Positions 1 to 52,763 of a stretch of 52,763 nucleotides of DNA are shown piece after piece. The DNA comes from Kofleriaceae bacterium. Its GTDB lineage: Bacteria; Myxococcota_A; Polyangia; Haliangiales; Haliangiaceae. Numbering within the stretch: position 1 is the stretch's first letter; each line of letters opens with the position of its first letter. Position numbers and translations under genes: made by a program. The notes below the pieces were generated by a model. The model was not told the DNA's origin and did not search any database. It was given only the letters and a program-made list of their open reading frames with translations. The stretch is from the NCBI GenBank assembly GCA_964203225.1, contig CAXNMK010000002.1:801664-854426 (forward strand), in the 5' to 3' direction.

Positions 1-970
1 GGCCGCCCGGAGGGCGCGCAGGCGGTCCGCGAGCCACGCGCGATCCGGCGCCGGGGAGTGGGCGAGGAGCGTGGCGTGGGGGTCGTCCCACGCCGGGGCG
101 ACGCACGCCTCGCCGAGCCGGGCGCGCACGCCAGCGAGCCGCGCGAGCAGCGCATCGTCGAGGAGCCCCTCGCGCACCGCGGCGGTGTCACAGGCGTCGA
201 GCACGTGCAGCGCGTCGAGGGCGAGCGCGACGACAGCGTCGGCGGAGATGCCGAGCGTGGCCGCGAGCGCGGGCGCGAGATCGTGGAGCGCCGTCACGAG
301 CGGCGTGAACATCAGCAGCGGGCCCTCGCCTCGGACGTGCTGGCCGGCGAGCCCGTGGGCCGCGATCCAGACGAGGGCGAGCGCGCCGAGCGGAGCGGGC
401 AGGGGCCAGGCGCGGGCGGTGTCCCCGTGGCGCAGGATCGCGGCGGCGGCCTCGTTGTGGACGTCGAGTGGGATCCCGAGCGCGGTCCACGCGCGACGGT
501 GCGTGGGGCTCGCCGTCTTGGCGATGTCGAGGTGCACGATCGCGGCGCGCAGCGCGGGGCCGAGGCCGGCGGCGAGCACGCGCGCGGTGGTGTCGGCGAG
601 GCGTGAGAACGCCTCGGCCGGCCAGGCCGGCCCCATCCTGGAACCGTGCGCGGTCGCGCGTCTCGAGGCCGGCGAGCTTCCTGCCGAGCAGGCGCGTGGC
701 GACGTGATCGAGCAGCGGGCGATCGGAGCCCGGGTCGTGCTCGACCTGCGCGGCCATCGGCGCGGCGAGCGCGGCGGCCTCGGGCAGGGCAGCGGTCACC
801 GCCCGGGCGAGCGCGTCGTCCCCGCGCAGCGCCTCGAGCAGTGCGACCGCGATCGCGGTATCCGCGAGCAGCGCCCCGAGCAGCGCGCGCGGCGCGAGCA
901 GCTCGCCGAGCTCCTGGATTCCGATGCGCGCCGCGAGCGCGCCCCACTCCGGCGTCGAAAACACGTCCAT
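1..970 (-). CDS. Hypothetical HD-domain-like protein. The N-terminal ~105 aa from the start at 970 are protein-like in one frame. From the ATG at 636-634 the coding signal moves to another frame that runs off the left edge. Apparent frameshift near 636-660; the 3' end lies outside the window
   Basis: The minus-strand ORF 188..970 starts with protein-like sequence (MDVFSTPEWGALAARIGIQELGELL...). After ~105 aa it degenerates into Arg/Pro low-complexity. Codon-by-codon reverse translation of plus-ORF 58..606 gives a clean protein in the third minus frame (...MGPAWPAEAFSRLADTTARVLAAGLGPALRAAIVHLDIAKTASPTHRRAWTALGIPLDVHNEAAAAILRHGDTARAW...). Its HLDIAK motif resembles an HD motif. Plus-strand ORFs 58..606 and 71..2920 carry the Gly/Glu/Arg/Ala/Val-rich in-register antisense signature. 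Confidence 0.35.
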
Positions 971-1006
971 GCCCGTGACGCTAGCAGGCCGGTCGCCGGG
1001 CCGTCC

Positions 1007-2416
1007 CTACTCGGAGCACGCCTTGCGGCGCGCCGGCAGGACCTTGCCCGGGTTGAGCAGGCCGGAGGGATCCCACATCGACTTCCAGCGGCGCTGCCAC
1101 TCGAGGACGGCCTCGGCCTGTTCCATGGGCATGAAGTCGCGCTTGCTGGTCCCGATGCCGTGCTCGCCCGACAGGGTGCCGCCGAGCGCGATGGTGTGCT
1201 CGAACAGGCGGCGGGCGGCGCCGAGCATGCGCGCGCGGACGGCGGGATCGTCGGGGTCGTCGTTGGACAACAGATTCACGTGGAGGTTGCCGTCGCCGGC
1301 GTGGCCGAACACGGCGGTGGCGATGCCGGTCTCGGCGGACACCTGGTCGACGCGGGCGAGCATCTCGACGATCCGGCCGCGCGGGACGCAGACGTCCTCG
1401 TTGACCTTCACGCGGTAGGCTTCCTTGAGGCACGACGAGATCAAGCGGCGGGCCTCCCACACGGCGCGGCGCTCGGCGGGTTCGGTGGCGGCGAGGACGT
1501 CGAGCGCGCCGAGTTCGTCGCAGCGCATGCCGACCTTCTCCATCTGCGCCTCGATGGTCTCCGGATCTCCGTCGACCTCGAGGAGGACAATCGCGCCAGC
1601 GTTCGCGGGGAACCGGTAGCGGGCCTTGGCGCGGACGTGGTCGATCGAGGCGCGATCGGCGAGCTCGAGGACGCGGGGGCGGAGGCCGCCGCGCAGGAGC
1701 GCATCGATCGCGGTGCCCGCAGTCGGGACGTCGGCGAACACGGCGAGGATCGTCGCGGCGGCGGGCGGGTTGGGCAGGAGCTTGAGCGTGAGCTCGGTGA
1801 TCACGCCGAACGTGCCCTCGGTGCCGACGAACCCGGCGACCAGGTCGTAGCCGGTGACGCCCTTGGCGGTGCGGCGGCCGACCCGGAGGACCTCACCACC
1901 CATCAGCGCGACCTCGAGGCCGAGCACGTACTCGCGGGTGACGCCGTACTTGAAGGCCCGCGGGCCGCCGGCGTTGGTGGCGGCGTTCCCTCCGATCGAG
2001 CAGTACTCGAGCGACGCCGGGTCGGGCGGGTAGAACAGGCCCTGGGCCTCGACCTCGGTCTGCAGGACCCCGGTGATCACGCCGGGCTCGACGACGCACA
2101 CCAGGTCGCGCGGATCGATCTCGCGGATCCGGGTCATCCGCTCCGTCGACAGCACCACGCCACCGGCGATCGGCAGCGCGCCGCCGCACATGCCGGAGCC
2201 GGCGCCACGCGGCGTGACAGGGACCTGCCGCTCGAGGCAGATCCGGAGCACCGCAGCCGCCTGCTCCGTGGACTCCACGAGTGCGGCGCACGCCGGCGGG
2301 AAGTACTCGGGCATCGGACTCTCGTCGCGCCCGTAGTCCTCGATCTTCTCGTGACCGGGACCGACGATCGCTGCGGCACCCAGCTCGCGCGTCAGGACCT
2401 CGACGATGTCTTGCAC
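1007..2416 (-). CDS. FAD-linked oxidase, glycolate oxidase subunit GlcD / D-lactate dehydrogenase family
   Basis: The 469 aa product has an FAD-binding PCMH-type N-terminus (PVTPRGAGSGMCGGALP). A GlcD-like C-terminal domain follows (HAGDGNLHVNLL...EHGIG). Confidence 0.85.
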   Translation of the reverse strand: MQDIVEVLTRELGAAAIVGPGHEKIEDYGRDESPMPEYFPPACAALVESTEQAAAVLRICLERQVPVTPRGAGSGMCGGALPIAGGVVLSTERMTRIREIDPRDLVCVVEPGVITGVLQTEVEAQGLFYPPDPASLEYCSIGGNAATNAGGPRAFKYGVTREYVLGLEVALMGGEVLRVGRRTAKGVTGYDLVAGFVGTEGTFGVITELTLKLLPNPPAAATILAVFADVPTAGTAIDALLRGGLRPRVLELADRASIDHVRAKARYRFPANAGAIVLLEVDGDPETIEAQMEKVGMRCDELGALDVLAATEPAERRAVWEARRLISSCLKEAYRVKVNEDVCVPRGRIVEMLARVDQVSAETGIATAVFGHAGDGNLHVNLLSNDDPDDPAVRARMLGAARRLFEHTIALGGTLSGEHGIGTSKRDFMPMEQAEAVLEWQRRWKSMWDPSGLLNPGKVLPARRKACSE

Positions 2417-2482
2417 GGACTATCTATAACGCCGACCCGCACCAGATGCTGGCGCGTGGACACGCTGCGACGGAGAACCGCG

Positions 2483-2884
2483 TCAGACCGAGAACGAGGA
2501 GCCGCAGCCGCAGGTCGACTTGACGTTCGGGTTGTTGAACTTGAACCCGGCGCCCTGCAGACCCTCGACATAGTCGATCTCGACGCCGACCAGGTACATC
2601 AGGCTCATCTCGTCGACGACGACCTTGACGCCAGCGATCTCGACGTCGCGATCGACCTCGGTGCCCTCGTCGAAGTAGAGGTCATAGGAGAACCCGGCGC
2701 AGCCGCCGCCGACGACACGGAGGCGGAGGGCCATGGTGGTCTCGATGCCCTCGGCGCCGCGGATCTCGTTGATCTTCAGGGCGGCGCCGGGGGTGATCAA
2801 GACCAGGGCCTCGGGCCCGCCCGGGTCGAGGACCGGCTGGGGGATGGTGGAGGGGGCGGTGGTGGACATCGCGAGATCAGACAT
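2483..2884 (-). CDS. Fe-S cluster insertion / A-type carrier protein (ErpA/IscA/SufA family)
   Basis: 133 aa. Carries the conserved Cys motifs GCAGFSY...FDE and a C-terminal CGCGSSF. Confidence 0.9.
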   Translation of the reverse strand: MSDLAMSTTAPSTIPQPVLDPGGPEALVLITPGAALKINEIRGAEGIETTMALRLRVVGGGCAGFSYDLYFDEGTEVDRDVEIAGVKVVVDEMSLMYLVGVEIDYVEGLQGAGFKFNNPNVKSTCGCGSSFSV

Positions 2885-2908
2885 GTACGGCTCCTGGTCG
2901 GGGACCTT

Positions 2909-2924
2909 ACCCTCACGTGAGGGT
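2909..2924. promoter_or_regulatory. Perfect 16 bp palindrome ACCCTCACGTGAGGGT. It lies in the divergent region between erpA-like (-) and the rhodanese-ThiF gene (+). An 18-mer CCTTACCCTCACGTGAGG is shared with the MerR/ISC promoter at 8254-8271 (on the opposite strand there)
   Basis: Read directly from the sequence at 2905-2924. It sits ~25 nt upstream of the erpA start (2884) and ~18 nt upstream of the 2942 GTG. Confidence 0.5.
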
Positions 2925-2941
2925 CATGGCAATCTCTCGCG

Positions 2942-4135
2942 GTGAGCTTTGACACGCTGCTCCGGGAGCTTCGCGGCGCGACGCCCGAGATCGCCCCTGC
3001 GACCCTCGCTGCGGAGCTCGGCGCCGGAGCTCCGCCGGTGGTCCTCGATGTCCGCGAGGCAGACGAGGTGGCCCTGGGCGCGATCCCGGGCGCCCGCCAT
3101 ATCCCGCGCGGGTCGCTGGAGCTGCGCGTCGAGAAGGAGGTGCCCGACCGGGCCGCGCCGGTGGTCGTCTATTGCCAGGGCGGGACCCGCTCGGTGCTGG
3201 CGACGCGCAGCCTGCGCGAGCTCGGCTACACGGCGGTGCGCTCCCTCGCGGGCGGGTTCACGGCGTGGAAGACCGCGGGCCTGGCCTGGGCGACGCCGCG
3301 CGGCCTGCGCGCCGAGCAGCTCGCGCGCTACTCGCGCCACACGCTCCTGCCCGAGGTCGGGCTCGCCGGGCAGCTGCGGTTGCTCGACGCCAGGGTGCTG
3401 TGCATCGGCGCGGGCGGGCTCGGCTCCCCGTCGAGCATGTACCTGGCCGCGGCCGGCGTCGGCACGCTCGGGATCGTCGACGACGACGTGGTCGATGCCT
3501 CGAACCTCCAGCGCCAGATCCTCCACGGCACCGAGCGGATCGGGATGGCCAAGGTCGACAGCGCCGAGGTCACGCTGCGCGGCCTCAACCCTGACGTGCG
3601 CGTGATCAAGCACCGCGCCCGGCTGACCACGGCGAACGCGCTCGAGTTGCTCGCGCCGTACGACGTCGTGATCGATGGGGCCGACAACTTCGCGACCCGC
3701 TACCTCGTCAACGATGTCGCGCTCCGCCTCGGCAAGCCGGTGATCCACGCCTCGATCTTCCGGTTCGAGGGCCAGCTCACCGTGTTCCCGGCCGGCGGTC
3801 GCCCCTGTTACCGGTGCCTGTACCCGTCGCCGCCGCCGGCCGAGGACGCCCCGTCGTGCGCGGAGGCCGGCGTGCTCGGGGTGCTGCCCGGCATCATGGG
3901 CGTGCTCCAGGCCACCGAGGCGGTCAAGCTCGTCCTCGGGCTGGGCGAGAGCCTGGCCGGCCGGCTGCTGGTCTACGACGCGCTCAAGACCCGGTTCCGC
4001 GAGCTCAAGCTCCGGCGGGACCCGGCGTGTCCCACCTGCGGTGACGGGGTGGACCGCGCGCAGATCCCGCTGATCGACTACGCCGCGTTCTGCGCAGGTG
4101 GTGGCGCCGGAGCGGGGGTCGCCGCGCCGGGCTGA
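2942..4135 (+). CDS. Rhodanese-domain / ThiF-MoeB (E1-like) sulfur-carrier adenylyltransferase fusion. The rhodanese domain is N-terminal
   Basis: N-terminal rhodanese with active-site Cys (VVVYCQGGTRS). A ThiF/MoeB Rossmann fold follows (VLCIGAGGLGSP) with two CxxC zinc motifs (CYRC, CPTC). GTG start. Confidence 0.85.
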   Translation: MSFDTLLRELRGATPEIAPATLAAELGAGAPPVVLDVREADEVALGAIPGARHIPRGSLELRVEKEVPDRAAPVVVYCQGGTRSVLATRSLRELGYTAVRSLAGGFTAWKTAGLAWATPRGLRAEQLARYSRHTLLPEVGLAGQLRLLDARVLCIGAGGLGSPSSMYLAAAGVGTLGIVDDDVVDASNLQRQILHGTERIGMAKVDSAEVTLRGLNPDVRVIKHRARLTTANALELLAPYDVVIDGADNFATRYLVNDVALRLGKPVIHASIFRFEGQLTVFPAGGRPCYRCLYPSPPPAEDAPSCAEAGVLGVLPGIMGVLQATEAVKLVLGLGESLAGRLLVYDALKTRFRELKLRRDPACPTCGDGVDRAQIPLIDYAAFCAGGGAGAGVAAPG

Positions 4136-4152
4136 TACACTATCGGCACCAG

Positions 4153-6113
<1,961 letters not shown>

Positions 6114-6156
6114 CTCGAGTGACCCAGGCTGGGGCTGCTCGGGGTATGCTGCGCGG

Positions 6157-7734
6157 ATGATCGTCGCCCTGATCGCCGCCGTCGTCATCGCGGTCCTCGC
6201 CGCGGTGTTCGCGATGCGTGCGGGCGCCGCCGAGGCGAGCCGGCAGACGCGCGCCCGCATCGAGGAGGCGCGAGCGGAGGCCACGGCCGGGATCAAGGCC
6301 GCGCAGCTCGAGGCGGTCGGGCGCCGGCGCGCGCTCGAGACCGAGGCGCGGGCCGAGGCGCTCGCCCTGCGCACCGAGGCCGATGCGCAGCTATCGGCGA
6401 AGGCGACCGCCGTGGACCGTCGCGCCGGGGCGCTCGGGCAGGCCGAGGCCGCGGTCGACAGCCTCGAGGATGCTCTCGAGCAGCGCGCGGCCGCCCTCGA
6501 CGGCGTGCACAAGGACATCCAGTCCCTGCGCGACCGCGTCGGTGGCCTCGAGGGCGATGCGCGGAAGAAGCTGGCGACCGCGCGCACCGAGCTCGAGCTG
6601 CGCGCCGGCGTCGGGGCCGCGGAGCTGATCGACCGGCTCGGGCGTGCGTGGATCGAGGACGCGCAGGCGCGCGCCGCCGCCGCGGTCCGCCAGGTCGACC
6701 AGACCGCTGCGGACCCAGCGCACGATCGCGAGGCCAAGCGCGTGCTCGAGATCGCCGCGACCCGCTACCACCACCACTACCTGACCGAGCGCGCGCAGAA
6801 CTTCCTGCGCCTCGGCCCCGACCTGGTCGGGCTGCTGCTCGATCAGGGCGGCGCGCTCCACGGTGCGCTCGAGCGGAATGCCGGCGTGCAACTCCTCGTC
6901 AACGACGAGAAGGACGCGATCCGCCTCGACGGGCTCGACGGCGTCGGCAAGGAGTTCGTCCGCCGGGCGATCAACCGCCTGATGAAGAAGCCCGAGTCGA
7001 TCGACGACGCTCGCAAGGATCCCGATGCGTGGGCGGCGCGCGGCAAGGACAATCTGATCCAGGAGATCCGCGCCCTCGGCAAGCGCGCGTTCCAGACGCT
7101 CGGCATCCCCAAGGCGCATCCGGAGATCGTCGAGCTTGTCGGCGCGCTCAACTTCCGCACCAGCTACACGCAGAACCAGTGGTGGCACGCCGTCGAGTCG
7201 TCGTACCTCGCCGGGATGATGGCGAGCGAGCTCGGGCTCGACGAGCGGCTCGCGCGGCGCGCCACGCTGATGCACGACATCGGCAAGGCGCTGACCCACA
7301 AGATCGAGGGGTCGCATGCGGTGATCGGCGCGGACATCGCGCGGCGCGTGGGTGAGTCCGAGCTGGTCGCCAACGCGATCGGCGCGCACCACGCCGACGA
7401 ACCCTGCAACTCGGTGTACGCGCACCTGGTCGCCGCTGCCGACGCGATGAGCGGTGCACGTCCCGGCGCCCGCCGCGAGCTCGCCGAGGGGTTCACCGCG
7501 AAGGTCGAGGATCTCGAGCGGATCGGTGGCGCGCGCCGCGGCGTGGCGCATGCCCACGCGGTGCACGGGGGCCGCGAGCTCCGCGTGTACGTCCGCGAGC
7601 GCGAGGTCGATGACCTCACCGTCGTCGAGATGTCCTCCGAGATCGCTCACCAGATCGGTGAGGAGATGACGTTCCCCGGTCAGATCAAGGTCACGGTGAT
7701 CCGCGCCTTCGAGGCGTCGGCCACCGCGAACTGA
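6157..7734 (+). CDS. rny: Ribonuclease Y (N-terminal TM, coiled coil, KH-like domain, HD domain)
   Basis: N-terminal TM helix (MIVALIAAVVIAVLAAVF), an Ala/Glu/Arg-rich coiled coil, and an HD-domain motif (ATLMHDIGKALTHKIEGSHAVIGADIARR...AIGAHH). The track start at 6043 overlaps the upstream PEGA domain; the ATG at 6157 precedes the TM helix. Confidence 0.9.
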   Translation: MIVALIAAVVIAVLAAVFAMRAGAAEASRQTRARIEEARAEATAGIKAAQLEAVGRRRALETEARAEALALRTEADAQLSAKATAVDRRAGALGQAEAAVDSLEDALEQRAAALDGVHKDIQSLRDRVGGLEGDARKKLATARTELELRAGVGAAELIDRLGRAWIEDAQARAAAAVRQVDQTAADPAHDREAKRVLEIAATRYHHHYLTERAQNFLRLGPDLVGLLLDQGGALHGALERNAGVQLLVNDEKDAIRLDGLDGVGKEFVRRAINRLMKKPESIDDARKDPDAWAARGKDNLIQEIRALGKRAFQTLGIPKAHPEIVELVGALNFRTSYTQNQWWHAVESSYLAGMMASELGLDERLARRATLMHDIGKALTHKIEGSHAVIGADIARRVGESELVANAIGAHHADEPCNSVYAHLVAAADAMSGARPGARRELAEGFTAKVEDLERIGGARRGVAHAHAVHGGRELRVYVREREVDDLTVVEMSSEIAHQIGEEMTFPGQIKVTVIRAFEASATAN

Positions 7735-7811
7735 GAGACTGTGAAACAGTCTCGCGAACGGGGTGGGACCCCTGCGCGGCTTGCCGCGGAGGGCGGGGCG
7801 GAGCCCCGTGG
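7735..7811 (+). repeat. REP-like ~80 nt intergenic element, single copy. The hairpin GAGACTG-TGAAA-CAGTCTC starts one nt after the rny stop codon, followed by a GC-rich GGGGTGGGACCCCTGCGCGGCTTGCCGCGGAGGGCGGGGCGGAGCCCCGTGG module
   Basis: Same family as the 4-copy array at 25150-25485 and the inverted copy at 38192-38271. Read directly from the sequence. Confidence 0.7.
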
Positions 7812-8183
7812 CACTGACGCACGAGCGCCGACGACACCCGGATGCACCGCGCGTCAGTGCCCCGTGTCGACTCCTCGCTCGGTCCTGCGGCGGAGGGCGG
7901 GCCGATAGCGGCGTGGGACGGGGGGAGGGGCGGGCAGGCGACGGCTCGTGTGCTGCATTCTGCAATCGCAGCCACGCGTGAACTCGACGAGCGCGATCCC
8001 AAGGCGCCCCGCCCGATGGCGGCGCCCAAGAAGCACTGCAACCCGAGCGAGGCCGCCGAGCACCAGCCGTGGCGCGTGCGCAAGGACGCGGAGGGCGACC
8101 GGCACCGGACCATCCAGAGATCGGGGGCTGCCACGGTCGCGATCCCCGTAGGTTCAGCACCTTCCTGTTCGGGACCCAACTCC

Positions 8184-8279
8184 CACGTAAAGGTAAGGGT
8201 TCGGGATTGACAGCTCTCCGGGTGGCCCTCATAGTGCCCCTGTACACACCGAACCTCACGTGAGGGTAAGGGTTGTGGG
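8184..8279. promoter_or_regulatory. MerR/ISC promoter region. Two direct copies of CACGT(A/G)A(A/G)GGTAAGGGTT..GGG sit at 8184-8205 and 8257-8279. The second carries the palindrome CCTCACGTGAGG. A candidate sigma70 promoter TTGACA(8207-8212)-17 nt-CATAGT(8230-8235) lies between them
   Basis: Read directly from the sequence. The palindrome half is shared with the erpA site at 2909-2924. Confidence 0.45.
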
Positions 8280-8283
8280 CCGC

Positions 8284-8871
8284 ATGAAGGACCAGCCGGA
8301 AACCATCGACAAGCTGATGCGCGTCGGAGAGCTCGCGAAGGTGGTCGGCAAGACCGTCCGCGCGATGCACCTCTACGAAGAGCTGGGCCTGCTCGAGCCG
8401 CGGTCCCGCTCCGAGGGCGGATTCCGGATGTACGGCCCCGAGGCGGTCGACCGCATCCACTGGATCGTCAAGCTCCAGGCGATCGGGTTCACGCTCGCCG
8501 AGATCCAGGGGTTCGTCAACGACTTCCAGGGCGCCGGCTCCGGCCGCGAGGCGACCACGCGCGTGCGCAACCTGTTCATGGAGAAGCAGGCGCAGATCCG
8601 CGATCAGATCATCCAGCTCCAGGTGATCGAGACCGACCTCAACGAGGCCGTCGCCTACCTCGACTCGTGCTCGAGCTGTGCAGACGAGTACGCCCCGGCG
8701 GCGTGCCGCAGCTGCGACCACAATGGCCACCACGTCGGCGAGGCGCCGCCCCTGTTCGCGGGGCTGTCGCGGCGTTCGGCCGACGAGCCGCTTGCACGTC
8801 CGTCCGAGCGCGCATTCGACGTGCCCGTCACCGTCCTCTCCTCATCCCTGACCCGGCGAGAAGGAATCTAA
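8284..8871 (+). CDS. MerR-family transcriptional regulator with a C-terminal Cys-rich motif ([22 protein letters not shown])
   Basis: N-terminal MerR HTH ([28 protein letters not shown]...GFRMY), a coiled-coil dimerisation helix, then four Cys and three His. The track ORF starts at a GTG (8260) inside the palindrome. The ATG at 8284 is the first start codon clear of the palindrome. It ends at TAA 8869-8871, 1 nt before the iscS ATG. Confidence 0.8.
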
Positions 8872-8872
8872 G

Positions 8873-10138
8873 ATGTCCGTTGCTACCAAGCCGACTATTC
8901 ACGCGCCCCTCCCCGAGGGCGTGACCCTGCCGATCTTCATGGACAACCACTCGACGACCGCGGTCGATCTCCGGGTCGTCCAGGCCATGCTGCCGTTCTT
9001 CACGGAGCACTACGGCAACGCGGCGAGCCGCAACCACTCGTTCGGGTGGACCGCCGAGGCGGCCGTCGAGAACGCGCGCACCCAGGTCGCCGCGCTGATC
9101 GGCGGCGAGGGCAAGGAGATCGTGTTCACGTCCGGCGCGACCGAGGCCAACAACCTCGCGATCAAGGGCGCCGCCAGCTTCCTCAGGAAGCAGGGCAACC
9201 ACATCATCACCGTCGAGACCGAGCACAAGGCGGTGCTCGACACCTGCAAGCGCCTCGAGCGCGATGGCTACGAGGTCACGTACCTGACGCCGGCCAAGGA
9301 CGGCCTGGTCACCCCCGAGCAGGTCGTCGCCGCGATGACCGACAAGACGATCATCGTCTCGATCATGCTCGCCAACAACGAGATCGGCGTGATCCAGCCG
9401 TTCGAGGCGATCGGCGCGGCGATCAAGGCGCGCAACCCGAAGTGCCTGTTCCACACCGACGGCGTCCAGGCCGTCGGCAAGATCCCGTTCGACGTCGACA
9501 AGGCCCGCGTCGACCTGGTGTCGATGACGGCGCACAAGATGTACGGTCCCAAGGGCATCGGCGCGCTGTGGGTGCGCCGCAAGCCGCGCGTCCGCATCGA
9601 CCCGATCCTCGACGGTGGTGGCCACGAGCGCGGCATGCGCTCGGGCACCCTGCCGGTGCCGATGATCGTTGGCTTCGGCAAGGCGTGCGAGATCGCCAAG
9701 GCCGAGATGGAGGACGATGCGGTCCGCATCGGCGCGCTGCGCGAGCGGCTGCACCGCGGCATCACCGCGAAGCTGTCCGAGACGTACGTCAACGGCTCGA
9801 TGGAGCACCGGCTCCCGGGCAACCTCAACATCTCGTTCGCGTTCGTCGAGGGCGAGAGCCTGCTGATGGCGCTCAAGGACCTCGCGGTGTCGTCGGGCTC
9901 GGCCTGCACGTCCGCGTCCCTCGAGCCGAGCTACGTGCTGCGCGCCCTCGGCGTCGGCGACGAGCTCGCGCACACCTCGATCCGGTTCGGGCTCGGTCGG
10001 TTCAACACCGAGGCCGAGGTCGACTACGTGATCGACCTGGTCGTGACCTCGGTCGAGCGCCTCCGCACGCTGTCCCCGCTGTGGGAGATGCACCAGGAGG
10101 GCATCGACATCAACTCCATCCAGTGGACCCCGCACTGA
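8873..10138 (+). CDS. iscS: Cysteine desulfurase IscS (PLP-dependent)
   Basis: 421 aa. PLP-lysine motif [16 protein letters not shown]. Active-site Cys loop [30 protein letters not shown] at 8861-8866. Confidence 0.95.
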
Positions 10139-10208
10139 GCGCGACGCGCACCCGCTGCCGTCCACCTCGCTCATCTTCTTCGTCACCCTCCGCCCCCGAG
10201 AGATCATC

Positions 10209-10601
10209 ATGGCGTATTCAGACAAGGTCATCGACCACTACGAGAACCCGCGCAACGTCGGCACCTTCAAGGCCGACGGCGTCGATGCGAGCGAGGTCGG
10301 CACAGGCCTCGTCGGTGCACCCGCGTGCGGCGACGTCATGCGCCTCGAGATCCGCGTCAAGGACGGCCTGATCGCCGACGCGAAGTTCAAGACGTTCGGC
10401 TGCGGCTCGGCGATCGCGTCGAGCTCGCTCGCGACCGAGATGATCAAGGGCATGAGCCTCGAGCAGGCCGCCCAGATCTCGAACACCCAGATCGTCGAGG
10501 AGCTCAACCTCCCGCCGGTCAAGATCCACTGCTCGGTCCTCGCCGAGGACGCCATCAAGGCGGCGATCGAGGACTACAAGAAGAAGCAGCAGTCCAAGTG
10601 A
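10209..10601 (+). CDS. iscU: Fe-S cluster assembly scaffold IscU
   Basis: 130 aa. Conserved [23 protein letters not shown] and [15 protein letters not shown] (LPPVK motif). Confidence 0.95.
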
Positions 10602-11008
10602 TGGACCAGGTGACGCCGATGTCAGCGACCAGCTCCAGCGCCCCTTCGGCTCCGGCCACCGCGCCGAAGACGATCTCCAAGAAGGAGGTCGAGATCACCG
10701 AGCATGCGGCGCAGGAGATCGCGCGTCAGCGCGACACGCGCGGCAATCCGGATTCGATGATCCGGATCGGCGTGCGTGGCGGTGGCTGCACGGGCTTCAC
10801 CTACGTGTTCGAGTGGTCCGAGCAGACCCGCGCGAGCGACAAGGTGTTCAGCGCGTTCGGGGTATCGATCGTCGTCGACCCGAAGAGCCTGGTCTACCTC
10901 GGCGGCATGCAGCTCGACTTCGTGCGCGGCATGATGGGTCACGGCTTCAAGTTCAACAACCCCAACGCCAAGGGGAGCTGTGGCTGTGGCGAGTCCGTCA
11001 ACTTCTAG
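10601..11008 (+). CDS. iscA: Fe-S cluster assembly protein IscA
   Basis: ATG at 10601 overlaps the iscU TGA (TGATG). GCTGFTY...FEW and a C-terminal [11 protein letters not shown]. Confidence 0.9.
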
Positions 11009-11517
11009 GAGCGACGCCGACGCGTTCGCGCTGCTCGGCCTCGCGCCGGCCTACGAGATCGACGTCGCGGCGCTCGAGCGCGCCTACTTCGAGCGCAGCC
11101 GTCGAGGTCCACCCGGACCGGTTCGCCACGGCGCCCGCGGCCGAGCGCGTGGTCGCGCTGACGAAGGCGCGCGCGCTCAACGATGCCTACCAGCTGCTCA
11201 AGAAGCCGGTGCCGCGCGCGGAGTATCTCCTGTCGCGCGCGGGCGTCACGATCGGGGCCAACGAGCGCCTCGATCCCACGTTCTTGATGGAGATCCTCGA
11301 GCTCCGCGAGGAGCTGGCCCTGGCCCGCCACGCCGGCCGGACCGACGAGGTTGCGGCGAAGCAGGCCGCGATGGTCACCCGCCGCCGCGCCGTCCTGGCC
11401 GAGCTGCCCGCGCTGTTCCACGCTGACGATCTGCCCGCCCTCAAGGAGCGCCTGATCGTGCTGCGCTACCTCGACCGCTACCTCGAAGAGTGCAACGCCG
11501 CACTCGACGACGAATAG
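10980..11517 (+). CDS. hscB: Co-chaperone HscB (J-domain). Apparent 1-nt frameshift near 11100-11110
   Basis: J-domain helix I ([27 protein letters not shown]) is in the frame of ORF 10980..11426. The HPD motif and the rest ([44 protein letters not shown]...[15 protein letters not shown]) are in the frame of ORF 10813..11517. Both were verified by codon reading of 11041-11520. Confidence 0.65.
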
Positions 11518-11562
11518 GCGCCCGGCTCGTCGCCAGGCCCCGCCCAGAAAGAGACCGAGAAG

Positions 11563-13479
<1,917 letters not shown>

Positions 13480-13483
13480 ACCC

Positions 13484-13870
13484 ATGCCGAAGATCACGTT
13501 CGTCAACCCGCACGGCAAGGGCTCGGCCGGCCCTCTGTCGATCGACTGCAAGCGCGGCATCACCCTGCTCGACGCCGCCGAGGAGTGCGGCGCGCGCGTG
13601 GGGCACGCCTGCGGCGGCAACCTCGCGTGCTCGACCTGCCACGTCTACGTGAGCGAGGGGCTCGACTCCCTCGGCGACATCTCCGACAAGGAGAACGACA
13701 TCATGGACAAGGCGTTCGACGTGCGCGCCGAGTCCCGGCTCGGCTGCCAGGCTCCGGTCGGTGAGGTCGACCTCGTTGTCGAGATCTCGGACGAGAGCCT
13801 GCGTGCCTGGCTCGACGAGAACCCCGACGAGCGGAAGAAGCTCGCGGCCGCCCGCGACGCCGCGGGCTGA
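13484..13870 (+). CDS. fdx: ISC-type [2Fe-2S] ferredoxin (adrenodoxin family) Fdx
   Basis: 128 aa. Cys ligands CGGNLACSTCH...C. Begins 4 nt after the hscA stop. Confidence 0.9.
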   Translation: MPKITFVNPHGKGSAGPLSIDCKRGITLLDAAEECGARVGHACGGNLACSTCHVYVSEGLDSLGDISDKENDIMDKAFDVRAESRLGCQAPVGEVDLVVEISDESLRAWLDENPDERKKLAAARDAAG

Positions 13871-13896
13871 CCGCGCCCGCCCGGTCGCCGTCGCGG

Positions 13897-14665
13897 TCAC
13901 CAGGTGACGACGTGCTGCTGCGCATCGGGCTCCCAGCACGTGTCCGTGCCGAGGTACGCGATCGTGGCCACGACGGCGCGCTGGGCCGCCGCGATCGCCG
14001 CGGCCCCGAGGAACGCGCGGTTCGTGCAGCCGCTGTCCTCCGGCGTCGCGAGCCAGCTCGCGGGCGTGGCCGCATCGAGGAGCGAGGACGCGCCTGCCAT
14101 GATGACGAGCCGCGACGGCGACCACATCACCGTGTGGCGTCCGTCGGTGGCCGTCAGCGGGTCGTGCCGCACGCTGCGCGGCGCCGGCGGTGGGACCTCC
14201 ATCGCGGTGAGCGGTGCGAGCTGGTGCCGCGCGTGGAGGGCGCGTAGCAGCGCATCACCGGCGGCGATCCGCTCGCGGAGCTCGGGGCCAGGGCCGTCCG
14301 CCCCGATCAGCGTCTCGGCGTCGGCCGGTGCGAGGATCACGCGCCGCTCGAGCTCGCGGTCGGTGCGGTCGCGGACCACGATCGCGAGGTTCGGGTTGCC
14401 GCGGCCACCATCACCTCTGACGCTCGGCGAGCACGACCACGCCGCCGTCGCGCGCGATCGCGGGCAGGCCCGCGACGAGCAACCGCTGCTGGTCCGCGCG
14501 CCACACGACCTGCGGGCCGGCCGACGGCGCCTGCGCGACCGCGCCCGCGGGGGGCCGGGGCGGCGTGGCGCCCGTGGGGTGTGCGGCGGGCGCGCCGCAG
14601 GCGAGGGACCACGCGACCGCCACCCCCGTGGTGCGGCGGAGCAGGAGACCAGGGAGGCTCGGCAT
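13897..14665 (-). CDS. Putative lipoprotein. The signal peptide with lipobox (LAC) is in ORF 14411..14665. The protein-like C-terminal ~170 aa (ending TCWEPDAQQHVVTW) is in the frame of ORF 13897..15132. Apparent frameshift near 14405-14425
   Basis: MPSLPGLLLRRTTGVAVAWSLACGAP signal/lipobox. Codon reading at 14395-14455 shows a stop in one frame and continuation (GNPNLAIVVRDRTDRELERRVILAPADAETL...) in the +1 frame. The upstream part of the continuation frame is W/C-rich junk. Confidence 0.4.
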
Positions 14666-14677
14666 CGTCGAGGCGCG

Positions 14678-15466
14678 CTACTCGACGAGCTTGAGGTGGC
14701 CGCGCTTGCGCGGCTCCTCGTCCTTGACGACGACCGGCGGCCGCGGCACCACGGTGGGCGGGGCGGGCGCCAGATCGGGACCCGCAGCCTCGCCGCTGGC
14801 GGTGAGCACGTCCTCGGGGACGTCCTCCGGCCACACCGTGCCGCGCTGCTCGCCCTCGACCATCGCCGCGTACACCCCGGTCCACGGCAGGACCACGCGG
14901 AACGGCACGCCGCCGAACGTGAGCGTGCCGCCGATCGCCTCGTCATCCACGGACAGGTCCGTGATCGGCGGCGACAGGCTGTAGCCGAACCGGAGCACCA
15001 GGCTGGCGTCGTCGCGGAACCGGGCGGGGACGCTGACCTCGGCGCGGCGGGCGTCGACGTGCACGAGCACCGGCCCGCGCTCGAGCAGCGCCTCGACGGT
15101 CTTGCGCTTGTCCGGGGCACTCGCGTCGTCATCGTCGACGAGTGCGTCGATCGACGCGACGTCCTGCGGCGGCTCGCCGACCATGGCGACGAACTCGTCC
15201 TCGGCCATCAGGCCGGCGTCGACGGCGTCGCGGAGGATGCCCTCGGGGCGGTCACCGGCGGCCGCGGTCACGCGCTCGACCGTGCGCTCGCAGCGCGCCG
15301 CGTGGCGCAGCACGGCGCCGTGGGCGGCGAGGGCGCTGTGACCGCCACTGCGCCAGCGCGCGAGCGCGCGCTCGACATCCACCAGCGAGGTCGACACGCG
15401 GTGCTCGATCAGCGCGGTCACGACCGCCTGTAGCCGGGCCAGGGTCTTCGGATCACGCTCGAGCAT
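14678..15466 (-). CDS. SspB-domain protein (ClpXP adaptor-like) with an N-terminal extension
   Basis: The C-terminal half resembles stringent starvation protein B (LVHVDARRAEVSVPARFRDD...FGGVPFRVVLPWTGVYAAMVEGEQ). It ends with a ClpX-binding-like tail RGHLKLVE. Confidence 0.55.
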   Translation of the reverse strand: MLERDPKTLARLQAVVTALIEHRVSTSLVDVERALARWRSGGHSALAAHGAVLRHAARCERTVERVTAAAGDRPEGILRDAVDAGLMAEDEFVAMVGEPPQDVASIDALVDDDDASAPDKRKTVEALLERGPVLVHVDARRAEVSVPARFRDDASLVLRFGYSLSPPITDLSVDDEAIGGTLTFGGVPFRVVLPWTGVYAAMVEGEQRGTVWPEDVPEDVLTASGEAAGPDLAPAPPTVVPRPPVVVKDEEPRKRGHLKLVE

Positions 15467-15537
15467 GCAGCCAGGGACTTAGTACGCGGTGGGGGCGCCG
15501 TAAAGGCACAACGCGGGTTTCGCGCAGGTGAGGCGCA

Positions 15538-15984
15538 TCACTCGACGAGGTCGGCGAGCATGGCGCGCACGCGGTCCGGGATGGCGATCGCGACGAACCG
15601 TGCGAGATCCACCACCGCCGTGACCACCTGGCCCTCGGCGCACAGCGCGCGCTCCCGCGCGGGTGTGGCGTCGCTCGCCGGCTCGGCGGCGCGGTAGATC
15701 CGGTAGCGGAACGTGATCGACTTCGCGCCGAGCCGCGCGATCGAAAGCTCGATGTCCGCGATGTCGCCGAACGTGAGCGGCCCCTTGAAGTCGCACTCCG
15801 CGCGGACCGCCGGGAACCCCACGCGATCGGTGTCGATCAGCGCGGCGTACGCGCGGGCGCCGATCCGGGAGCGCCACAGCTCCTCGAACGCGAGGTGGAA
15901 CATGTGGAAGAACCGCGGGTAGTAGACGATGCCGGCGTGGTCGACGTCGGCGAACCGGATCGGCGTCGAGTACGTGAAGCTCAC
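15538..15984 (-). CDS. Acyl-CoA thioesterase (4HBT / YbgC-like hotdog fold)
   Basis: Motifs PIRFADVDHAGIVYYPRFFHMFHLAFEE and VGFPAVRAECDFKGPLTFGD. The likely GTG start at 15984 overlaps the folB TGA (GTGA). The track ORF extends to 16020. Confidence 0.8.
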   Translation of the reverse strand: MSFTYSTPIRFADVDHAGIVYYPRFFHMFHLAFEELWRSRIGARAYAALIDTDRVGFPAVRAECDFKGPLTFGDIADIELSIARLGAKSITFRYRIYRAAEPASDATPARERALCAEGQVVTAVVDLARFVAIAIPDRVRAMLADLVE

Positions 15985-16349
15985 GTGCCCACCGCGGGCA
16001 GCGACAGTCGCACGCCGCACGCCGCGGGCACGCCGGGGCAGGGCGGGGCGAGCTTCTCGAGCTCGATGGTCACGCTGGCACGCGGGTAGAGCTTCTGGAT
16101 CTCGGCGCCGATCTGCCCGGCGAGCGCCTCGATCAGCTTGTAGGTGGACTTCGTGCCGAGCGAGACCACGATCTCGCTGACCTTCCAGTAGTCCAGGGTG
16201 TCGACGAGCCGGTCGCTGGCTGCGGCGGCCGCGAGCGGCATCTCGAGCGTCAGGTTGACGCGGAATCGGCGGGTGCCGCGGCGCTCGGCGGCGGTGTAGC
16301 CGTGGTTGCCCTCGAACTCGAGGCCTCGGACGAAGACGCAGTCTGTCAC
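15981..16349 (-). CDS. folB: Dihydroneopterin aldolase FolB
   Basis: 122 aa, opening MTDCVFVRGLEFEGNHGYTAAERRGTRRFRVNLTLE (FolB signature). Confidence 0.8.
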   Translation of the reverse strand: MTDCVFVRGLEFEGNHGYTAAERRGTRRFRVNLTLEMPLAAAAASDRLVDTLDYWKVSEIVVSLGTKSTYKLIEALAGQIGAEIQKLYPRASVTIELEKLAPPCPGVPAACGVRLSLPAVGT

Positions 16350-16359
16350 GCGCGCGAAG

Positions 16360-16929
16360 CTACCGCATGCCGCCCTGCGCGCCCACCTCGTCGTCGCCCT
16401 CGTCGGCGTCCTCGCCCTGCTCGCGCTTCACCTTCTGCATCTTCTTCTTGATCATCTGACGCTTGAGCGGGCCGACGAAGTCGACCAGCAGCTTGCCCGT
16501 CAGGTGGTCGTTCTCGTGGAGCAGGCAGCGCGCCATCAGGCCCTCGCCCTCGCACTCGAACATCTGCCCGTCGAGGCCCATCGCGCGGACCCTCGCCCGC
16601 AGGGGGCGCTTGACCTTGACGTAGACCTCGGGGAACGACAGGCAGCCCTCCTCGCTGTCCTGTTGCTCGTCCGACGCCCACACCACCTCGGGGTTCAAGA
16701 ACGCGACCGGCGGGTCCTTCTCGTCGCGCCCCGCGAGCTTGGGCTCGACGATGAACATCCGGCGCGGATCGCCGAGCTGGAGCGCCGCGATCCCGAGGCC
16801 GTTCTCGGCGTACATCGAGTCGACGAGATCTTGATAGAGCTCGCGGACCGAGTCGTCCACGGTCGTGATCGCCACGGAGGGCTGACGGAGACGGTCATCG
16901 GGCCACACCACGACGGGACGGACAGCCAT
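16360..16929 (-). CDS. def: Peptide deformylase with an acidic/lysine-rich C-terminal tail
   Basis: Motifs GIGLAAIQLG-like (GLGIAALQLG), EGCLSFP and HENDHLTG. Start taken at MAVRPVVVWPD (16929). The track ORF extends to 16998. Confidence 0.85.
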   Translation of the reverse strand: MAVRPVVVWPDDRLRQPSVAITTVDDSVRELYQDLVDSMYAENGLGIAALQLGDPRRMFIVEPKLAGRDEKDPPVAFLNPEVVWASDEQQDSEEGCLSFPEVYVKVKRPLRARVRAMGLDGQMFECEGEGLMARCLLHENDHLTGKLLVDFVGPLKRQMIKKKMQKVKREQGEDADEGDDEVGAQGGMR

Positions 16930-17012
16930 GAGCCGGATGTTAGCATGCGTCGCGCGGGCGTCCCCCGGGTGATTGACATTGCCGACATCCCCGGCCATAC
17001 ACGCGCATCCTC

Positions 17013-17621
17013 ATGATTACGCGGTACTCCGATTCCAAGCTCCCCACGGCGAACGGGGAGTTCCGGGTCGTGGTGTACCGGACGGGTGGGGAGGCTGGCC
17101 CGGGCGGCACGGCGGTCGGGACCGGCCCGGAGGAGCACGTGGCGATGGTGCTCGGCGACGTCGCCGGCGACGCGGTGCTGACCCGGGTCCACTCCTCGTG
17201 CTTCACCGGCGAGGTCCTCGGCAGCCTGCGCTGCGACTGCCGCGCGCAGCTCGACGCCGCGCTCGCGCGGATCGGCGTGGAGGGCCGCGGTGTGGTCGTC
17301 TACCTCGTGCAGGAGGGCCGCGGCATCGGCCTTGGCAACAAGGTCCGCGCGTACCAGCTCCAGGACGACGGCGCCGACACCGTGGACGCCAACCTCGCGC
17401 TCGGGTTCGACGCCGACCACCGGACCTACGACCTCGCCGCCAGCATCCTTCGCGATCTCGGTGCCACGAGCGTCCGCCTGATGACCAACAACCCCGACAA
17501 GATCGCCGGCCTCGAGAGCGCCGGCGTCATCGTCACCGCGGAGCCCCACTGGGTCGCCGCGACCGAGCACAGCGCCAGCTACCTCGACGTCAAGAAGTCC
17601 AAGCTCGGGCACATCGCCTAG
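17013..17621 (+). CDS. ribA: GTP cyclohydrolase II
   Basis: Zinc Cys triad CFTGEVLGSLRCDCRAQ. Also YLVQEGRGIGLGNKVRAYQLQDDGADTVDAN. Confidence 0.9.
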   Translation: MITRYSDSKLPTANGEFRVVVYRTGGEAGPGGTAVGTGPEEHVAMVLGDVAGDAVLTRVHSSCFTGEVLGSLRCDCRAQLDAALARIGVEGRGVVVYLVQEGRGIGLGNKVRAYQLQDDGADTVDANLALGFDADHRTYDLAASILRDLGATSVRLMTNNPDKIAGLESAGVIVTAEPHWVAATEHSASYLDVKKSKLGHIA

Positions 17622-17645
17622 GCTGCCAGCAGGAGTCCCGTTTCC

Positions 17646-18737
<1,092 letters not shown>

Positions 18738-18749
18738 CGCGCTCGAACG

Positions 18750-19439
18750 TCAGTTGACCGACAGGTCGCCGGGCTCGAGCTCGCACAGCAGGTGGCTGAC
18801 GTGCCCGAGCGTGCGCTGCAGGCGGACCATCGGATCGCGCGCCTCGAGCAGCGCCTGGCGGGCGTCGGCGTCCATCACGAGCGCGGCGGCGACCGCGTCG
18901 GCGCACGCGCCCGGGGCGTCGAACGCACGCACCAGCTCGCGGAGCTGCGGGCCGCCTTGCTCGATCACCTCCGCGAGGCGATCACACAGCGAGATCAGCT
19001 GGCGGTGGTGGTCGCGGGCGTCCACCGGATCACAGCTGGCGTCCGGGAGCAGGCGCGCCTCGACCTGGCGGTACAGGCGCTCGCCCGAGGACAGCTCGCG
19101 CGCGATCTGCACGCGCGCCACGCCGCGCAGCAGCAACGCGAACCGGCCGTCGGGGAGCTCCTCGGAGCAGATGATCTTGCCCACGCCCACGCTGTCGAAC
19201 ACCGGCGGGCGCCCGTAGTAGGCGGTCTGGAACCCGGGGCGGAGGCGTGCCACGCCGATCAGCTGGTGGCTCGCGAGGCTGTCGCGCGCGAGCGCGCGGT
19301 AGCGCGGCTCGAACACGTGAAGGGGGAGCAGGCCGCCAGGCAGCAGCACGCAGTTCGGCAACGGGAACAGCGGCAGTGACGTCAGCGCGCTCGGGTCGAA
19401 GCTGGTGTCTCCGGTGTCCGTCATGTCCACCACGTTCAT
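18750..19439 (-). CDS. Lon N-terminal (LON substrate-binding) domain protein
   Basis: LPLFPLPNCVLLPGGLLPLHVFEPRYRALARD matches the Lon N-domain (PF02190) signature. Confidence 0.8.
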   Translation of the reverse strand: MNVVDMTDTGDTSFDPSALTSLPLFPLPNCVLLPGGLLPLHVFEPRYRALARDSLASHQLIGVARLRPGFQTAYYGRPPVFDSVGVGKIICSEELPDGRFALLLRGVARVQIARELSSGERLYRQVEARLLPDASCDPVDARDHHRQLISLCDRLAEVIEQGGPQLRELVRAFDAPGACADAVAAALVMDADARQALLEARDPMVRLQRTLGHVSHLLCELEPGDLSVN

Positions 19440-20152
19440 CCGTAGACGTCGATGCAGGCGCCGGTCAGGCCGGCCGGCGCGCCGTGAGGCGCGGGGCAGG
19501 CGAGGAACAGCGCGGTGGCGGCGATGTCATCGGGCGTCATGTCCGGTCTCGCCCCGGGGAGTCCTTGGCGGAGCATCGGCGTGTCCACGCTTCCCGGGCA
19601 GATCGCATTCACGGCAATCTTAGCAGCGCGAAGCTCCTCGGCAAGGGCGCGGGTGAAGCCGACCACCGCGTGCTTGGCCGCGCAGTAGGCGGCGAGCAGC
19701 GGCGTGCCCTCGCGCCCGGCGCGCGATGCGATGTTGATGATCCGGCCACCGCCGCCGGCGAGCAGGTCGGGCAGGAGCGCGCGGGTGACCGCGAACGTGC
19801 CAAAGGCGTTGACCGCCATCACGCGCTGCCAGTCGGCATCGGTGATCTCGACGGTGGGCTTGCGCAGCACCGCGCCCGCGTTGTTGACGACGATCCGCAC
19901 GGGCGCCATCGTGCGCCGCACGCGCTCGGCGGCGGCATCGATCGCCGCGCTGTCGGCGACGTCGACGATCATCGCGGAGGCGCGGCCGCCGGCAGAGGTG
20001 ATCTCGGCGACGACCTCGGCGAGCGCGCCCTCGTCGCGCGCCCACAGCGCCACCTCGGCGCCCGCGCCGGCGAGGGCCTGCGCGATCGCCCTCCCGATCC
20101 CGCGGCTCGCGCCGGTCACCACCGCCGTCGATCCCGCCAGCGGCTGGCTCAC
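19436..20152 (-). CDS. SDR-family oxidoreductase
   Basis: TGASRGIGRAIA Rossmann motif, NNAG, and catalytic YCAAK. GTG start at 20152 overlaps the stop of the upstream lipoprotein gene (GTGA). Confidence 0.8.
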   Translation of the reverse strand: MSQPLAGSTAVVTGASRGIGRAIAQALAGAGAEVALWARDEGALAEVVAEITSAGGRASAMIVDVADSAAIDAAAERVRRTMAPVRIVVNNAGAVLRKPTVEITDADWQRVMAVNAFGTFAVTRALLPDLLAGGGGRIINIASRAGREGTPLLAAYCAAKHAVVGFTRALAEELRAAKIAVNAICPGSVDTPMLRQGLPGARPDMTPDDIAATALFLACPAPHGAPAGLTGACIDVYG

Positions 20153-20679
20153 TTCTGCTTGTCCTTGCGGTCGTACTTCTTGAGCTCCTCGGGCTCCGGA
20201 TCGCCGAGCTGCGTGCGGCCTTGCTGCGAGGCGAGGTCGAGGGGGTCGACGATCGTGTTGTACGGGTACGGCATCTTGATCGACTGGCACTGGAACGACG
20301 CCTGCTGCTGGTCGTCCTTGACGTCGAACACGTAGACCGGGTCCTGCGGGCCGCCGTCGCCGTTGCTGCAGTCCTTGAGGAACGCCCAGCCGCTGCCGTC
20401 GATCTCCTTCCACACGCCATCGAACTCGCCCGGCGTCATCGACCGGGCGTCCTCCTGGCGGGTGCCGGCCTTGTCGATCCGCCAGCGCTGGATGCGCGGC
20501 CCGTCGCTGGCGCAGTCCATCTGCACGCCGATCTCGTCACCTCCAAGGTGGTGGGTCGCCATGTAGCTGACGATCCGGTCCTTGCAGGCGAACTCCTGCG
20601 CCTCGGCGTCGGCCTGCTTCTGCCGCGCCCCGCATCCCGCCGCGGCCAGGGCGGCGCCGAGCAGCAGCGCGTTATGCAT
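20149..20679 (-). CDS. Putative lipoprotein, function unknown
   Basis: Signal peptide with lipobox [17 protein letters not shown]. Multiple Cys in the mature part. The track ORF starts further upstream (20718). Confidence 0.55.
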
Positions 20680-21253
20680 GGTCCGCGGCGAGCGAGGCGC
20701 GCAGGTCATCGAGGCCATCCTTGCGGTGCTGGTAGTTCGGGTGATCGATCGCGATCGCGACGGACGTGCCGGCGGTCTGGAGCGCGGTCCGCGCCTCGGG
20801 GGAGAGCGGGAACCGCAGGTACTGGACCGCGGAGATCCGTTCGGTCGACGAACGGCCGGGCTCGAACGCCGCGCGGATCACGTGCGGGCCGATGTGCAGC
20901 ACGACGTGCTCGTCGAGCCCGACCAGCTCGCGGAGGCGGTCCTTGAGGTGCTCGTCCTGCGGCAGTGGCACGAACAGCGTGGCCGCGAGCGAGTCCTCGG
21001 TGGGCATCAGCTGGTTGGCGCTCGCGATCTCGGCCTCGAGCAGCTCGGCCGTGAGGTTCTCGAGCCGGCAGATCTCCTCGATCTGCATGGTCAACGTGAG
21101 CCGGTTGTCGAACACGATCTCGACCCGGTCGCCGAGGAACACCCGCCTCGCCTTCTTCATCTGGATCACGCGCTGGCGGTAATCGTCCCGGATGTGCGCG
21201 TACATCGCGGGGCCCTTGATGTCGAATCGGGTGATGGGGCGAACCAGGGTCAT
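20672..21253 (-). CDS. DUF3501 family protein
   Basis: [54 protein letters not shown]... resembles the DUF3501 family, which is often rubrerythrin-linked. The start is chosen inside the track ORF (which runs to 21340). Confidence 0.6.
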
Positions 21254-21394
21254 GGCGGCGGTGTAGCACCATCGTACTACGCGACCAGCCCGGGTGCGGC
21301 GCTCGTCGCGCCTGCCCGAAAACGACCACGGGCGCCCCACCTCGCGGTGGTGGCGCCCGTGGTGGTCACGAGCCCGGAGGCTCGCGACGACGTC

Positions 21395-21820
<426 letters not shown>

Positions 21821-21961
21821 CGTGATCTCCTTCTTTCCGCTGGCTGTCGTACCACCGTGGGCAGGAGCCAGCAACGCCGAGATGCCCGGAACGGGGCGAG
21901 GGTTGCGCGGGATGCGCCATCGAGGCGCCATCGGTGCGCTCCGCGTGCGCTCCGCGTGCGT

Positions 21962-23596
21962 TCAGCGTGCGCCGAGGTACGCCGCGAGCACCCCGACGAT
22001 CTCGTCGGTCATCGCGCGCGCCGGGCCCTTGCCGCCCGCGGGGATGTCGTTGACGAGCACCGCGAACGCGAGCGGGCGGTTGCTGTCGACGCCCACGTAG
22101 CCCGCGAGCGAGACCACCTTCTCGAGCGTGCCGGTCTTGGCGCGCACGCGCCCACGCGCCGGCTGTCCGAGGTAGCGCCGCGCGAGCGTTCCATCCGCGC
22201 CGCCGACAGGGAGCGAGGCGAGCAGGTCCGGGCCGATCCGGTAGTCGGCGTGGGCGGCCGCGAGCAGCGTCACCAGCTGCGTCGCGGACACCGCCGTCGC
22301 GGCGAACAGGCCGGAGCCGTTGCCCTGGCGGTAGCTACCCGCGGGGACGCCGAGCGCGGCGAGCGCGGTCCGCACCGCCGCGAGGCCATCCTCCCAGGTC
22401 GCCGGGCCGGGTGTTGTGCGGGTCTCCGCGCCGAGCGTCTTCAGCACGCTCTCGGCGACGTAGTTGTCCGACGCCTTGTTCATGATCCGGATCACCTCGC
22501 CGAGCGGCGCGCTGTCGTGCGCGGCGAGCAGGCGAGCGGTCAGCGGCACCGGCCCGGTGCCGATCGACTTCTGCGTGAACGTGATGCCCCGCGTCGCGAG
22601 CGCCTGCTTGAACACCTCGCCCGCGAACCGCGCCGGATCGTCGACGCGGCGGCGGACGTCCCAGGTCCCCTCGCCGACGCGGATCTTGCCCGTGATCTCG
22701 TAGGCGACGTGATCGGGCCTGGGCTTGATCTCGAGGCGCAGGCGCGTGCGGCCCTCGGTGACGCTGACCACCTCGGTGCGCGTCAGCCGGAGGTAGGCGC
22801 CGGCGTCGGGCTCGAGCGTGACGGTCGCGGTACCTCCCGGGTTCGGCATCACGCTCACCGTCGCCGCGCTGCGGGCGACCCCGATGCTGGCGACCGGCGC
22901 GCGGAACGCGGCGCGCTCCTTGGGCTGCTCGGCGAAGTGCGGTGGCTCGACCTGATCGTCGAAGTACGACAGGTCGAGCACGAGCCGGCCGTCGATCGTC
23001 CGGACGCCCCGCGCCGCGAGCTCGGTGGCGAGGTTGTCGAGCGCCGCCACCGACAGCAGCGGATCGCCCCGGCCGCGCAGGTAGAGGTCGCCGTCGACGC
23101 GCCCCGCGGGATCGGGCGGCGCCGCGAACACGCCGGTGCGCCAGCGGAAGCCAGGGCCGAGCGTGCCGAGCGCCGCGATCGCGGTCAGCAGCTTGGCGTT
23201 CGACGCGAGGTTCATGCCGCGCGTGCCCTCGCGGGCGAACAGGGGCTCGCCGGTCGTGACATCCACGACCACGACCGCGATGGTGGCGCCCGCGAGCTGG
23301 GGCCGGCTGGTGCTCGCCGCCGTCAGGCGCTCGACGAGCCACGGCTTCCGCGCCGCGGGCAGGGCGGGGGCGACGAGCGCGCTGCTGCTGCTGCTGCTGC
23401 CGCCCCCGGCGCCCGGGTCGTCCTCGCCCTCGGCGCTCGTGGGCTCGTGGGCGGTCGCGGGATCGGCGAGGGTGGCCGAGCCGGCACCGGGCGCGCCGTT
23501 GCCTTGCGAGCGCGCTGCCGGGGGACCGATACTCACCGCCGTCAGCGCGAACGCGAATGCCATCGCCGCCCGCCGCCGACGGAACCCAGATGCCAC
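21962..23596 (-). CDS. dacB: D-alanyl-D-alanine carboxypeptidase/endopeptidase (PBP4, peptidase S13)
   Basis: Signal peptide. Motifs [12 protein letters not shown] (SxxK), SDN and KTGT. Confidence 0.85.
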
Positions 23597-25149
23597 GCCA
23601 AAACGTTATCACGGTCGCTGCACGGGTGGCGGTCGTCGCGGCCGTCGCCAGCCTCGCGGGATGTACGCCGCGCGATCGCCGCACGCCCGACGACACCCTG
23701 GTCGTCGTGATCGAGACCGCGATGACGACCGCCGATCCGCGCTACGCGCTGTCGAGCTACGACGGCAAGCTCGCGAAGCTGGTGTGCGCGGGGCTGACCG
23801 CGCTCGACACGCCGGACCTCGTGCCGCGCCTCGAGCTCGCGTCGCGGATCGACCGGATCGACGACGTGACCTGGGACGTCGCGATCCGCGCGGATGCCCG
23901 GTTCTCCGACGGGGCACCGGTCACCGCCGAGGACGTCGCCGGCACCTACCAGGCGCTGCTCGCCCCCGCCTCCGACAGCCTGTTCCACAAGTCGCTGTCG
24001 GAGAAGTTCGCCCGGGTCGAGGTCCGCGGCCCGGGGCTGGTGCGCTTCCACCTCAAGACCGCACTCGCGACGCTGATGACGGACCTCGACTTCGGGATCT
24101 TCCGGACCACGGCCGGGTTGCCCGCGCCGGGCAAGGTCGTCGGCGCCGGGCCGTACGTCGTGCGCGCGCTGTCGTCGCAGCAGGTGCGGCTCGACGCCAA
24201 CCCGCACTACGTGGGCGGGCCACCGCGCACGCCCCACGTCGAGATCCGGTTCGTGCGTGACGGTGCGGCGCGCCTGCTGATGCTCGTCGGTGGCAGCGCT
24301 GATCTGATCCAGAACGCCGTCCGCCTCGATCTCGTCGATGATCTTGCGGGCCGGCCGCGCGTGCGCATCGAGTCTGCGCCGAGCGTGATCCTGACGTACC
24401 TGATGCTCAACAACGACGACCCGGTGCTGCGCGACGTCCGCGTGCGCCGCGCGATCGGGTACGCGCTCGATCGCCGCGCGATCATCGCGGCGCAGTTCGG
24501 CGGGCGTGCGCAGCTCGCGAGTGGGCTGGTCGCGCCGCTCCACTGGGCCTACAACCCGGACGTTCCGCGCTACGAGCACGATCCCGCGCGTGCGAAGCAG
24601 CTGCTCGACGAGGCCGGCCTGCGCGACCCCGACGGCGACGGGCCGCGGCCGCGGCTGCACCTCGTCTACAAGACCAGCTCCGATGCGTTCCGCGTGGCGG
24701 TGGCGCGCGTGATCGCGGCGCAGCTCGCCGAGATCGGACTCGACGTCGAGGTGCGCTCGTTCGAGTTCGGGACGTTCTTCGCGGACGTCAAGAAGGGCAG
24801 CTACCAGCTCGCCTCGATGCAGACCTCGGACATCAGCGACCCGGACTTCTACTTCACCTACTTCCACTCGTCGTGGATCCCGAGCGCGACCACTCCCGAC
24901 GGCTACAATCGCTGGAGGTACCGCAGCGAGGTCGTCGACCGGCTGACCGAGGCGGGGCGGCGCGAACTCGATCGCCCGCGCCGCAAGGCGATCTACGACC
25001 AGGTCCAGGCCCAGGTGGCCGCCGATGCCCCGGTGATCCCGCTGTGGCATGAGGACAACGTGGTCCTCACCAACATCGACGTGCGGGGCTACCAGATCAC
25101 CCCCAACGCGCGCCTGGTGGGGCTGCGGGCGGCGTGGAAGGCGCCCTGA
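23590..25149 (+). CDS. ABC transporter substrate-binding lipoprotein, family 5 (peptide/nickel/opine type)
   Basis: Lipobox [28 protein letters not shown]_bac_5-like body. Stop TGA at 25147-25149. Confidence 0.85.
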   Translation: MPRQNVITVAARVAVVAAVASLAGCTPRDRRTPDDTLVVVIETAMTTADPRYALSSYDGKLAKLVCAGLTALDTPDLVPRLELASRIDRIDDVTWDVAIRADARFSDGAPVTAEDVAGTYQALLAPASDSLFHKSLSEKFARVEVRGPGLVRFHLKTALATLMTDLDFGIFRTTAGLPAPGKVVGAGPYVVRALSSQQVRLDANPHYVGGPPRTPHVEIRFVRDGAARLLMLVGGSADLIQNAVRLDLVDDLAGRPRVRIESAPSVILTYLMLNNDDPVLRDVRVRRAIGYALDRRAIIAAQFGGRAQLASGLVAPLHWAYNPDVPRYEHDPARAKQLLDEAGLRDPDGDGPRPRLHLVYKTSSDAFRVAVARVIAAQLAEIGLDVEVRSFEFGTFFADVKKGSYQLASMQTSDISDPDFYFTYFHSSWIPSATTPDGYNRWRYRSEVVDRLTEAGRRELDRPRRKAIYDQVQAQVAADAPVIPLWHEDNVVLTNIDVRGYQITPNARLVGLRAAWKAP

Positions 25150-25485
25150 GAGACGGTGAAACCGTCTCGAAGCCGGGGTGGGAACCCTGCGCGGCTTGCC
25201 GCGGAGGGCGGGGCGGAGCCCCGTGGGATCGAGGGACGGTGAACCCGTCTCGAAGCCGGGGTGGGAACCCTGCGCGGCTTGCCGCGGAGGGCGGGGCGGA
25301 GCCCCGTGGGATCGAGGGACGGTGAACCCGTCTCGAAGCCGGGGTGGGAACCCTGCGCGGCTTGCCGCGGAGGGCGGGGCGGAGCCCCGTGGGATCGAGG
25401 GACGGTGAACCCGTCTCGAAGCCGGGGTGGGAACCCTGCGCGGCTTGCCGCGGAGGGCGGGGCGGAGGCCCGTGGAACCGAGGGA
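25150..25485 (+). repeat. Tandem array of four 83 bp REP-like elements. Each unit has the hairpin GAGACGGTGAA(A/C)CCGTCTC plus GGGGTGGGAACCCTGCGCGGCTTGCCGCGGAGGGCGGGGCGGAGCCCCGTGGGATCGAGGGA. The first hairpin starts right at the stop codon of the SBP gene
   Basis: The period of 83 is verified from unit starts at 25153, 25236, 25319 and 25402. The four identical small ORFs predicted at 25178, 25261, 25344 and 25427 are artefacts of the repeat. Confidence 0.85.
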
Positions 25486-25586
25486 GCGCCCGGCGGGACG
25501 CAGCCGGCGCGCGCGGCTGGCAAATGCGGCGGCCTCCCAGATGAGCCTGGAACGGGGGGGCGGGACATGGTACCAACCGGCCCTCG

Positions 25587-25847
25587 ATGTCCATGGATCA
25601 AGCCTCCGAGGACCTGTTCCTCGGCATCGCTCACGCACTGTTCGTGAACCGCCTCCACGTCCTCCGCCTCACGGAGATCGTGCGGCTCGGCGTTCGCCCC
25701 GACCCGCACGACCAGAACATGGAAGTGCCCCAGGAGGTCGACCGCGAGCTGATCCAGCAGGCGTTCGCCTACGTGACCCGCCATTTCCCGTCTGCCTTCA
25801 CCGGCAAGCTCGAGGCGGCGAAGGCGCGCTGGATCCGCCTGGCTTGA
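25587..25847 (+). CDS. Small hypothetical protein (86 aa)
   Basis: Balanced amino-acid composition (MSMDQASEDLFLGIAHALFVNRLHVLRLTEIVRLG...), unlike the surrounding GC-artefact ORFs. No recognisable family. Confidence 0.4.
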   Translation: MSMDQASEDLFLGIAHALFVNRLHVLRLTEIVRLGVRPDPHDQNMEVPQEVDRELIQQAFAYVTRHFPSAFTGKLEAAKARWIRLA

Positions 25848-25979
25848 TCGGGGCGTGATCCGGTCCTCGACCGGGCCCACGCGGCGTGGTCGCCGCGGCC
25901 CGGCCGCGATCGCGACGGGGGTGGCTGCGTTCGCGCGGGAGCAGGCTGCGTGCGCGCCGGAGCAGGCTACGCTGGGTTC

Positions 25980-26930
25980 ATGCACCGCCTGGTCGACCTG
26001 CTGATCTCGCCCCTGGTCCCGCTGTCATTCGGCCGCCCGGGGCTGCGCGTGCGCCGGGGCGGGTTCACCGCGCTGCCGCGGCAGGACGGGCGCCACGTGG
26101 TGATCACCGGCGCCAACAGCGGCATCGGCCGGGCCGCGACGGAGGTGCTCGCCTGCCTTGGCGCGCGCGTCACGATGGTGTGTCGGGATGGCGGACGGGG
26201 CGAGGTGGCGCGGGCCGAGCTCGCGTCGGCGATCGGGCGGGATGATCTGCTGACCGTGGAGCGCTGCGATCTGTCACGCCTGGACGATGTCGCCGCGCTC
26301 GCGGCGCGCCTGACCGCGCCGATCGACGTGCTGATCCACAACGCGGGCCTGCTGCCAGCGGCGCGCACCGACACCCCCGACGGCCTCGAGTTGACGTGGG
26401 CCACGCACGTCGCCGGCCCGCACCTGCTGACCCGGCTCCTTCGACCGCGCCTGGCCGCGGGCGCGCGCGTGGTGTGGGTGTCGTCGGGTGGGATGTACCT
26501 CGCGCCGCTGGTCGCGCCGGGCACCGTGCCCGCGCCGTACGACGGCGTCCGCGCGTACGCGCTGACCAAGCGCGCGCAGGTGGTGCTCGCGAGCCTGTGG
26601 GCCGCGTACGAGCCCGCGGTCGTGTCCGTCGCGATGCACCCCGGCTGGGCCGACACCGTGGCGGTGCAGACCTCGCTGCCGCGGTTCCGCGCGCTGACGC
26701 GGCCGCTGCTGCGCGATGCCGCGGGCGGGGCGGACACCATCGCGTGGCTCGCCGCCGCGCCGGGCGAGGCGCTCGCGAGCGGCGCGTTCTATTTCGACCG
26801 GGCAAAGCGCGGGACCCACGTGGCGCCGTGGCAACGCGAGACGCCGGCCGCGCGCGACGCGCTGTGGTCGTGGTGTGAGGACCTCGCAGCGCCGTTCGTG
26901 GCGCGCCTGGCCGCGGCCCGCGTCAGCTGA
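25980..26930 (+). CDS. SDR-family oxidoreductase (retinol-dehydrogenase-like)
   Basis: VITGANSGIGRA, NAG and YALTKRAQ motifs. ATG at 25980 verified. Confidence 0.8.
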   Translation: MHRLVDLLISPLVPLSFGRPGLRVRRGGFTALPRQDGRHVVITGANSGIGRAATEVLACLGARVTMVCRDGGRGEVARAELASAIGRDDLLTVERCDLSRLDDVAALAARLTAPIDVLIHNAGLLPAARTDTPDGLELTWATHVAGPHLLTRLLRPRLAAGARVVWVSSGGMYLAPLVAPGTVPAPYDGVRAYALTKRAQVVLASLWAAYEPAVVSVAMHPGWADTVAVQTSLPRFRALTRPLLRDAAGGADTIAWLAAAPGEALASGAFYFDRAKRGTHVAPWQRETPAARDALWSWCEDLAAPFVARLAAARVS

Positions 26931-27600
26931 CGCGTGGCGCGCCGAGGAGCAGCCGGTTCTTGGGGGTGATGGCCGGATCGATCGCCTGGGTCACCACGTC
27001 GTAGCCTGCGGCGAGCAGGCGGTGCGCACGCGCGACGTCGACAGCGAGCGTGGGCTCGAGCCACCCGCCGAGCGTGGCGCCTGCGATGGCGTGGCAGCAT
27101 GGCAGCACCGCGACCCGCGCGCGCGCCGCGACCGCCGCATCGAGCACCGCATCGGTCAGCGCCCCGCACGCGTGCACCGAGACCACCACGTCCCCGGCCA
27201 CCGGCGGGACCTCCGCGAGCGGGCGCGCCAGGGCCACCACGCGCCCGGCGAGCCGCGGCCACGCGTCCACGAGCGCGCGCGAGAGCACCGCCGCGCTGGC
27301 GGGCACGTTCGGATCGACGGCGAGCGCGACCGGCGAGGTGTCATCGAGGATCAACATCAGGTGGGCGACCAGGCCGTGCCCGCATGCGAGATCGAGCACG
27401 CGGCCGCCGCGGAACCGCCGGCGTGCGCGGCGCGCCACCTCCCAGGCCTCGTAGAGCTCCTTGCGCGGCAGGCACGCCGCCTCGCACACGACGCGCGCCA
27501 CGCGCTCGAACAGCGTGTCGCCGGGGAACCGCGCGAGGTCGCGCGGGGTGAGCCGGTTGCGGCTACCGTGGGCGTAGCGCGGGGGGCCCTCAGGGTGCAT
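26923..27600 (-). CDS. Class I SAM-dependent methyltransferase
   Basis: VLDLACGHGLVAH motif I. Acidic motif II follows. Confidence 0.65.
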   Translation of the reverse strand: MHPEGPPRYAHGSRNRLTPRDLARFPGDTLFERVARVVCEAACLPRKELYEAWEVARRARRRFRGGRVLDLACGHGLVAHLMLILDDTSPVALAVDPNVPASAAVLSRALVDAWPRLAGRVVALARPLAEVPPVAGDVVVSVHACGALTDAVLDAAVAARARVAVLPCCHAIAGATLGGWLEPTLAVDVARAHRLLAAGYDVVTQAIDPAITPKNRLLLGAPRVS

Positions 27601-27608
27601 GGAGGCCG

Positions 27609-28991
27609 TCAGCTCCGGTGCGGGTGCGTCGGCGCGGGCACCGGCGCCGACGCATCCCCGGCGGCCGCCTTGATCGCGTCGAGGCGCTCGCGGCGTGCCC
27701 GCAGCTCGGCCTCGAACCCCGACGCCGTCGGCTCGTAGATCCGCTCGCCGGCGAGCGCATCAGGCAGGTAGTCGTCCGGGACGTAGTGGCCCTCGAACTC
27801 GTGCGGGTACTTGTAGCCCTGGCCGTGGCCCATCGAGCGGTCGAGCGCGGTCGAGCCCGGACGGAACCTCGCGGGCACGGGCAGCGTGCCCTGCTCGCGC
27901 ACCAGCTTGCGGGCCGCGGCGTAGGCGGTGAGGGCGGTGTTCGATTTCGGCGCGAGCGCGAGGTAGGTCACCGCCTGCGTCATCGCGAGCACGCCCTCGG
28001 GCAGGCCGACCAGCTCGACCGCCTGCAGCGCCGACACCGCGACGACGAGCGCCTGCGGATCCGCGTTGCCGACGTCCTCGGACGCGAAGATCACCATCCG
28101 GCGCAGCACGAACCGCGGATCCTCGCCGGCCTCGATCATGCGCGTCATCCAGTACACCGCGGCGTCCGGATCGCTGCCGCGCATCGCCTTGATGAACACG
28201 CTGACGACGCCGTAGTGCTCGTCGCCGGCCTTGTCGTAGAGCAGATTGCGCCCCTGCGCTGCCTCGGCGATGTGCTCGGCGGTGACCGGCGTCGCGGGCG
28301 CATCGCCGGCGGCGCGGCGCGCGAGATCGGCGGCGACCTCGAGGATCGAGTACATCCGGCGCGCATCGCCACCGGCGACCGCGACCAGCTGGACCGTGAC
28401 CTCGTCGTCGAGCCGGACGTCGAGGGGCCCCAGGCCGCGCTCGTGATCCGCGACCGCGCGCTGTGCGAGGCCGGCGAGCTCGGGCTCGGACAGCACCTCG
28501 AGCCGGACCACGCGGCAGCGGGACAGCAGCGCGGCGACCACGCCGAAGCTCGGGTTCTCGGTGGTCGCGCCGATCAGCGTGACCGTGCCGGCCTCCACGT
28601 GGGGGAGCAGCGCGTCCTGCTGGGTCTTGCTGAACCGGTGGATCTCGTCCACGAACAGCAGCGTCCGCGCGCCGAACTGGTCCCGGCGCTGGGCGGCGCG
28701 GGCCACCGCCTCGCGCACGTCCTTGACGCCGGCATCGACCGCGGACAGCGCGGTCAGCTCCGCGCGCAGCGTCTCGCCGAGCAGGCGGGCCAGCGTGGTC
28801 TTGCCGCTGCCCGGCGGGCCCCACAGCAGGAGGGACGGGATGGCGCGGCCCGGTACCAGGTTTGACAGGATGCGGCCGGGGCCGACGAGGTGGCGCTGTC
28901 CGACCACCTCGTCGAGCGTGCGCGGGCGCATCCGCTCCGCGAGCGGCTGGCCGACCTGGCGTCGCTGCGCGCTCTGCGCGAACAGATCCAC
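27609..28991 (-). CDS. rarA: Replication-associated recombination protein A (AAA+ ATPase RarA/MgsA)
   Basis: Walker A LWGPPGSGKTTLA. FVDEIHRF. MgsA C-terminal domains. GTG start at 28991 (VDLFAQS...) gives a canonical N-terminus. The track ORF extends to 29078. Confidence 0.85.
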   Translation of the reverse strand: MDLFAQSAQRRQVGQPLAERMRPRTLDEVVGQRHLVGPGRILSNLVPGRAIPSLLLWGPPGSGKTTLARLLGETLRAELTALSAVDAGVKDVREAVARAAQRRDQFGARTLLFVDEIHRFSKTQQDALLPHVEAGTVTLIGATTENPSFGVVAALLSRCRVVRLEVLSEPELAGLAQRAVADHERGLGPLDVRLDDEVTVQLVAVAGGDARRMYSILEVAADLARRAAGDAPATPVTAEHIAEAAQGRNLLYDKAGDEHYGVVSVFIKAMRGSDPDAAVYWMTRMIEAGEDPRFVLRRMVIFASEDVGNADPQALVVAVSALQAVELVGLPEGVLAMTQAVTYLALAPKSNTALTAYAAARKLVREQGTLPVPARFRPGSTALDRSMGHGQGYKYPHEFEGHYVPDDYLPDALAGERIYEPTASGFEAELRARRERLDAIKAAAGDASAPVPAPTHPHRS

Positions 28992-29064
28992 GCCCCGTGA
29001 TACCCCCAAACCCGTGCCGCGTGCTGGACTTCCACCCGCTACGTCCGGCAGGCGGGGCGGCGGC

Positions 29065-29094
29065 CATCGGCCGGACACCGGTGTCCGGCCGATG
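29065..29094. promoter_or_regulatory. Perfect 30 bp palindrome CATCGGCCGGACACCGGTGTCCGGCCGATG in the rarA / PilZ divergent intergenic region
   Basis: Read directly from the sequence. No loop and no T-tract, so an operator or cruciform is more likely than a terminator. Confidence 0.4.
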
Positions 29095-29253
29095 TGGCCA
29101 GGGGACCACGATTTGGGCCCGCCACCCGGTAGGTGTCGGCCGGTCCCCGTGACGGCGGTCGCGCGGCCCTCCGGGTTTCGCGGGGTTATCGCCAGCTGGG
29201 TGACTCAAGATCGGTCCGGGGTACGTGGCACGCCCCGTGCTTCTGCTCAGGGC

Positions 29254-29727
29254 ATGGCGCTCATCGAGACCATCTACCGCTACCGCACGCTGCTCGGAAA
29301 GTGTGAGCTGGGTGTCGGGCTGGGCCTCGACGAGGCCGAGGACGTGATGGCGATCGAAGCCGCGTTCCGCGCGACCGCGGACGAGCTGCGCGCGCGCGGC
29401 CGCACGTTCCGCCGCGAGGCGGTTCGGGTCGGCGGGCTGCTCCGCGGCGACCGCATCCATGACCGCGTCGGGGTGTCCGAGATCGGGCTCGGCGGGTTCA
29501 TCGTCCGCAAGGCGCCGTTCATCGCGAAGGGCGAGCTGGTCGAGCTCGAGATCGAGATCGGCGACCTCGCACTCCGGTTCTGCGCGCGCGGCGTATGGCT
29601 CAAGGAGGACGGCGACGACTACCGCGTCGGCCTCGCCATGGTCGGCATGCCGGTGTGCCTGCACCGCGTCGTGGTGTCCACACACCACGCCGACGTCATC
29701 GACGAGATCTCGGCTGTGGCGGCCTGA
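29254..29727 (+). CDS. PilZ-domain protein (c-di-GMP receptor-like)
   Basis: RxxxR (FRREAVR) and DxSxGG-like (GVSEIGLGGF) motifs. Confidence 0.7.
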   Translation: MALIETIYRYRTLLGKCELGVGLGLDEAEDVMAIEAAFRATADELRARGRTFRREAVRVGGLLRGDRIHDRVGVSEIGLGGFIVRKAPFIAKGELVELEIEIGDLALRFCARGVWLKEDGDDYRVGLAMVGMPVCLHRVVVSTHHADVIDEISAVAA

Positions 29728-29772
29728 TCGACGATCGACCGGCTCGCGCCGCTGGCGCCGATCAACGGTCGA

Positions 29773-30729
29773 TCAACGATCGAACAGGCGCGTCAGCAGG
29801 TGCAGCGAGCGCGGCGGCAGGGTGGCCCCGCGCCACTTGAGGGCACGGGTCACGACCAGTGCCTTGTCGGCGGCGGTCAGCGACGGGCGCTCGGCGAGCA
29901 GGCCGGCCCCGGCGTGCTCGATCTTGTCGAGGATCCGCATCCCGCCGTGCCACATCAGCGCGAGCTCGACCGCGAGGTCGGCGCCGACGATGTCGATCAG
30001 CGGGCGGGCGCGCTGGAACAGGGCGCGCGTGCGTGCGACCTCGTAACGGATCAGCGCCTCGACCGCCGGCGTGGCGCGGCGGCTCGCGATGTCGGCCTCG
30101 GTCACGCCGAAGTGGCGGAGGTCCTCGGCCGGCATGTAGACGCGGCCGCGCTTCCAGTCCGCGGGGATGTCCTGGATCAGCCGGGCCACGGCGAGGCCGG
30201 TGGCGAGATCCTCGGCGTAGGCGTGCAGCTCGGGTGCGCGGTAGCCGCCGATGTAGAGCAGCAGGCGGCCGACCGGCTCGGCGGCGTGGCGCGTGTAGCT
30301 GCGCAGCTCGGAGAAGGTGGCGTAGCGGAGGCGCTCGAGATCGGTCCGGAACCCGGACAGCAGCTCGACGAACTCGGTGATCGGTAGCTGGAACTTGTCG
30401 ACGGTGTCGGCGAGCGCGACGAACACCGGGTGCTCGGCGTGGCCGCGATACGCGTCGTGGAGCTGCTCCTCCCAGCGATCGAGCTCGCGGGCGCGGCGCC
30501 CCTCGTACTGGTCCTCGTCCGCGAAGTCGTCGGCGACCCGCGCGAACGCGAAGATCGCGAAGATGTGCTTGCGCAGGTTCGAGCGCGTGAACATCGACGC
30601 GACCGGGTAGTTATGCTGGCGCGCACGCACGAGCGCCTCGCAGTAGCCGTAGCAGGCCTCGAGCTCGAGGGTGGGCGGCAGGGCGACGGCGAGGGCCGGG
30701 GAGCGAAGGACGCCGAGGCGGTGGATCAT
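29773..30729 (-). CDS. Squalene/phytoene synthase family protein (HpnC/HpnD/CrtB-like)
   Basis: Asp-rich motif ARVADDFADED. YCxxVAGxVG-like core. Trans-isoprenyl diphosphate synthase head-to-head fold. Confidence 0.85.
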   Translation of the reverse strand: MIHRLGVLRSPALAVALPPTLELEACYGYCEALVRARQHNYPVASMFTRSNLRKHIFAIFAFARVADDFADEDQYEGRRARELDRWEEQLHDAYRGHAEHPVFVALADTVDKFQLPITEFVELLSGFRTDLERLRYATFSELRSYTRHAAEPVGRLLLYIGGYRAPELHAYAEDLATGLAVARLIQDIPADWKRGRVYMPAEDLRHFGVTEADIASRRATPAVEALIRYEVARTRALFQRARPLIDIVGADLAVELALMWHGGMRILDKIEHAGAGLLAERPSLTAADKALVVTRALKWRGATLPPRSLHLLTRLFDR

Positions 30730-30807
30730 CGTGGTTCCCCTCCGGGTGCAGCGAGAGCGCGGTCGGCCAGGCGCGCGAACACTTCGCGCGCCCGGTCAGC
30801 CTTGACG

Positions 30808-32052
<1,245 letters not shown>

Positions 32053-32066
32053 GGAGAGGCTCGTAT

Positions 32067-33088
32067 TTACGACGCGATCGGGATTAAGTCCACGCCGGTC
32101 TCGTCGAGTCGCAGGGACATGGGCTGACACCCGGCTTGGATGAGCGCCCGGGTGGCTTCGGATACATCTGCGGTGACCGGGAGCACGGCGATGCCGATGT
32201 CGCCGGCGCCGGCGCCCGTGGTCTTGGCGGTGCCCCCGAGGGCTGCCAGGGCGGCCCGTGCGGCGGTGACACACCCGGGGACCAGCGGTGCGCACGGTGC
32301 GCGGCGGCCAGGCGATCGGTGGCGTGGGCGGCCAGCGCCAGGGCCCCGAGCAGCGCCGTGGCGGCGAGCGCCGGGGGGGCCGCGCAGGCAGCGCAGGCGG
32401 TGCGCGAGGCGGTGGTGACCGCGGCCAGGGCGGCGTCCACGGCGACGCGATCCCGCGCGCGCGCGGCGGTGACCGCGGCCACCAGCGTGACGGTGTCGGC
32501 GGCGGTGCCGGTGAAGAACGGGATCAGGCGGACGCCGGTGGGCCACGCCCGGCGGGTCACGCGCGGGGCGGCACCCTCACCGCGCTCGGCGACCACGAAC
32601 TCGAGCACGCCACCGAGGGTGGCGGCGGCGATGTCGGCCCCCGAGCCGCGCGCGCCCTTGGCGCCCTGCGCGGCGGCGTGGGCGGCGGCGGCGATGGCCA
32701 GGACCTGCGCGCGATCGAGTCCCGCGCCCCCGCGCGCGGCGCTGGCGGCGAGCGCGAGCGCGGTCGCGGCCACGGTGACGGCGGCGCTCGAGCCGAGGCC
32801 GAGCTTGGTCGCGCCCTCGTAGAGCGCGGTCGAGTCGACGAGCACGCGGCGCGCGGCGGTGGCGGCGTGCGCCAGCCCGCGGCGCGCGAGCTCCTCGGCG
32901 ACCGCGGTCAGAAACGGCGAGGCGCCGGTGGCCTCGCCGCTGGCCGCGAGCCGCGCGGTGACCCGGCGATCGACCGCGATCACCAGCGCCGGCGCGCCAT
33001 CGAGCACCGCGTACTCGCCGGTCAGGATCAGCTTGCCGGGCGCGGAGGCGACCACGCCCACATCGAGCGCGTCGCCGGGCCCGCTCAC
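32067..33088 (-). CDS. Phosphomevalonate kinase (GHMP family). Apparent frameshift near 32290-32320
   Basis: N-terminal ~250 aa are in ORF 32084..33232 (SAPGKLILTGEYAVLDGAPAL, GLGSSAA). The C-terminal 70 aa (...LAALGGTAKTTGAGAGDIGIAVLP...) are in ORF 32067..32546. GTG at 33088 overlaps the mvd TGA. Confidence 0.7.
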
Positions 33089-34068
33089 GCGATGACCGCG
33101 GCGGCGTCGCCGGGGCCGCTGATCACGACCTCGGTGACGCCGGGCACGGCGCGCACGGCGGCGGCGATCGATTCGGCCTGGTCGGCCGAGGTCAGCACCT
33201 TGACGTGCGGGCCGGCGTCCATCGTGCCCCACGCCGCCGCGCCGAGCGCGCGCAGGGCGTGGACCTCGGCGAGCACCGCGAGGGTGGTGGGCTGCCAGTA
33301 GATGATCGCGGGGCGGGCGGCGATCGCTGAGGCGTGCATCGCGAGCGCGTTGGCCTCCGCGATCGCGCCGAGCGCGGGCAGGTCATCCTCGGCGAGCGCG
33401 CGTTCGGCGGCGGCAAGATCACGGGGCACCTGATCGATCCACGCGCGGTAGAACGGCGAGGTCTCCGCGGTGTGGTCCATCGCGTCGCGCGAGCCGTGGG
33501 TCTTCGGGATGCCGCCACCGACGATCGCGATCACCATCCGCGCGCGCGCAGCCAGGCGGGACGCCACGGGCTCCGCGAACGCGTCGCCGCCATCGTCGAG
33601 GACGCCGGCCTGCATCCGCACGAACCCGCCGAACAGCGAGCGGGCCGCCGATCCCGAGCCCCGGCGCGCGAGGATCGACAGCGCCCGCGGCGTCCGCGTC
33701 AGCCCGGCGGCGGCGGTGGCGGCCACGGCGAGCGCGGCGTAGCCGGACGCCGAGGAGGCGAGGCCCGACGCCGTCGGGAAGTCGTTCCGGCTGGTCACGC
33801 GCGCGCGCGTGGTCATGCCGGCCTCGGCGCGGACGAGGTCGAGGAACGCGCTCGTGCGCGCCACGTCAACGGGCCTCGCGGGGGTGCCGTCGAGCTCGAG
33901 TTCGTCGGTGGCGAGCGCGGCATCGAACGCGACGGTGGTCACCGTGGTCAGCGACGCCAGCGTCAGCGACAGGCTGCCGGCGGCCGGGAGGTTGAGCTGG
34001 GCGGCGCGCTTGCCCCAGTACTTGACGAGCGCGATGTTCGCACACGCGCGCGCGGTGGCGGACGTCAT
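33085..34068 (-). CDS. Diphosphomevalonate decarboxylase
   Basis: MTSATARACANIALVKYWGKR. GLASSASG. ATG at 34068 overlaps the upstream TGA (ATGA). Confidence 0.9.
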   Translation of the reverse strand: MTSATARACANIALVKYWGKRAAQLNLPAAGSLSLTLASLTTVTTVAFDAALATDELELDGTPARPVDVARTSAFLDLVRAEAGMTTRARVTSRNDFPTASGLASSASGYAALAVAATAAAGLTRTPRALSILARRGSGSAARSLFGGFVRMQAGVLDDGGDAFAEPVASRLAARARMVIAIVGGGIPKTHGSRDAMDHTAETSPFYRAWIDQVPRDLAAAERALAEDDLPALGAIAEANALAMHASAIAARPAIIYWQPTTLAVLAEVHALRALGAAAWGTMDAGPHVKVLTSADQAESIAAAVRAVPGVTEVVISGPGDAAAVIA

Positions 34069-34994
34069 CCGTAGCCCCCCGGGCCCCCGAGGCCGGCCAC
34101 GGTGGCCACGAGGCCGTCGACGCCGGCGCTCTTCCACGCGGCGAGCACGGCGGCCTCCGTGTCGCGCGGGGCGATCGCGATCACCGCGCCGCCACCGCCC
34201 GCGCCGGTCAGCTTGCTGCCCCACGCGCCGGCCGCGCGCGCCGCGGCGCACAGCGCGTCGAGCTGCGTGGTCGACACACCGAGGCCGGCGAGGATCGCGT
34301 GCGCGCGGTTCATCGCGGCGCCGAGCGCGGGCAGGTCCTTGCCGAGGAGGGCGTTGGTGCCAACGTCGGTGAGCGAGCCGAGTTCGTGCAGGCGCGGGTC
34401 GTCGGCCTTGCCGGCGGTGGCGGTGGCGACGCGGTCCACCATGACCGCGGTGGTGCGCGGCGCGCCGGACAGGCCGATCAGCACGCGCAGCGGCGCGCAC
34501 GTGAACGGGCGCAGGCCGCTCGACCGGCGGAACACGCCGATGCCGCCGGCGATCGCGAGCGCGACGTCGACGCCGCTCGCGCGGCCGTGCGCGAGGATCT
34601 CGGCCTTGTCGGCGGCGCGCGTGATCACCGCGGCCTCGGGCTTGCGCCCGGCGTGGACCAGCAGCGCGCGCGCGATCGCGACCGCGAGGGCCGCGCTCGA
34701 GCCGAGCCCCGCGCCCGGCGGGATCTGGGCGTCTCCGACGAGCGTGAGCGCCGGGCGCCCGATGCCGAGCTCGTCGGCGATCGCACCCATCGCGGTCGCC
34801 ACCGGGTGATCGTCCTCGGCCTTGACGCGCACGCTCCACGCGGGGATGTCGAGGCGCAGCGAGCCCCCGGCGGGCGTGGGCACCGCTGCCATGGTGACGC
34901 CGCGGTCGAGCGCCGCGGCGAGCGCGGGGTAGCCGTAGACCACCGCGTGCTCGCCAAGCAGGATCACCTTGCCGAGGCCGATCGCGACGCTCAT
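34065..34994 (-). CDS. Mevalonate kinase (GHMP family)
   Basis: GKVILLGEHAVVYG. PPGAGLGSSAA. KLTGAGGGG. ATGA overlap with the idi stop. Confidence 0.9.
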   Translation of the reverse strand: MSVAIGLGKVILLGEHAVVYGYPALAAALDRGVTMAAVPTPAGGSLRLDIPAWSVRVKAEDDHPVATAMGAIADELGIGRPALTLVGDAQIPPGAGLGSSAALAVAIARALLVHAGRKPEAAVITRAADKAEILAHGRASGVDVALAIAGGIGVFRRSSGLRPFTCAPLRVLIGLSGAPRTTAVMVDRVATATAGKADDPRLHELGSLTDVGTNALLGKDLPALGAAMNRAHAILAGLGVSTTQLDALCAAARAAGAWGSKLTGAGGGGAVIAIAPRDTEAAVLAAWKSAGVDGLVATVAGLGGPGGYG

Positions 34995-36100
34995 GGCTGC
35001 TCTCCGATCGTCGATCGGGGCCCGCTGGCGGGCACGATGTCGTCGAGGAACGCGCGCAGCGGCGCGCCGAGGTGGCGCGGGGCACGGGCGAGGTCGGCCG
35101 CCGTGGCCGAGCCGGTGAGCAGGCACACCGCGCGGATCGAGCCGATCACCTGCGCGAGCAGCGCCGCCACCGCGGCCTCGCCGCCGGCGCGCTGGGCCCG
35201 CAGCATCGGCGCCGCCATGCCCCCGAGCCGGGCGCCGAGCGCGAGCGCGCGCGCGATGTCGTAGCCCGAACGGATGCCCCCCGAGGCGATCGTGGTGAGG
35301 CCGGCGCGCGCGCACGCGACGACCGACACGGCGGTGGGCAGCCCCCAGTCCCACAGCTCGGCGCCGAGCGCGGCGCTCGCCGAGCCCTCGGCGGCGCGGA
35401 CCGCCTCCACGGCGACCCAGCTGGTGCCGCCGGCCCCGGCGACGTCGACGGTGTGCACCCCCAGCGCGCGCAGCGAGCGGGCGGCCTCGACGGACAGGCC
35501 GCAGCCGGTCTCCTTGACGATGATCGGCAGCGGGGACGCGTCGATCAGGCGCGCGATGCCATCGCGGACGCCTCGGAAGTCGCGGTCGCCGCGCTCCTGG
35601 ATCAGCTCCTGGCCGGGGTTGAGGTGGATCGCGATCGCGTCCGCGCCGATCCGCTTGCCGAGCTCGATGACGCGGGCGGGGCCCATCGCGAGCGCCTGCA
35701 CGCCGCCGACGTTGCCGAGCAGCACGACGTCGGGGGCGACGTCGCGGACCTGGTAGCTGGCCGCGAGTTCGGGGTGCTCGTCCATCGCGCGCTGGCTGCC
35801 CACGCCGAACGCGACGCCGGCGGCCTGGGCGGCGCGCGCGATGTCGCGGTTGACGGCGGCGGCGTCGGCGGTGCCGCCGGTCATGCCGGTGATCAGGAGT
35901 GGCGCGGCGAGGCGACGGCCGACCAGCTCGGTGGACAGGTCGATCCCGTCGAGGGCGAGCTCGGGCAGCGCCTGGTGGACCAGGTGGACGTGCTCGAGCA
36001 GCGTGGACCGGGCGAAGTCGGCCTTGCCCGAGGCCGCGACCTCGAGGTGATCGGCCTTGCGGCGTGCGATCGCGGGCTCATCGAGCGGAGGTGCCGGCAC
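34991..36100 (-). CDS. idi: Isopentenyl-diphosphate delta-isomerase, type 2 (FMN-dependent)
   Basis: RKADHLEV. ITGMTGG. AIHLNPGQELIQ. IVKETGCG. GAGGTSW motifs of IDI-2. Confidence 0.9.
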   Translation of the reverse strand: MPAPPLDEPAIARRKADHLEVAASGKADFARSTLLEHVHLVHQALPELALDGIDLSTELVGRRLAAPLLITGMTGGTADAAAVNRDIARAAQAAGVAFGVGSQRAMDEHPELAASYQVRDVAPDVVLLGNVGGVQALAMGPARVIELGKRIGADAIAIHLNPGQELIQERGDRDFRGVRDGIARLIDASPLPIIVKETGCGLSVEAARSLRALGVHTVDVAGAGGTSWVAVEAVRAAEGSASAALGAELWDWGLPTAVSVVACARAGLTTIASGGIRSGYDIARALALGARLGGMAAPMLRAQRAGGEAAVAALLAQVIGSIRAVCLLTGSATAADLARAPRHLGAPLRAFLDDIVPASGPRSTIGEQP

Positions 36101-36198
36101 TGTGTCGTTTTTACCACCGAACCCGGGATCAGGCGGGCCGGCCGTGCACCCGCCGGCCGGTGATCACCGGCGCCCATGGAGGTCAGCTGGTCTGACCG

Positions 36199-36222
36199 AG
36201 CACGTGCCACGTGGCACGTGCT
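36199..36222. promoter_or_regulatory. Perfect 24 bp palindrome AGCACGTGCCACGTGGCACGTGCT, with three overlapping CACGTG cores, ~100 nt upstream of the mevalonate operon
   Basis: Read directly from the sequence. It lies in the 155 nt gap between the end of the upstream gene (36255) and the idi start (36100). Confidence 0.45.
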
Positions 36223-36254
36223 CGACCACCAGCGCCTTCTGCCCAGCCGTGCCG

Positions 36255-37932
36255 CTACGGTGTAACCGCGGGTGGGGCGGGCGCATCGGTGATCATGGTC
36301 AGGGGCTCGCCGTACAGGGCCGTCCACGCCGCCGTGGCCGCTTCCCGCAGGTCGGCGGTCGGCATCGCCGCCAGGGCGGTCAGCGCGGGGACCAGCCGCT
36401 CGCGGTTGACGCCGCGTGCGTAGCGCGGGCCGGCCAGCTCGACGTGGCGCGCGGCCGCCAGCGCCTCGAGGACGACCATCGCGGCGTAGCTCTCACCGGT
36501 GCCCCAGCGGTCGCGGTGCATCAGGTGGCCGATCAGCTGCCACAGCGCCGCGTGTGGGGTCACCAGATCGTTGGCGATCTGCGACAGGTACGCCGACAGC
36601 TCGGCGCGCGCGGAGCGGACGATCGCGCGCGGGTTGCCCTCGCCGTCGTGGGGGGCGCCGAGCAAGTCCTGGAGTTGCGGCGGGTAGCGCAGCTCGGTGT
36701 CGCGATCGTAGTCGAAGCCGTGCTGTGCTTCGTGGCGTCGCACGGTGGCGGCGACGCGCTCGAGCACGCGCGCGTGCAGGCGTGGGCCCTCGACCGCCGC
36801 GATCCGCGCATCGAGCGCGGCCACCTTGTCGCGCTGGGAGGTCAGGACCTTGCCCTCGAGCTCGGCGAGGAGCGCGGGCGGCACGAACAGGCCATCGGTC
36901 TCGATGACGTAGAACCGGCCGCGCTCGAGCTTGTCGCGCCACTCGTCGATGATCGCGCCGCGCGTCACGAGCAGCGCCGCGACCTCGGCGGTGGCCGCGG
37001 CGTCGGTGCCGAGCGCGGCGGCGTACTCGCGACGGACCGCGTCGCCGATGGTGGTGGCGAGCGTGCGATTGGCTGGCCACGTCATCCACTCGCGATCGGC
37101 GAGCGGGTAGGGCGTGCCAGCGGCGAGCACCGGCAGCACCGTCGATGGCGGCGTACTGCTGGATCTGCTCGAGCAGCAGCACCGGCGTGCGATCGACGTC
37201 CGCGTCGTGCAGGCCGAGCGCGGTCCACCGGAGGTTGAGCCGGTCCGCGCGCCGCAGGGACAGCACGCGGCGGCGCGCGCCCCCGGCCTCCACGAACACG
37301 ACCTCCTCGACGCGATACGCCTGGACGTACGGGTAGCCGCTCTTGAACCGGCCCTCCAGGTGGTAGCCGAGGCCGGCGCCGAGCAGCGCCTGGCTGAGTT
37401 CGCGCACCCCCTCGACGAGCTCGTCGTGCTCGCGCGGCGTCGGGCCACCCGGGCGGGCGGCGGCCTCGACGGAGCGCGTGAACGTGTCCACCATCGCGTC
37501 CCACGCGGCGCGCACGGCGGGTGGCTGGCCGGCGAGTGCGCGCGGGGCGCGGACGGCGGCGAGCGCGACGGGGAGCGTGTGGTCCTTCCCGTCGCGGGCG
37601 CGCCCGCCCTGGACCACCAGCGCGGTCAGCGGCGCGGCGAGCAGCGCATCGATCGCCGGATCGGTGAGCGGCACGCCCCCGGTCACGAACGCCTGCGCGG
37701 ACGGCGGCGGCAGCGGGCGCGCGTAGGTGCGGCTCGGCGGCGCCGGGCGCAGCACCACGAGCAGGGCGATCACGCCGATCACGGCGGCGGCGAGCAGCCC
37801 GGCGAGCACGGTCATCACGGACGCGCGGGGTATCGCGGCCGGTCCGAGCGCCGCGTACGCCGCGGTCACGGCCGCGAGGTCGCCGGCGTCGGGCGCCGGG
37901 CGGCCCGCGACCGCGAGCGCGGCGACGCGCAT
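36255..37932 (-). CDS. Hypothetical membrane-anchored protein (N-terminal TM, ~560 aa). Apparent frameshift near 37130-37150
   Basis: The N-terminal part is in ORF 36493..38262 from MRVAALAVAG (TM segment VMTVLAGLLAAAVIGVIALLVVL) to ...EQIQQYAAIDG. It continues in ORF 36255..37448 from TVLPVLAAGTPYPLADREWMTW... to the end. Codon reading places a 1-nt discrepancy at atcgacggtgctg. Confidence 0.5.
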
Positions 37933-38191
37933 CACGTGATCGGGTGGGGCGGGGCGCAGCGCCGCCGCGTCGCAGGCGAGGGCGGCGTCGAGCAGGTACC
38001 GCTCGAGCCGGCGGCGCGCGAGGCGACGCGCGACCGGATCGGCCACAGCGAGCGCGCGGCGCGCGGCGTCCTCGTCGGCATCGGCGATCCCCACGGCGAG
38101 GGCGCCGCGCACGTGTCCACCGGTCAACAGGTCACATTTGCCTGAGATCGCCCGGGTGGGCAAGCGACATGTTCGGCCAGGCGCGTCCGTT

Positions 38192-38271
38192 CCACGGGGC
38201 TCCACCCCGCCCTCCGCGGCAAGCCGCGCAGGGTTCTCACCCCGGCTTCGAGCCTGTTTCACAGTCTCTCA
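38192..38271 (-). repeat. REP-like element, inverted single copy, immediately 3' of the UbiA-family gene stop codon
   Basis: The reverse complement reads TGAGAGACTGTGAAACAGGCTCGAAGCCGGGGTGAGAACCCTGCGCGGCTTGCCGCGGAGGGCGGGGTGGAGCCCCGTGG. Confidence 0.7.
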
Positions 38272-39153
38272 GTGCACGTAGATCACGCCGACGATCGTGG
38301 TGACCGCACCGCTCAGGATGGCGAGGAACCATGGGTCGCGGAGCATCGCCTCGGTCGGGCTGTCGTCCTTGGGCCACCACAGCGCGAGCCCGAGGAACCG
38401 CACGATGCCGAGCACCACGAACGGCGTGCTGTACGCGAGCCGGTCGGTGCCGAAGAATGCGATCGTGTGCGGATCCACCGTGTACGCGAGGTACGCGCCG
38501 CAGGTGCCGAGCGCGAGCACGAGCATCGCCACGCGCACCACCGGGATCCGGTAGCCGGCGAGGGCGGCGCGGGTCTGCGTGGCATGGCCGGCCCGCTCCG
38601 CCCACGACAGCTCGTGGGCGCGCTTGCCGAGCCCGAGGAGCGTGGCCAGCAGGGCGGTGCACAGCAGCAGCCACCCGGACGCCGGGACCGCGATCGCGGC
38701 GGCTCCCGCGAGCACGCGCAGGAGGAACCCGCTCGCGATCACGGCGACGTCGACGAACGCGATGTGCTTGAGGCGCAGGCTGTACGCCACGTTCTGGACC
38801 AGGTAGCCGGCCGCGACCCCGGCGAGCGGCCACGCGATCACCATGCACGCCCCGAGCGCGACCGCGGCGAGCGCGGCGGCGGAGGTCAGCGCGGCGCGCT
38901 CGGACAGGACCCCGGCGGCGATCGGCCGGTGCCGCTTCTTCGGGTGCGCGCGATCCTGCTCGACGTCACGGACGTCGTTGAACGCGTAGACCGCCCCCGA
39001 CAGCAGGCAGAACGCGAGCACCGCGACCGCCGTGCGGGCGACGTACGCTGGGTCCGTGAGGTGCCGCGAGAACACCAGCGGTGCCGCGACGAACACGTTC
39101 TTGACCCACTGGTGCGGCCGGATCGTCTTGATCAGGCCGAGCGCTGGACCCAT
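38269..39153 (-). CDS. UbiA-family prenyltransferase, decaprenyl-phosphate phosphoribosyltransferase-like
   Basis: NDxxDxxxD motif (FNDVRDVEQDRAHPKKRHRP). Eight or nine TM helices. Close to the DPPR synthase (Rv3806c-type) family. Confidence 0.8.
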   Translation of the reverse strand: MGPALGLIKTIRPHQWVKNVFVAAPLVFSRHLTDPAYVARTAVAVLAFCLLSGAVYAFNDVRDVEQDRAHPKKRHRPIAAGVLSERAALTSAAALAAVALGACMVIAWPLAGVAAGYLVQNVAYSLRLKHIAFVDVAVIASGFLLRVLAGAAAIAVPASGWLLLCTALLATLLGLGKRAHELSWAERAGHATQTRAALAGYRIPVVRVAMLVLALGTCGAYLAYTVDPHTIAFFGTDRLAYSTPFVVLGIVRFLGLALWWPKDDSPTEAMLRDPWFLAILSGAVTTIVGVIYVH

Positions 39154-39157
39154 GCGC

Positions 39158-41407
39158 TCACTCGGCTCGCGCCTGATCGGGGTACTCCTCGAGCCACGCG
39201 CCGATCTTCTCGAGCTGGCAGGCCCGGATCAGCTCCGCGGTGCAGGTCGCGGTCGCCTGGGCGGCGCAGTCCATCGCGGGCGCGCCGCTGCCGGCCTCGC
39301 TGGATGCGCTGCCGCTGCCGGCCATCGCGCTGCCGCTGCCGGCCATCGCGCTGCCGCTGCCGGCCATCGCGCTGCCGCTGCCGGCCTCGCCGATCGCGCT
39401 GCCGCTGCCCGCCTCGCCGGTCGCGCTGCCGCTGCCCGCCTCGCCACCCTCGGGAGGCGCCGCGCCACCGCTGCACGCGGCGACCTTCTCCGCGATGCAT
39501 TCGGTCGCATCGGGCGGCAGGATCGCGCAGTTCGCCGCCTCGACGAACAGGCTGCGGCAGGAGTCCTTCGCGGTGCCGGTGAGCGCGTCGCAGCTCGCCA
39601 GCTTCTTCACGACGGGGCCGCCGTCCGCGCGTGTCAGTGCCTTGGTGACGGTCTTCGGATCCCCGGCCTCGTCGAGCTCCGGCGTCCCGTTCGCGCCGAG
39701 CACGGGCTCGGCGTACTCCACGGGCTTGCCCGCCGCGTCGATCATCGCGATCTCGGTGATCGTGGTCACCGCGTACTCGGGGTGCAGCGCGTCGCCATTG
39801 AGGTTCGACACCACCCACTGCGCGACCGCGCGGTTGGCGCAGGCGATCTGCGCCGGGTCCTTGAGCTTGGCGTCTGGCTGGCAGGTCGTGACGTCGAAGA
39901 ACAGCGCCTGGCACACGCCGCGCTCGTTCTCGTCCTTGAGCGCCTTGCAGTCCTTGAACGCCCGGACCAGCGGCTTGCCACGGGCGTCCTTCAGCGGGTT
40001 ACCAAGCGCATCGACGAGGGGCAGCTCGGTGACCGACACCTTGCTCTCGTCGATGCCGGTCTCGACCATGACCACGAGGTTGTTGATCGGCGACGTGCGC
40101 GGCGCCTCGGGCACGCTGACCATGGTGATCGCTGGCACATAGGTGACCACCATGAGCGCGACGATCATCGTGATCAGGAACGGCACGGTCGCCCACATCA
40201 CCTCGGTGATCGGCCGCTGGAACTTCACGCTCGTCAGAAACAGATTCAGGCCGACGGGCGGGTGGAGGTATCCGACCTCGAGGTTGAGCAGGAAGATCAC
40301 GCCGAGGTGGTACGGGTCGATACCGTACGACTTCGAGATCGGCGCGATCAGCGGCAGCACCACGACGATCGCGGAGAAGATGTCCATGACCGTGCCGACG
40401 ATCAGCAGGATCACGTTGATCGCGAGCAGGAACACGATCTTCGATTCGACGGTCGCCTGGGTGAAGGCGACCAGCTTCTTGGGGACCTCGGCGTTGACCA
40501 TGAAGTCGGTGAACGCCGTCGACGCGAAGATGATCATGAAGATCGCGCCGATCATGGCCATCGCCTCGTAGCTGATGCCCCACATCTGCTTGATCGACAG
40601 GGCCCGGTAGACCGCGAGCTCCAGGATGGCGACGTAGAGCACCGTGATCGAGGCGATCTCGGGCAGGCCGAAGCCCGACGCGAGGCCGACGATCACGCCG
40701 AACGGAATCAGCAACTCGGGGGCCGCCGCGACGAAGCTCTTGCCGAGTTCGCCGATCTCGAAGCCCTGGCGGGGCAGCTTCTTCCGGATCGCGACGAACA
40801 CCGCGACCGCCGACAGCATCCCGATCAGCACGAGGCCGGGGACCACGCCGGCGAACAGGAACCGGCCGGTGTCCCAGTTCTCCTTGTCGAGACCGGTCAG
40901 GCCATAGACGGTGCCGTAGATGAACAGCGGCAGGGCCGGCGGGAACAGCAGGCCGACCGAGCCGGTGCCCGCGATCAGGCCCATCGCGAACCGCTCGGGG
41001 TAGCCGTTGCGCACGAGCGCGGGCATCAGCACGCCGCCGAGCGCGATGATCGTGACGCCGGACGCGCCGGTGAACACGGTGAACAGCGAGCACGTGCCGA
41101 TCGTGACGATCGCGAGGCCACCGGGGAGCCAGCCCATCAGGGCGTTGGCGAACCGCACCAGGCGGTCGGCGGTCTTTGCCTCGGCGAGCAGGTAGCCCGC
41201 GTAGATGAACAGCGGGATCGTGGACAGCACCTCGATCTCGTCGCGGCCGCTGATGCCGAACAGCTTGTTGATGGCGCCATCGAAGCCGATGGTGAAGCCG
41301 CGGGCCGAGAACAGGGCGCCGAGCGCGGTCCCGCCGAGCATGATGGTGAACAGGGGCGCGCCGCTGATGAAGATGAGCGCGAGGCCGATGATGAGGAGGG
41401 TCAGCAT
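39158..41407 (-). CDS. TRAP transporter large permease DctM fused to a ~320 aa C-terminal Cys-rich extracytoplasmic domain with (AGSGS)n repeats
   Basis: The first ~430 aa are a DctM-like 12-TM permease. They are followed by a Cys-rich (12 Cys), non-hydrophobic domain and GEAGSGSATGEAGSGSA...AMAGSGSAMAGSGS repeats encoded by a 24-bp tandem DNA repeat at ~39290-39440. Confidence 0.85.
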   Translation of the reverse strand: MLTLLIIGLALIFISGAPLFTIMLGGTALGALFSARGFTIGFDGAINKLFGISGRDEIEVLSTIPLFIYAGYLLAEAKTADRLVRFANALMGWLPGGLAIVTIGTCSLFTVFTGASGVTIIALGGVLMPALVRNGYPERFAMGLIAGTGSVGLLFPPALPLFIYGTVYGLTGLDKENWDTGRFLFAGVVPGLVLIGMLSAVAVFVAIRKKLPRQGFEIGELGKSFVAAAPELLIPFGVIVGLASGFGLPEIASITVLYVAILELAVYRALSIKQMWGISYEAMAMIGAIFMIIFASTAFTDFMVNAEVPKKLVAFTQATVESKIVFLLAINVILLIVGTVMDIFSAIVVVLPLIAPISKSYGIDPYHLGVIFLLNLEVGYLHPPVGLNLFLTSVKFQRPITEVMWATVPFLITMIVALMVVTYVPAITMVSVPEAPRTSPINNLVVMVETGIDESKVSVTELPLVDALGNPLKDARGKPLVRAFKDCKALKDENERGVCQALFFDVTTCQPDAKLKDPAQIACANRAVAQWVVSNLNGDALHPEYAVTTITEIAMIDAAGKPVEYAEPVLGANGTPELDEAGDPKTVTKALTRADGGPVVKKLASCDALTGTAKDSCRSLFVEAANCAILPPDATECIAEKVAACSGGAAPPEGGEAGSGSATGEAGSGSAIGEAGSGSAMAGSGSAMAGSGSAMAGSGSASSEAGSGAPAMDCAAQATATCTAELIRACQLEKIGAWLEEYPDQARAE

Positions 41408-41408
41408 G

Positions 41409-42011
41409 TCAGTGTCCCGACCTCATCCGCTCGGGCGGAGTCTTGCGGCGAACGATGTAGTCGAGGTCGAGGAACATGTGGAGCAGCGTGTGGACGATCA
41501 TCGTCGCACCGCCGATCGGGATCAGCCACGCGATGCGCACGCGGGAGATCAGCTTGTTCTCGGCCTGGAACTGCTTCTCGTTATCGATGTTGTGCAGGCC
41601 CGCGCGGATGAACAGCACGAGCACGAACACCACGAACGCCGCGAGGAGCACCTTGAGGAACAGCCGGTTGCGCGGGGAGAACTTGCGCGACAGCAGGTCC
41701 ATCGACAGGTGCTTGAGCTGGTGGCTCGCGAACGCGCCGCCGAGCATGGCGATCGCGAACGTGCCGGCGCGGATCACGTCGTCCTTGAACGGGATGCGGA
41801 TGTGCGCGAACCGCTCGAGCAGCGCGTGGCCCGAGCCGACGAGCACGATCGCCGCGAGGATCGCGACCAGGATCACTTGCTCGGCCTTGCCGATCACGTC
41901 ATCGAGGCGCCTCACCTTCGCGGAGAACGGCCCGTCGTCGGGGTACGCCATCGGCGCGTGGAGCTCGAGCGAGCTCGGCCGCTCGGGCGGCCCGGCCGTC
42001 GCCCCTGCCAT
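41409..42011 (-). CDS. TRAP transporter small permease DctQ
   Basis: Four TM helices (ILVAILAAIVLVGSG, FAIAMLGGAFA, VLLAAFVVFVLVLFI, IAWLIPIGGATMIV). The stop lies 1 nt before the dctM ATG. Start uncertain: 42011 or 41951. Confidence 0.7.
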   Translation of the reverse strand: MAGATAGPPERPSSLELHAPMAYPDDGPFSAKVRRLDDVIGKAEQVILVAILAAIVLVGSGHALLERFAHIRIPFKDDVIRAGTFAIAMLGGAFASHQLKHLSMDLLSRKFSPRNRLFLKVLLAAFVVFVLVLFIRAGLHNIDNEKQFQAENKLISRVRIAWLIPIGGATMIVHTLLHMFLDLDYIVRRKTPPERMRSGH

Positions 42012-42229
42012 GTTCGCGCTGCCGTCCGCGCGAGCGAGCGTCGGCGGCAGCTCGTCCGGGTCGCCTCTCGTGTCCTCGGGTTCGTCTGTCACCCCCCAAT
42101 CGTAGGGGGGGTGGCAACGCGGATTCAATCAGCCCCTACCAAAAACCACCCCGCCCGAACCCCCGCGCGCCCGACGGCGGGTAGCCCTCGGGCGCGGGGG
42201 ACCGGCCACACGGCCCGGTTCGACGGTCG

Positions 42230-43381
42230 TTACTTGGTCGCGGGCGGCTTGCCGGGCGTGCCGGCAGGCTTGCCCGGCGCGGTCGGCGCGGTCGGCGCGG
42301 TGGGCGTCACAGGGCCCAGCGTGCCCTTGGGTCCCGGGGTCCCGGGCTTGCCGTTCTTCACGCGGTACTCCTCACGGTACTTGAGCACCATGTCGAGCTC
42401 CTCCTGCGTGTAGATCTTGCCGACCAGCTGCGAGTGGACCTCGAAGGCGTTCTTGGTGAACTCGTCCACGAGGGCCTGCGGGGTCGGCACGACCTGGACA
42501 CCCTTGCGGATCATCGTCGCCTTGGCGTCGTCGTTCGCCTTGCGGATCACCTTGCGGAGCTTCTTGGAGCCTGCCCGGCCGATCGACTGGACGGTCGCCT
42601 GGTCGGCGGCGCTGATCTTCTTGATCGACTCGAGCGACACCACGGTCGCGCCGATGCCGTAGCTCATCGGCATCGAGGTCATGAACTTGATCTTCGTGTA
42701 CCACTGGAGCGCCACGGCCGCGACGGGCGAGCCGTAGCAGGCCGTGATGCGGCCGGACGTCAGGCTGGAGTCGACCTCGGGCACGCCCAGCGGCACGCCG
42801 TTGAGGGACATCTTGGCGAACATCGCGCCGACCAGCTTGTCGTCACCCCACTGCCACAGCTTGAGGCCCTTGAGGTCCGCGAGCGAGGCGACCTTGGTCT
42901 TCGACAGGAAGTAGGCCCAGCCGACCTCGCCGCGATCGTTGAGCTTGAAGCCCTTCTTCTCGAACTTCTTCTGGAAGTACGGCCACATCTTGTCGATGAC
43001 GTAGTCGACTTCCTCGGTGCTCGCGAACATCCTCGGGAGCTCGAGCACGCGGATCGACTCGTCGATCATCGACAGGCCGATCGCGGTGACCGCGGCGCCG
43101 TCGAGCTGGCCGAGCTTGATCTTGCGGACGAAGTCGCGCTCGTCACCCTGCTGGCCGCCCTCGAAGTACTTGAGCGTGACGCGCCCGGCGGTCTTCTCCT
43201 TGATCTCGGCCGAGGTCTTGTCGAGCACCGCCATCCACGGGCTGCCCGACGGGGCGAGCGTGGCGATCCGGAGCTCGACGGGACCTCCGCCGGGCGCGGG
43301 TGCTTGCGCGTGAGCGATGGGAGCGGCGGCCGTCGCGGCGACCGCGAGGGTGCACAGGCTGAGGATATTCGTGAGGTTCAC
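42230..43381 (-). CDS. TRAP transporter substrate-binding protein DctP family (TatP-like) with a collagen-like Pro/Thr-rich C-terminal tail
   Basis: Signal peptide. DctP fold (VELRIATLAPSGSPW...). Tail GKPGTPGPKGTLGPVTPTAPTAPTAPGKPAGTPGKPPATK. The GTG start at 43381 overlaps the tatT stop (GTGA). The track ORF N-terminus (to 43984) is junk. Confidence 0.8.
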   Translation of the reverse strand: MNLTNILSLCTLAVAATAAAPIAHAQAPAPGGGPVELRIATLAPSGSPWMAVLDKTSAEIKEKTAGRVTLKYFEGGQQGDERDFVRKIKLGQLDGAAVTAIGLSMIDESIRVLELPRMFASTEEVDYVIDKMWPYFQKKFEKKGFKLNDRGEVGWAYFLSKTKVASLADLKGLKLWQWGDDKLVGAMFAKMSLNGVPLGVPEVDSSLTSGRITACYGSPVAAVALQWYTKIKFMTSMPMSYGIGATVVSLESIKKISAADQATVQSIGRAGSKKLRKVIRKANDDAKATMIRKGVQVVPTPQALVDEFTKNAFEVHSQLVGKIYTQEELDMVLKYREEYRVKNGKPGTPGPKGTLGPVTPTAPTAPTAPGKPAGTPGKPPATK

Positions 43382-44370
43382 TGGAAGAGCTCCTTTTCGT
43401 GGGTCAGGTAGCGGCGGGCCTTGCGATGCGCCACCTCGTTGGCGAGGCGCTGCTCGGGCCACACCGAGGGGGCGGTCTCGAGGACGATCTTGAGCTGGTC
43501 GTGGAAGAACGCGCGGTCGTTGGTCTGGATCCCGAGGCGGTAGGCCATCAGCGTCCGCGGGAGCAGGAACTTGCCCTCGGTGACCCCGATCGCCTTCTCG
43601 AACATCGCCTTGGCCTTGGCGGGCTCGCCGCCCATCGATGGGGCGCGGCCGCTGTACAGCATTCCGAGCGCCACGTACGGCAGGGCGGCGTGGGTCAGGT
43701 TGACCTGGCCTTCGAAGTACATGCCCTCGGGGTCCTTCGGGAGGCCCTGGGCGTCGAACTCGAGGACCCTCTGTAGCATCAGCTCGACGGTCGGGAGGTT
43801 CGAGATCATCTCGACACGTGTCAGGTTGTGGTTGACCAGCGAGCCCAGCGCCATCGCGGCGAACAGGAGCGGGAACCGCTTGGCGCGCGGCGTTCCCGCG
43901 AGCAGCTTGGCGACCGTCTCCGGGGACTCGAAGATGCCCTTCTGCCAGTCCGGGCCGAGCGTCGATAGCGCGTAGTTGAGGCACCGCGTGAAGATGTGGT
44001 TCGCGCGGGTGTTGTGGTAGTCGATCGCGTCGAGGTCCTTGGCGAACTTCGCGACCTCCCAGTCATCCTCGACGAACGCCGTGCCGTACTGGCAGAAGCC
44101 CTCGGTCAGGATGCGGACGAGCTTGGCGCGCGGTTCGTCCTTGGGACCGGCGACGAAGAACGTCTCGACGGTCTTGAGCGAGGCTGGGATGGCCATCCGG
44201 GCCAGCTCGTAGTCCGACTCCATCTGCATCGCCGGCGTGGCGCTGAAGAGCACGCCCGAGGTCGACTTGAGGGCGAGGTTGCGGCTGATCTTGGACATGC
44301 AGCCTGTCGACGCGACCAGCGCGAGCGAGGCTACGACCGAGGCTACGAAGAGCGTGTTCGCGAGACGCAT
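43378..44370 (-). CDS. TRAP-T-associated TPR lipoprotein TatT family
   Basis: Lipobox MRLANTLFVASVVASLALVASTGC. Helical TPR-like body homologous to the TatT partner of TPAT-type TRAP transporters. Confidence 0.75.
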   Translation of the reverse strand: MRLANTLFVASVVASLALVASTGCMSKISRNLALKSTSGVLFSATPAMQMESDYELARMAIPASLKTVETFFVAGPKDEPRAKLVRILTEGFCQYGTAFVEDDWEVAKFAKDLDAIDYHNTRANHIFTRCLNYALSTLGPDWQKGIFESPETVAKLLAGTPRAKRFPLLFAAMALGSLVNHNLTRVEMISNLPTVELMLQRVLEFDAQGLPKDPEGMYFEGQVNLTHAALPYVALGMLYSGRAPSMGGEPAKAKAMFEKAIGVTEGKFLLPRTLMAYRLGIQTNDRAFFHDQLKIVLETAPSVWPEQRLANEVAHRKARRYLTHEKELFQ

Positions 44371-44498
44371 GGATGACGGGACCCCCTTCAGACGTTGACG
44401 CCGGTTGAGCATTCATCTGGACCAGCGATGGAGCGTGCACGCTAAGTCAGCGTAAGGCGCCGAGTCAATCGATGCCGATGAGGTAGACTCGATATCCG

Positions 44499-46094
44499 AT
44501 GAGGTGGCTGGCCGGCCTCGGCCTCGTACTCGGTCTGGTGATCGCGCTCCTGGCGTGTAACGCAGACCGCACCGCGACCGCGCGCCGCCGCGACCCGGGC
44601 GCGCTCGTGGTCGCGCGTGCCGCCGACGTCCAGTCGCTCGATCCCGTCCGGGTCACGGACAGCGAGTCGTACGAGGTCGCGGGGCTGGTGCTCGAGGGGC
44701 TGCTGCGGTGGAAGCCCGGGACCACCGACGTGCTGCCCGGCCTGGCGACCGCATGGCACGCGTCGGCCGACGGGCGGGTGTGGACGTTCGAGCTGCGCCA
44801 CGACGTCCGGTTCCACGACGGCACCGCGTTCGACGCGCGGGCGGTCGTGTTCTCGTTGGCGCGCCTGCTCGACCCTCACCACCCGAACTACCTGGGGGAG
44901 GCCGGGGCGTACAGGCGCAGCCTGCTGCGCGGGATCACCCGGGTGGTGCCGATCACGGCGGACACCGTCGAGATCCACGTCGATCGGCCCTACGCGCCGC
45001 TGCTCGGGGACCTCGCGATGTTCCCGATCGTGTCGCCGACCGCGGTCACCCTGCTCGGCGACGGGTTCCAGGCGCACCCGGTCGGCACCGGCCCGTTCGC
45101 GTTCGAGGAGTGGGCCCCGGGCGACCATGTCGTGGTCCACCGGTTCGACGGCTACTGGGGCCCCCCGCCGGCGATCGCGCGGATCGTGTTCCGCGTGATC
45201 GTGGACCCGCGGCAGCGCCTCGTCGAGCTCGAGTCCGGGTCGGTCGACATCGCGATGTCGATCCTGCCGGACGAGCAGTCGTTCGTGGAGCTGCATCCGG
45301 ACCTGGTGCTGCACAGCACGCCCGGCAACGATGTCAGCTACCTCGCCTTCAACACCCAGCGGCCGTGGTTCCGCGATGTGCGCGTGCGGCGCGCGATCAG
45401 CTACGCGATCAACAAGGAGCCGATCGTCAAGCTCGCGTACCAGGGCCGCGCGGTCGCCGCCGTCGGCCCGCTCCCGCCGACCCAGTGGGCCCACCACACC
45501 CCGCGCGCGACCTACCCGTACGATCTGGTCACCGCGCGCACGCTGCTCGGCGAGGCCACCGCGGCCGGGGCGTTCCCGCCTGGCCTGGTCCTCACACTGT
45601 ACGCCCCGTCGACGCCGCGCCTGTACCTCGCGCAGCCCGAGCGGGTGGCGCGGTTCCTCCAGTCCGCGCTCGCGCAGGTCGGGGTGCAGACCCGGCTGGT
45701 GCTGCTGCCGTACGCGCAGCACAAGGCGATCGTCGAGGCGGGCCTCCACGATCTGGCGGTGTTCGGCTGGATCGGCGACACCGGGGACCCTGACAACTTT
45801 CTCCAGGTGCTGTTCCACTCCGATCACGCCGTGGCGCCGGACGCCAAGAACATCGCGTTCTACCAGAACGCCGCGGTTGACCGCTTGCTGCGCGAGGCGC
45901 AGGGCGCGACCGATGAGGCCACACGCGCGGCGCTGTACGCCGAGGTCCAGGACCTGATCGCCGCCGATGCGCCGTGGGTGCCGCTCGCGCACTCCGAGCT
46001 GGTGGTGGCGGCGCGGGCCGACCTCGAGGGCGTGATCCTGTCGCCGATCGGCCACCCGATCTACCCGCTGATCCGGCGTGCGGGGGGCCGGTGA
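44499..46094 (+). CDS. ABC transporter substrate-binding lipoprotein, family 5 (peptide/nickel type)
   Basis: Lipobox MRWLAGLGLVLGLVIALLAC. SBP_bac_5 body. Confidence 0.85.
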   Translation: MRWLAGLGLVLGLVIALLACNADRTATARRRDPGALVVARAADVQSLDPVRVTDSESYEVAGLVLEGLLRWKPGTTDVLPGLATAWHASADGRVWTFELRHDVRFHDGTAFDARAVVFSLARLLDPHHPNYLGEAGAYRRSLLRGITRVVPITADTVEIHVDRPYAPLLGDLAMFPIVSPTAVTLLGDGFQAHPVGTGPFAFEEWAPGDHVVVHRFDGYWGPPPAIARIVFRVIVDPRQRLVELESGSVDIAMSILPDEQSFVELHPDLVLHSTPGNDVSYLAFNTQRPWFRDVRVRRAISYAINKEPIVKLAYQGRAVAAVGPLPPTQWAHHTPRATYPYDLVTARTLLGEATAAGAFPPGLVLTLYAPSTPRLYLAQPERVARFLQSALAQVGVQTRLVLLPYAQHKAIVEAGLHDLAVFGWIGDTGDPDNFLQVLFHSDHAVAPDAKNIAFYQNAAVDRLLREAQGATDEATRAALYAEVQDLIAADAPWVPLAHSELVVAARADLEGVILSPIGHPIYPLIRRAGGR

Positions 46095-46285
46095 TCCCGC
46101 CCGAGCCGGCGGGGAGCCGCCCGCCCACGCGCGATCCAGATGACGAGGCCGAGGGGGAGCCCGAGCCGCGGCTGTCGCTGCGGTTGCTGTGGCCGATCGC
46201 GCCGCGGTCGCCCGACCCGAAGCTGGCGCGGCCGGCACCCGCGCTGCGGCTGCGGCTGCGGCTGCGCTCCAAGCTGGTCGTGGCG

Positions 46286-49008
46286 ATGGCGTTCGCCGCG
46301 CTGGTCCCGGTCGTGGTGCTCGCGGCGCTCGCGACGGGCGTGATCCTGTCGAGCCTCGACGCCAGCCTCGAGGCCGACGCAGATCGCCAGCTCACCATCG
46401 GCATCAACCTCGTGCTGCGCTCGGTCGAGCGGCTCGCGGACGAGGCCGTGCAGCTCTCGGAGAGCGCCGAGCTCGGTGACGCGATCGAGGGGGGCCAGGT
46501 GAAGCTCGAGACCTGGGTCGCCCACGAGGCGCCGCACGTGCCGTCGGCGCGGCTGCAGCTGTTCGACACACGCGGGCAGCTCGTGTTCGATCGCGTGCTC
46601 GGCGGCGCGACCCGCCGGTTCGCGGACATCGGGCTCGAGCCCGGGGACGGCCTCGTCGTGGCAGGGCAGTCGTGGACCCGCGCGGTCGCGCTCGTCGCGG
46701 TCGGCGACCGGCCCGTGGTGCGCGCCGTGTCGCCGGTGGTGGACGGCGGGCTGTCGCTGCGCGGCGTGCTCGTGCTGTCGACCCCGCTCGACGGCGACTT
46801 CGCCGATGGCATCAAGGGCGCCCTCTCGGCCGACGTGCTGCTCGGCGGGCTCGCCAGCCCGCTCCAGGTCACGTTCCGCTCGCAGCTGGGCCGGCGCGCC
46901 GATCCCGTGATGATCGAGGGACGCGATCGCGTGGTCGTGCTGCGGGGGCAGCGCCTGATCCGCGACCTCGACGTGGCCGATGCCGGCGGCGAGCCCCGGC
47001 CGTTCAAGATCGCGGTCACCGGCCTGCTCGATCGCGCGGACCGCCCGGTCGGGGTGATCGGCGTCGCCGTCGATCGCCGGCCGCTCGCCGCGACCAAGCG
47101 CCTGGCCGTGCGGTCTCTGGTGGCCGGGGGAGGCGCGGCGCTGGTGTTCGCGCTGGTGCTCGCGCTGTTCTGGTCGCGGCGGCTCGGCGCGCCGATCGCG
47201 CGCCTCCACCGCGGTGCGTTGGCGGTGTCGCGTGGCGATCTCGAGCACCGGATCGACATCCCGGGCGGCGACGAGCTGACGGATCTGGCGGACGCGTTCA
47301 ACCAGATGACCTCGACGCTCAAGGACAACCAGGCCCGGCTCGCCGCGCGCATGCGCGAGATCGTGGCGCTCCACGACGCCGGCCGCGCGGTGTCGTCCGT
47401 GATCGATCTCGACTCGGTGTCGCGCAAGATCGTCGACGCGGTGGCGCGCACGTTCGACATCCAGGTCGCCGCGCTGTGGCTGCTCGACGGCGATCCCGAG
47501 GCCGAGCTCCGCGCCTCGGCCGTCCGCGCCCGGCGCACCGACGTGACGAGCGCGCTCGCCCCCGCCGAGGCGCTCACCGCCGCCGAGGCGCTCACCGCCG
47601 CCGAGGCACTTCACCTGCTCGCGGAGGAGGTCCGGCGCACGCGCCGCCCGATCCGGCTCGAGCGGGCCGCCGCCGATCCCGCCCACGGGGCTGCCGCCCG
47701 CGTCGCCGGGGTGCCCGGGCCGCTGGTCGCGCTGCCGCTCGAGCGCAAGGCCCGCGTGGTTGGCGTGCTCGCGGTGGGCCGCGCGGAGGACGCGCGCGAG
47801 TTCTCCGAGGCGGACTTCAATCTGCTCATGACGTTCGCCGATCAGGCGGGCGCCGCGATCGAGAACGCGCTGCTCTACCAGGAGGTGCGCGGGGCCAGCG
47901 AGGAGCTCGAGCGCAAGGTCCGGCTGCGCACCGCCGAGCTGACCGCGATCAACACCGAGCTGGGGCGCGCGCTGTCGAACCTGCGCGAGACCCAGGCCCA
48001 GCTGATCCTGTCCGAGCGGATGGCCGGCCTCGGGCTGCTCGTGGCCGGCGTCGCGCACGAGATCAACTCGCCGACAGCGGCGATCCGCGGCTCCATCGAT
48101 GGCCTCGGCGCCGCGCTCGGGCGGGTCGCACGGCACGGGGCCGAGCTGGCCGTGCGGGCCGCCACGCCGGCGCACGCGCGCGCGGTCGCGGACATGCTCG
48201 AGGCCATCGCGCCGCAGCTCGCCGAGCGCCCCCTGCCGACCGGGCTGACCGCCCGCAAGGCGGCGCGCGTGCTGGTCGGGGTGCTCGACGCGGCCGGGCG
48301 GGGCCGGGCGCCGATCCCGGATCCCCACGGCCTGGCCGCCGAGCTCGCCGATCTCGGGGCGACCCCCGCCGAGGTCACCCGGCTGCTCGCGGTGGTCGGC
48401 GATGACCCGGCCCTGCTGCCGCGGGTGTGCGCCGCGCTCACGGACCACGTCTACCTGCACCGCACCTCGTCGACGGTGCGGCACGCGATCGGCCAGATCC
48501 AGCGGATCGTCGGCGCGCTCAAGAGTTACTCGCACCTCGATCAGCAGGCAACGCGGACGGAGGCCGATCTGCACGAGGGCCTCGAGACCACCCTCGAACT
48601 GCTGCACCACGCGCTGCGTGATATCGTGATCGAACGGCGCTACGGCGAGATCCCGCTCGTGCCGGTGTTCGTCGACGAGCTCAACCAGGTGTGGACCAAC
48701 CTCATCCAGAACGCCCAGCAGGCACTCGCCGGCAAGGGCACGATCACGATCGAGACCGCGGTCGACGCGGAGTGGGCCGTGGTGCGTGTGATCGATGACG
48801 GACCGGGCGTGACGGCCGCGCTTCTTCCCCAGATCTTCCAGCCGCTGTTCACCACCAAGCCCAGGGGCGAGGGTACCGGGCTCGGGCTCGCGATCTCGCG
48901 GCAGATCGTCGAGAAGCACGGCGGCGTGGTGGGCTGCACGTCATCGCCCGGGCTCACGGTGTTCGAGGTCCGCCTCCCGATCGCCCCTCACGTGCTCGGA
49001 GCCGCGTC

Positions 49009-49012
<4 letters not shown>
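46286..49012 (+). CDS. Sensor histidine kinase (TM - periplasmic sensor - TM - HAMP - GAF - HisKA - HATPase_c)
   Basis: H-box GVAHEINSPTAAI. N/G boxes NLIQNAQQA and DDGPGV...GTGLGLAIS. A HAMP domain follows the second TM. The start is uncertain: ATG 46286, or an upstream TTG/CTG in the RLRLRLR region. Confidence 0.85.
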
Positions 49013-50067
<1,055 letters not shown>

Positions 50068-50145
50068 GGGATTGCGGCGCAAACCCGGCGTCGCGGCCGG
50101 GGCGCCTTCAAACGCCCGACCCAAGGTGGTACGGTTGTCGCTCCC

Positions 50146-51157
50146 ATGAGCGGTGAAGACATCGCGGTGCTCGGCGCCGGCAGCTTCGGCACGTGCCTCG
50201 CCGTGCTGTTCGGTAGCCATGGGCACCGGGTGAGCCTGTACCACCGCAACCCGGACACCGCGGCGGCGATCCAGCGCGCGCGCGAGAACACCGCGTACCT
50301 GCCCGGGTACACGTTGCCGGACGCGGTCACCGTCACCAGTGATCTCGAGGTGGCGGTCCGCGGCAAGCCGTTCGTGCTCGGCGTGACCCCGTCACACGGG
50401 ATCCGCGCGACGCTCGAGCGCGCCGCGCCGTTCCTCGAGCCCGACGCGATCGTCATCAACACCAGCAAGGGCCTCGAGGAGGGCACGCTCCAGACCATCG
50501 ACGAGGTCTACCGCGACGTGCTGCCCCCGGCGCTCGCGGCTCGCGCGACGTACCTGTCGGGGCCCACGTTCGCGGGGGAGCTCGCGGCGGGCTTCCCGGC
50601 GGCGATCGTGCTCGCGGGCCACGATCCGGCCTCGACGCAGGCGGCGCAGAAGGCGCTGACCAGCATCAACTTCCGCATCTACACCACCGACGACGTGCGC
50701 GGCGTCCTGATCGGCGGCGCGCTCAAGAACGTGATCGCGATCGGCGCCGGCATCTCCGACGGCCTGGGGTTCGGCTCGAACACCCGGATCGCGCTGATCA
50801 CGCGCGGCCTCGCCGAGCTGACCCGCATGGGCGTGGCGATGGGCGCGAACCCGCAGACGTTCGCGGGCCTGTCCGGCATGGGCGACCTGGTGCTGACCTG
50901 CTCGGGCGACTCGTCCCGCAATCGCCGCGTCGGCCTCGCGCTCGGGCAAGGCAAGCAGCTCGCGGACATCCTCGCCGACATGAAGCAGGTCGCCGAGGGC
51001 GTGACGACCACCAAGGTCGCCAAGCAGCTCGCGGACAAGCTCGGCGTCGACGCGCCGATCACGAACGCGATGTACGGGATCCTCTACGAGGGCGGTCCCG
51101 GTGCGCGAGGCGATCGGTCGCCTGATGACGCGCGCGCTCAGGTCGGAACGCGACTGA
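50146..51157 (+). CDS. gpsA: NAD(P)H-dependent glycerol-3-phosphate dehydrogenase. Apparent frameshift near 51091-51097 just before the C-terminus
   Basis: GAGSFGT Rossmann motif. The GpsA body runs to ...ITNAMYGILYEG. The genuine C-terminus VPVREAIGRLMTRALRSERD* is read in the +1 frame ending TGA 51155-51157. The track ORF instead runs on into junk to 51405. Confidence 0.75.
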
Positions 51158-52219
51158 TGCTCGGGTACGTCCTCGACGATCTGTTCGGTGAGGCGGGCCA
51201 CCGCGCGCCGCCGGGTCACCCGGAGCGCGCCGGCCCGGTTCGACGCCGTGCGCGATGCGCTGGGCGCCGCCGGCCTCGTCACCCGCGGCACCCAGCTGCC
51301 GATCCGCCCGGCGACCGACGAGGAGCTCGTCCGGGCCCACGCCCCGGCGTACCTCGAGGAGCTCGCGCGCAAGCTGCCTGGCAACTCCGGCTGGATCGAC
51401 GGTGACACCTACTACTCGCCGCGCACCTTCGAGGCCGCGCTCGCGGCGGCGGGCTCCACGGCGCAGCTCGCGATGGACGTCCTCGACGGGCGGTTCACGC
51501 AGGGACTCGCGGTGGTCCGCCCGCCCGGTCACCACGCCACCCGCGATCAGGGCATGGGGTTCTGCCTGATCAACAACATCGCGGTGGCCGCCGCGGCCGT
51601 CCGCGCCCGGGGCGCCGCGCGCGTCGCGATCGTCGACTGGGACGTGCACCACGGCAACGGCACGCAGGACATCTTCTGGGACGACCCGTCGGTGCTGTTC
51701 CTGTCGATGCACCAGTACCCGTACTACCCGGGCAGCGGCGCCCCCACGGAGCTCGGCGGCGCCCACGCGCGCGGCGCCACCGTCAACGTCGGGCTGCCGC
51801 GCGGCTCGGGCGATGCGGACTACGCGGCCGTGCTCGACCACGTGTTCGCGCCCGCGATCACCGCGTTCCGTCCCGACGTGATCCTGGTGTCGGCGGGGTT
51901 CGATGCGTTCGAGCACGATCCGATCGCCGGGATGCGCGTCACCCACGCCGGGTTCGCGCAGATGGCGCGCCGGCTGCGCGCGCTCGCCGATGCCACCACC
52001 GGCGGCAAGCTGGTCGCGCTCCTCGAAGGCGGCTACGATCTCGAGGGCCTCGCCGGCGGCATGACCGCGGTGCTGACCGCGTTGACCACGTCCGTGGAGC
52101 CCGTCCGCACCGTCGCGCCGCTGCCGGCCAATCCGATCGTGCGGGCCGCCATCGAGGGCACGCGCGCCGCTCATGCCGCCGTCGGCCACCCGATCGCCGC
52201 CGCCGGGAGCGCGTCGTGA
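51157..52219 (+). CDS. Histone deacetylase family protein (AcuC/HDAC-like). Apparent frameshift near 51222-51230
   Basis: The N-terminus MLGYVLDDLFGEAGHRAPPGHPER is in the gpsA frame starting at the TGATG overlap. The remainder (PARFDAVRDALGAAGL...VVRPPGHHA...DWDVHHGNGTQ...) is in ORF 51188..52219. Confidence 0.7.
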
Positions 52220-52763
52220 GGCACCGCACTGCGGATCTCGAGCCGTTGACGATCGGCGGGCGCTACACGCTGCTGCGCCGGGTCGCCGTCGGCGGCATGG
52301 CGGAGATCTACCTCGCGCGCCAGGCCGCGATGGCCGGGTTCGAGAAGGAGGTCGTGATCAAGCGCCTCCGCGCCGAGCTCGCCGACGATCCGAAGGTCGT
52401 CGAGATGTTCCTCGACGAGGCGCGCATCGGCGCGCTGCTCAACCATCCAAACATCGTCCACGTCTACGACGTCGACGAGCACGAGGGCATCCCGTACATC
52501 GCGATGGAGTACATCGTCGGCGAGGAACTCAACGAGCTGTGCCGGCGCGGCCTCCAGCACGGCAGGTTCCTCCCGCTCGAGCACGCCGTCGAGCTGATCC
52601 GGCAGGCGTCCGCGGGGATGGGCTTCTACCACGCCAAGCGCGGCCCCGAGGCCAGCCCGACGGCGGACCAGCCGCTCGACATCGTCCACCTCGACATCTC
52701 GCCGTCGAACCTGCTCGTCACCCAGGACGGGTTCCTCAAGGTCATCGATTTCGGGATCGCGCG
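52216..52763 (+). CDS. Ser/Thr protein kinase, partial (runs off the right edge)
   Basis: GTG at 52216 overlaps the HDAC TGA. YTLLRRVAVGGMAEIYLA, VVIKRL, HLDISPSNLL and DFGIA kinase subdomains. Confidence 0.8.
   Translation, partial: MRHRTADLEPLTIGGRYTLLRRVAVGGMAEIYLARQAAMAGFEKEVVIKRLRAELADDPKVVEMFLDEARIGALLNHPNIVHVYDVDEHEGIPYIAMEYIVGEELNELCRRGLQHGRFLPLEHAVELIRQASAGMGFYHAKRGPEASPTADQPLDIVHLDISPSNLLVTQDGFLKVIDFGIA

Follow-up and report, generated by a model that had tools for sequence, protein, structure and literature searches.

The isc operon and the erpA / rhodanese-ThiF gene pair

The stretch of DNA analysed here (hereafter the window, 52.8 kb) carries an isc operon headed by a MerR-family regulator gene with a Cx2C-x8-Cx2C motif (8284..8871, +). 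The open reading frame runs from the ATG at 8284 to the TAA at 8871 and encodes a product of 195 aa. A gap of 1 nt separates its stop codon from the start of iscS, which codes for cysteine desulfurase (8873..10138, +; Aminotran_5, E 1e-82). The genes that follow are iscU (10209..10601, +; NifU_N, E 3.5e-51), iscA, which encodes an A-type carrier (10619..11008, +; Fe-S_biosyn, start codon taken from the translation), hscB (10980..11517, +; HSCB_C), hscA (11563..13479, +; NCBIfam HscA, 779 bits, above cut-off), and fdx for an ISC-type [2Fe-2S] ferredoxin (13484..13870, +). The best NCBIfam match of the last is fdx_isc (TIGR02007), at 99.3 bits and thus under the 132.1-bit cut-off, and relatives have Pfam Fer2 at the corresponding operon position. 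The frame of hscB is interrupted near 11103, and its J-domain N-terminus and HPDRF motif fall in different frames. An earlier note on this DNA had described a 195-aa Cys-rich MerR protein 1 nt before iscS at the head of iscS-iscU-iscA-hscB-hscA-fdx, and the open reading frames together with the Pfam and NCBIfam matches confirm this arrangement.

The window also contains a divergent gene pair for Fe-S and sulfur metabolism. One member encodes an erpA-like A-type Fe-S carrier (2483..2884, −), which is above the cut-off of TIGR00049 and just below that of the ErpA equivalog (113.7 bits vs 117). The other encodes a rhodanese-ThiF/MoeB-type adenylyltransferase-sulfurtransferase (2942..4135, +) with Pfam Rhodanese and ThiF domains and a score above the cut-off of NCBIfam PRK08762 (554.8 bits).

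A MerR-family protein with a four-Cys loop

The regulator exceeds the Pfam cut-offs of MerR_1 (PF13411, 49.5 bits; cut-off 21.6), MerR-DNA-bind (PF09278, 38.9; 25.4), and MerR (PF00376, 29.7; 28.2). Its AF2 model, built as a monomer, consists of a winged helix-turn-helix and a long helix (residues 87-129, helix pLDDT >90), followed by a Cys loop modelled at low confidence. The top Foldseek matches of the model are CueR, MtaN, NmlR, and CadR, with a probability of 1.00. The protein thus has the N-terminal winged helix-turn-helix of the MerR type (Pfam and Foldseek), as well as the long dimerisation helix and C-terminal effector region (AF2). Its Pfam domains are MerR only, which places it outside Rrf2, IscR, and RisR and makes its resemblance to them a functional one.

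By sequence, the regulator comes closest to CueR, MerR, and ZntR in both NCBIfam and the PDB. The scores stay far under the equivalog cut-offs of the metal sensors CueR (66.7 vs 147.4), MerR (62.9 vs 150.85), ZntR (53.6 vs 167.95), and CadR (56.5 vs 151.45), and only the first Cys aligns with these proteins, so the regulator is a member of none of these equivalogs. Likewise, it falls outside SoxR (38.2 bits; cut-off 116.9) and scores 24.7 bits against HspR (cut-off 105). The source annotations call the regulator genes 'copper efflux regulator'.

The motif of the regulator reads C129-x2-C132-x8-C141-x2-C144-x-H146-x2-H149-H150 (codons 8668..8733, +) and forms, on the basis of conservation and the CueR alignment, a putative Cys4(His) sensor loop right after the dimerisation helix. 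The cluster proposed in the earlier note, CxxC-x9-CxxC-H-x3-HH, is therefore present, with spacings that need slight correction (x8 and H-x2-HH). All 22 orthologues retain C129, C132, C141, C144, H146, and H149, and the four Cys are also invariant in distant representatives (sets of 59 and 26); a lack of conservation, which would have spoken against the motif, was not seen. The His residues are confined to the Kofleria-like clade, so that the family-wide motif comprises the four Cys only. C129 aligns with Cys112 of CueR, at the end of helix 87-129, and the hallmark of the subfamily is Cx2C-X(8-12)-Cx2C at the position of the metal- or cluster-binding loop of CueR, ZntR, and SoxR. Pfam searches with E up to 10 detected no meaningful known domain in the Cys-rich tail, and the tail has no similarity to known Fe-S motifs.

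Distribution and linkage to iscS

The regulator belongs to a large MerR subfamily (>2000 proteins, >100 clusters at 50% identity; Chondromyces crocatus included) that has apparently not been described, and our literature search turned up no account of a MerR protein that regulates isc. Among Polyangia-type Myxococcota (Kofleriaceae, Polyangiaceae, Sandaracinaceae, and Chondromyces), isc operons start with the regulator gene. We inspected about 10 kb around each homologue. The gene directly after the regulator is iscS in every related locus that extends downstream, in 9/9 distant representatives, including C. crocatus (CP012159), and in 46 of the 50 metagenome contigs with enough downstream room (41 by automatic test and five read from the listed coordinates). 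The adjacency of MerR-Cys and iscS, for which the earlier note had proposed a phylogenetic profile, is thus conserved in both related and distant loci. No efflux gene adjoins the regulator in any locus examined.

An Rrf2 gene was found neither by Pfam scans of candidate open reading frames in the window, chosen largely by codon-position GC, nor by tblastn with E. coli IscR against the window and 80 related loci (best E = 2.9). Within these limits no Rrf2/IscR gene was detected, which agrees with the earlier note's remark that none precedes iscS in the window.

Operator sequence and specificity

The sequence CACGTnAnGGTAAGG is present as direct copies at 8184 and 8257, with a third copy on the minus strand at 2905-2919 (4 matches vs 0.38 expected; 4 was reached in no shuffle). 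There are just two copies of the palindrome CCTCACGTGAGG, at 2911 and 8254 (0.25 expected; at least two in 1/100 shuffles), and an identical 18-mer is found at the regulator promoter and between erpA and rhodanese-ThiF. ACCCTCACGTGAGGGT is located at 2909-2924. The direct copies, the perfect palindrome, and the sharing of the 18-mer by the two promoters had all been noticed before; the last of these stands as described, and the other two are real in the sequence but have to be read differently. A 22-bp imperfect inverted repeat, AACCTyACGTa|tACGTrAGGTT, emerges as the conserved unit when the site is compared across 80 related genomes, 9 distant loci, and 120 metagenome contigs. Its conserved dyad centre falls between motif positions 12 and 13, 3 bp to the right of the palindrome centre (72 promoters and 9 distant loci), and we therefore rejected the 12/16-bp perfect palindrome as the operator. 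The two direct copies belong to two separate operators that flank the promoter. At the centre, six bases differ from site to site (GTAAAC, GTACGC, GTGAGG, and others) with no matching change in the left arm; conservation of the two arms extends to their sequence, beyond mere complementarity.

A position weight matrix (PWM) trained exclusively on other species finds only three places in the window: operator 1 (ACTCCCACGTAAAGGTAAGGGTT; 8179..8201, +; 35.2 bits), operator 2 (AACCTCACGTGAGGGTAAGGGTT; 8252..8274, +; 35.1 bits), and, between erpA and rhodanese-ThiF, operator 3 (ACCCTCACGTGAGGGTAAGGTCC; 2902..2924, −; 21.7 bits), whereas the maximum in shuffled sequences is 13.9 bits. The rhodanese-ThiF gene starts 18 nt from operator 3. 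The PWM gave no match upstream of ribA-apbC, rubrerythrin, or other genes of the window. Over 967 kb of related loci, matches are located only at the isc promoter (Pisc) and in the erpA / rhodanese-ThiF intergenic region, where the operator reaches at least 14 bits in 29 of the 31 loci that contain this region, and the 80 related loci hold no further regulon site elsewhere. The earlier note had considered that the palindrome might not be enriched at Fe-S genes; within this related DNA the opposite is the case. An operator precedes the regulator gene at its own promoter in 72/72 related and 9/9 distant loci, and in the distant loci the only matches are those just upstream of this gene. The operon leader thus carries the predicted site of its own regulator, the arrangement of an autoregulated operon.

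As an independent test of the association between operator and regulator, public metagenomes were scanned for the operator consensus. This gave 121 exact matches, of which 77 (64%) are no more than 400 nt upstream of a subfamily gene, and 54 of these 77 genes encode proteins with only 28-52% identity to the window protein. The pattern left out erpA-type sites, which end in C or G and not in T. The remaining 44 matches, not beside a regulator gene, speak against the association; they are heterogeneous, and many are on contigs of 30-50% GC. Judged by eye from translations, one neighbour family, an MFS-like transporter, is found in more than two of these contigs (three), and no Fe-S gene recurs beside the 44 matches.

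Taken together, the sequence comparisons give good support to the link between regulator, operator, and regulon. The conserved sites at both promoters, the conserved adjacency to iscS, the failure to find an Rrf2 gene in the window or the related loci, and the invariant Cys motif also support the small Fe-S/sulfur regulon suggested by the earlier note, in which isc and erpA / rhodanese-ThiF would be under the control of a Cys-rich MerR protein in the place of IscR.

Promoter geometry

A consensus scan predicted a sigma-70-type promoter, Pisc (8207..8235, +), with TTGACA at 8207-8212, a 17-bp spacer, and CATAGT at 8230-8235 (10/12 consensus matches; 0.0 expected in shuffles). The same 17-bp spacing is seen in 65 of 72 related loci. 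Operator 1 ends 5 bp upstream of the −35 hexamer; it was found in 72/72 related promoters, its centre 13-16 bp before the −35. Operator 2, which includes the previously noticed palindrome (8254-8265), lies in the predicted early transcribed region with its centre at about +21; it was likewise found in 72/72 loci, in 68 of them centred 27-29 bp after the −10. The two operators are 71-73 bp apart in 66/72 loci, which is seven helical turns in Kofleria-like genomes. Placement in the early transcribed region, as for operator 2, is universal in the family, and an operator beside the −35 is a trait of Kofleria-like genomes. The operators keep their place with respect to the promoter (sd 1.4 bp) but not to the start codon (2-30 nt), and the conserved blocks of the Pisc region are at the operators and promoter hexamers only.

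For erpA, conservation points to a promoter (2904..2932, −) with TTGCCA at 2927-2932, a 17-bp spacer, and TAAGGT at 2904-2909; the predicted −10 hexamer doubles as the right arm of operator 3. The pattern TTGCCN-N17-TAAGGT recurs in 27 loci, with a spacer of 17 bp in 27/27. In 12 of the 27, the erpA ATG follows TAAGGT by 7-8 nt, so that a leaderless mRNA is predicted and the −10 assignment gains support.

Neither predicted promoter has the canonical MerR placement, in which the operator is centred in a spacer of 19-20 bp. With spacers of 17 bp and operators in the wrong position, canonical MerR activation by DNA distortion was rejected for both; operators that lie outside the Pisc spacer and over the erpA −10 suit a repressor instead.

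A proposed feedback repressor and its alternatives

Given that the operator is found on either side of the regulator's promoter and over that of a second Fe-S/sulfur gene pair, the regulator is most likely a feedback repressor. We infer from sequence that this protein binds the operator, and the sign of regulation and the ligand are put forward on the same footing. In the proposed mechanism, a regulator dimer would bind the 22-bp inverted repeat and autoregulate the merR-iscS-iscU-iscA-hscB-hscA-fdx operon, while at the divergent promoter a single operator would occlude the erpA −10 hexamer. The optimal 17-bp spacers at both predicted promoters make occlusion or a roadblock the most likely mode, and repression is, from this geometry, the most likely sign. 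Of the ligands conceivable for the four Cys, an Fe-S cluster assembled by the ISC machinery is the likeliest; with its cluster bound the protein would repress, and shortage of or damage to the cluster would lift repression, so that the feedback logic of IscR and RisR would be rebuilt on a MerR scaffold. Cluster sensing is plausible, and the model as a whole, a cluster-sensing feedback repressor of isc and erpA / rhodanese-ThiF on a MerR scaffold, is the reading we favour, with a confidence slightly better than even. Most MerR proteins are activators that stay bound to DNA in both states, and a DNA-releasing repressor is atypical. Precedents for MerR-family repressors are HspR, GlnR/TnrA, and CarH/LitR, which use the MerR DNA-binding domain for plain repression from sites that overlap or flank promoters; their effector domains and regulons differ from those of the window regulator.

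The ligand leaves room for an explanation that keeps the regulator, operator, and regulon but assigns to the Cys4 site a structural or sensory Zn(II) or a mononuclear Fe. The loop would then switch by thiol redox chemistry or by metal displacement, in the manner of RsrA, Hsp33, or the structural Zn of Fur/PerR, and oxidative or thiol stress, rather than cluster occupancy, would derepress isc. CxxC...CxxC pairs are commoner in Zn(Cys)4 or rubredoxin-like Fe sites than in classical Fe-S motifs, which counts against a cluster. The Cx2C-X8-12-Cx2C spacing is typical of zinc knuckles, ribbons, and rubredoxin, but anamorsin/Dre2 has an Fe-S site of the form CX2CX7CX2C. The dissimilarity of the loop to known Fe-S motifs and the lack of family-wide conservation of the His residues also fit Zn, as does the known induction of isc and suf by oxidative stress (PMC9973013). 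On the other hand, the characterised regulators encoded in isc or suf operons (IscR, RisR, and SufR) all sense through an Fe-S cluster of their own, and SoxR is a MerR protein with a four-Cys [2Fe-2S] cluster at the same loop position. We regard this alternative as rather unlikely.

A classical heavy-metal sensor like CueR or ZntR, which would answer the poisoning of Fe-S assembly by Cu, Zn, Cd, or Co by distorting DNA and so activating isc and erpA, seems improbable. It would agree with the closest NCBIfam and PDB sequences (CueR, MerR, and ZntR), with the source annotation, and with the similarity between the half-site ACCTTAC and the CueR box ACCTTCC. The scores far under the equivalog cut-offs (CueR, 66.7 vs 147.4), the optimal 17-bp spacers of the predicted promoters with the Pisc operators outside the spacer, the absence of an adjoining efflux gene from all loci, and a ligand pattern unlike the two Cys of CueR all argue against it. 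Least probable of all, and very much so, is that the palindrome is not the site of this protein, being bound by another factor or, as operator 2, folding within the 5' UTR into an RNA hairpin that hides the ribosome-binding site. The palindrome could form a hairpin, and its right arm (GAGG/AAGG) is often 4-6 nt before the ATG; however, operator 1 is upstream of the −35 and the erpA operator is over the −10, so neither is in the corresponding mRNA. Folding energies are unexceptional (z-scores +0.6 to −1.4), the leader has no Rfam match, both arms are kept in sequence and not in complementarity alone, and 64% of the unbiased motif matches are in front of subfamily genes.

Relationship to known regulators

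The feedback repressor proposed here would resemble E. coli IscR, an Rrf2 protein likewise encoded by the first isc gene, which is autoregulated through palindromic sites and feeds back on Fe-S supply. IscR also controls erpA in E. coli. The two differ in fold, ligands, and operator: IscR has the Rrf2 winged helix, Cys3His ligands, and another operator sequence, whereas the window regulator has a MerR winged helix-turn-helix with a coiled coil and Cys4. SufR ([4Fe-4S]; cyanobacteria and actinobacteria) is similarly a non-Rrf2, cluster-sensing repressor recruited independently to an Fe-S biogenesis operon, but it has another fold family (COG2345) and controls suf rather than isc. In the same phylum as the window regulator, the cluster-bound form of Myxococcus xanthus RisR (Rrf2 subgroup IS6) represses isc by way of an imperfect palindrome that covers the −10 and start site (PMC9973013), an operator position comparable to that found here. 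RisR recognizes TkGAC-N7-GTCCw and also controls suf (PMC9973013), whereas in the Polyangia-type lineage of the window a different family holds the same operon position; the RisR paper does not mention MerR proteins (PMC9973013).

Within the MerR family, CueR, ZntR, and CadR are closest in sequence and structure and share the 21-22-bp dyad with ACC...GGT outer arms; unlike the window regulator, they activate from 19-20-bp spacers and have efflux genes as neighbours. Two metal sensors that depart from MerR convention, MliR (Bizionia) and NimR, have no isc link. SoxR shares the scaffold and four Cys after the dimerisation helix and thus sets a precedent for an Fe-S cluster at that position, but its motif is CX2CXCX5C, not Cx2C-x8-Cx2C, and it activates from inside an overlong spacer in response to redox-cycling agents. 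If the model is right, the regulator would join SoxR as the second MerR protein with an Fe-S cluster, and it would have another motif, another mode of DNA control, and a housekeeping role across Polyangia.

The regulation of Fe-S biogenesis is understood mainly through Rrf2 proteins (IscR and RisR) and SufR. To these the present analysis adds a sequence-defined regulator family, a sharply defined 22-bp predicted operator, and a minimal predicted regulon of isc, erpA, and rhodanese-ThiF, in myxobacteria of soil and sea whose isc operon is not headed by the usual regulator. It would indicate that a MerR scaffold can carry a rebuilt version of the same homeostatic loop and that repressor geometry is within the reach of a MerR protein. 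More tentatively, with a chance somewhat short of even, the family may be a third independently recruited class of Fe-S-homeostasis regulators after Rrf2 (IscR/RisR) and SufR, namely an Fe-S-bearing MerR protein that represses in a cluster-dependent manner from operators outside the spacer. The proposed role would also correct the widespread automatic annotation as 'copper efflux regulator'. Cultured bacteria carry the system, for example C. crocatus Cm c5 (CP012159.1, about 2.19 Mb), which makes the hypothesis directly testable.

A MerR-family gene heads the isc operon

The window, with a G+C content of about 72%, has as its nearest relatives metagenome-assembled genomes labelled Kofleriaceae, Haliangiales or Myxococcales. 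It carries a MerR-family regulator gene (8284–8871), which encodes a protein of 195 aa passing the Pfam cut-offs for MerR_1, MerR-DNA-bind and MerR. The stop codon lies 1 nt from the iscS start (8873), and iscU, iscA, hscB, hscA and an ISC-type ferredoxin gene follow; the open reading frame, the Pfam matches and the operon genes confirm the arrangement described in an earlier note on this DNA. Likewise, no Rrf2 gene was found in the window or in 80 related loci, in line with the reported lack of IscR. Upstream, an ErpA-like A-type carrier gene (2483–2884, minus strand) diverges from a gene encoding an N-terminal rhodanese domain and a ThiF/MoeB domain (rhodanese-ThiF, 2942–4135), and the 57-bp gap between them holds a palindrome copy (2909–2924) pointed out in that note.

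An exhaustive profile search with the regulator gave 104 clusters (50% identity) at E < 1e-30, and a second search gave 2155 proteins at E ≤ 1e-10, with named members from Chondromyces crocatus, C. apiculatus, Polyangiaceae and Sandaracinaceae. iscS was directly 3' of the regulator gene in all nine distant representatives whose encoding contigs were retrieved, including the complete genome of C. crocatus Cm c5, and iscU-iscA-hscB-hscA-fdx usually came next.

The regulator protein and its Cys4 site

The Cys motif of the regulator is C129-x2-C132-x8-C141-x2-C144-x-H146-x2-H149-H150. CxxC-Xn-CxxC is present in 88 of the best 150 representatives, and in comparisons of 59 and of 26 diverse members conservation is limited to the four Cys, a Pro-x-Leu a few residues on and the DNA-binding core. 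The Cys cluster first noticed in the window is accordingly family-wide in its four Cys, but its His residues belong to the Kofleria-like clade only.

By sequence, the solved structure nearest to the regulator is 4ua1, a 132-aa MerR-family "regulatory protein". E. coli CueR comes next, and the alignment with it places C129 opposite Cys112, the first copper ligand of CueR. The best Foldseek matches are CueR, MtaN, NmlR and CadR. In an AlphaFold2 model (mean pLDDT 76), the winged HTH is confident and a long helix spans residues 87–129; the Cys loop after this helix and the tail are of low confidence. None of the curated families claims the protein, no Pfam model matches its Cys-rich part, and it scores far below every cut-off of the NCBIfam equivalogs CueR, MerR, ZntR, CadR, SoxR and HspR.

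Because of the isc linkage, the behaviour of every known operon-encoded Fe-S regulator and the precedent of SoxR, we favour an Fe-S cluster as what the Cys4 site senses, tentatively and at even chances or somewhat below. Zn(Cys)4 or mononuclear Fe, with a thiol-redox switch, would fit the CxxC...CxxC spacing just as well.

Kofleria-like orthologues have a common C-terminal tail, FDVPVTVL(Y/F)REGNN, which differs in the window protein (codons 8809–8871) and is missing from the wider family. Its REG codons also form the iscS Shine-Dalgarno sequence (GAAGGA). The LYR motif is recognised by eukaryotic HSC20, and a resemblance of the L-Y/F-R tripeptide to it is speculative.

A conserved operator at two promoters

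Relatives of the regulator (68–85% identity) are encoded in the 80 loci, each from a different species, and the upstream region was readable in 72. All 72 have the same layout: a 23-nt element, then 5 bp, a near-consensus TTGACA-N17-CATAGT predicted promoter of the merR-isc operon (Pisc; 17-bp spacer in 65/72), and a second copy of the element centred 27–29 bp past the -10. The stretches between the elements and the promoter hexamers are without conservation. Column counts define the element as a 22-bp imperfect inverted repeat, AACCTyACGTa|tACGTrAGGTT, with its dyad axis between positions 12 and 13; nearly perfect repeats occur in distant relatives, for instance ATCCTCACGTATACGTGAGGGTT and ACCCTAACGCATACGTAAGGGTT in C. 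crocatus. In the window, the central six bases are GTGAGG, which yields an overlapping 12-bp perfect palindrome whose centre is 3 bp left of the conserved axis. This palindrome is a by-product, since the central bases vary freely among other species while the arms stay constant. The repeats and palindromes of the earlier note were all in place and above chance, and the element is indeed shared by both promoters; the unit, however, is the 22-bp imperfect repeat, and what had been taken for two direct copies at Pisc are two operators.

A position weight matrix (PWM) trained on 142 sites from other species matched the 52.8-kb window at three places only: operator 1 (8179–8201, 35.2 bits), operator 2 (8252–8274, 35.1 bits) and, between erpA and rhodanese-ThiF, operator 3 (2902–2924, minus strand, 21.7 bits), the best of 20 shuffles reaching 13.9 bits. 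No site was found upstream of ribA-apbC (17013–18737) or the rubrerythrin/DUF3501 pair of the window. Throughout 967 kb of related loci, matches of at least 14 bits were confined to the isc promoter and the erpA/rhodanese-ThiF intergenic region, the latter having one in 29 of the 31 loci containing it. Such specificity supports the proposed small MerR regulon.

A scan of public metagenomes for sites identical to AMCCTYACGTNNNSGTRAGGKT gave at least 120 stretches, with 121 sites. Among the matches listed, a subfamily gene lay within 400 nt downstream of 77 of the 121 sites; 54 of these genes were just 28–52% identical to the window protein, and iscS came immediately past the regulator in 46 of the 50 contigs with enough downstream sequence (41 assigned automatically, 5 from coordinates). 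Together with the nine distant loci, this bears out in relatives the regulator–iscS adjacency that had been proposed as a check. The remaining 44 sites listed were heterogeneous, many on low-GC contigs, with no Fe-S gene among the neighbours common to several contigs; the largest common group was an MFS-like transporter in three. The scan is strong circumstantial evidence that the protein would recognise the motif and autoregulate, and suggests a small regulon. We regard the link between regulator, operator and regulon as highly probable.

In those three high-GC metagenome contigs (L145, 1590–1620; L148; L150), the exact consensus match is just upstream of or adjoining the transporter gene; in L145, the contig examined in detail, it is directly upstream. 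The transporter was identified by eye from translations, and none of the three contigs has a regulator homologue within 1.5 kb. These sites may serve another MerR paralogue or be due to chance. Another metagenome contig (L108, Ga0070689_100044968) has the operator and a MerR homologue followed directly by an A-type carrier gene (ErpA/IscA-like), not iscS.

Promoter geometry and the sign of regulation

The two Pisc operators flank the predicted promoter hexamers: operator 1 ends 5 bp ahead of the -35 and operator 2 covers roughly +10 to +32, with the centres 71–73 bp apart, or seven helical turns, in 66/72 loci. Operator 2 keeps a constant distance from the -10 (sd 1.4 bp), but its distance from the start codon varies between 2 and 30 nt, which suggests that it acts in transcription and not in translation. 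Action of operator 2 at the RNA level is unlikely also in view of operators 1 and 3 lying outside the relevant transcripts, ordinary folding energies, operator arms conserved in sequence and the lack of an Rfam family match. In the nine distant loci, PWM matches occur only upstream of the regulator gene; the operator overlaps or directly follows the -10 of a predicted TTGACA-N17 promoter in most, and adjoins the -35 in L084 and L091, where a second, weaker match lies downstream.

At erpA, 27 loci have a predicted TTGCCN-N17-TAAGGT promoter, whose TAAGGT hexamer is the right arm of operator 3. Its assignment as the -10 is supported by the erpA ATG lying 7–8 nt past it in 12 of the 27, as expected for a leaderless transcript. 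In the window, the predicted erpA leader (2884–2909) is about 20 nt long and includes an AGGAG ribosome-binding site. The rhodanese-ThiF start codon is 18 nt from operator 3, so both divergent genes may be controlled by this one site.

The hallmark of MerR-type activation is an operator centred in a 19–20-bp spacer. Neither promoter has it, because both predicted spacers have the optimal length of 17 bp. This geometry, the scores under the family cut-offs and the lack of efflux genes next to the operon in the loci make a heavy-metal activator of the CueR type unlikely. The placement of the operators around the predicted promoter elements is as expected of a repressor, and the regulator probably represses. 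The observation of the earlier note is confirmed and its interpretation supported, with the operator corrected and a repressor favoured over an activator.

Comparison with known regulators

The repressor of isc and suf in Myxococcus xanthus is the Rrf2 protein RisR in its cluster-bound form, whose TkGAC-N7-GTCCw site covers the -10 and the start site; MerR goes unmentioned in that study, which includes a broad survey of Rrf2 proteins (PMC9973013). Like IscR and RisR, the present regulator would repress isc in an autoregulatory feedback loop and would control an A-type carrier as well, but it is a member of the MerR family, from whose canonical members it differs in promoter architecture. A 2024 review of bacterial metal sensors covers the unconventional MerR proteins CoaR, MliR and NimR, none of them isc-linked (PMC11672702). 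Our full-text literature search, which covered few subscription journals, returned no description of the family, and earlier work may exist.

Other features of the locus

Gene order is strongly kept between the window (1007–7734) and the related loci L001–L080: FAD-linked oxidase (-), erpA (-), rhodanese-ThiF (+), Ser/Thr protein kinase (+), RNase Y-like HD protein (+) and the MerR-isc operon. In Kofleria-like genomes, the kinase and HD protein genes always separate the two operator-bearing promoters, as they also do in a 48%-GC contig, L083. The gap from the end of the RNase Y-like gene to operator 1 differs widely in size and content among species; in the window (7735–8178, about 450 nt), it has no convincing coding signal by a GC3 filter and contains a terminator-like hairpin on the minus strand (8056–8038). 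In one distant genome (L091), a frataxin/CyaY gene (767–1084) precedes the MerR-isc operon by about 7 kb, with no PWM operator near it. The window hscB (10980–11517) is frameshifted, with the J-domain N-terminus and the part from the HPDRF motif onward in different frames; relatives without the frame break have FERSKELHPDRF. A single extra base near 11103, either an assembly error or a genuine lesion, could account for this. Just 3' of the isc operon is an SspB-like gene (ClpXP adaptor), both in the window (14678–15466, minus strand) and in the distant relative L083 (9949–10746).

Follow-up and report, generated by a model that had tools for sequence, protein, structure and literature searches.

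An 83-nt hairpin repeat directly after TGA stop codons, dispersed and in tandem array, in a Kofleriaceae-like bacterium

What is a sequence of 83 nt that stands four times in a row directly behind the stop codon of an ABC-type substrate-binding protein gene, and how did it come to be there? A reading made from the sequence alone (below, the sequence-only reading) had described it as an array of hairpin elements and had offered several identities, among them a stacked transcription terminator, a REP-like or mobile (MITE-like) element, and a small RNA. We addressed the question in the window, that is, the whole 52.7-kb stretch of DNA that was analysed, and in relatives of the host. In our best reading the element, from an uncultured Kofleriaceae-like myxobacterium, is a dispersed repeat that is non-autonomous, lineage-restricted and recently mobile and that has become a minisatellite at one site. 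We hold it to be probable, with considerable room for doubt, that the array arose secondarily, when one copy of a non-coding dispersed repeat specific to this Kofleriaceae-like lineage was amplified in tandem.

The array itself is real, as claimed. Tandem Repeats Finder reports it at 25148-25485 with a period of 83 nt, 4.1 copies, 98% matches and 0 indels (score 641), and no second array in the window approaches this score. A repeat search of the window returned the same 83-nt register, and a 44-nt piece of the unit matched four times in the window versus 0.00 matches expected from 100 shuffles. The copy number of four depends on the assembly of the source contig being right. The upstream gene of this locus (locus B) encodes an SBP_bac_5 product identical to the database protein P0124 and ends with a TGA at 25147-25149. 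GAGACGGTGAAACCGTCTC starts at 25150, the first base after this TGA, and hairpin 1 thus begins at stop +1, where the sequence-only reading had placed it. The natural unit is an 80-nt element followed by a 3-nt NGA, hence the period of 83, and the head-to-tail units together span 25150-25481 (Table 1). They are contiguous, with a spacing equal to the unit length and no spacers, and the earlier statement that this is not a CRISPR is correct. The 5' end reads GAGAC..GAAAC in unit 1 and GGGAC..GAACC in units 2-4, and the last unit carries GGAGGCCC together with GGAACC. A period of 83 cannot be divided by 3, which excludes a coding repeat and means that one frame read across the array samples every frame of the unit. 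Of 5.8 billion predicted proteins, none covers the element (229-aa query, both strands, all frames). In the right flank of the array, the ~32-42 nt next to unit 4 (GGGAGCGCCCGGCGGGACGCAGCCGGCGCGCG...) are missing from one allele type among the relatives (L018-type), and the last ~60 nt are kept in all relatives. A test for a decayed partial unit in these ~32-42 nt gave no significant result (p=0.31), and similarity to native sequence of the relative L030 is suggestive only (p=0.12).

Table 1. Positions of the element copies and of neighbouring features in the window
Feature	Position	Strand	Description	Support
Copy A	7735-7817	+	80-nt element 7735-7814, then TGA 7815-7817	covariance model R1, 106.7 bits
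SBP_bac_5 gene (locus B)	23590-25149	+	ABC-type substrate-binding protein, 519 aa	Pfam PF00496, E=5e-68
Unit 1	25150-25232	+	80-nt element 25150-25229, then CGA; ancestral 5' end GAGACGGTGAAACCGTCTC	
Hairpins of unit 1	25150-25168 (hairpin 1), 25185-25208 (hairpin 2), 25209-25223 (hairpin 3)	+		
Unit 2	25233-25315	+	internal type; 5' end GGGACGGTGAACCCGTCTC, 3' end GGGATCGA	
Unit 3	25316-25398	+	identical to unit 2	
Unit 4	25399-25481	+	internal-type 5' end, ancestral-type 3' end GTGGAACCGA, private change GGAGGCCC	
Right flank	25482-25586	+	extends to the ATG of a conserved 86-aa gene (25587-25847)	alignment with relatives
Copy C	38268-38186	-	80-nt element 38268-38189, then GGA 38188-38186	covariance model R1, 107.1 bits
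Degenerate, doubtful fourth relative	50068-50138	+		covariance model, 17.8 bits, E about 0.06

The element is not confined to the array. Searching the 52.7-kb window with blastn-short, nhmmer, a comparison of the window with itself and the covariance model R1, we found copies only at 7735-7817 (+), 25150-25481 (+, four units) and 38268-38186 (-), as located by blastn, nhmmer and the covariance model. The notion that the unit occurs only at the substrate-binding gene, which the sequence-only reading had named as grounds for abandoning its proposal, is contradicted by these two more copies in the same 52.7 kb. Both single copies are 89-93% identical to the array units and lie 17 kb (copy A) and 13 kb (copy C) from them, beside unrelated genes. 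Copy A is directly 3' of the TGA (7732-7734) of an RNase Y gene (6157-7734, 525-aa product with RNase_Y_N and HD domains, identical to a database protein), and copy C is directly 3' of the TGA (38271-38269) of a UbiA-family prenyltransferase gene (38269-39153, minus strand). A pattern search with the 5' 44 nt of the unit, allowing up to 3 mismatches, found the array only; copies A and C were not matched because hairpin 1 differs there.

Abutment on the stop codon therefore belongs to the whole family and not to the substrate-binding locus alone. At all three loci the alignment begins TGA|GAGAC(G/T)GTGAAAC, and the sequence 5' of the TGA is unrelated except for one C; the resulting CTGA precedes 3/3 copies and is also a common gene end in this genome. 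Every copy is exactly 80 nt long and has the 3' end GTGG(A/C)AC, and the following triplet is TGA, CGA and GGA at loci A, B and C, respectively, so that an exact TGA repeat on both sides is seen at one locus of the three only. The orientation of the element equals that of the upstream gene in 3/3 loci, and the next gene downstream is co-directional as well. Two loci are on the plus and one is on the minus strand, in a window with uniform GC skew. As the window has about 40 gene ends and its non-coding DNA adds up to ~6 kb, a rough estimate of the chance that a randomly placed copy falls at stop +1 of a co-oriented gene is ~0.003, and ~1e-7 for three of three. Stop-adjacent hairpins are no general habit of this genome; elsewhere in the window one gene end only has a hairpin at +1, with a sequence unrelated to the element. 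Family size, target rule and orientation rule all rest on the n=3 loci of the 52.7-kb window.

The array is a strain-level copy-number variant. The sequence-only reading had suggested comparing this locus among strains, and the number does vary, from four units in the window to one in L017, a relative whose substrate-binding gene is 100% identical and whose flanks are 99.7-99.9% identical. The gap between the substrate-binding gene and the small downstream gene measures 437 nt in the window and 194 nt in L017. In the single copy of L017, GGAGCCCC and GGAACC occur together with the 5' end of unit 1, an arrangement absent from every unit of the window. An artificially collapsed array was considered and rejected on account of this variant combination and of the k=141 assembly of the contig (k141_...); L017 is a real one-copy allele.

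Among close relatives the element is also present or absent altogether. L001 and L029 (95% identical) have a single copy that has diverged strongly (62 bits) but ends in the same junction on the right, ACCGA-GGGAGCGCCC; this copy diverges from the window copies far more than its flanks do (62 versus >105 bits). L018-L023, 98.7% identical to L001, read TGA|ACGGCGGCAAATG and have neither the element nor 32 further nt, which is most simply explained as a secondary deletion. In L030 and L031 (95% identical) a gap of 122 nt contains no element, and it is likewise missing from L002 and L003 (76-80% identical).

At the RNase Y gene (locus A), relatives with about 92% nucleotide identity where measured (L024, L026, L027 and L028) read GCGAACTGA|CGCGCGCC with no element, and the covariance model found no match in the three of them that were searched (L024, L026 and L027). 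Their empty site, GCGAAC TGA CGCGCGCC, can be compared with the window, which reads GCGAACTGA[80 nt]TGACGCAC, i.e., GCGAAC TGA [80 nt] TGA CGCAC, followed by GAGCGCC... aligning to L024 from position 2843 onward. The latter stretch corresponds to the final 35 nt of a BON-domain gene found in the relatives; ~860 bp beside copy A, including this gene, have been lost in the window lineage, so that copy A does not represent a simple, clean insertion. The TGA...TGA flanks of copy A match the relatives' empty site TGACGCGC. To judge from this alignment, the TGA on both sides of copy A resembles a 3-nt target duplication, and the next five native bases are probably also repeated on both sides. Filled and empty sites can thus be told apart at loci A and B, with extra indels in both comparisons. 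In two relatives the contigs stop 10 nt after the RNase Y stop codon; both read as the empty site. Presence, absence and differing copy number make mobile or REP-like DNA the best-fitting of the identities that had been offered, with the exception of a classical MITE, as terminal inverted repeats are lacking: the first 30 nt match the reverse complement of the last 30 nt no better than shuffles do (p=0.13-0.62).

Among the sequences searched, the family is confined to the species of the window and its 95% relatives. The best protein matches of the window are MAG proteins labelled Kofleriaceae, Myxococcales or Deltaproteobacteria, and with a GC content of 66-77% and genes for Fe-S cluster assembly, the mevalonate pathway, a TRAP transporter and other housekeeping functions it represents ordinary core chromosome. 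No transposase gene, including Y1/RAYT, was found among the window genes, and a tRNA/tmRNA search of the window was negative. The 23-base core GCGCGGCTTGCCGCGNNGGGCGGGG gave chance matches only, three in the GTDB species representatives and two in JGI metagenomes, with 0 matches in viral contigs and none in the plasmid collection. The five matches were rejected as family members, as all lie in coding sequence from Burkholderiales or Novosphingobium-like organisms and the similarity stops at the core.

How could one copy have become four? In the explanation that we prefer, the element would have spread by a transposition-like process with (C)TGA as target, each insertion adding 83 nt between the TGA stop and a second TGA-like triplet (TGA, CGA or GGA). 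Insertions at stop codons would survive because reading frame and stop stay intact, and those at other TGAs would hit genes or promoters and be lost. At the substrate-binding locus, the first duplication may have arisen by slippage or unequal exchange between two short direct repeats, TGAGAGAC, which belongs to the left end, and CGAGGGAG, which lies in the flank to the right. Such an exchange would yield the hybrid junction CGAGGGAC that is observed in units 2-4, which start with the predicted hybrid CGA-GGGAC, and CGAGGGAG is present in the right flank of one-copy alleles. The 5' end of the single copy (GAGAC...GAAAC) is kept by unit 1 and its 3' end (GGAACC) by unit 4, and the inner units share the derived changes GAACC and GGGATC, units 2 and 3 being identical. 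Later unequal exchange would have homogenised the inner units. Such a pattern is typical of slippage or unequal exchange with subsequent homogenisation, and repeated independent insertions do not fit it.

A bolder version of the insertion step is conceivable, in which the machinery recognises TGA in the context of a gene end, inserts the element in fixed orientation and regenerates the stop. We put forward this stop-codon homing tentatively and think it rather unlikely. TGA-CGCG, which occurs at the RNase Y empty site, at the empty locus B site of L030 and to the right of copy C, would possibly be the recognised target context. We know of no bacterial transposon family for which such a targeting rule has been described. 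If it were true, a non-autonomous element could multiply in a gene-dense genome almost free of cost, and if it held genome-wide with real target recognition, zero-distance targeting of TGA would be an unusual homing rule.

Folding of the copies bears on whether the hairpins are instead maintained by the host. Hairpin 1 has a stem of seven G-C/A-T pairs, or eight with the T-A pair that closes the GAA loop, and the unit holds, as had been noticed, further GC-rich stems, namely hairpin 2 (CCCT-G-CGCGG/CTTG/CCGCG-G-AGGG) and hairpin 3 (CGGGGC/GGA/GCCCCG). RNAalifold predicts the three local hairpins on the sense strand in all intact copies, and 93.8% of the cells pair in the named structure versus 42-53% with the partners slid. 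Copies are presumably transcribed with the upstream gene into a 3'UTR or intercistronic RNA, where the hairpins may retard 3'-to-5' decay or let fewer transcripts read through to the next gene. On this model, 3'-end protection and partial insulation are plausible as by-products and not as the element's reason to exist, a role further weakened because the L001 copy has decayed and relatives do without the element.

The alternative is that the hairpins are selected by the host as 3'UTR or intercistronic RNA, for exonuclease protection or as a terminator or insulator that does without a U-tract, with four units strengthening the effect. Enterobacterial REP sequences follow malE and hisJ, and REPs have classically been credited with stabilising the upstream mRNA, including after genes for transporter binding proteins. 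In keeping with a function in RNA, all copies share the sense strand with the upstream gene and sit between co-directional genes, the three hairpins are predicted in each intact copy, and the folding of single copies is somewhat more stable than that of shuffled sequences (z = -1.0 to -2.7). Hairpin 1 contains compensated changes (copies A and C have U-A in place of G-C, and L001 adds two changes). Three one-sided changes leave G-U on the sense and A-C on the antisense strand, a weak hint at sense-RNA or top-strand constraint, as 3/3 G-U-compatible changes correspond to a p of only about 0.125. We nevertheless consider host selection an unlikely explanation. Covariation is limited to hairpin 1; hairpins 2 and 3 are nearly invariant, have no covariation and are hence uninformative, and conservation is as high in loops and linkers as in stems, a sign of recent common descent rather than of structural selection. 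The whole array folds better than shuffles on both strands because any hairpin array would, and the antisense value is the better one (z = -6.6 versus -3.7 for the sense strand). In the copy of L001/L029, hairpin 1 is gone and folding is no more stable than in shuffles (z = +0.3), which argues against strong selection on structure, and close relatives have no element at the same genes. A stacked terminator, one of the earlier suggestions, is not borne out, since no U-tract, terminator-like or promoter-like site was found in 24500-26500 and the unit has 9 T in 83 nt. The suggestion of a small RNA or known RNA family fared no better in Rfam, which gave no element match at E<=10 in 24500-26500 and none at gathering score in the whole window.

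A second alternative is a specific version of the mobility step of our preferred explanation. Here the element would derive from a single-strand transposon (HUH/Y1, of the IS200/IS605 or RAYT type) inserting 3' of (C)TGA without duplication; the trailing NGA would be its own right cleavage site, hairpins 1 and 3 would bind the transposase, and tandem copies would arise by insertion at the right end of a resident copy. IS608 (IS200/IS605) indeed inserts just 3' of a short fixed sequence, has subterminal hairpins and not inverted repeats, and its right end lies 10 nt beyond the hairpin foot (PMC3201880); the element likewise has hairpins near both ends without terminal inverted repeats, and its right-end triplet ends 10 nt past the foot of hairpin 3. 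The C before TGA at 3/3 loci, an element end, AC(T/C/G)GA, that resembles the target, and an orientation fixed relative to the target strand also fit. Still, hairpin 1 abuts the target and leaves no space for a guide, for which IS608 has 19 nt, and on inspection no hairpin foot is preceded on its 5' side by four bases that could pair with CTGA or NGA. Following the IS608 rule (PMC3201880), inspection of the three copies revealed no TCAG-like guide 5' of hairpins 1, 2 or 3 and thus no evident complementarity between guide and cleavage site. The copies have no strand bias (two plus, one minus) despite the uniform GC skew, the window contains no Y1 transposase gene, and the changes shared by units 2-4 indicate local duplication rather than repeated insertion. 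Together, these points make a single-strand derivative quite unlikely.

Very improbable, in our view, is a purely local minisatellite, i.e., native intergenic DNA duplicated in place without any dispersed or mobile family; it accounts for the difference of one versus four units between strains, but not for two 89-93% identical copies at distances of 17 kb and 13 kb, of which one is on the opposite strand, or for relatives that lack the sequence altogether at the same sites. Recoding, with UGA and an immediate hairpin directing selenocysteine insertion or read-through, has next to no probability despite a TGA with a hairpin at +1 in three genes, as it would add the same meaningless tail ETVK(P/Q)SR... 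with differing stops to three unrelated proteins, orthologues without the element end at the same codon, Rfam gives no SECIS match, and the loop is 8-12 nt from the UGA, nearer than in bacterial SECIS elements.

The preferred reading, a dispersed repeat amplified at one site, places the family among small dispersed intergenic repeats with VNTR behaviour: the sequence is new, and the kind of system is already familiar. The closest analogue is MIRU-VNTR, followed by REP and MITE, the likeness meant here being one of behaviour. According to PMC12548453, which summarises Supply et al. 1997, the mycobacterial interspersed repetitive units are units of tens of bases, dispersed between co-directional genes and co-oriented with them, with ends locked to codons of the flanking genes; they are apparently mobile and at some loci form head-to-tail arrays with strain-variable copy number. 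The present element shares direct tandem units within the 40-100 bp of this class (period 83) with a strain-variable number (4 versus 1 in L017), and dispersed, co-oriented intergenic units at three loci in 52.7 kb. It differs in that MIRUs, as described in PMC12548453, insert at start codons and have a small ORF coupled to the downstream gene, whereas the element is locked to the upstream TGA, has no ORF, a period of 83 and three hairpins, and belongs to a different phylum. No MIRU-like coupled ORF is present at its loci: no ATG or GTG overlaps the element, and the downstream start is 60-470 nt away. An in-frame TGA lies in the loop of the next array unit.

REP, BIME and REPIN sequences are also GC-rich extragenic hairpins, often just past genes, and are non-autonomous and lineage-specific (PMC3116915, PMC3337134). 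REPs, however, are single palindromes of 20-40 nt, typically in inverted pairs forming REPINs (PMC3116915, PMC3337134), in contrast to an 80-nt unit with three unlike hairpins that stands alone or in direct tandem, 0 nt from the stop; inverted pairs of the element were not found, nor was a RAYT among the window genes. TRIT, the conserved 'Tuberculosis Rho-independent terminator' motif of the RNIE paper (PMC3152330), is comparable as a structured multi-copy motif of a high-GC genome with a narrow position at the stop codon and no canonical U-tract. It is palindromic, mostly bidirectional, centred ~8 nt inside the coding sequence and found in Mycobacterium only (PMC3152330); the element, by contrast, begins at +1, is specific to one strand and does not form a single long palindrome.

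Bacterial MITEs (Correia/NEMIS, RUP, ERIC) are similarly small, non-autonomous and intergenic (PMC2229807, PMC3184786), and, according to PMC4596501, can carry internal minisatellites. The element resembles them in having filled and empty sites among relatives and, where the site is best preserved, a triplet on both sides that may be a repeated target. The element differs by the lack of terminal inverted repeats and of a known related insertion sequence, and by its strict orientation to the neighbouring gene; a classical, DDE transposase-derived MITE was rejected because of the missing inverted repeats. An integron attC site was rejected as well, as the ends GAGACGG... and ...GTGGAACNGA are not complementary and inspection showed no GTTRRRY.

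The family adds a member of new sequence to the few bacterial repeats that are both interspersed and, like MIRUs, locally variable in copy number. The array at the substrate-binding locus and the insertion polymorphisms are usable as strain markers for this soil lineage, and the element may break short-read assemblies at the RNase Y locus. Its zero-distance lock to TGA (3/3 loci) would suit studies of how small elements find harmless landing sites, and of the effect of stop-adjacent hairpins on termination and mRNA decay in high-GC bacteria without canonical terminators.

The degenerate stretch at the end of Table 1 begins directly behind the stop codon (+1) of the gene for a GGDEF response regulator (49009-50067), a position partly forced because the covariance model itself starts with TGA and a hairpin, and it takes up the whole gap to the next gene (ATG at 50146).

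Beside the single element copy that follows the RNase Y stop codon (copy A), about 860 bp present in relatives are missing from the window (window 7815-7860 versus 1980-2885 of L024, a relative's contig with an empty site at this locus). The missing segment takes in a BON-domain gene (L024 2284-2877), of which only the final ~35 nt remain in the window, at 7822-7860, and the deletion adjoins the element copy. At the same locus, the contigs of two further relatives stop 10 nt past the RNase Y stop codon (L026 at 11588, L028 at 1981). Both ends read TGACGCGCGCCGC, which is the empty-site sequence, and these contig ends are assembly breaks.

The covariance model of the element family also gave a weak match of 17.8 bits at 50065-50138 (+), which takes up all of the 78 nt that separate a GGDEF response-regulator gene from a glycerol-3-phosphate dehydrogenase gene (see table). 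Its layout runs from the TGA through a hairpin at +1, GGGATTGCGGCGCAAACCC, to the 3' end GGTGGTACGG. The match could represent a family member that has decayed, or else a stop-adjacent hairpin that has no relation to the family. A 7-bp hairpin likewise starts at +1 past the TGA of the second SBP_bac_5 gene (44499-46094), with the sequence TCCCGCC...GGCGGGGA (46095-46115), and this sequence is not related to the element.

Features of the window by position
Feature	Window position	Strand
Stop codon (TGA) of the GGDEF response-regulator gene	50065-50067	+
Start codon (ATG) of the glycerol-3-phosphate dehydrogenase gene	50146	
Long (GGCGGT)n repeat, 57 hexamer copies, 30-nt higher-order period	5437-5783	
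Imperfect tandem repeats, periods 21, 27 and 42 nt	39271-39445	

On its sense strand the element is rich in G (39 G versus 24 C). G-tracts flank hairpin 2 (window 25177-25214 and the equivalent positions in each unit), with GGGG-T-GGG on one side and GGG-C-GGGG on the other, and this arrangement is a possible hairpin-loop G-quadruplex. The second tract is interrupted (GAG) in copy C, which follows the UbiA-family gene.

To the right of the array, approximately 60 nt located 5' of a conserved 86-aa gene (25520-25586) are nearly invariant among relatives that differ by 5-11% elsewhere (A1, the alignment of the SBP_bac_5 locus). This stretch, GGCAAATG..CCTCCCAGA..GCCTGGAACGGGGGG.CGGGAC-ATG, includes a GG-N10-GC spacing and may serve the small gene as a promoter or leader signal. 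The small gene was found after the SBP gene of this locus in every case.

The gene downstream of copy C (36255-38130, minus strand) is apparently split into two reading frames near 37400, as the ORFs 36493-38262 and 36255-37448 each hold part of one plausible protein. It is either a pseudogene or the product of an indel error in long-read assembly.

Other repeats were found within genes. The (GGCGGT)n repeat belongs to a Ser/Thr protein kinase gene (4153-5826), where it lies in the C-terminal part and encodes a Gly-rich tail, and the imperfect tandem repeats lie in the C-terminal extension of a 749-aa DctM-domain gene (39158-41407, minus strand). An inverted match of 122 nt with 74% identity pairs 2501-2622, inside an Fe-S_biosyn-domain gene (2483-2884, minus strand), with 10990-10869.
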